Positions 1 through 28,804 are shown, counted from the first letter of the stretch. The stretch is 28,804 nucleotides of DNA from Nitrospirota bacterium (GCA_031413335.1 JANOEZ010000010.1:1-28804), one strand, 5' to 3'. The notes: generated by a model not told the origin, from the sequence alone. Made by a program: numbers and translations.

Positions 1-4
1 CGGC

Positions 5-1567
5 GTGCTGGGGTTGAACGGATCGGGCAAAAGCTCGCTGCTCAAAATTATCGCCGGCATAGACAAGGACTATCTCGGCGAAGTGACGATGTCGAAGGGC
101 TATACGATCGGCCTGCTGGAGCAGGAACCGCAGCTCGACAAGAAAAAAACGGTCAAAGAGATCGTCGAGGAAGGCTGTAAGGAACTTGTCGCGATGCTGA
201 AGGAATACGAAGCCGTCAGCAATAAGCTCGGCGACTGCACGCCGGACGAAATGGAGAAGCTGCTGGAGAAACAGAGTTCGCTCCAGGAAAAAATCGAGGC
301 GGCCAACGGCTGGGAATTGGAGAACCATCTTGAATTGGCGATGGATGCGCTGCGCTGTCCACCGCCTGATGCCAAGATCGACGTCCTCTCCGGCGGCGAG
401 AAGCGGCGGGTTGCCCTGTGCCGCCTGATGATCCAGGAACCTGACATTCTGCTGCTCGACGAGCCGACCAACCATCTCGACGCCGAATCGGTCCAGTGGC
501 TCGAGCAGCATCTCCAGCAATACAAGGGCACCGTCATCGCCGTCACTCACGACCGCTACTTTCTCGACAACGCCGCCGGCTGGATTCTGGAATTGGACCG
601 CGGCCACGGCATTCCCTTCCAGGGTAACTATTCGTCCTGGCTCCAGCAAAAGCAGGAACGGCTGGCGAAGGAGGAAAAGGCCGAGGCGAAGAAGGCCAAG
701 GCTCTCGAGCGCGAGTTGGAATGGATTCGCATGACGCCGAAGGCGCGTCAGGCCAAGGGCAAGGCCCGTGTCACCAAGTACGAGGAGTTACTGGAGCAGA
801 AGGGCGAGAAGGTCGCCGAGGATTTGGAAATTTACATTCCGCCGGGCCCGCGTCTGGGCGATATCGTGGTCGAAGCCAAGGACCTCACCAAAGCCTATGG
901 CGACAAGCTGCTCTTTGAGAAGTTGAATTTTAATTTGCCCAAAGGCGGCATCGTTGGCGTGATCGGACCCAACGGCGCCGGCAAGACGACGCTCTTCCGC
1001 ATGATCATCGGCAAGGAGAAGCCGGACAGCGGTTCCATCAGGATCGGCGAGACGGTCACACTCGGCTACGTGGATCAGGACCGCACGCTGGACGCGACGA
1101 AAACCGTGTTCGAGGTGATTTCAGGCGGCCAGGATATCATCAAGCTTGGCAAGGTCGAGATCAATGGACGGGCCTATTGTTCGCGGTTCAATTTCAGCGG
1201 GACGGACCAGCAGAAGAAGGTCAAGGATCTTTCCGGCGGCGAGCGGAACCGCGTGCACCTGGCCCGCATGCTCAAGGAAGGGGCCAATCTCATTATCCTG
1301 GACGAGCCGACGAACGATCTGGATGTGAACACGCTGCGCGCGCTGGAGGAAGGACTGGAAAGATTCGGCGGCTGCGCCGTCGTGAGCAGCCACGACCGCT
1401 GGTTCCTCGACCGCGTCGCCACGCACATCCTGGCTTTCGAGGGCGACAGCAAAGTCATCTGGTACGAGGGCAATTACTCCGACTACGAAGCGGACCGCAA
1501 GAAGCGCCTCGGGAAGGATGCCGACCGTCCGCACCGGATCCGGTACAGGAAACTGACGAGAGGTTGA
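5..1567 (+). CDS. ettA: Energy-dependent translational throttle protein EttA (ABC-F ATPase), 5'-truncated by the window edge
   Basis: Two ABC ATPase domains and no TM segments: [27 protein letters not shown], then [27 protein letters not shown]. The inter-domain linker [22 protein letters not shown] and the C-terminal RIRYRKLTR are EttA-like. The frame is open at the window edge. Confidence 0.95.
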
Positions 1568-1601
1568 AGGATTGCGCGATTCCTCAAGGGGGAATCGAAC
1601 C

Positions 1602-2267
1602 ATGGCCCGCCGAGCGTTCTTTGCGTTGTCGATCGCCTGTGCCAGTCTTGCCACGCTGTCCGTGGACGGAACGGCGTCCAACAACAAGCCCTCCCCGGAA
1701 GTCTGCACGATTTATCTTGTTCCGATCGGCTCGTTCTCCTCCCTGTCCTTGCCTGAGCTGGTCGCGTACTACCGGCAGGTGTACGGTGTGGTGATGGAAG
1801 TCTTATCGTCCGTCCCCGTTGAACCTGTGGCCATCAATCGGGAGCGGAGACAGTTGATCGCAGAAGAAGCGGTCGAACTCGTGAAGCAATTCTATCCCGA
1901 TCTGGCCGGAGATCCGTCGGTGTTGTTTATCGGACTCACAGACCACGACATGTACATTCGAAGCAAGAACTGGCGGTTTGCGTTTGCCTATCGGACACAG
2001 GGACGATTTGCCGTTGTCTCGACGTTCCGCATGAATCCGGTCACATTTAACCAGCGCCCCAACGGGACATTGCTCAGGACCCGTCTGCGAAAGATGCTCA
2101 CCAAACAACTCGGCCTTTACTACTTTGGGCTCCCGCAGCGGAGTGATCGGCAAAGCGCGTTGTTCGGACCGATAATGGGTCTTGACGATCTGGATAGTGT
2201 GGGAGAGGAATTTGATGCCGTTGACTGGGAAAGAATGAAGGAGACCACACGGACCTGTTCTCTGTGA
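1602..2267 (+). CDS. Secreted archaemetzincin (peptidase M54)-like protein lacking the zinc-binding residues
   Basis: ATG at 1602 after AAGGGGG, followed by a signal-like N-terminus (MARRAFFALSIACASLATL). GLTDHDMY, FAFA and GRFAVVSTFRM match archaemetzincin blocks, but the HELGHxFGLxHC region reads KQLGLYYFGLPQR. Confidence 0.7.
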   Translation: MARRAFFALSIACASLATLSVDGTASNNKPSPEVCTIYLVPIGSFSSLSLPELVAYYRQVYGVVMEVLSSVPVEPVAINRERRQLIAEEAVELVKQFYPDLAGDPSVLFIGLTDHDMYIRSKNWRFAFAYRTQGRFAVVSTFRMNPVTFNQRPNGTLLRTRLRKMLTKQLGLYYFGLPQRSDRQSALFGPIMGLDDLDSVGEEFDAVDWERMKETTRTCSL

Positions 2268-2282
2268 AAAGAACTCCCCTCG

Positions 2283-2663
2283 TCAGGTTCCTTCCAAAAA
2301 CAGCACCCGCCGTTTGCCGTCCCGATCGCGCTGGATGGTCATGCGAATGATCGTTCTTTTCGGGAAGGCCTTGAGTATCGCGAACATCTCGGGGCTTGCC
2401 GGATAGACGACGAACTGCCGCTGGTCCGATATCGAGAGCCACTGGCGGCCGTCGTGGACCCTGAGCCATTCGATCCACAGCGCGTCGTCGTAGGTGTCGA
2501 GGTACAGCACGCGGCCTTCGATGCGGGTCGCATAGTCGAACCGCATCTGCGTGATGGGCACTTCGATTTCAGGCGGGAGATCGCCGGGCTGGAGCGGCTC
2601 CTGCGGCTGACCGGAAACCGGCAGTACGATGAGCAGCCCCGAGAGTAGAAGCAACCAGCGCAT
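2283..2663 (-). CDS. Hypothetical secreted protein (about 126 aa)
   Basis: Start moved to the ATG at 2663, which gives a signal peptide (MRWLLLLSGLLIVLPVSG). A TATAAT lies 6 nt upstream. No family recognised. Confidence 0.75.
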   Translation of the reverse strand: MRWLLLLSGLLIVLPVSGQPQEPLQPGDLPPEIEVPITQMRFDYATRIEGRVLYLDTYDDALWIEWLRVHDGRQWLSISDQRQFVVYPASPEMFAILKAFPKRTIIRMTIQRDRDGKRRVLFLEGT

Positions 2664-2669
2664 GCCCCG

Positions 2670-2675
2670 ATTATA
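2670..2675 (-). promoter_or_regulatory. -10 box (TATAAT) for the 2663 gene, probably leaderless
   Basis: The minus strand reads TATAAT-CGGGGC-ATG, placing the A of the start codon at the expected +1. Confidence 0.55.
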
Positions 2676-2713
2676 GCTAATGAACAAAGCCTTTCCTTGC
2701 GAAAGCCGCGCGA

Positions 2714-2743
2714 TGTTATAATGCCATAACGTTAGAATGGCGT
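2714..2743 (+). promoter_or_regulatory. Extended -10 promoter and candidate operator of the toxin-antitoxin operon
   Basis: TGTTATAAT at 2714-2722. An imperfect inverted repeat ATGCCAT (2721-2727) / ATGGCGT (2737-2743) overlaps it, with an AACGTT palindrome in the spacer. RHH antitoxins typically autoregulate through such sites. Confidence 0.45.
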
Positions 2744-2765
2744 AATGCATGGAAAGGGGGCACCG

Positions 2766-2996
2766 ATGGCCACCGATACGAGAACGACGGTCTATCTTAA
2801 GCCGAAGGTCTATCGCGCCTTAAAGGTCAAAGCCGCGACGACTGATCGGTCCATTTCCGAACTCGTCAACACAGCCGTGCTTGAGGCGTTCAGAGAGGAT
2901 GCACTCGACTTGGAGGCGTTCGAGAAGCGGAGCAAGGAGCCGTCTCGTTCATTTGAGAAAGTGCTCGAGGACCTGAAGCGTGACGGGCTCCTATAG
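2766..2996 (+). CDS. Ribbon-helix-helix (CopG-like) antitoxin
   Basis: RTTVYL beta-strand followed by two helices (KVYRALKVKAA, SISELVNTAV) and an acidic C-terminus. Purine-rich SD before ATG 2766; overlaps the downstream toxin gene. Confidence 0.85.
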   Translation: MATDTRTTVYLKPKVYRALKVKAATTDRSISELVNTAVLEAFREDALDLEAFEKRSKEPSRSFEKVLEDLKRDGLL

Positions 2997-3243
2997 CCTC
3001 GTCATCAAGAAGTCGGCTGAGCGTGAGTTGCGGAAGGTCCCCAAAGAGGACATGCGCCGCATCACCGATCGCATTCGAGAGTTGACTCAGAATCCTCGTC
3101 CTGTCGGAAACGAAAAACTCTCCGGTCAGGATCGGTATCGAGTCCGTCAAGGCGATTACCGAATTGTGTACGCCGTCGATGATGAACGACGAGTCGTCGA
3201 GGTGGTTAAAATCGGCCACCGTCGCGAAGTCTATCGGAGGTAA
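2980..3243 (+). CDS. relE: Type II toxin, RelE/ParE family (RelE-like)
   Basis: 87 aa with YSLVIKKSAEREL, KLSG..RYRVRQGDYRIVY and VEVVKIGHRREVY, the typical RelE pattern. GTG start overlaps the antitoxin 3' end. Confidence 0.92.
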   Translation: MTGSYSLVIKKSAERELRKVPKEDMRRITDRIRELTQNPRPVGNEKLSGQDRYRVRQGDYRIVYAVDDERRVVEVVKIGHRREVYRR

Positions 3244-3249
3244 AATCCC

Positions 3250-3510
3250 GTGCTTAACCCTCTCGCCTTTGCCAACGCCATCGCCATCACGACCGCCGCG
3301 CTGACCGTCTTTCTCTGGGCCCTGCGGTTTCTCCTGCCGTCGTTCTTCACCTTCTTCTTCAATGCGCAGTTTTTCGGCGCTGACGTCGCCTCGCTGCTGC
3401 CAAAGGATGTGAACCTGCTGCTCATGCTGGCCGAGCTTGTCGCGCTCCTCGCCGGCGCCTGGGGCATTGGTTTCATGTGGGCCACTTTGTACAATCGTTT
3501 GGCGAAATGA
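3250..3510 (+). CDS. Small membrane protein (DUF5676-like)
   Basis: 86 aa with two hydrophobic helices. The LNPLAFANA start and ATLYNRL end resemble DUF5676 from memory; no search was run. Its stop overlaps the next start (ATGA). Confidence 0.7.
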   Translation: MLNPLAFANAIAITTAALTVFLWALRFLLPSFFTFFFNAQFFGADVASLLPKDVNLLLMLAELVALLAGAWGIGFMWATLYNRLAK

Positions 3511-4217
3511 AAGTCGAACAACTCGGCGGGCTGAAAGTTCGTCTGACCGGCGGTACGGATGGCCGAGGCGGCGGCGACGGCCCGGTCGTTGTCCTACTGC
3601 ACGGGTGGGGCGCGCCGGGCGACGACCTGGTGCCGCTTGGGCAGGAAATTGCCGCACCGCGCGGGACGCGCTTCGTCTTTCCCGAAGCGCCGCTATCTCT
3701 GCAGATGGGCTTCGGCGATTCCCGCGCCTGGTGGATGCTGGATCTTGAACAACGTCAGCGCGAGATCGCTGCTGGCCGCGCGCGCGATCTCTCACGCAAG
3801 GTCCCGGAGGGATTGGCTGAGGCGCGGACCAAGGTGATTGCGCTGCTCGACGAACTAGAGCGCCGTCTCGGCGCGAAGCCGATCGTTCTTGGCGGTTTCT
3901 CGCAAGGCGCGATGCTGGCTTGTGATGTGGCGTTGCACACCGGCAAACCGTTGGCTGGCTTGGTCATGTTGTCCGGAACCCTGCTGGCAGCGGATGAGTG
4001 GACGCCGCTGATGCCGAAGCGAAAAGGGCTGAAGGTGTTTCAGAGCCACGGCAGCATGGACCAACTGCTTCCGTCCTTCATGGCCGAGTCATTGCGCGAT
4101 CTGCTCACTCAAGCGGGGCTGTCGGTCGAATGGGTGGGCTTTCGGGGCGGACACGAGATTCCAGGCGTAGTGCTTGAGAAGCTGGGCGGGTTTCTTCGGG
4201 CCGTGCTCGCGCACTAA
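3507..4217 (+). CDS. Phospholipase/carboxylesterase (alpha/beta hydrolase)
   Basis: VVLLHGWG, RFVFPEAP, nucleophile motif GGFSQG, HGSMDQLL (Asp) and GGHEI (His). ATGA overlap with the upstream gene supports the start at 3507. Confidence 0.92.
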   Translation: MKVEQLGGLKVRLTGGTDGRGGGDGPVVVLLHGWGAPGDDLVPLGQEIAAPRGTRFVFPEAPLSLQMGFGDSRAWWMLDLEQRQREIAAGRARDLSRKVPEGLAEARTKVIALLDELERRLGAKPIVLGGFSQGAMLACDVALHTGKPLAGLVMLSGTLLAADEWTPLMPKRKGLKVFQSHGSMDQLLPSFMAESLRDLLTQAGLSVEWVGFRGGHEIPGVVLEKLGGFLRAVLAH

Positions 4218-4281
4218 CGACGCTTCACGGACGACAGGCTCACGGCCCCGAGTCATGTCGAAGGGCGAACGACGAGATACG
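4216..4281. repeat. Degenerate heptamer repeats (single orientation) between the convergent esterase and SulP genes
   Basis: AACGACG-CTTCACG-GACGACA (4216-4236) and AAGGGCG-AACGACG-AGATACG (4261-4281). No clear complementary arm. Confidence 0.45.
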
Positions 4282-4294
4282 CGTTCTTCCACGC

Positions 4295-5884
4295 TTACCG
4301 CGGCCACACACGATCGAACCATCGGCTCATCGACGTCCGTTTGCCGGCCCGGATCTGGTAGGACTTGGCCTTCAGTTTGACCCAGTCAACCGTGACGTGC
4401 CCGCCCTTCTGTTCGTGCAGCTTTTTCCAGGACTCCAGAAGATTCAAGCAGGCATGGTCGATGTGCCGCAGGGATTCGAAATGGACCCGCACCTCCACCC
4501 CCGGCGGGATGTCTTCCAGCGCGGTGGCCAGCTTGGGCAGGCTGACGAAGGTGGCGATGCCCATAAAGTGCAGGTTGTAGATGACGGTGCCGCCGCCGTC
4601 GGCCTGATCGAGACGGGTTTCCAGATACTGGGTCGCGTAGAGCAGCTTGCCGATGGCCAGTCCGACGCCTACCAGCACGCCGGTGAGCAGATTGGTGGCG
4701 ACGATCACCCCCATCGTGCCGATATAAATGAGCACCTCGCTCCGCCCATAGACCTTCAGTTCCTTGATCACCGCAATGTTCATCAGCTTGTAGCCGGTGA
4801 AGACGAGAATCGCGCCGAGGCAGGCGGTGGGAATCAATCGTAGCACGAAGGGGAGGAAGGCGACGAAGAGCAACAGCCAGGCGCCGTGGATGATGGCCGA
4901 GGCGCGCGTGTGCGCGCCGGCCTGGACATTGGCCGAGCTGCGCACGATCACGCCGGTCATCGGCAGGGCTCCCAGGAAACCGCACAGCGCGTTGCCCACG
5001 CCCTGGGAGAACAGTTCCTTGTTGTAGCGCGTGCGCGGGCCGGAATGCAGTTGGTCCACGGCGGTCGCGGACAAGAGGGTTTCCACGCTTGCGATGAAGG
5101 CTATGGCCAGCGCGGCCGAGAGCAGCGACGTATCCGTCAGGTGCGTCAGGCTTTCGAGTTTGGGAAGCTCGATGATGGTCAGCAGATTGTCGCGCACCTT
5201 CACGTGGCTGATCGGCAAGTCGTAGTAAACCGTCGCAACGGTTGCGAGCACGACGCCGATCAGCACGCCAGGAACGGCCTGTAACTTCTTCGGGATGAAT
5301 TTGTTCCAGAGCATAATCGTCACGATGGTCAGCACGCCGATTGCCGCCGCCTCCTGGTGCGCGGGCCCGTTGCCGGACGGCGCGACCGCTTTCCAGATCC
5401 CCGCCGGGATACTGAGGATGTTTTCGAGGCCGTTGGCGCGCGGCGCGTCGTCGATCATAATGTGAAACTGGCTGGCGAGGATCATCAGGCCGATGCCGGA
5501 CAGCATGCCGTGAATCACTGCCGGGGAAACGGCACGGAACCACTGCCCTAACTGCAGCCAGGCCGCGCTCATCTGAATGACGCCGGCCGCCAGGATGATG
5601 ATGCCCAGCTTCTCCATCCCGTAGGTTTGGATATATTGCCAGACGATCACGCTCAAGCCCGCGGCCGGGCCGCTGACTTGCAGGGGACAGCCGGCGAGCG
5701 CTCCCACAACCAGCCCGCCGATGATGCCGGTGATGATGCCGGCGGCCGGCGGCGCGCCCGAGGCGACCGCGATGCCCATGCACAGGGGGAGCGCAACGAG
5801 AAAGACGACGACGGAGGCTAAGAGATCGTGCCTGAGATCGCCGAGGAAGGAATAGGGACCGGTCGGCTTCGAATCCATAGACAA
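4295..5884 (-). CDS. SulP/SLC26 family anion transporter
   Basis: DLLASVVVFLVALPLCMGIAVASG, QVSGPAAG, GALPMTGVIVRSSAN and many TM helices, with a C-terminal STAS-like region. The substrate cannot be determined from sequence. Confidence 0.93.
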   Translation of the reverse strand: MSMDSKPTGPYSFLGDLRHDLLASVVVFLVALPLCMGIAVASGAPPAAGIITGIIGGLVVGALAGCPLQVSGPAAGLSVIVWQYIQTYGMEKLGIIILAAGVIQMSAAWLQLGQWFRAVSPAVIHGMLSGIGLMILASQFHIMIDDAPRANGLENILSIPAGIWKAVAPSGNGPAHQEAAAIGVLTIVTIMLWNKFIPKKLQAVPGVLIGVVLATVATVYYDLPISHVKVRDNLLTIIELPKLESLTHLTDTSLLSAALAIAFIASVETLLSATAVDQLHSGPRTRYNKELFSQGVGNALCGFLGALPMTGVIVRSSANVQAGAHTRASAIIHGAWLLLFVAFLPFVLRLIPTACLGAILVFTGYKLMNIAVIKELKVYGRSEVLIYIGTMGVIVATNLLTGVLVGVGLAIGKLLYATQYLETRLDQADGGGTVIYNLHFMGIATFVSLPKLATALEDIPPGVEVRVHFESLRHIDHACLNLLESWKKLHEQKGGHVTVDWVKLKAKSYQIRAGKRTSMSRWFDRVWPR

Positions 5885-5886
5885 CG

Positions 5887-6267
5887 CTAGTCCGCCGCCT
5901 TCACGCTGTCCACGAAATAACTGGTCTCGCCGAAACAGGTCGAGGGCAGATAGCGGAGCTCCCGGTAGTGCACCACAACCTTCTTGCCCAAGAGGCCGTT
6001 GATCTGGGAGGCGAGGAGGTCATCCCATATTCTGACGCTGAACGTCCAGATCACCGGCGCTACGCCGGGCACGGTGGTCATGGCCAGTTCGCCCTCGTAG
6101 GTCTTGCAGATCCAGCCCTTGCGCGAGAGTTTCTGGAGATACCCGGCCCGGTCGCCGTCCGAATAGCTCCAATTGAAGATGAAGAACAGATATCCGGCGG
6201 CCGCGAGGAGCAGCAACGCTGCAACCCACTTGAGCTTCGGGAGCAGAAAAAGTTTGAGCCAGTTCAT
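5887..6267 (-). CDS. Conserved membrane-anchored hypothetical protein
   Basis: One N-terminal TM segment, then YSDGDRAGYLQKLSRKGWICKTYEGELAM and VVVHYRE...CFGETSYFV, a widespread uncharacterised family recalled from memory. Confidence 0.85.
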   Translation of the reverse strand: MNWLKLFLLPKLKWVAALLLLAAAGYLFFIFNWSYSDGDRAGYLQKLSRKGWICKTYEGELAMTTVPGVAPVIWTFSVRIWDDLLASQINGLLGKKVVVHYRELRYLPSTCFGETSYFVDSVKAAD

Positions 6268-6275
6268 GGTGATGA

Positions 6276-6901
6276 TCAGCGCGCCGTAAGATCGGTGAAC
6301 AACCAGGGCGCTTCGGTCTTGCGTGTCTTCTCGTAGGCCGCGATGGCCGAAGCATGCTGGAGACTGAGGCCGATGGCATCCAATCCTTTATAGAGGCAGT
6401 CCTTCCGGAACGGATCGATGTCAAAACGGTATTGTGCGCCGCCCGGCGCTGCGACAGTCTGCGCGGCGAGATCCACGGTCAGTTGATAGCCTTCATTCAT
6501 TGCTCCCTTGAACAGCGCCTGGACGTCGTCGGCTTTCAGCACGACCGGAAGAATGCCGTTCTGAAAACAATTGTTATAGAAAATGTCTGCGAAGCTCGGT
6601 GCGATGACGCAGCGAAAACCCTGATCGAGCAGGGCCCACGGAGCATGTTCCCTGGAAGACCCGCAACCGAAGTTGTCGCGCGTCAGTAAGATGGCCGCGC
6701 TCTTGTAACGTGGCTGGTTCAGGAAAAAATCAGGATCTTGCGATCCGTCTTTCTTCCGTCGCCAGTCATAGAACAGGCCTTCGCTCAAGCCTGTGCGCTT
6801 GATCGTTTTCAGGAACTGTTTGGGGATGATCTGGTCCGTGTCCACGTTGACGCGATCGAGCGGAGCGACGAGGCCGGTGAGCGTCGTAAAGGGCTGCATG
6901 G

Positions 6902-6905
<4 letters not shown>
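6276..6905 (-). CDS. leuD: 3-isopropylmalate dehydratase small subunit
   Basis: [28 protein letters not shown] and SFADIFYNN. The ATG at 6905 overlaps the leuC stop (ATGA); the longer ORF-track extension lies inside leuC. Confidence 0.98.
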
Positions 6906-8305
<1,400 letters not shown>

Positions 8306-8334
8306 GGGCGTTCCTGGAACTGAAACGAGCGGGC

Positions 8335-8343
8335 AGTATAACA
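8335..8343 (-). promoter_or_regulatory. Extended -10 promoter of leuC
   Basis: The minus strand reads TG-T-TATACT, 29 nt upstream of the leuC ATG. Confidence 0.55.
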
Positions 8344-8464
8344 GGTTCCACTCGCCGTCCGAAAGCGACACGGCGTCACGAATGAACGCAGACGGGCGCG
8401 CTCCGTCATCATCGGAGAGGCGCGGTAAAGTTTTCCGCACGGGTATCCGATGCGTGTCACCCGC

Positions 8465-8656
8465 ATGACTCGCGAACTCACCATCGACCGCATCAGCATT
8501 CGCCGCTGGACCATCCAGCGCGAAGCCCTGCCGCCGTTCTGCCCGGATTGCGAGTCGCGAGTCGTGCGGGTGACGACGGACGACCGGCGTGTTTTTTTCT
8601 GTTCCTGCCAGATCCTGGCGGATGAATACCTGCCCGGGCGGCGCGTCATCGACTGA
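8465..8656 (+). CDS. Small cysteine-motif (putative zinc-binding) protein
   Basis: 63 aa (alternative ATG at 8450) with CPDC and CSC. Third codon positions are mostly G/C like neighbouring genes, and it fills an otherwise empty intergenic space. No clear SD. Confidence 0.55.
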
Positions 8657-8786
8657 GCCTCAATCGATCCCATTGTTCCTCGTTCATTCCCCTGCCGCGT
8701 GACGGAACTGCTCCTGCAAATCCGATCTGGCATCCTCCACGAAGAATAGTTAGAATGCTATCCTCTTTGGGACGCCACAGGCAGGT

Positions 8787-10010
8787 ATGAACGATCTGAC
8801 CGACACCGCACACAGCTGTCTCGCGCAATGCGTGCGCGCATCGGCCTGCGGGCTGATCGGGCTGGGCCTGCTGCTATCGTCGTGTACGACGCCACCCCCG
8901 CCACCCCCGCCGCCTCCGCCAGAACCCGTTCCCATCGCGGCTCCCGAACCTGCCCCGGAACCGCCGCGCAAGAAGGCGCTGCCACCGAAGCGGCTCGTGA
9001 TGACACCGGAAATGGATGAGCGACTGGCCAAACCACTGCTCCTGCTGCTGGAGCGGGACGCTCAGATTCAGAATCTGGACAAGAAGCTGGACGAGGCGAT
9101 GCAGGAAACCGTGCGCAGCAAGGCCAAGCTCGCCAGCCAGGAAAGCCGCGCTGAAGCCGCCACCAATCTCGCCGAGGCGGAAGTGGCGCTGAAGACGCTC
9201 AAGAGTGCCGTCCAGGGCCTGGAGAAGCGGCCGGAGTATGGACATGTGGTCCAGTTTATGAAGACCAGCGCGGAAGAACTCAAAAAAGAAAACTACGGGG
9301 GCTCGCTCTATCTGACCAATCAGATCAAGACCCGATTGAGGGAGCTGCAGGACAGGGTCGAGAGCGAGCAGACGGACAAGTCCGGCACGGCCGCGTCGAA
9401 TCGATCGTCCGCGTCATCGGAGTTCGACGTCAAGCTGGCCAGGTTCCAGGCACTGCTGTCCGAGAAGGACGCGCAGGCGCAGAAACTGCAGCGGAAACTC
9501 GACGACACGATTCAGGAAACGGTCCGCACCAAGTCCAAGCTCCGGAGCCAGGAAAATAAAGCGGAAGCCGCGTCCAATTTTGCCGAAGCGGAAACGGCGC
9601 TGAAGACGCTCAAAGATTCCCTGCCGGGTTCGGACAAGCGGCCTGAGATTGCCCGGGCGAATGCGTTGATGAAAATGAGCGCCGAGGAGCTCAAGAAGGA
9701 AAATTTCAGCGGCACGCTCTACGCGACCAATCAGGTCAAGGCTATTCTGAAGGACATCCAGGACCATGCACAGGGGCGCGAGAAACTGACGCCGGTGGAC
9801 GGAGAGGTGCTCCTCGCCCTGCCGTTGTCGATCAAGATTGTCGCGTCCGGGAAAGTCCGCGAGCGTCCTGCCGCCGACGCTGCTGTTGCCTGGTCCGTCG
9901 AGCGGGGCGCGTCGCCGACCGCGGTTTCGTACAAGGGCTCGTGGATTCGCGTGAAGGGAGAGGGCGACCGGTGGGGCTGGATGTTCTACAACCTGGTCGC
10001 CAATCCGTAA
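8787..10010 (+). CDS. Lipoprotein with poly-Pro linker, duplicated helical domain and C-terminal SH3b-like domain
   Basis: Lipobox LSSC (Cys33), 10 consecutive Pro and two aligned 102-aa repeats. The C-terminus VRERPAADAAV...SYKGSWIRVKGEGDRWGWMFYNLV matches the bacterial SH3 pattern. Confidence 0.85.
   Translation: MNDLTDTAHSCLAQCVRASACGLIGLGLLLSSCTTPPPPPPPPPPEPVPIAAPEPAPEPPRKKALPPKRLVMTPEMDERLAKPLLLLLERDAQIQNLDKKLDEAMQETVRSKAKLASQESRAEAATNLAEAEVALKTLKSAVQGLEKRPEYGHVVQFMKTSAEELKKENYGGSLYLTNQIKTRLRELQDRVESEQTDKSGTAASNRSSASSEFDVKLARFQALLSEKDAQAQKLQRKLDDTIQETVRTKSKLRSQENKAEAASNFAEAETALKTLKDSLPGSDKRPEIARANALMKMSAEELKKENFSGTLYATNQVKAILKDIQDHAQGREKLTPVDGEVLLALPLSIKIVASGKVRERPAADAAVAWSVERGASPTAVSYKGSWIRVKGEGDRWGWMFYNLVANP
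9051..9767 (+). repeat. Intragenic duplication: 9051-9356 and 9462-9767
   Basis: Two 306-nt units align without gaps. A manual count gives about 61 of 102 identical residues (e.g. QETVR.K.KL.SQE..AEAA.N.AEAE.ALKTLK and SAEELKKEN..G.LY.TNQ). Confidence 0.95.
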
Positions 10011-10031
10011 CGAACGGGATGTGGCGACGGC

Positions 10032-11723
10032 CTACGAGCTGGCCGTCAGCACGCGATTGCGACCGTTGTTCTTGGCCCGGTAGAGCGCGGCATCGGCGTT
10101 GGCAAGCAGGGGGTCGGCGGTACGTCCGGACTCCGGAAACGTCGCGACGCCCAGGCTGGCGGTGACGGCCTTCCGTTTGTTGGCCGGATCCTCCGTTTCC
10201 GTCTCGATTCGATGACGGATACGCTCGGCAACCTCCACGGCTCCCTTTTGATCCTGGTCGGGCAGCAGGATCAAAAACTCCTCCCCCCCGTACCGCGCGG
10301 CGAAGTCGTTGGTACGTAGCGACGATTTCAAGATCTCTCCGACTTTCTTCAATAAGGCATCGCCCGCAGGATGACCGTACGAGTCGTTGTATTTCTTGAA
10401 ATGGTCCACATCCACCATCGTGATGGAGAAGGAGCGTCCGTGCCGCCCATGCCGCGCGATTTCCGCGTTGAGCGCATCCAGCATGCGGCGGCGGTTGTGG
10501 AGGCCCGTCAGGGGGTCCGTCGAGGAGATCGTTTCCAGCGACTGGTTCCGCTCGTTGAGCGCGAGGTTCACGGCCGTCAGTTCCTGCTGTGCCTCACGAA
10601 GATAGGAGACCATCGTGTTGAACATGGTCGCCAGGCGTCCGATTTCACGCGGCGGATCGGACGCGATGGCCACCGACAGATCCCCGCCCGCCACCCGGGC
10701 CGCCCCGTCCGTCAGGCGGGTCAGGGGGCCGATGATCGTCAGCGACAGCAGATAGGCGAGCAATCCGACGCCCAGCAACAGCCAGACCGTGGAGACCAGG
10801 GCCACGTTGCGAATCGCCACCAGCGCGCGATAGGCGTCCTCATAATTTTTTTCCGCCACGACACCCCACCCCAGCCGGGGCACCTGCTGCATCACCGCCA
10901 GGACCTCAAGGTCCTCGTAGGTCATCCGGTGGAGCTCGCCGGTTTCTCCTCCGAAGAATGTGCGCGTGGCATCTTCCGGGAGCCTGGTCGTGAGCACCGG
11001 TTTCGGCTCGAGCAGGGAACTGAGCACGCGCGTCCCATCGGCCTTCACGATATAGAGATGCCGCGTCTGTCCCTGGGCCCACTGACGCAGCACGGCTTCC
11101 ATCGAGCCGAAGTTGAGCGTCGTGGCCAACACGCCCAGGAAACGGCCATTGGCGGTTTTCAACGGAACGGCCACGGTCATGACGGTTTTGCCGAGGCTGT
11201 CGTCCCAGCGCACGCCGGTCAGGATCGGCTGATCGAGCCTGGCCTGCTTTTGCCAGTCCGGCGGGAGCGAGACGCGGGCCGTCTGCTTGGCGCTGGCCAC
11301 GATCACGGCACCGGTCATATCGAGGACGAACAGGTCTTCGTAATCCGAAAATTTGTTTTGGACCGATTTGAGGTAGTCCTGGGAGCGGCGCAGGACCTGG
11401 GCGCGCGTGCCGCTTCCCCGCAGCGCCTTCTCCACGTTTTCGGACAGCTCATAGGAACCCGAGAACACCCGCAATTCGTACAGGCGTTCCTTGAGCCAGA
11501 GATCGAATTCGCGCGCAATGTTGATGGACGCGCCCCGGAGCTCCTCGTGAATTTTTCCGGTCAGGGCGGTTTTGTTCTGGCTGTAGAGCAACCAGCCCGT
11601 GGTGCCTGTCGGGATGAGCGTGGCGAGCACGGCCAGGGCCAGGATGCGTCGCTTGACCGTGTCGAGGCGGAATGCTTGAAGAACGGCGCCGAGGATCTGT
11701 TCCAGAAGTCGCAAGAGAGCCAC
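10032..11723 (-). CDS. Membrane-bound diguanylate cyclase (dCache-like sensor, HAMP, GGDEF)
   Basis: Two TM segments flank a periplasmic region, followed by HAMP (IIGPLTRL..GAARVAGGDLS..EIGRLATMFNTM). The catalytic domain has DPLTGLHNRR, DVDHFKKYNDSYGHPAGD, an RTND I-site and ARYGGEEF. Confidence 0.95.
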   Translation of the reverse strand: MALLRLLEQILGAVLQAFRLDTVKRRILALAVLATLIPTGTTGWLLYSQNKTALTGKIHEELRGASINIAREFDLWLKERLYELRVFSGSYELSENVEKALRGSGTRAQVLRRSQDYLKSVQNKFSDYEDLFVLDMTGAVIVASAKQTARVSLPPDWQKQARLDQPILTGVRWDDSLGKTVMTVAVPLKTANGRFLGVLATTLNFGSMEAVLRQWAQGQTRHLYIVKADGTRVLSSLLEPKPVLTTRLPEDATRTFFGGETGELHRMTYEDLEVLAVMQQVPRLGWGVVAEKNYEDAYRALVAIRNVALVSTVWLLLGVGLLAYLLSLTIIGPLTRLTDGAARVAGGDLSVAIASDPPREIGRLATMFNTMVSYLREAQQELTAVNLALNERNQSLETISSTDPLTGLHNRRRMLDALNAEIARHGRHGRSFSITMVDVDHFKKYNDSYGHPAGDALLKKVGEILKSSLRTNDFAARYGGEEFLILLPDQDQKGAVEVAERIRHRIETETEDPANKRKAVTASLGVATFPESGRTADPLLANADAALYRAKNNGRNRVLTASS

Positions 11724-11845
11724 CCCTTTTGTCGGCCGATCTCCGGAGCCACTATAGCATAAGCACCCTGTGTTGTCTCAGCGCGTGGCGCGCGGAGAAG
11801 CCGATGGCGGTTGAACGACGGCGGAGCCCCGTGCGATCATGTCGC

Positions 11846-13321
11846 ATGCCGACACTGCATAAGTTGGAAGAGCTTCCCCTCGACAACACCTACGCGCGGT
11901 TGCCGGAGGCGTTCTACGCCAGGGTCGAGCCGACGCCGCTGCCGAATCCTCATCTCGTGAGCTTCAATCCGGACGCGGCCGCGCTGCTGGACCTGGATCC
12001 GGACGAGGCCAAACGGCCGGAGTTCGCCGGCGTGTTCGGCGGGCAGTTGCTCATCCCCGGCAGCGAGCCGATCGCGATGCTCTATTCGGGGCATCAGTTC
12101 GGTATCTACGCGGGGCAGCTGGGGGACGGACGGGCGATCTTATTGGGCGAAGTGCGCAACAGTCGCGGAGAGCAGTGGGACCTGCATCTGAAAGGCGCGG
12201 GGCAGACGCCGTTTTCACGCGATGGCGACGGCCGCGCCGTGTTGCGCTCCGCGATTCGGGAATATCTCTGCGGGGAAGCCATGCACGGGTTGGGTATTCC
12301 GACGACCCGCTCGCTCTGCATCGTCGCCGGGGATGAGGCAGTCCTGCGTGAACGTCCGGAAGTCGGCGCGATGCTGTTGCGGATGGCCCCCACGCACGTG
12401 CGGTTCGGCTCCTTTCAGGCGTTCTTTGCCCGCCGGCAGCCGGAGTACGTTACGCAGCTCGCCGACTACGTGATCGCCCGGTTCTACACGCATCTGGCCG
12501 CGGCCGGCGACCGGTATCCGCGATTCTTTCAGGAGGTCGCGGTCCGCACCGCGCAGTTGATCGCGAAGTGGCAGGCGGTCGGCTGGGCGCACGGCGTCAT
12601 GAACAGCGACAACATGTCCATCGTCGGGCTCACCCTCGACTACGGACCCTACGGGTTTCTCGATGCCTACGATCCATCGTTCATCTGCAACCACTCAGAC
12701 CATCACGGACGGTACTCGTTCCGAAACCAGCCGGACATCGGCTATTTCAACCTGCGCTGCCTCGGCCAGGCGCTGTCGTCTCTGGTCACGTCGCAGCAGG
12801 AACAGGAGGCGCTGGCGGCCTACGAAGCCGTCTTCGCATCGCATTATCAGGAGTTGATGCGGGGCAAGCTGGGATTGCAAAAATCGACATCGGAGGACGG
12901 CGCGCTGATCCGCGATCTGCTCGCATTGATGGCGATGAACCAGGCGGACTACACGAACTGCTTTCGCGCGCTGGGGAAATTCACGAGCGGCGAGACAGAC
13001 AGGAATGAGGCGTTGCGGGACTTCTTCGTGGATCGCGACGGGTTCGACCGCTGGGCCGCACGATACCGGGAACGGCTGAGGGCGGAGACCGGCCACGACG
13101 AGGATCGCCGGCTGCGCATGAACCGCGTCAATCCCAAGTACATTCTCCGCAACTATCTGGCGCAGACGGCCATCGAGCGGGCCCAACAGAAAGACTATTC
13201 GGAAATCGACCGCCTTCGACGATTGCTCACAGATCCCTTTGCAGAGCAGGCGGACATGGATGCCTATGCCGCCCCGCCACCCGACTGGGGCCGGCAGATC
13301 CTCGTGAGCTGTTCCTCCTAA
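11846..13321 (+). CDS. selO: Protein adenylyltransferase SelO (YdiU)
   Basis: YSGHQFG, GQLGDGR, LKGAGQTPFSRDGDGRAVLRS, HGVMNSDNMSI, DYGPYGF, NPKYILRNYL and C-terminal VSCSS. Start placed at ATG 11846 by homology length. Confidence 0.96.
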   Translation: MPTLHKLEELPLDNTYARLPEAFYARVEPTPLPNPHLVSFNPDAAALLDLDPDEAKRPEFAGVFGGQLLIPGSEPIAMLYSGHQFGIYAGQLGDGRAILLGEVRNSRGEQWDLHLKGAGQTPFSRDGDGRAVLRSAIREYLCGEAMHGLGIPTTRSLCIVAGDEAVLRERPEVGAMLLRMAPTHVRFGSFQAFFARRQPEYVTQLADYVIARFYTHLAAAGDRYPRFFQEVAVRTAQLIAKWQAVGWAHGVMNSDNMSIVGLTLDYGPYGFLDAYDPSFICNHSDHHGRYSFRNQPDIGYFNLRCLGQALSSLVTSQQEQEALAAYEAVFASHYQELMRGKLGLQKSTSEDGALIRDLLALMAMNQADYTNCFRALGKFTSGETDRNEALRDFFVDRDGFDRWAARYRERLRAETGHDEDRRLRMNRVNPKYILRNYLAQTAIERAQQKDYSEIDRLRRLLTDPFAEQADMDAYAAPPPDWGRQILVSCSS

Positions 13322-13356
13322 AACAGATTCGTCCGATGTGCAATAATTCTGATCTT

Positions 13357-13384
13357 TGGCGCCTATGCACTCGCATAGGCGCCA
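13357..13384. repeat. Perfect 12-bp inverted repeat with 4-nt loop
   Basis: TGGCGCCTATGC-ACTC-GCATAGGCGCCA; no U-tract follows on either strand. Confidence 0.85.
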
Positions 13385-13404
13385 TATAAAAGACCACTGA
13401 CTAA

Positions 13405-13451
13405 AACAAACCTGCCCCCTGGCTCCTGAAGTGCCAGGGGGCAGGTTTGTT
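13405..13451 (-). terminator. Intrinsic terminator, probably bidirectional, between selO and the TPR gene
   Basis: Perfect 19-bp inverted repeat AACAAACCTGCCCCCTGGC-N9-GCCAGGGGGCAGGTTTGTT. The GC stem is followed by TTTGTTTT on the minus strand and TTTGTT on the plus strand. Confidence 0.8.
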
Positions 13452-13490
13452 CATGGCTGCAAACCCGATGAAGTGGACGTAATAGCGTAA

Positions 13491-14738
13491 TTACGGTTTC
13501 TTCGGAGAAGTGTTCTTTGCCGAAGCCGAGAGTTCCTTCGCGAGCGCCTGCGCATCCTCGCGTGGATTTCCCTTAAGAAGACCGAGCGCCTTGCTCGCGT
13601 CCGGCGGCACGCCGAGGCCCCGCGCATGGATGCGGGCCAGGATGAGGCGCGGATAGGGTAGTCCTTCATCACCGGCGGTTTTGAAGTACTCGAAAATCCG
13701 TCGGTCGTGAGAAGCCAGCTGGCCTTCCACGCCGCTGGCATAGAGAGTCTCCAATTGCGCCTGCGCCTGTTCGCTCAAGGCAGCCGCTTCATGGAGGAGC
13801 ACCGGCACGGCCTCCCGGACGCGCCCCGCCTGCAGAAGCCCCACACCGACACTCTCGTCCGGAGCCCGTCCCTTGAGATTGGACACCTGTTGCCAGAGCG
13901 AACGGCGGAATGCTGCGAAGGCGTCTTGTACGACGCGGGCTTCGCCGACCGACCGCTTGTCCGTCGGCAGGGTCATCTTTCGCAACTGGGCGAGCGCGTC
14001 CTTGGCCTGCGGGACTTCCTGATCGGCGGCGAGGAACCACCAGGAAATGGCGGCGGCCAGATTCCGCTCCACGCCTGTGCCGGAGGCCGAGGCGACCCCC
14101 GCATGGTATTGCGCCTGGGGCACGCCGGCCTGAGCGGCGGCCAGAAATTCTTTTGTGGACTCACTATCCTGTTTGTTCTGTTTGAGGGCCAGTCCCAGGT
14201 GGTAATGCGCCTCCGCATGGTCTGGTCTCAGCCGTAATGCTTCCCGGTAGGATTCGATGGCCCCGCGCCGATCGCCCAGCCGGTCCCGAACCAGGCCGAG
14301 GTTATAGTGCGCCGGCACCGAGTCCGGTTGCAGGCTCACGGCGGTCTGCAGGGCGGTTTGCGCGCCCGCCCAGTCGTGCGTGACCATCAAGGCCGTACCC
14401 AGGCTGAGATGCCCGTGGGCCAGGTCCGGCTGCTGACGGATGACCGTGCGGTAGGCGTCGATCGCGCTGTCGATGTCGCCGCTGAGATAGAGCGCGGTTC
14501 CGAGGCTGAAGCGGGCCTGGACAAGACCCGGCTGCAGGCGCAACGCCTCCCGAAATTCCGCCTTGGCGCCCAGCAGATCGCCCGACGACAACAACCCGAC
14601 GCCTTGCGAGTAATGCAGGTGCGCGGGCTCGCGGCCGGACGATTGGCTGGACGGCGTGTCGGCACCGAGCGCAGGGACAGGCTCAAGGCCGAACGCGACC
14701 CCCGACAAGACAACGAGCACGGCCATCATCCTATTCAT
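13491..14738 (-). CDS. Secreted TPR/Sel1-like repeat protein
   Basis: Signal-like N-terminus from ATG 14738 (SD AAAGGA). Several TPRs (ARFSLGTALY, AHYNLGLV, AHYHLGLAL) are followed by Sel1-like units (AQYHAG...GVERNLAAAISWW..AA; LARIHARGLGV). Confidence 0.88.
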   Translation of the reverse strand: MNRMMAVLVVLSGVAFGLEPVPALGADTPSSQSSGREPAHLHYSQGVGLLSSGDLLGAKAEFREALRLQPGLVQARFSLGTALYLSGDIDSAIDAYRTVIRQQPDLAHGHLSLGTALMVTHDWAGAQTALQTAVSLQPDSVPAHYNLGLVRDRLGDRRGAIESYREALRLRPDHAEAHYHLGLALKQNKQDSESTKEFLAAAQAGVPQAQYHAGVASASGTGVERNLAAAISWWFLAADQEVPQAKDALAQLRKMTLPTDKRSVGEARVVQDAFAAFRRSLWQQVSNLKGRAPDESVGVGLLQAGRVREAVPVLLHEAAALSEQAQAQLETLYASGVEGQLASHDRRIFEYFKTAGDEGLPYPRLILARIHARGLGVPPDASKALGLLKGNPREDAQALAKELSASAKNTSPKKP

Positions 14739-14810
14739 GAGGATCCTTTCTTCACGGAAGTATGCGGCGGAGGGGGAGTATAGCATTCGGCGAAAAAAGA
14801 AACACGGGCG

Positions 14811-15593
14811 TTACAGGGAAAATTCCGCCCAGAGAAAGGTGTGATCCGACGAATTGGGCTGTCTGCGCGGTTCGACATCCACGTCTGCCGCGACGCATTG
14901 CTCCGCCAGCGGTGCGGTCGCCATGATGTGGTCGATGCGCCAGCCCTTGTTGGCTTCCAGCGAACTTGGCGCGCGGTAATCCCAGAAGGTAAACTGCTGC
15001 TTGTCCGGATAGAGCTTGCGGTACACGTCCACGAACCCCCACGCCACGATGTTGTGGTAGGCCTTGCGCACGTCGGTGTGAAAGCAGACATGGCGCAGAT
15101 GCTTGTCCGGGCTGTGGACGTCGATCGGCTCCGGCGCCACGTTCATGTCACCGCACCAGATCGCCGGCTTCTTGGGCGAGAGGTGCTGGTCGAAATACTT
15201 TCCGAGCCGCTTGTACCATTGCAGCTTGTACTGGTATTTCGGTGAATCGATTTCGAATCCCTGTGGGATGTAGGTGTTGACGATCGGAATCCCACGGATC
15301 ACGGCGCGGATCAGCCGTGGCTCGTCCGGGTCGCCGTTGCCGACGTCCAGTCCGTAGGCGACGGAGGCGGGCTTCTCGCGACTGAAGATGGCCACGCCGT
15401 TGTAGGCTTTCATCCCGCGGAACGTGATGTGGTAGCCGGACGGCTCGAGCGCAAGCAGCGGAAAGTCCTCGTCCTGGACCTTGGTTTCCTGCACGCAGAG
15501 GACATCGGGCCTGTGCGTCTCGAGCCATCCCAGGACGGTGTCGATCCGCTTGCGGATCGAGTTCACGTTGTAGGTGGCGATCTTGAATGTCAC
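14811..15593 (-). CDS. xth: Exodeoxyribonuclease III (AP endonuclease)
   Basis: KIATYNVNS, DVLCVQETK, YNGVAIFS, GDMNVA, FTFWDYR, GWRIDHI and SDH. GTG at 15593 after GGAGAG. Confidence 0.96.
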   Translation of the reverse strand: MTFKIATYNVNSIRKRIDTVLGWLETHRPDVLCVQETKVQDEDFPLLALEPSGYHITFRGMKAYNGVAIFSREKPASVAYGLDVGNGDPDEPRLIRAVIRGIPIVNTYIPQGFEIDSPKYQYKLQWYKRLGKYFDQHLSPKKPAIWCGDMNVAPEPIDVHSPDKHLRHVCFHTDVRKAYHNIVAWGFVDVYRKLYPDKQQFTFWDYRAPSSLEANKGWRIDHIMATAPLAEQCVAADVDVEPRRQPNSSDHTFLWAEFSL

Positions 15594-15694
15594 GCGGCGG
15601 CTCTCTCCGGTCGATGCGCGAGGAGTATAGCAGGCGAAAAAACATCTGTCTCGCTCGCCTTTCTGCGCAGCACTTAGGTAGAATGACGCCCCGT

Positions 15695-16192
15695 ATGGCC
15701 GCCGAAGACATATCAGAAAACTCGGCACTCCGGTGCCCTGAGTGCCGGAAGGAATCGGTGCACCGGGTGCCGTGTCTCTCGTTGAGCGAGCAGCTCCAGG
15801 GCCTGCTGTTCGTCTCGCCTTTCCGATGCCAGCCCTGCGGTCACCGGTTCCTGGCCTTCCGGCTGGGGCGGCACTACCCTCCGGTCTCGGAACGACGGAC
15901 GCACGAACGGGTTCCGGTCCGGCTGTCCCTGGCTTTCTCGGGCGGCCGGATCAAGGGCGAGGGGACGCTCATCAATGTCTCACTGGGCGGGTGCCTGATC
16001 GAGACGACGGCGCCGGTGAAAGTGGACGATATTTTTCACTTGAAATTATTTGTGAACGAGCAGGAACCAGCCATCGAAGTGGCCGCGATGGTCCGCTCGA
16101 TCGGCGCCAAGGGGGTCGGCATGAAGTTTCTGCGCTCGGCCCGCGAGGACCGTCGGCTGGTCGCCTATCTCCGGTCGCAGGGCATCGAATAG
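15695..16192 (+). CDS. PilZ-domain protein with N-terminal zinc-ribbon (CxxC...CxxC)
   Basis: CPEC and CQPC precede the PilZ motifs ERRTHER (RxxxR) and NVSLGG (D/NxSxxG). An alternative ATG lies at 15683. Confidence 0.88.
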   Translation: MAAEDISENSALRCPECRKESVHRVPCLSLSEQLQGLLFVSPFRCQPCGHRFLAFRLGRHYPPVSERRTHERVPVRLSLAFSGGRIKGEGTLINVSLGGCLIETTAPVKVDDIFHLKLFVNEQEPAIEVAAMVRSIGAKGVGMKFLRSAREDRRLVAYLRSQGIE

Positions 16193-16198
16193 ACTCGC

Positions 16199-16453
16199 AT
16201 GACGGAACGCGCGCTGCAGCTGAAACAGAGTGCGACGATCGCCCGGTCGGTCGGAGTAGTGGCGATCGCGCTCGGATTCATCCTGGGGATGCAGGGGCTG
16301 GACCAGCCGGAATCGGGCTGGTTGCAGACCGCACAGGGACTGATCGTGACCGGCCTGCTCGCGCAGGGCTATGCGCTCTGGTGTACCGTCCGGTGGAAAC
16401 ACGAGCGGACGGACGACGACGATCGGGATAAACGTGAGAGGAAAGACTCGTGA
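16199..16453 (+). CDS. Small two-TM membrane protein
   Basis: 84 aa with two hydrophobic helices and a charged tail. It sits in operon position between the PilZ gene and the MscS gene (GTGA overlap). Confidence 0.75.
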   Translation: MTERALQLKQSATIARSVGVVAIALGFILGMQGLDQPESGWLQTAQGLIVTGLLAQGYALWCTVRWKHERTDDDDRDKRERKDS

Positions 16454-17298
16454 CGCAGGCTCTGCTTGACGAATGGCTGCCGTTTTTCAGGGAGGTGACG
16501 CCGCATGCGCTGGCCGCGCTGACGCTGCTGGCCGTTGTGGTGGTCCTGCGGTTTATCTTATTACGCGCGATCGTCGAGCGGGAGAGCGTGCCGCTGGATG
16601 TGCGGCGGCGGCTCGTCGTGCAAATTCGCAACGTCCTGGGCTTCATCTTCGTCCTCGGGCTGTTTTTTATCCTGGCCAATGAGTTGAGGGCCTTCGCCGT
16701 CTCGTTGGTGGCGATTGCCGTCGCCGTCGTGCTGGCGACCAAGGAACTGATTCTTTGCCTCAGCGGCACGGCGCTGCGCATCGGCGCCAACGCGTATACC
16801 ATCGGCGACCGGATTGAGATCAACGGCGTGCGCGGCAACGTCATCGACCAGACCTTCCTGGCCACGACGATTTTAGAAATCGGCCCCGGCCACGTGACGT
16901 CCCAGTACTCCGGCCGCGCCATCGTGTTCCCCAACAGCCTGCTGCTGGCCCATCCGTTGATCAACGAAACGTACATGAAGGAATATATCGTCCACACCAT
17001 GACGATCCCGTTGGCCGTGATGGACGATTGGCAGGCGGCGGAAAAAATTCTGCTGAGCATCGCCGACGAAGCCTGCCAGCCGTTCCTTGATAAGGCCGCC
17101 CGGCATATGAAGGAGTTGGAAGGAAAAAACTGGATGGATGTGCCGTCGGTCAAGCCGAGGGTATCGATCCAGATTCCAGAACCGGGACGGGTGAATCTCC
17201 TGTTGAGGATTCCCACGCCGGCGCACCGCACCTCGCGCCTGGAACAGGTGATCCTGCGCCGGTTTCTGCTGGCCTTCCGGGGATCGGGGCGCACGTAA
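16450..17298 (+). CDS. Small-conductance mechanosensitive channel (MscS family)
   Basis: Three N-terminal TM helices, then YTIGDRIEINGVRGNVID and IVFPNSLL (MscS beta domain). Confidence 0.9.
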   Translation: MTQALLDEWLPFFREVTPHALAALTLLAVVVVLRFILLRAIVERESVPLDVRRRLVVQIRNVLGFIFVLGLFFILANELRAFAVSLVAIAVAVVLATKELILCLSGTALRIGANAYTIGDRIEINGVRGNVIDQTFLATTILEIGPGHVTSQYSGRAIVFPNSLLLAHPLINETYMKEYIVHTMTIPLAVMDDWQAAEKILLSIADEACQPFLDKAARHMKELEGKNWMDVPSVKPRVSIQIPEPGRVNLLLRIPTPAHRTSRLEQVILRRFLLAFRGSGRT

Positions 17299-17336
17299 TC
17301 CCGCGCCGGTTGCACGCCGGCGCTCTGCTTCCACCC

Positions 17337-17666
17337 TCAGCGTGTGGAGCCGCGCAGCTCGATCCCGAAGCGGGGCGGGGCGATGGCTTCACTGTGGCAG
17401 GCCGGGCAGCGGCCGGGCGTCGCCAGGCGGGTGCGATCCCGGAACACGAAGCCGCAGTCGTGGCATCGCGACGGCTCGAGCAGGAACCGTCGGGTCTTAT
17501 CCTTCGCCAGCGATCGGACCACATGGGCCAGGTGCTCCTCGATCTGTCGTTCCGGCGCGCCGATTAATGCAGCCAGATCTTGAGATGAATGCTGCGTGCC
17601 GGTGAGCAGCTGCATCAATTGCTGGCGGACGGTCAGGGGTGGTGCGGGGATCGGCTCGTCTGGCAT
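17337..17666 (-). CDS. HTH plus zinc-ribbon predicted transcriptional regulator (COG3357-like)
   Basis: TVRQQLMQLL..SSQDLA...ERQIEEHLAHV followed by EPSRCHDCGFVF and PGRCPACHSEAIAPPRF. Confidence 0.85.
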   Translation of the reverse strand: MPDEPIPAPPLTVRQQLMQLLTGTQHSSQDLAALIGAPERQIEEHLAHVVRSLAKDKTRRFLLEPSRCHDCGFVFRDRTRLATPGRCPACHSEAIAPPRFGIELRGSTR

Positions 17667-17690
17667 GGGGTCATAGCGTAGGCGATTCAG

Positions 17691-18407
17691 ATGGGGGACA
17701 CCAGAAGAAAAAACCGTGTCGGCGCCTGCCTACTGGCAATCTTGCTGGCCGCGCTCTGCGGCTGCCCGCAGCCTTCCTGGGAAGAGGCCATGGCGGCCGG
17801 ACAGCAGGCCTCTGCGCAGGGCCGCTACGGCGACGCCGAACGGATTTTTTCCGCCGCCGTCGTGAAAGCGGAGTCATTCGGGCCGGAGGATCTTCGTGTT
17901 GCGCAGGCGCTCAGCGGTTTGGCGCAGGCCTATGCGGCCCGGAACAAGCATGCCGAGGCGGAGCCGGCCTATCTTCGGGCCCTGAAGATTTACCAGGTGG
18001 TCTACGGAGAAACGCATGCGGACGTGGCCGCCACGCTCAACAATCTTGGCGTGCTATACCGCCGGCACGGCCAGTATGCCGATGCGGAACCGCTGCTCGT
18101 CCGGGCTGTCGCCATCAAGGAACAGGTCTTTGGTCCGGACCATCTGGAGCTGGCGCTCACGCTGAAAAATCTCGCGCAGCTCTATGCGAGCCAGGGGCAG
18201 TTCGCCCAAGCGGAGCCGTTCATGAGGCGGATTGTAACGATCCGTGAAAAGGCCCAAGGCGCCGCCCATCGGGACGTGGCCAACAGCCTCGACGAGCAGG
18301 CCATGCTGCTGCGCCAGATGAAGCGGGAAAAGGAAGCCGAGCCGCTTGAAATTCGCGCGCAAGCCATTCGCATGAACCAGCCCCGTCCGATCCCGCCATC
18401 CAATTGA
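17691..18407 (+). CDS. TPR-repeat protein (TPR_10/12 type), probable lipoprotein
   Basis: Lipobox-like LCGC. The 42-aa repeats include HADVAATLNNLGVLY, HLELALTLKNLAQLY and HRDVANSLDEQA. Confidence 0.9.
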   Translation: MGDTRRKNRVGACLLAILLAALCGCPQPSWEEAMAAGQQASAQGRYGDAERIFSAAVVKAESFGPEDLRVAQALSGLAQAYAARNKHAEAEPAYLRALKIYQVVYGETHADVAATLNNLGVLYRRHGQYADAEPLLVRAVAIKEQVFGPDHLELALTLKNLAQLYASQGQFAQAEPFMRRIVTIREKAQGAAHRDVANSLDEQAMLLRQMKREKEAEPLEIRAQAIRMNQPRPIPPSN

Positions 18408-18603
18408 CGCGCCAACACTCTACGTAGTTCAGCCTGTTGTTTTTTATCCACCGTTGTTCAGAGACGAACAATGTCTCGTGCCCTGCATGCCCAGCCCTTC
18501 AGCGTCACGTTTTTGGCGATTTCAAAGTCGGCGGAAATTCAACAAATCAGACAGTGGATATCTGTGAATCTGTGGATTCGTCGTCATCGTCTGAGCATCG
18601 CAT

Positions 18604-18618
18604 CGGCAGGCTTCTTGC
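18604..18618 (+). promoter_or_regulatory. Candidate sigma-54 (-24/-12) promoter
   Basis: CGGCAGG-CTTC-TTGC versus consensus TGGCACG-N4-TTGC, with exact GG-N10-GC spacing. It lies 46 nt upstream of the ATG at 18665. Confidence 0.5.
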
Positions 18619-18664
18619 GTACGGACCACTACGTAGACGATCTGGTTGATAACCCGGAGGCGAC

Positions 18665-18847
18665 ATGCTTGCAACGATGGAAGAAACTCATCTTGAGAGT
18701 GTTCCCCTCGCTCCTGAATCCACGCTCACGGGTAGAATTGAAAAAGTCTGTGAAGTCCAGGCTCTGGGCGATCAGCCTCGAAAGCTGGTCGCTGCGTTTA
18801 CCTCAGGCGACAGGGTGTTCCTTGTCTTCAAGTCCACCCACGGCTGA
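18665..18847 (+). CDS. Small hypothetical protein (60 aa; alternative ATG at 18677)
   Basis: GGAGG at 18656-18660 and a candidate sigma-54 promoter upstream. No family recognised. Confidence 0.5.
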   Translation: MLATMEETHLESVPLAPESTLTGRIEKVCEVQALGDQPRKLVAAFTSGDRVFLVFKSTHG

Positions 18848-18916
18848 TATCCGGTTGCTGAAAAATCCAGCCGGCTTGCAAGCGGTTGGCAGACGAGCTC
18901 TAATCCGGACCGCGTA

Positions 18917-19480
18917 CTATTTGGTGTAGAATAATAAATTTCCCATCGGCTCTTCCTTAACCCATTCACCTTGAACCGGCCCCGTGCCGAACGTGGCCAC
19001 AAGCTGTTGCCGGGAAAAGATCGCCTGGCCGAAGACTTTGGCTTGCGAGCCGGTGGTGCGCGGGGCAAACTGCGGCTCGCCGCCGCCGAGCTGTTTCCAA
19101 TAAGTCACCAGAAAATTCGAGACCGGGGTGGTTCGCATGACCTGTGTGTCGGCCGGCAGGATGTACATCCCGGTCAGGGCGCGGACGGCGCCCTGGTCGT
19201 CCACGAACAGCACGACCGATTCTGTGAATCCGCCGGTTTTACCGGTCATGCCGCGGTCAAGATATTCTGTGGCCGTGGCCTCAAAGCCCAGCGGAGCGAT
19301 GGATTGCCTGGTCGGCGGCTGCTTTTCCAGTCCCAGCTTCACGAGGTGCTGGTCCAGCCCCTTGGCCGTGCCCAGCGGTGCCGTGGCGCTGATGTCGGTC
19401 CCGGCGCCGGCCCTGTAGAATTTCGTGTAGCCGACATAGAGCGCGCCGGCGAGAACCAGGAGAATGACCAGACCTTTCAT
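18917..19480 (-). CDS. Hypothetical membrane-anchored/exported protein
   Basis: SD GAGGAGG, N-terminal hydrophobic helix (MKGLVILLVLAGALYVGY) and an upstream TGCTAGGAT extended -10. No family recognised. Confidence 0.8.
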   Translation of the reverse strand: MKGLVILLVLAGALYVGYTKFYRAGAGTDISATAPLGTAKGLDQHLVKLGLEKQPPTRQSIAPLGFEATATEYLDRGMTGKTGGFTESVVLFVDDQGAVRALTGMYILPADTQVMRTTPVSNFLVTYWKQLGGGEPQFAPRTTGSQAKVFGQAIFSRQQLVATFGTGPVQGEWVKEEPMGNLLFYTK

Positions 19481-19582
19481 GGAGCCTCCTCGGTGAAGGG
19501 CGCGGTGCCATGTGACCGCGCAATCCTAGCATAGCTGCTCCTCGGTGGACTCCCTTTCACGCTTTCGCTACAATCCGCCTCG

Positions 19583-21193
19583 ATGCCTGAGTCCATCCCC
19601 CCTCCGGATCCGCCCAGCCGGCAACCCAGCGAGAATCACCACGTCGTCAGATCCGCCGGCGTGATTGGCCTGGCGACCTTCGCCAGCCGCATCCTCGGCT
19701 TCGTTCGGGACATGGTGCTGGCGAGCCTCTTTGGGGCCACGGCTGCGGCCGATGCCTTCTTCGTCGCCTATCGTGTTCCAAACCTCCTGCGTGAACTGTT
19801 CGCCGAAGGCTCCATGTCCTCGGCGTTCATTCCGGTCTTCACCGAATACCATACGCTCCGCGCCAAGCAGGACGCCTGGGAGCTGGCCAGCGCTGTCTTC
19901 ACGACGCTGCTCACGATCGTGATCGCCATCACGCTCCTCGGCATCCTGGCTGCGCCGGGGATTGTCTGGCTGCTGGCGCCAGGCTTCCACGGTCATCCCG
20001 ACAAATTGGCGATGACGACGATGCTGACGCGGATCATGTTTCCCTATCTGCTGTTCATCAGCCTGGCGGCGCTGGCCATGGGCATTCTGAATTCGCTCCG
20101 TGCGTTCGCCGCACCGGCGCTCTCGCCGGTCTTTTTCAATCTCTTCATCATCGGCTGCGCGCTGTTTCTTTCTCCGGCTTTTCCGGAGCCGATCCTCGGC
20201 GTGGCGATCGGGGTCGTCGCCGGCGGCGCGGCGCAGTTTGCGATGCAGGTGCCGGGATTGGCGCTGCGCGGCATGCTGTTCGGCTGGCGGTTTCAGCCGT
20301 GGCATCCCGGCGTGAGACGCATCGGTACGCTGATGGTCCCGTCGCTGCTGGGCCTCTCGGTGACGCAGATCAACATCACGGTCAGCACGATCCTGGCGTC
20401 GTTCTTTGCCGGCGGGCCGACCTATCTGTTTTACGGGATGCGGTTGATTCAATTTCCCCTCGGCATCTTCGGCGTGGCGCTGGCCACGGCGATTCTGCCG
20501 ACGCTCTCCGCGCAGGCGGCGCGCGGCGCGCTGGATGAATTACGCAGCACGCTGGCCTTCGGCCTGCGCATGATTGTCTTCATCATCCTGCCCGCGATGC
20601 TGGGGCTGATCCTGCTGCGGCAGCCGATCGTGCACCTGTTTTTCGAGCACGGCTCGTTCACCGCGGCGGACACCGTCGCCACGGCGACGGCCGTCCTCTG
20701 TTATGCGGTCGGGCTCTGGGCTTTTGCCGGCGTGCGGATCATCGTCGCGGCCTTTTACTCGATGCAGGATACCGTCACCCCGGCAAAGGCGGCGGCCGTC
20801 TCCGTGCTGGCCAATCTGGCCTTTTCGATTCTGCTGATGGACCGGCTGGAGGCCGCGGGCCTGGCGCTGGCGACGGCGCTGGCCTCGATGCTGAACGTGG
20901 GTATCCTGGTCATCGTGTTGAATCGGCGACTGGGCAGCGTGGGCTGGGCCTCGATCGCGCGGTCTGCGTGGCGCACGGTGCTGGCGACGCTGCCGCTCAT
21001 CGTGGCCTGTGTCTGGGTTGCCGGCGCGGAGGTGTGGGCGCATGAGGGCGAGTGGATCGCTAAGACGATCATGCTGGCGGTCGGCATCGGTTTGAGCATC
21101 ACGGGTTATGTCGGTGTACATGCGCTGTTGCGGTCGGAAGAATTGGATGTCGTGTGGGGCATGGTGAAACGGAAAGTGAGGAGTGAGGCGTAA
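19583..21193 (+). CDS. murJ: Lipid II flippase MurJ (MviN)
   Basis: SRILGFVRD, ADAFFVAYRVPNLLRELFAEG, AFIPVF and RLIQFPLGIFG, with many TM helices. Confidence 0.97.
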   Translation: MPESIPPPDPPSRQPSENHHVVRSAGVIGLATFASRILGFVRDMVLASLFGATAAADAFFVAYRVPNLLRELFAEGSMSSAFIPVFTEYHTLRAKQDAWELASAVFTTLLTIVIAITLLGILAAPGIVWLLAPGFHGHPDKLAMTTMLTRIMFPYLLFISLAALAMGILNSLRAFAAPALSPVFFNLFIIGCALFLSPAFPEPILGVAIGVVAGGAAQFAMQVPGLALRGMLFGWRFQPWHPGVRRIGTLMVPSLLGLSVTQINITVSTILASFFAGGPTYLFYGMRLIQFPLGIFGVALATAILPTLSAQAARGALDELRSTLAFGLRMIVFIILPAMLGLILLRQPIVHLFFEHGSFTAADTVATATAVLCYAVGLWAFAGVRIIVAAFYSMQDTVTPAKAAAVSVLANLAFSILLMDRLEAAGLALATALASMLNVGILVIVLNRRLGSVGWASIARSAWRTVLATLPLIVACVWVAGAEVWAHEGEWIAKTIMLAVGIGLSITGYVGVHALLRSEELDVVWGMVKRKVRSEA

Positions 21194-21262
21194 GGAGTAA
21201 GGCGTGAAGCGATCCATCCAAAAAGGCTCCCGTCACATCACTCCTCACTCCGTACCGCTCAC
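21174..21262. repeat. Heptamer-array palindrome at the murJ/ogt junction
   Basis: Left arm AAGTGAG-GAGTGAG-GCGTAAG-GAGTAAG-GCGTGAA (21174-21208). Right arm ...CATCAC-TCCTCAC-TCCGTAC-CGCTCAC (ending 21262) is complementary in unit. Confidence 0.85.
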
Positions 21263-21788
21263 GTCCGTCATTTTTCGAACGAAGCTCGGCTGGGCGGGCG
21301 TGGCGGGAACCGCGAAGGGCGTGAACGCGATCGTCCTCGCGAAACCTTCGCGGCGCGCCGCCGAACAGGCCCTGGGAACGAGGGCGGTGCAGGGCGAGGG
21401 CAGTCCGTCACGCGTCGCCCGTCAGGCAGTGCGCACTGCGCGGACCCAGATCGCCGCCTATCTAGCCGGCCGCCGCCGCACGCTCGACTTCCCGGTCGAT
21501 CTTTCCGGTGGCACGTCGTTTCAAAGAAAAGTCTGGCAGGCCGCGTTGCGGATTCCCTACGGCCGCGCGCGATCCTACCAGTGGATTGCATCGAAGGTCG
21601 GAGGAAAGCAGTATGCACGGGCGGTGGGCAGCGCGCTGGGGGCCAATCCGGTGCTGCTGATCGTGCCCTGCCATCGGGTGGTGGCGCACGACGCCTCCCT
21701 CGGTGGATTTGCCTGCGGCCTTGCGGTCAAGCGAAAGCTGTTGGAGCTGGAAGGCACGCTGGCGCTGCTTACGCGAGGCGCGAGGTGA
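21204..21788 (+). CDS. ogt: Methylated-DNA--protein-cysteine methyltransferase
   Basis: FQRKVWQA..IPYG, SYQWIA..G, ARAVGSALGANP and active-site IVPCHRVV. The N-terminal ~20 aa derive from the repeat element. Confidence 0.93.
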   Translation: MKRSIQKGSRHITPHSVPLTSVIFRTKLGWAGVAGTAKGVNAIVLAKPSRRAAEQALGTRAVQGEGSPSRVARQAVRTARTQIAAYLAGRRRTLDFPVDLSGGTSFQRKVWQAALRIPYGRARSYQWIASKVGGKQYARAVGSALGANPVLLIVPCHRVVAHDASLGGFACGLAVKRKLLELEGTLALLTRGAR

Positions 21789-21863
21789 TAGGTAATGGGT
21801 TATAGGCAAGAAAACAGAAAGACAGGATTCTTACCTCTCGCCCATAACCTATTGCCCATTGCC
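21784..21863. repeat. Heptamer-array palindrome at the ogt/dtd junction
   Basis: GGTGATA-GGTAATG-GGTTATA-GGCAAGA (21784-21811), a 17-nt spacer, then TCTTACC-TCTCGCC-CATAACC-TATTGCC-CATTGCC (21829-21863). Confidence 0.9.
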
Positions 21864-21871
21864 TGGTTGTC

Positions 21872-22318
21872 ATGAAAGCCGTGATCCAGCGCGTGACGCG
21901 CGCGTCGGTGGAAGTGGACGGCAGGATCGTCGGGCAGATCCGCGCCGGTCTCGTCGTCCTGCTTGGCGTGGCCAAGGGCGATACCGAAACAGACCTCGCG
22001 TATCTGGTCGAAAAGATTCCCGCGCTGAGGATTTTCAGCGACGAGGCCGGCAAGATGAACCGTTCGCTGGCTGAGATCGGCGGCGGGGTGCTGGCGATTT
22101 CGCAATTCACCCTGCTGGGCGACACCCGCAAGGGGCGCCGTCCCGGCTTCGACCAGGCTGCTGATCCGGCGATGGCCCAGCGCCTGTACGAACAGTTCAT
22201 CGAACAATTGCGGCAGACGACGGATTTGACCGTGGAAACGGGCGTCTTCGGCGCGCATATGAAAATCGATCTGGTCAACGATGGTCCGGTGACGTTTGTA
22301 TTGGACAGCCGGGGGTAA
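21872..22318 (+). CDS. dtd: D-aminoacyl-tRNA deacylase
   Basis: [25 protein letters not shown] and [17 protein letters not shown] (Gly-cisPro motif). Confidence 0.97.
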
Positions 22319-22430
22319 CGGTCAAGTCCGTTCTGAAGGGACCGATACAGGAACAGGATCCCTTGCCCTTGCCAGGATGAGCAGAGGCTGGCATACTCCG
22401 GGCACTGTTTCGTGGTCGGGGAGGTGAGCG

Positions 22431-22994
22431 ATGGAAACGCGAATCCCTGAGCATCACCCGTTGCGCCGGCTGTTCGGCTCCCTGACCGAACGGCGCTTTC
22501 TCGAGACCTTGGGCTGGCCGGATCAGAACGTCACCGAGTACCTCTCCAACCTGCTCGTCGAATTCGTGCATACCGACCGGCTGTTCAAGATCCGCAACCA
22601 GCGCGGCAAACGTCTCGATACCGCTGTCGAGCTGCTGTATGAATCCGAAGTGCTGCTGGAGGCGCAGTCGCTGGACCGCGAGCAGGACGTGCATCGCCAC
22701 ATCGGTGACTTCACGCTGTTCATGGCCGGCCTCTTCCCGGAATATCTCAAGCGGCTCAAGTCCGCGAGCATGATCTATCACCAGGACTTCCTGGTGGATT
22801 ACGTCAAAACCGGCAAACGCTCCTATGGCATCGTCGCCCGCTGCGAGGGAGGCTCCGGCACGCAGACCCCGCTCTTCGTCAAGCTCTCCGAGAACTTTGA
22901 ACTCTGCGTGGCAGGCCTGGGCTTCGTTCGGGGCGATCTCGACCGTATGCAGGACCCCTCCTACCGCAAGGTCAAGGACATCCTTCTCAATTAA
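22431..22994 (+). CDS. Conserved hypothetical helical protein
   Basis: Strong SD GGAGGTG. The HRHIGDFTLFMAGLFPEYL...YVKTGKRSY...LFVKLSENFE pattern recalls an uncharacterised family seen in other bacteria. Confidence 0.85.
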   Translation: METRIPEHHPLRRLFGSLTERRFLETLGWPDQNVTEYLSNLLVEFVHTDRLFKIRNQRGKRLDTAVELLYESEVLLEAQSLDREQDVHRHIGDFTLFMAGLFPEYLKRLKSASMIYHQDFLVDYVKTGKRSYGIVARCEGGSGTQTPLFVKLSENFELCVAGLGFVRGDLDRMQDPSYRKVKDILLN

Positions 22995-23002
22995 ATTTTT
23001 AG

Positions 23003-23078
23003 TGAGTCAGAAAGTCAAAAAGTCGTAAAGTCTTAATGTCCGAAGACATGATGACTTTGGACTTTCAGACTTTATGAC
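23003..23078. repeat. Octamer-array palindrome upstream of the asparaginase gene
   Basis: TGAGTCAG-AAAGTCAA-AAAGTCGT-AAAGTCTT-AATGTCCG (23003-23042), then the complementary core GACTTT at 23053, 23060 and 23068. Confidence 0.85.
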
Positions 23079-24027
23079 GCACCATCCCATTATCCTCGCC
23101 CACGGCGGGGCCGGCACCAGGCCCATGACCGGCGACCAGCGTGAGTGCCTAGCCGACGCCTTGCGGGCCGGCTATCAACTCTTGCAACGCAGGGCTCCGG
23201 CGCTTGATGCCGTGGAGGCGACCATCCGCATGCTGGAGGCCTCCGGTCTGTTCAATGCCGGTGTCGGATCGAAACTGCAACTCGACGGCGCGCGCCGCAT
23301 GGATGCCTCCATCATGGAGGGACGAAGGTTGCGGGCCGGCGCCGTCGCGTCCATTCAAGGCATCCGCCATCCCATCACCGCCGCGCGGCTCGTCATGGAA
23401 GAAACCGTGCATGTGCTGATGGTCGGCGAGCCGGCCACACGTTTCGCGCAGCGGTTCAAGCTGGAGCGCCAGCTGCCTCCGACCCGTTCGCAGCGTGCCG
23501 CGTCCCGGGCCGAACGCAAATCAGCTGGTCAAAGAGAACCGTGGGCTGCCGAAACTCTCAAATTATTTGCCAGGCTCAAGCAAACTGATGTCCTCGGCCT
23601 GGAAACCGTCGGTGCCGTGGCGCTCGACAAGCGCGGCCACGTTGCCGCCGGCGCCTCGACCGGCGGGATCGCGCTCATGCTGCCCGGACGCGTCGGCGAT
23701 ACACCGCTGATCGGCTGCGGCGTCTATGCCGATGACGAAGCCGGCGCCGTGTCCATGACGGGCCTGGGGGAGAGCATCATCCGCATCGCGGTCGCCAAGG
23801 AAATTGTGGACCGGCTGGAGGCCGGGGCCAGTCCGTCCATGGCAATCCGTCAGGTGCTGCGCAAACTGATCTCCCGCGTGAAAGGCTCTGCCGGCGCATT
23901 GGTGCTTGCGCCGGACGGCCGCTTCGCCATCCGCCATACCACTCCACGCATGACCGCCGGTTATTGGGCCGGTGCCGGCGAGCCGGTCGTTGCGGACCGG
24001 TTTTTCCCGGAAGCTTTGACAAAATGA
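23074..24027 (+). CDS. iaaA: Isoaspartyl peptidase/L-asparaginase (Ntn hydrolase, asparaginase 2 family)
   Basis: HGGAG, LFNAG, MDASIM, autocleavage site E/TVGAVALD, STGG and GRVGDTPLIGCG. Confidence 0.93.
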   Translation: MTHHPIILAHGGAGTRPMTGDQRECLADALRAGYQLLQRRAPALDAVEATIRMLEASGLFNAGVGSKLQLDGARRMDASIMEGRRLRAGAVASIQGIRHPITAARLVMEETVHVLMVGEPATRFAQRFKLERQLPPTRSQRAASRAERKSAGQREPWAAETLKLFARLKQTDVLGLETVGAVALDKRGHVAAGASTGGIALMLPGRVGDTPLIGCGVYADDEAGAVSMTGLGESIIRIAVAKEIVDRLEAGASPSMAIRQVLRKLISRVKGSAGALVLAPDGRFAIRHTTPRMTAGYWAGAGEPVVADRFFPEALTK

Positions 24028-24092
24028 GATCAGATCATTAGTCTCTGCCGCAGAGGACCGAGACAGCGCGGCATCACATTGAGCGGAGAGTC

Positions 24093-24644
24093 ATGAGCAC
24101 ATCTGAGCCCTGGTCAACGACGCAGGATGACGTTGAGACGGCGAACGAATTCTACCAGGCCATTCTCAGCCCGCTGCAATCCGACCGTGGAGTCCATGCG
24201 GAAACAGCGGTCGCAGCAGCGGCGCGTATGGCGGGAACCTTCCTGTTCCGGTCGTTCAATCTGCCGATGACTGGAATCACGCCAGGGTCGGCGGTGTTGT
24301 CCGATGTTGCGAACGAGCAGGGCCCCAAACTCATTGGCGCGTTGTTCGGGGTATTGGGTGCGCTCAAGGTTCCGCTCGACCCCTCGAAGGTGACGTACGA
24401 CACGCCCGGGGAGAATCGACCGCAGTGGAGCGTTCTGGAGACACAATCCAGACTCGGTGCGACCTTTCGTGCCGCCGCCGCCAGGCACGGTTTGGCCGAC
24501 CGCCGCGCGGCGTTTGCGAGTGTCATGGCCGCCGCATGGCTGATTCGCGATACGGCATCGGTTCTGGATCCGCACATCGCCGCCGGCATTGCACTCTATG
24601 GGTTTGTCGAAGGCGCGAAAACGGCTCCGGCCACGGGTGAATGA
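24093..24644 (+). CDS. Hypothetical protein
   Basis: 183 aa, SD GGAGAG, helical (GVHAETAVAAAARMAGTFLFRSF ... YGFVEGAKTAP). No function recognised. Confidence 0.8.
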   Translation: MSTSEPWSTTQDDVETANEFYQAILSPLQSDRGVHAETAVAAAARMAGTFLFRSFNLPMTGITPGSAVLSDVANEQGPKLIGALFGVLGALKVPLDPSKVTYDTPGENRPQWSVLETQSRLGATFRAAAARHGLADRRAAFASVMAAAWLIRDTASVLDPHIAAGIALYGFVEGAKTAPATGE

Positions 24645-24652
24645 GGAACACG

Positions 24653-25084
24653 ATGGCGCACATTATTTTTCACCTCGCTTTTCCGGTCACCGATCTCAAC
24701 GCGGCGAAGAAGTTTTACGTGGAGGGGCTCGGCTGCACGCTCGGGCGCGAGTCGGACTCCGCTCTGATTCTCGGATTGGCCGGCAATCAGATCGTGGCGC
24801 ATCTCACGAAAGAGCCGGTGGCGCAGAAGGGCATCTACCCGCGCCATTTTGGATTGGTGTTCACGAACGAAACGGACTGGCAGGCGCTCGCGGATCGCGC
24901 GAAGGCAAAAGGCCTGAAGTTTTATCAGGAGCCCCGCCACCGTTTTCCCGGCCAGCGTACGGAGCATCGGACATTTTTCCTCGAAGACCCTTCCAGCAAT
25001 CTCCTCGAATTCAAGCACTATGCGCACGAGTCCGCCATCTTCGGCGAGCAGGACCATGGCGAGATTGGCGACGCCAAGGAATGA
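24653..25084 (+). CDS. VOC/glyoxalase family protein (COG3565-like)
   Basis: FHLAFPVTDL..AKKFY...LGC, NQIVAHL, PRHFGLVF and FFLEDPSSNLLEFK. ATG at 24653 after GAGGA. Confidence 0.9.
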   Translation: MAHIIFHLAFPVTDLNAAKKFYVEGLGCTLGRESDSALILGLAGNQIVAHLTKEPVAQKGIYPRHFGLVFTNETDWQALADRAKAKGLKFYQEPRHRFPGQRTEHRTFFLEDPSSNLLEFKHYAHESAIFGEQDHGEIGDAKE

Positions 25085-25093
25085 TCGCGCGGC

Positions 25094-25915
25094 TCATTTC
25101 GTCTCGCGAGTTGAACGCGGGACAGGCCGGGTTCCGTTCTCTTTCGGCTGGTGCGGGACGATCCGTGTCCCGCCATCGTTGCCGGTCACCGATTGCTTGC
25201 CCTCGCGTTCATTCAGCAAGCGGAGAATTTGCTGCTGGCGCACAGAGAGATACCGCGTGACCGTCAGCGGGTCATAGGCTCTGGGAGAGGGCAGCATGGC
25301 CGCCAGGAGCGCGGCTTCCTCCTGGGATAGATCGGCCGCGTGCTTGCCGAAATGGTGGCGGGCGGCGGCTTCGGCTCCGTAGACGCCCTGGCCCCACTCG
25401 ACGACGTTCAAATACAACTCCAGGATGCGCTTCTTGGTCAGATGCCGCTCGAGCGCGTCGGCAATCAGCGCTTCATTGGCCTTGCGCAACAGGGTTTTGC
25501 CGGATGACAGGTAGAGATTCTTCGCCAATTGCTGCGTGATCGTGCTGCCGCCGCGCTGCAGCTTGCCTTCGGCGAGGTCGCGCAAGGCCGCCTCTTTGAT
25601 CCCCTCCCAATCGAATCCCTCGTGAAAATAGAAAGAAGCGTCCTCGGAGATGATCACCGCGTGCTGCAGCACCGGTGCGATCTCCGCCAGCGGTACCCAG
25701 ACACGGTTGGGTTCGGTATCCGGGTCTGTCGCGCGCGCCTCCGCCAGCCGCGCTTCGATCAGTGCCGTGGTCTTCGGATTGGCCGTCGCGAGGCGCGGTA
25801 CGTCCGGAAATGTCAGCCACCAGTAGAGGGCCAGGCAGGCCGGCGGCAGGACGAGCAGGAGCACGAGGCCCAGCGCGATGCGGAGCATGATGCGGCGGAA
25901 AGTTGACTTCGCCAT
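25094..25915 (-). CDS. mtgA: Monofunctional peptidoglycan transglycosylase (GT51)
   Basis: N-terminal TM segment, SEDASFYFHEG, GGSTITQQLAKNLYL, RKANE, KKRILELYLNVVEWG and AALLAAMLPSP. No transpeptidase domain. Confidence 0.93.
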   Translation of the reverse strand: MAKSTFRRIMLRIALGLVLLLVLPPACLALYWWLTFPDVPRLATANPKTTALIEARLAEARATDPDTEPNRVWVPLAEIAPVLQHAVIISEDASFYFHEGFDWEGIKEAALRDLAEGKLQRGGSTITQQLAKNLYLSSGKTLLRKANEALIADALERHLTKKRILELYLNVVEWGQGVYGAEAAARHHFGKHAADLSQEEAALLAAMLPSPRAYDPLTVTRYLSVRQQQILRLLNEREGKQSVTGNDGGTRIVPHQPKENGTRPVPRSTRETK

Positions 25916-25938
25916 GAGCCGATGATACAGCAAAACGG

Positions 25939-25973
25939 ACGTCAAACGTGAAACGTAAGGTGTGAAACGAAAT
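25939..25973 (+). repeat. Single heptamer array upstream of engB
   Basis: ACGTCAA-ACGTGAA-ACGTAAG-GTGTGAA-ACGAAAT, ending on the engB ATG. No complementary arm found. Confidence 0.7.
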
Positions 25974-26583
25974 GAAAATTCTTTCCGTCGAATTCATCAA
26001 GAGCTGCGAGCAACCGGACCAGTTTCCAAAAGACCGGATGCCCGCGGTCGCCTTCGCCGGGCGGTCCAACGTGGGGAAATCCTCGCTGATCAATTCACTG
26101 CTGCGCCGGAAGGGGGTCGCGCGGGTGAGCCGCACCCCTGGCAAGACGCAACTGATCAACGTGTTTCGGGTGACGACCGATGATCCGGCGATCCGGCAGT
26201 TCCATGCGGTGGATTTGCCCGGGTACGGGTACGCGAAGGTGTCCAAAACCATCCGCGCCCGCTGGCAGCCGTTGATCGAACAGTACCTGACCGGCCACGA
26301 GGACCTGCGGGGCGTGCTGCTGCTGGTCGATTCGCGCAGGACGGAGCGCCAGGATGCGGAGGCCGTCGACTGGCTGCTCCGGAGCGGGCTCCCGGTGCTG
26401 CTGGTGGCGACGAAGTCGGACAAGCTCTCGCGCAGCGAGCGTGCGGGCAGTCTCGCGGCGCTTCGCAACACATTCGGGCTTCCAGCGGAGGCCGATGTGG
26501 TGGCCTATTCGTCCGTGACGCACGAGGGACGGGATGCACTGTGGCAGGCGATCAGGAAGATGCTCACCGCATCTCAGGACTGA
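25972..26583 (+). CDS. engB: Ribosome biogenesis GTP-binding protein YihA/EngB
   Basis: G1 GRSNVGKSS, G2 PGKT, G3 DLPGYG and G4 TKSDK. Confidence 0.96.
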   Translation: MKILSVEFIKSCEQPDQFPKDRMPAVAFAGRSNVGKSSLINSLLRRKGVARVSRTPGKTQLINVFRVTTDDPAIRQFHAVDLPGYGYAKVSKTIRARWQPLIEQYLTGHEDLRGVLLLVDSRRTERQDAEAVDWLLRSGLPVLLVATKSDKLSRSERAGSLAALRNTFGLPAEADVVAYSSVTHEGRDALWQAIRKMLTASQD

Positions 26584-26656
26584 GTTATGAGGACTGAGAG
26601 GGGCGGAGAACTTCTGAAGCATCTGCCTCAGTCCCCAGCACTCGGCCCTCAGTCCT
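26574..26656. repeat. Heptamer-array palindrome between convergent engB and the SurA-like gene
   Basis: TCAGGAC-TGAGTTA-TGAGGAC-TGAGAGG (26574-26601), a spacer, then CCTCAGT-CCCCAGC-ACTCGGC-CCTCAGT-CCT (26626-26656). Confidence 0.88.
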
Positions 26657-27648
26657 TATAACTTCACTTCGATGTAGGCTTTGCTCTTGAGGTCGGTCAT
26701 CCAGCTCTGGTAGCGGTCCGCGCTTTTCTGCTGAAATACGATTCCCTGCGTCTCGTTTTTGACTTCTTCCAGCGGGCGAAACTGCGCCGCCTTCTTTTCA
26801 TCCAGGCGGATGATATGGATGCCCTCGGCTGTTTCCACTGGGTCGCTGACCTGCCCCGGCTGAAGCGCCGAGATGGCCCGCTCGATGGGGGGATCCATTT
26901 CGCCCTGACGAATGAAGCCCAGGGCGCTGCCGCGGGTTGCATCGGGCGCGTCGGAGTAGCGCAACGCCAGGTCGTCGAATTCTCCGCCCTTTTTGAACTG
27001 GCCGTAGACGTCGCGCGCGCGCACCCGAAGGTCCTTCCGCGATTCGGTTTTTCTGGGCAACAGGAGGATCTGGCTGATCCGGTATTCTTCGGGAAGCATG
27101 AACAGCGTCAAATGCCGCTCGTAGAAGCGCTTGATGTCGGTCTCGGACACCATCACGCCGGTCCGGACTTCCCGGTTCTCGAGGGTGAAGAGGACCAACT
27201 GCTCCTTGAGCGCATTCTTTTCCTTGGGATTGTCGAGGTTCACCGGCGTGCCCCGCTGGGCCAGGTCCATTGCCGTCCGCCGGAGATCCTCCTCGGAGGC
27301 CTCCATGCCCTTGGTCCGCGCATGCTGCATCTGGAGCCGCCGCTCGATCATGCGAGAAAGGGCCCGGTGCTCGGCCTGCTGCAGCCGGCTCCGGAGCTCG
27401 GCGCCGCGGTGCTGTTGTTGCAGGCGCTTGCGCTCCGGCTCCATGTCCGTCTTGAGCTCGGAGAGCATGATCACTTCCTTGTTGACGACGGCGACGATCC
27501 GGTCCGTGAGATCCGCCGCATCGGTCGGCAGCGGCAGCGCGGTCGTGGCGGCCAGGACGACACCCATCAGCAGGCCGGCGCCGACACGAGGGCCGGGCCG
27601 GGGCGACCGGCGATGAAACTCGGGCATTGCGTCAGGCTGTGGAGTCAT
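26656..27648 (-). CDS. surA: SurA-like periplasmic chaperone / parvulin PPIase
   Basis: Signal-like segment, SurA N-domain DRIVAVVNKEVIMLSEL and a rotamase domain (YRISQILL, GEFDDLALRYSD, GSALGFI). Confidence 0.85.
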   Translation of the reverse strand: MTPQPDAMPEFHRRSPRPGPRVGAGLLMGVVLAATTALPLPTDAADLTDRIVAVVNKEVIMLSELKTDMEPERKRLQQQHRGAELRSRLQQAEHRALSRMIERRLQMQHARTKGMEASEEDLRRTAMDLAQRGTPVNLDNPKEKNALKEQLVLFTLENREVRTGVMVSETDIKRFYERHLTLFMLPEEYRISQILLLPRKTESRKDLRVRARDVYGQFKKGGEFDDLALRYSDAPDATRGSALGFIRQGEMDPPIERAISALQPGQVSDPVETAEGIHIIRLDEKKAAQFRPLEEVKNETQGIVFQQKSADRYQSWMTDLKSKAYIEVKL

Positions 27649-27659
27649 GGCTGCAACCG

Positions 27660-28568
27660 CTACGGGGTGGGTACGCCGGGCACATGGCCTGGAGCGTCGG
27701 GAATGATCCGGGCGGCGTTCTCCATGCGGATGGAAGCCTTGCTCCGCAGGGACGCCAGAAATTCTTCGAATTGCTTGCGGCGTTTCTCGGCAGCCAGCTC
27801 CTGCTGGAGCCGCTCGCGGGCGACGTGCGCGCTCCGGGCGTCCAGGGGATCGCGGCTGGTGACCTTCACCAGGGCGAAGCCCGCCGGCACCTGGATCGGC
27901 TCGCTGACGGCGCCCGGGTTCTGCGTGAGAATCGCGGCTTCAATCTCAGGCGGCGCGGCGCCCTTCCGGTACGGGCCCAGATCGCCCCCGCGGAACTTCG
28001 TCGCCTGATCGGTCGAAAACTTTTGCGCCAGCTTGGCGAAATCCGCCCCCCCCTCCAGTTGTTTTCTCAACTCCAGCGCCTGCATGGCGGTGGGGACGAT
28101 GATCTGCGCCGCGCGAATGTGTTCCGTGGCCAGGACGGCGGACGAATGCGCCATGTAATAGTCTTCCAGTTCGTCCTGCGTCACCGGCACGTCCCGCTTC
28201 GCCACGTCCCGCACCAACTCGTCCAGCGTCAACTGTTCCTGGAACCGCTGGACCTTCTCGCGAATTTCCGTCGTCTGATCGAGGCCCAGGCGGCGCGCTT
28301 CCTGCAGCAGCAATTCCCGCGCGATCATGTCCTCCAAAAATTTCTTCTGACCGCCTTCGCGCTGGTAACGGGCCTGCCGGGACTCCGGCAGTTCGGCCCA
28401 TCGGACGTCGAACTCGCTCTGCGTAATGGGCATGCTGTTCACCATGGCGACGACACGGGGCTCGTCGGAGGAGGCTGGCGTGCAGGCGGACACGGCGACG
28501 ATCGCGCAGGCCAGCGCCATGCGCACAGTGGTGAGTGCCGAATGCTGGGTGCTGAACGGTGTTTGCAC
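27660..28568 (-). CDS. PpiC/parvulin-type peptidyl-prolyl isomerase, probable lipoprotein (PrsA-like)
   Basis: Lipobox VSAC, VVAMVNSMPIT, IRAAQII, GADFAKLAQKFSTD and GGDLG. The start is uncertain (GTG 28568 or ATG 28520). Confidence 0.9.
   Translation of the reverse strand: MQTPFSTQHSALTTVRMALACAIVAVSACTPASSDEPRVVAMVNSMPITQSEFDVRWAELPESRQARYQREGGQKKFLEDMIARELLLQEARRLGLDQTTEIREKVQRFQEQLTLDELVRDVAKRDVPVTQDELEDYYMAHSSAVLATEHIRAAQIIVPTAMQALELRKQLEGGADFAKLAQKFSTDQATKFRGGDLGPYRKGAAPPEIEAAILTQNPGAVSEPIQVPAGFALVKVTSRDPLDARSAHVARERLQQELAAEKRRKQFEEFLASLRSKASIRMENAARIIPDAPGHVPGVPTP
28528..28555. repeat. Single heptamer array inside the PPIase 5' end
   Basis: GTGGTGA-GTGCCGA-ATGCTGG-GTGCTGA on the plus strand; translated on the minus strand as STQHSALTT. 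Confidence 0.65.
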
Positions 28569-28577
28569 AGTGCCTGA

Positions 28578-28715
28578 TTATGCCGATGGAACGGGCTTTT
28601 TGGTATCACAGACGGCGAGCGTTTGCAAGGCAGCGGTCAGTTCGGGGAAGACCGAGGCCCAGTCCGGCTGCGGCAGTTGCACTTCGAAGGACAGAGGCGA
28701 GCGCAGGCGGAACCG
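28578..28715 (-). pseudogene. mfd: 3' fragment of a probable transcription-repair coupling factor (Mfd)
   Basis: RFRLRSPLSFEVQLPQPDWASVFPELTAALQTLAVCDT resembles the C-terminus of Nitrospira-type Mfd from memory, and mfd directly upstream of PPIase/surA is a known gene order. The upstream sequence in this frame does not look like Mfd. Confidence 0.45.
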
Positions 28716-28803
28716 ACACCATCGGCCCTCCGGTGGTCGCGACGCTCGTGTTGGCGCCACCGCCGAAGGCCTTCTTGCCTGCAGGACAGCTGACGTTGAC
28801 CGA
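28714..28803 (-). other. Fragment of an unrelated coding sequence at the window edge
   Basis: A different frame reads SVNVSCPAGKKAFGGGANTSVATTGGPMVS, resembling the xCPxGKKxxGGG module found at the ends of collagen-like and tail-fibre-like proteins. Confidence 0.4.
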
Positions 28804-28804
28804 C

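Follow-up and report, generated by a model that had tools for sequence, protein, structure and literature searches.

Paired inverted word arrays at gene junctions of a Nitrospirales genome are probably gene-less members of an S23p-associated class of palindromic elements

The DNA analysed here (hereafter the window) is a stretch of 28,804 nt from the genome of a Nitrospirales bacterium, assembled as a MAG from freshwater sediment and labelled G000 in the genome comparisons. Four intergenic elements in the window, E1-E4, share one design, namely a pair of inverted arrays built of tandem 6-9-nt words around a loop, and differ in their words. Which process could produce the same architecture from different sequences? 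A preliminary description had reported these elements, three single arms, and the neighbouring genes murJ, ogt, dtd, engB and surA; all four complete elements were found at their reported coordinates with their reported units, and the gene names were borne out by Pfam. The arrays, with the strand where one was assigned and the supporting evidence, are the following.

21174-21211: left arm of E1, five 7-nt words of the AGTGAGG/CGTAAGG type; TRF period 7 at 21175-21207, lag-7 autocorrelation 0.77 (0/2000 shuffles), RNA fold
21229-21262: right arm of E1, complementary array of the CCTCACT type; inverted repeat, RNA fold (z -4.1/-5.0)
21783-21811: left arm of E2, four 7-nt words GGTGATA/GGTAATG/GGTTATA/GGCAAGA; palindrome scan score 18.5, lag-7 autocorrelation 0.68 (0/2000 shuffles)
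21836-21864: right arm of E2, complementary array; RNA fold, palindrome scan, junction alignment
23003-23041: left arm of E3, 8-nt words AAAGTCNN; TRF period 8 at 23005-23032, lag-8 autocorrelation 0.74 (0/2000 shuffles), RNA fold (z -7.9)
23046-23078: right arm of E3, GACTTTNN words; inverted repeat, RNA fold, junction alignment
26573-26600: left arm of E4, GGACTGA-family words; inverted repeats
26627-26663: right arm of E4, TCAGTCC-family words; inverted repeat, RNA fold
25939-25973, plus strand: single array of 4-5 ACGTNAA words directly upstream of the engB ATG (25972), divergent junction; lag-7 autocorrelation 0.57 (5/2000 shuffles)
4216-4281: weak degenerate period-7 stretch; lag-7 autocorrelation 0.46 (12/2000 shuffles)
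28528-28555: short GTGCTGA-type period-7 stretch; lag-7 autocorrelation 0.67 (0/2000 shuffles)

The lag-7 or lag-8 autocorrelation of every arm of E1-E4 exceeded expectation from 2000 shuffles, the weakest case being the right arm of E1 (65/2000). RNA folding gave each of the four elements a structure far more stable than those of 200 dinucleotide shuffles, with z-scores on the plus and minus strands of -4.1 and -5.0 for E1 (21168-21268), -5.2 and -5.4 for E2 (21778-21870), -7.9 and -8.0 for E3 (22995-23085), and weaker values of -2.8 and -2.0 for E4 (26565-26662). The three single arms also have a periodicity above chance. The one upstream of engB is kept there in each of six congeners, a set that includes G000, and the stretch at 28528-28555 is located at the 5' end of a minus-strand gene (27660-28568). 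The stretch at 4216-4281, not detected by a stricter array detector, is possibly a decayed arm.

The stop codons of murJ (TAA, 21191-21193), ogt (TGA, 21786-21788) and engB (26581-26583) fall within the third word of the E1 left arm, the first word of the E2 left arm, and the E4 left arm, respectively, and the E3 left arm begins 8 nt past the stop of a hypothetical gene (TAA, 22992-22994). At the other end, the right arm of E2 finishes 7 nt upstream of the dtd ATG (21872), the start of the isoaspartyl-peptidase (Asparaginase_2) gene (ATG, 23074) lies within the last word of the E3 right arm, and the E4 right arm extends to the stop codon with which the minus-strand gene surA ends (26656).

An ungapped custom palindrome scan of the host genome, with genomes shuffled within 60-nt blocks as the control, revealed that the element class is genome-wide. 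The scan returned 349 matches compared with 57-74 in shuffled genomes, 157 compared with about 8 at a score of at least 15, and 140 compared with 1 when both arms were periodic with an equal period; a similar density in shuffled sequence, the outcome that the preliminary description had named as counting against such a family, was thus clearly not observed. Period-7 arrays, arranged head to tail as in simple-sequence repeats and STRRs, numbered 334 (38 in shuffles), and neighbouring ones were inverted 60 times and direct 6 times.

About ten word families, with a period of 7, 8, 9 or 6, are present in the host genome, and the same word families recur in different genera. A word consists of a near-invariant core of 3-5 nt, 96-100% conserved, beside near-random free positions; arm length varies within a narrow range, with a mode of 4-5 words. 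The G+C content of the elements is 0.485, compared with 0.61 for the genome. The purine-rich arm was described as coming first, which holds for E1-E4 and fails genome-wide, since T/G-rich arms lead in the 9-mer family and purines make up about 50% of CCGTGAT; nevertheless, polarity is constant within each family across the genome (28/29, 25/25, 23/24 and 18/18). Complementarity between the two arms of one element was no higher than between arms of different elements (0.785 vs 0.786; other families were similar). The hairpin is a simple consequence of two mirror-image arrays, without pair-by-pair fine-tuning. Recent bursts are not evident, since most copies within a family are 75-81% alike (median pairwise identity about 79%) and only three 9-mer copies reach 93-96%.

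The preliminary description proposed a search for inserted four-helix-bundle genes, and this proved to be the decisive check. PF05635 (TIGR02436) is the family of S23p, the "23S rRNA intervening-sequence protein", a small Avd-like four-helix bundle for which, to our knowledge, no catalytic activity has been described. The S23p-family protein matches PDB 2GSC (E = 1e-13), and S23p of Xanthomonas forms a homopentameric toroid (PMC4990558). In the host genome, each of the four PF05635 genes is enclosed by inverted arrays, and the word family differs from gene to gene: GGACTGA, CCGTGAT, CAAGCTGA (8-mer) and AACCAGACA (9-mer). Translation of the right arm supplies the C-terminal tail of the protein, and the 9-mer family deviates from the simple layout in that its gene lies between two complete palindromes. 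Among relatives, 18 of 36 PF05635 genes passed a strict automatic arm test, compared with none of 600 control genes, and PF05635 was the only gene found between arms.

The words of the window elements match those of gene-bearing copies. The E4 word recurs unchanged in the arms around the host's own PF05635 gene at C367:8132-8578, the E3 word is identical to the arrays flanking PF05635 genes in G002 (L160) and G007 (L148), and the E1 word is 1 mismatch away from the arrays flanking such a gene in G009 (L134). For E2, the automatic comparison placed the nearest arrays 2 mismatches away, whereas inspection by eye assigned the word to the type of L150 and L161; gene-bearing counterparts of the GGCAATG/GGCGATA type are found in G012 and G002. 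E1-E4 themselves carry no PF05635 gene, and their loops of only 4-30 nt make them gene-less forms. The loops of gene-less copies are unrelated to one another, and a comparison with the ends of the PF05635 gene found no similarity. Altogether, E1-E4 are probably gene-less ("solo") members of a class of insertable palindromic elements associated with S23p. The claim that no single MITE gave rise to all four elements is supported, and their shared design can be ascribed to a common system, in line with the common generating mechanism suggested earlier.

Both the word and the word length in the flanking arrays are specific to the protein lineage. All six word groups with at least two members form single clades in the protein tree, word identity requires 18 changes on this tree, which is the minimum (0/200 shuffles as low), and the nearest protein neighbour has an equal word length in 19 of 20 cases. 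The Mantel correlation between protein and word was 0.29, reached by 4 of 2000 permutations. Plain co-inheritance of the gene with its flanks would also produce such concordance.

Within the host's own family, arrays occur in all 15 genomes and PF05635 in 12, and both are absent from the six genomes of the sister families f2 and f4. In f3, the only genome with a PF05635 gene (G029) is the only one with many arrays (45, compared with 1 in G032 and 0 in G026). The congeners G005 and G001, with no PF05635 gene and one broken gene, have 12 and 19 arrays, respectively, compared with 79-186 in the others. CTGAG arrays were found in 6/6 genomes with a GGACTGA-clade protein and in 8/22 others (Fisher p = 0.016, phylogeny ignored). 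Arrays are also kept in 99%-complete genomes without a gene of the cognate clade, G083 (7) and G209 (34), and G004, a genome 76% complete, has 180 arrays and no PF05635 gene.

Alignment of orthologous junctions, as proposed in the preliminary description, revealed that empty sites exist in congeners, in the form of ATGA/TTGA gene overlaps or spacers of 9-17 nt. G005 and G001 show such empty or decayed sites; E3 is missing from both entirely, and the flanking genes overlap there by TTGA. At one junction, up to four different families were found among five congeners. Orthologous copies retain the cores and vary in word number and free positions, and no target-site duplication was seen in filled/empty comparisons at four junctions. 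These comparisons show that operon junctions in this group of congeners gain elements, lose them and exchange one for another.

These data bear on several other explanations. The elements could be RNA hairpins selected by the host as intercistronic stabilisers, RNase III processing sites or terminators tuning operon expression, considering their very stable folds, the RNase III cleavage of rRNA IVS stems (PMC4990558), and their position in co-directional junctions, where 82% begin at most 10 nt from the upstream stop codon and a median of 13 nt remains to the next start. However, they occupy tandem, divergent and convergent junctions (74, 14 and 12%) as the background does (77/12/11.5%), the sense strand has no G·U excess (118 G·U vs 158 A·C mismatches), element-specific compensation is lacking, neither a U-tract nor an Rfam match was found, and one junction may be filled, empty or taken by another family among congeners, all of which makes selected hairpins a rather unlikely explanation. 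Intrinsic (Rho-independent) terminators do not fit either, given stems of 25-35 bp with a G+C content of 0.40-0.57, no T-run, and 14% divergent junctions against a background of 12%. Of the interpretations offered in the preliminary description, RNA stabilisation, processing or termination as a selected function is thus disfavoured, and "footprints of small mobile cassettes" comes closest. It is also unlikely that the arrays are purely mutational by-products, that is, heptamer microsatellites generated by polymerase slippage and mirrored by template switching without a trans-acting partner. Word number does differ between orthologous copies, and among long simple repeats of bacteria heptamers are the most frequent, according to the summary of Mrazek 2007 in PMC4679880, but slippage accounts poorly for near-invariant cores next to near-random positions, narrow arm length, fixed polarity, identical word families across genera, arms that resemble their partner no more closely than the arms of other elements, and the tight association and co-phylogeny with PF05635 genes. 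Microsatellites or STRRs with near-perfect units and an open-ended copy number set by slippage are likewise at odds with an invariant core beside near-random positions in 4-5 copies.

Binding-site arrays for nucleoid-associated or global regulatory proteins of the IHF/HU type, the published reading of paired arrays in Geobacter metallireducens (PMC2700814), have in their favour that conserved cores point to protein recognition; this reading is nonetheless improbable, because at least ten word families per genome would require as many regulators, junctions switch family between congeners, and divergent, promoter-bearing junctions are not enriched. Classical MITEs, which derive by deletion from DDE-transposase insertion sequences with multiple binding sites in their terminal inverted repeats, share with the elements inverted ends, a lower G+C content, filled and empty sites and a few copies at 93-96%, and in Geobacter the distance between insertion sequences and similar arrays is constant (PMC2700814). 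Their involvement is highly improbable, since target duplications, conserved termini and conserved internal sequence were not found, arm length and loop are variable, and no transposase with such ends was seen, PF05635 being the only gene between arms. The four junctions without duplication, the unrelated loops and the median identity of about 79% set the elements apart from MITEs as a class. REP/REPIN-RAYT systems, with G+C-rich palindromes of 20-40 nt, a GTAG/CGTC head and a Y1-transposase gene, differ as well, in that the arms here are word arrays with a G+C content below the genome mean.

In the preferred S23p-associated class, rare full-length copies carry the PF05635 gene in the loop between two inverted arrays of 4-5 words. 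In a proposed mechanism, the words would be putative recognition modules of the cognate S23p, one for each protomer of a homopentameric toroid like that of the solved homologue, hence the 4-5 words per arm. The fixed polarity, with the stop-rich arm first, can be explained by the full-length copy, in which the left arm must end upstream translation and the right arm is read through as the S23p C-terminal tail. Gene-less copies would be non-autonomous relatives, by analogy with REPINs and RAYT or NTS repeats and Ssn, and, if transcribed, their stems are predicted RNase III substrates, like rRNA IVSs.

More tentatively, one could hypothesise that bacterial heptamer repeats, among them STRR, the Xanthomonas GGGAATC repeats and the Geobacter paired arrays, have their long-missing partner in the S23p/IVS-protein family (PF05635, Avd-like homopentameric toroids). 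Each protomer might read one 6-9-nt word and the pentamer might measure the arm, with protein and words co-evolving as a selfish insertable system with a homing preference for the stop/start overlaps of operon junctions and for rRNA helices. If true, this would be a third partnership of a gene with a dispersed repeat, beside RAYT/REPIN and Ssn/NTS, and one without any known nuclease.

Abundant intergenic short tandem heptamers with lineage-specific words are known from cyanobacteria as STRRs, mostly described as direct arrays, and the comparison with them in the preliminary description is apt as an analogy. The TAACTGA direct repeats (MacGregor 2015, PMC4679880) have the same properties; unlike the elements studied here, neither repeat was described with mirror-image pairing or a link to S23p. 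Operon-located MITEs (Correia, Chunjie; PMC3184786) are similarly small, relatively A+T-rich inverted-repeat inserts, co-transcribed with genes and with filled and empty sites between relatives, but their termini are defined, their interiors are conserved and target duplications accompany them, none of which applies to the host elements. In the REP/REPIN-RAYT (PMC3116915, PMC3333891) and NTS-Ssn nuclease (PMC11893778) systems, a small gene is likewise framed by a repeat dispersed in hundreds of gene-less copies, and each protein lineage has its own repeat; however, RAYT and Ssn are proven nucleases/transposases, whereas PF05635 has no known enzymatic activity, and REPs are single short G+C-rich hairpins rather than word arrays.

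The element class itself has been described only in parts, in Xanthomonas, Geobacter and the Coxiella IVS. In Geobacter metallireducens, the paired tandem 7/8/9-mers named "global regulator binding sites" (Aklujkar et al. 2009, PMC2700814) comprise several classes (GTTGCTYN, TCTCCGTS[Y], MTYCTGA), with 3-5 tandem words on opposite strands, variable spacing and dozens of pairs, some inside operons such as proBA; they differ in being interpreted as IHF/HU sites, with no loop gene reported. The convergent GGGAATC arrays of Xanthomonas campestris/axonopodis (Rehm et al. 2015, PMC4692102) are intergenic, contain about 4 heptamers, form 70-75 inverted pairs per genome, lie nearer the upstream ORF, and vary in length between related species. 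They consist of one G-rich word, read as a G-quadruplex former with no protein partner named, whereas the host has many non-G4 words and a gene-bearing form. The helix-45 IVS of the Coxiella burnetii 23S rRNA (Warrier et al. 2016, PMC4990558) has a 28-bp stem formed by terminal inverted repeats and cut by RNase III, tandem GACAGAT heptamers in the arm with a strain-variable copy number, and the four-helix-bundle S23p gene (PF05635) in the loop, and ORF-bearing IVSs of this kind were proposed to be formerly mobile. The host MAG contains no 23S rRNA; compared with the Coxiella IVS, the window elements are gene-less and lie between protein-coding genes rather than in rRNA, and they belong to a genome with about ten word families and more than 100 copies.

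The four intergenic palindromes E1-E4 lie in a MAG (G000) of 2.18 Mb, 594 contigs, and 61% G+C, in which the window is contig C10; sequencing runs containing the window DNA are mostly freshwater-sediment and sediment metagenomes. Each palindrome was found where the preliminary description had placed it and consists of 4-5 degenerate words of 7 or 8 nt, a spacer, and a complementary array, with no gene in the loop. The gene names given for their surroundings (murJ, ogt, dtd, engB, and surA) were borne out by Pfam, which also identified an Asparaginase_2 gene (iaaA) and a transglycosylase gene around the elements. The best-supported reading places E1-E4, as gene-less members, in a class of insertable palindromic elements associated with S23p, a four-helix-bundle protein of the PF05635 family ("23S rRNA intervening-sequence protein"), the gene of which is carried in the loop of full-length copies. 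Class membership and the association between protein and word are solid. The elements and the occurrence of their words around PF05635 genes are as follows (other G-numbers denote related genomes, L-numbers loci in them, and C-numbers contigs).

E1, 21174-21262, murJ-ogt junction: word one mismatch from the arms of a PF05635 gene in G009
E2, 21783-21864, ogt-dtd junction: word of the GGCAATG/GGCGATA type, as flanking PF05635 genes in G012 and G002
E3, 23003-23078, junction of a hypothetical gene (hyp) and iaaA: 8-mer word (AAAGTC family) flanking PF05635 genes in G002 and G007
E4, 26573-26663, engB/surA junction: word flanking a PF05635 gene in G000 itself

Relative to dinucleotide shuffles, the fold z-scores of E1-E3 lay between -4 and -8 and those of E4 between -2 and -2.8, and the strands were alike. 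Raw local-fold energies (RNALfold, window 130) were rejected as a detector, since they gave thousands of matches at 61% G+C and did not discriminate the elements, and this screen was replaced by an ungapped palindrome scan with shuffles. When the window was searched against Rfam (E ≤ 1), the only matches were spurious miRNA ones on a palindrome unrelated to E1-E4. This perfect, non-periodic, G+C-rich palindrome of 19 bp with a 9-nt loop (13405-13451) separates two convergent genes, 11846-13321 (+) and 13491-14786 (-), and is probably a bidirectional terminator. A 20-nt inverted repeat at 8456-8574, 95% complementary, with 79 nt between its arms and also not periodic, overlaps a weak small ORF (8450-8656).

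Across G000, the ungapped scan produced 349 matches versus 57-74 in block-shuffled genomes, and 157 versus about 8 at a score of at least 15. Both arms were periodic, with equal period, in 140 elements compared with one per shuffled genome, and thus shuffled sequence, proposed earlier as a control, did not reproduce a similar density of paired arrays. The period of the 140 elements was 7 (n=104), 9 (n=21), 8 (n=10), 6 (n=4), or 10 (n=1), their mean G+C was 0.485, and 115 of them were less than 30% coding. The largest word families are CCGTGAT (29 elements), GGACTGA (25), TAGCRAA (24), GGTTTNTCT (18), and CGTTAAT (15), followed by AGTGAAA (7), AAAGTCNN (7), GAGGTT (4), and others. Inside each family arm polarity is essentially fixed, and words combine a core conserved at 96-100% with near-random adjacent positions. 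Arms hold 4-5 words, rarely more than 6, and adjacent period-7 arrays are inverted in 60 cases and direct in 6. A called gene was missing on one side, that is, a contig end adjoined, in 28/140 elements; such MAGs fragment because of the elements.

All four PF05635 genes of G000, a MAG with no assembled 23S rRNA, are flanked by inverted arrays of one family each, namely GGACTGA, CCGTGAT, the 8-mer CAAGCTGA type, and the 9-mer. These paralogues are on C367 (8132-8578), C356, C221, and C84. Three of the words (CCGTGAT, GGACTGA, and the 9-mer) also occur in abundant gene-less copies; of the CAAGCTGA type there are just one or two. The C-terminal tail of S23p is the translated right arm. The strict automatic arm test (autocorrelation of at least 0.7 in both arrays, equal period, and mirrored word within 30%) was passed by 18/36 PF05635 genes of G000 and its relatives versus 0/600 random G000 genes. 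Of the two types of small inserted gene that had been suggested, the four-helix-bundle gene was thus present between the arrays, and the GxxExxY nuclease cassette (PF13366) was absent from the G000 genome. The protein matches TIGR02436 and PDB 2GSC and, weakly, the model of the DGR protein Avd. At C84:1900-2700 in G000, the 9-mer-family gene is flanked on each side by a complete palindrome (T-arm, loop, and A-arm) and not simply by one arm, which may explain the opposite, T/G-rich-first polarity of gene-less 9-mer elements. PF05635 genes also cluster in several genomes, with three to four paralogues of different words in 14-31 kb (G002:C55 at 40806, 49750, 57645, and 58949; G009:C2 at 4582, 12013, and 17995; G224:C10; G200:C11).

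Protein and word vary together. In an IQ-TREE phylogeny of 26 S23p proteins, each word group of two or more proteins forms a single clade, and the word groups require 18 changes, which is the minimum and was equalled by 0/200 shuffles. Larger clades unite related words (CTGA-type, CGTGA-type, most 8-mers, and most 9-mers), and word length is the same as in the nearest protein neighbour in 19/20 cases. A Mantel comparison of protein and word made without manual labels gave r = 0.29 (4/2000 permutations). Plain co-inheritance could produce such a protein-word co-phylogeny. The GGCTGAT-armed proteins of L149 (G015) and L151 (G011), which belong to different genera, are near-identical (branch lengths 0 and 0.17), a likeness hinting that the whole cassette may have moved by horizontal transfer.

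The distribution of arrays among relatives largely follows that of the gene. The pattern 'GTNANNN x4' has 186 matches in G000 and 3 for the reversed control; such arrays occur in 15/15 genomes of the same family and in 0/6 of the sister families f2 and f4, a split matched by PF05635 (12/15 and 0/6). In family f3, only G029 has PF05635, in an array-flanked gene, and only it has many arrays (45, versus 1 in G032 and 0 in G026). Within the genus, G005 without a PF05635 gene has 12 array matches, G001 with one broken gene has 19, and the others have 79-186; the exception is G004 (76% completeness), with 180 matches and no PF05635 gene. CTGAG arrays were detected in 6/6 genomes with a GGACTGA-clade protein versus 8/22 others (Fisher p = 0.016, kinship ignored), and the latter indicate that arrays can persist in the absence of the gene. 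In other Nitrospirota families (e.g., G163, G072, G135, and G149), the control pattern in reverse (GAGTC at 7-nt intervals) is abundant, with up to 29 matches, so other lineages have heptamer words of their own. Immediately before engB, the lone ACGTNAA array at 25939-25973 is retained in 6/6 congeners compared, G000 included, and its CGT cores are more degenerate in the PF05635-poor G001 and G005.

Comparison of orthologous junctions revealed filled, empty, and swapped sites. The gene order ogt-dtd-hyp-iaaA is conserved family-wide. At the hyp-iaaA junction (22992-23076 in the window; relatives L082 and L083), the two genes overlap by TTGA in most relatives, including the congeners G005 and G001. 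The window, G007, G002, G003, and a further genus carry an AAAGTC element there, 80-158 nt long; a contig of a related population from one run lacks E3. The element brings a new TAA stop, and the new iaaA ATG consists of the last base of its last word and the old TG, in agreement with the remodelled gene termini proposed in a separate preliminary note. Orthologous copies keep the AAGTC cores and vary in word number and free positions. The element family differs in nearly every lineage at ogt-dtd, and four families occur among five congeners at engB/surA, which is empty in G005. At C367:8086, a full S23p element in G000 corresponds to a gene-less 9-mer element in G002 and G007 and to an ATGA overlap in three congeners; at C367:14237, the TAGC element of G000 corresponds to a 9-mer in G002 and G007, a decayed copy in G001, and a 9-10-nt spacer in G003 and G005. 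Remodelling at operon junctions, of start codons, stop codons, and protein termini alike, is attributed to the elements, as is the fast turnover of intergenic DNA in Nitrospiraceae.

In 68/83 co-directional junctions, the upstream stop codon lies inside the left arm or at most 10 nt from it, and the median distance left to the next start is 13 nt. Left arms contain 8.8 stops per 100 nt versus 4.5 expected, and in the main 7-mer families 2.3-2.7 frames contain stops in the left arm versus 0.4-0.9 in the right. The consistent polarity noted in the preliminary description is explained by the full copy, in which left-arm stops end upstream translation and the open right arm is read as the S23p tail. 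As a general rule, 'stops in all three frames' was rejected, since it fails in the 9-mer, AAAGTC, and CGTTAAT families.

Termination had been suggested as a function of the palindromes. The junctions occupied are tandem (83), divergent (16), and convergent (13), matching background gene pairs, and thus neither a terminator nor a promoter role is indicated. With co-directional junctions oriented by transcription, 118 G·U and 158 A·C transition mismatches were counted, and the elements show no wobble signature such as a selected RNA helix would leave. In arrays called without regard to pairing, the left arm is as complementary to the right arms of other elements of its family as to its own (own versus other, for example, 0.785 versus 0.786 and 0.812 versus 0.830); the hairpin therefore arises because one word is present in two mirror-image arrays, not through pair-by-pair compensation.

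As regards MITE-type insertion, no target-site duplication was visible at the filled/empty or swapped junctions hyp-iaaA, ogt-dtd, engB/surA, C367:8086, and C367:14237, and loops of gene-less copies showed no recognisable remnants of the 5' and 3' ends of resident S23p genes. By contrast with the word-array elements, another repeat, about 125 nt long and bounded by conserved terminal inverted repeats of 22 nt (CAGGATGTTGAAAAAGGCC...), has the appearance of an ordinary MITE.

L084:1339-1464, L087:1325-1449, and L085: copies at the dtd-hyp junction of three congeners
G000 C533:2296-2420 and C417:1916-2037: copies at other sites
L008:8578-8702: copy in another genus

For the S23p-associated elements, one could hypothesise that each protomer of the protein recognises one word, so that an arm would come to 4-5 words, that gene-less copies are mobilised or maintained in trans by S23p, and that element transcripts may be cut by RNase III. 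A Xanthomonas S23p is a homopentameric toroid according to the passage of PMC4990558 (Warrier et al.) citing Lin et al. 2006, and PDB 2GSC, the entry for XCC0516, is taken to be this protein. With four S23p paralogues and a different word around each, G000 is a compact, testable case, and the nature of heptamer repeats and the function of S23p can now be reduced to a direct binding question.

Inverted heptamer arrays have been reported in a scattered manner since the 1990s and read as G-quadruplexes, regulator sites, or rRNA curiosities. To our knowledge, no function has been assigned to PF05635, a family that occurs in many phyla and is a relative of the DGR protein Avd, and we know of no enzyme for the S23p-associated element class. 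Passages of published work describe inverted heptamer arrays in Xanthomonas (PMC4692102) and Geobacter (PMC2700814) and an S23p gene within the heptamer-bearing stem of the Coxiella IVS (PMC4990558). Our literature search found no paper generally linking inverted heptamer arrays with the S23p gene. The window adds a genus in which sites are filled, empty, or occupied by swapped families, a genome with four pairs of paralogue and word, and a formal protein-word co-phylogeny, word length included.
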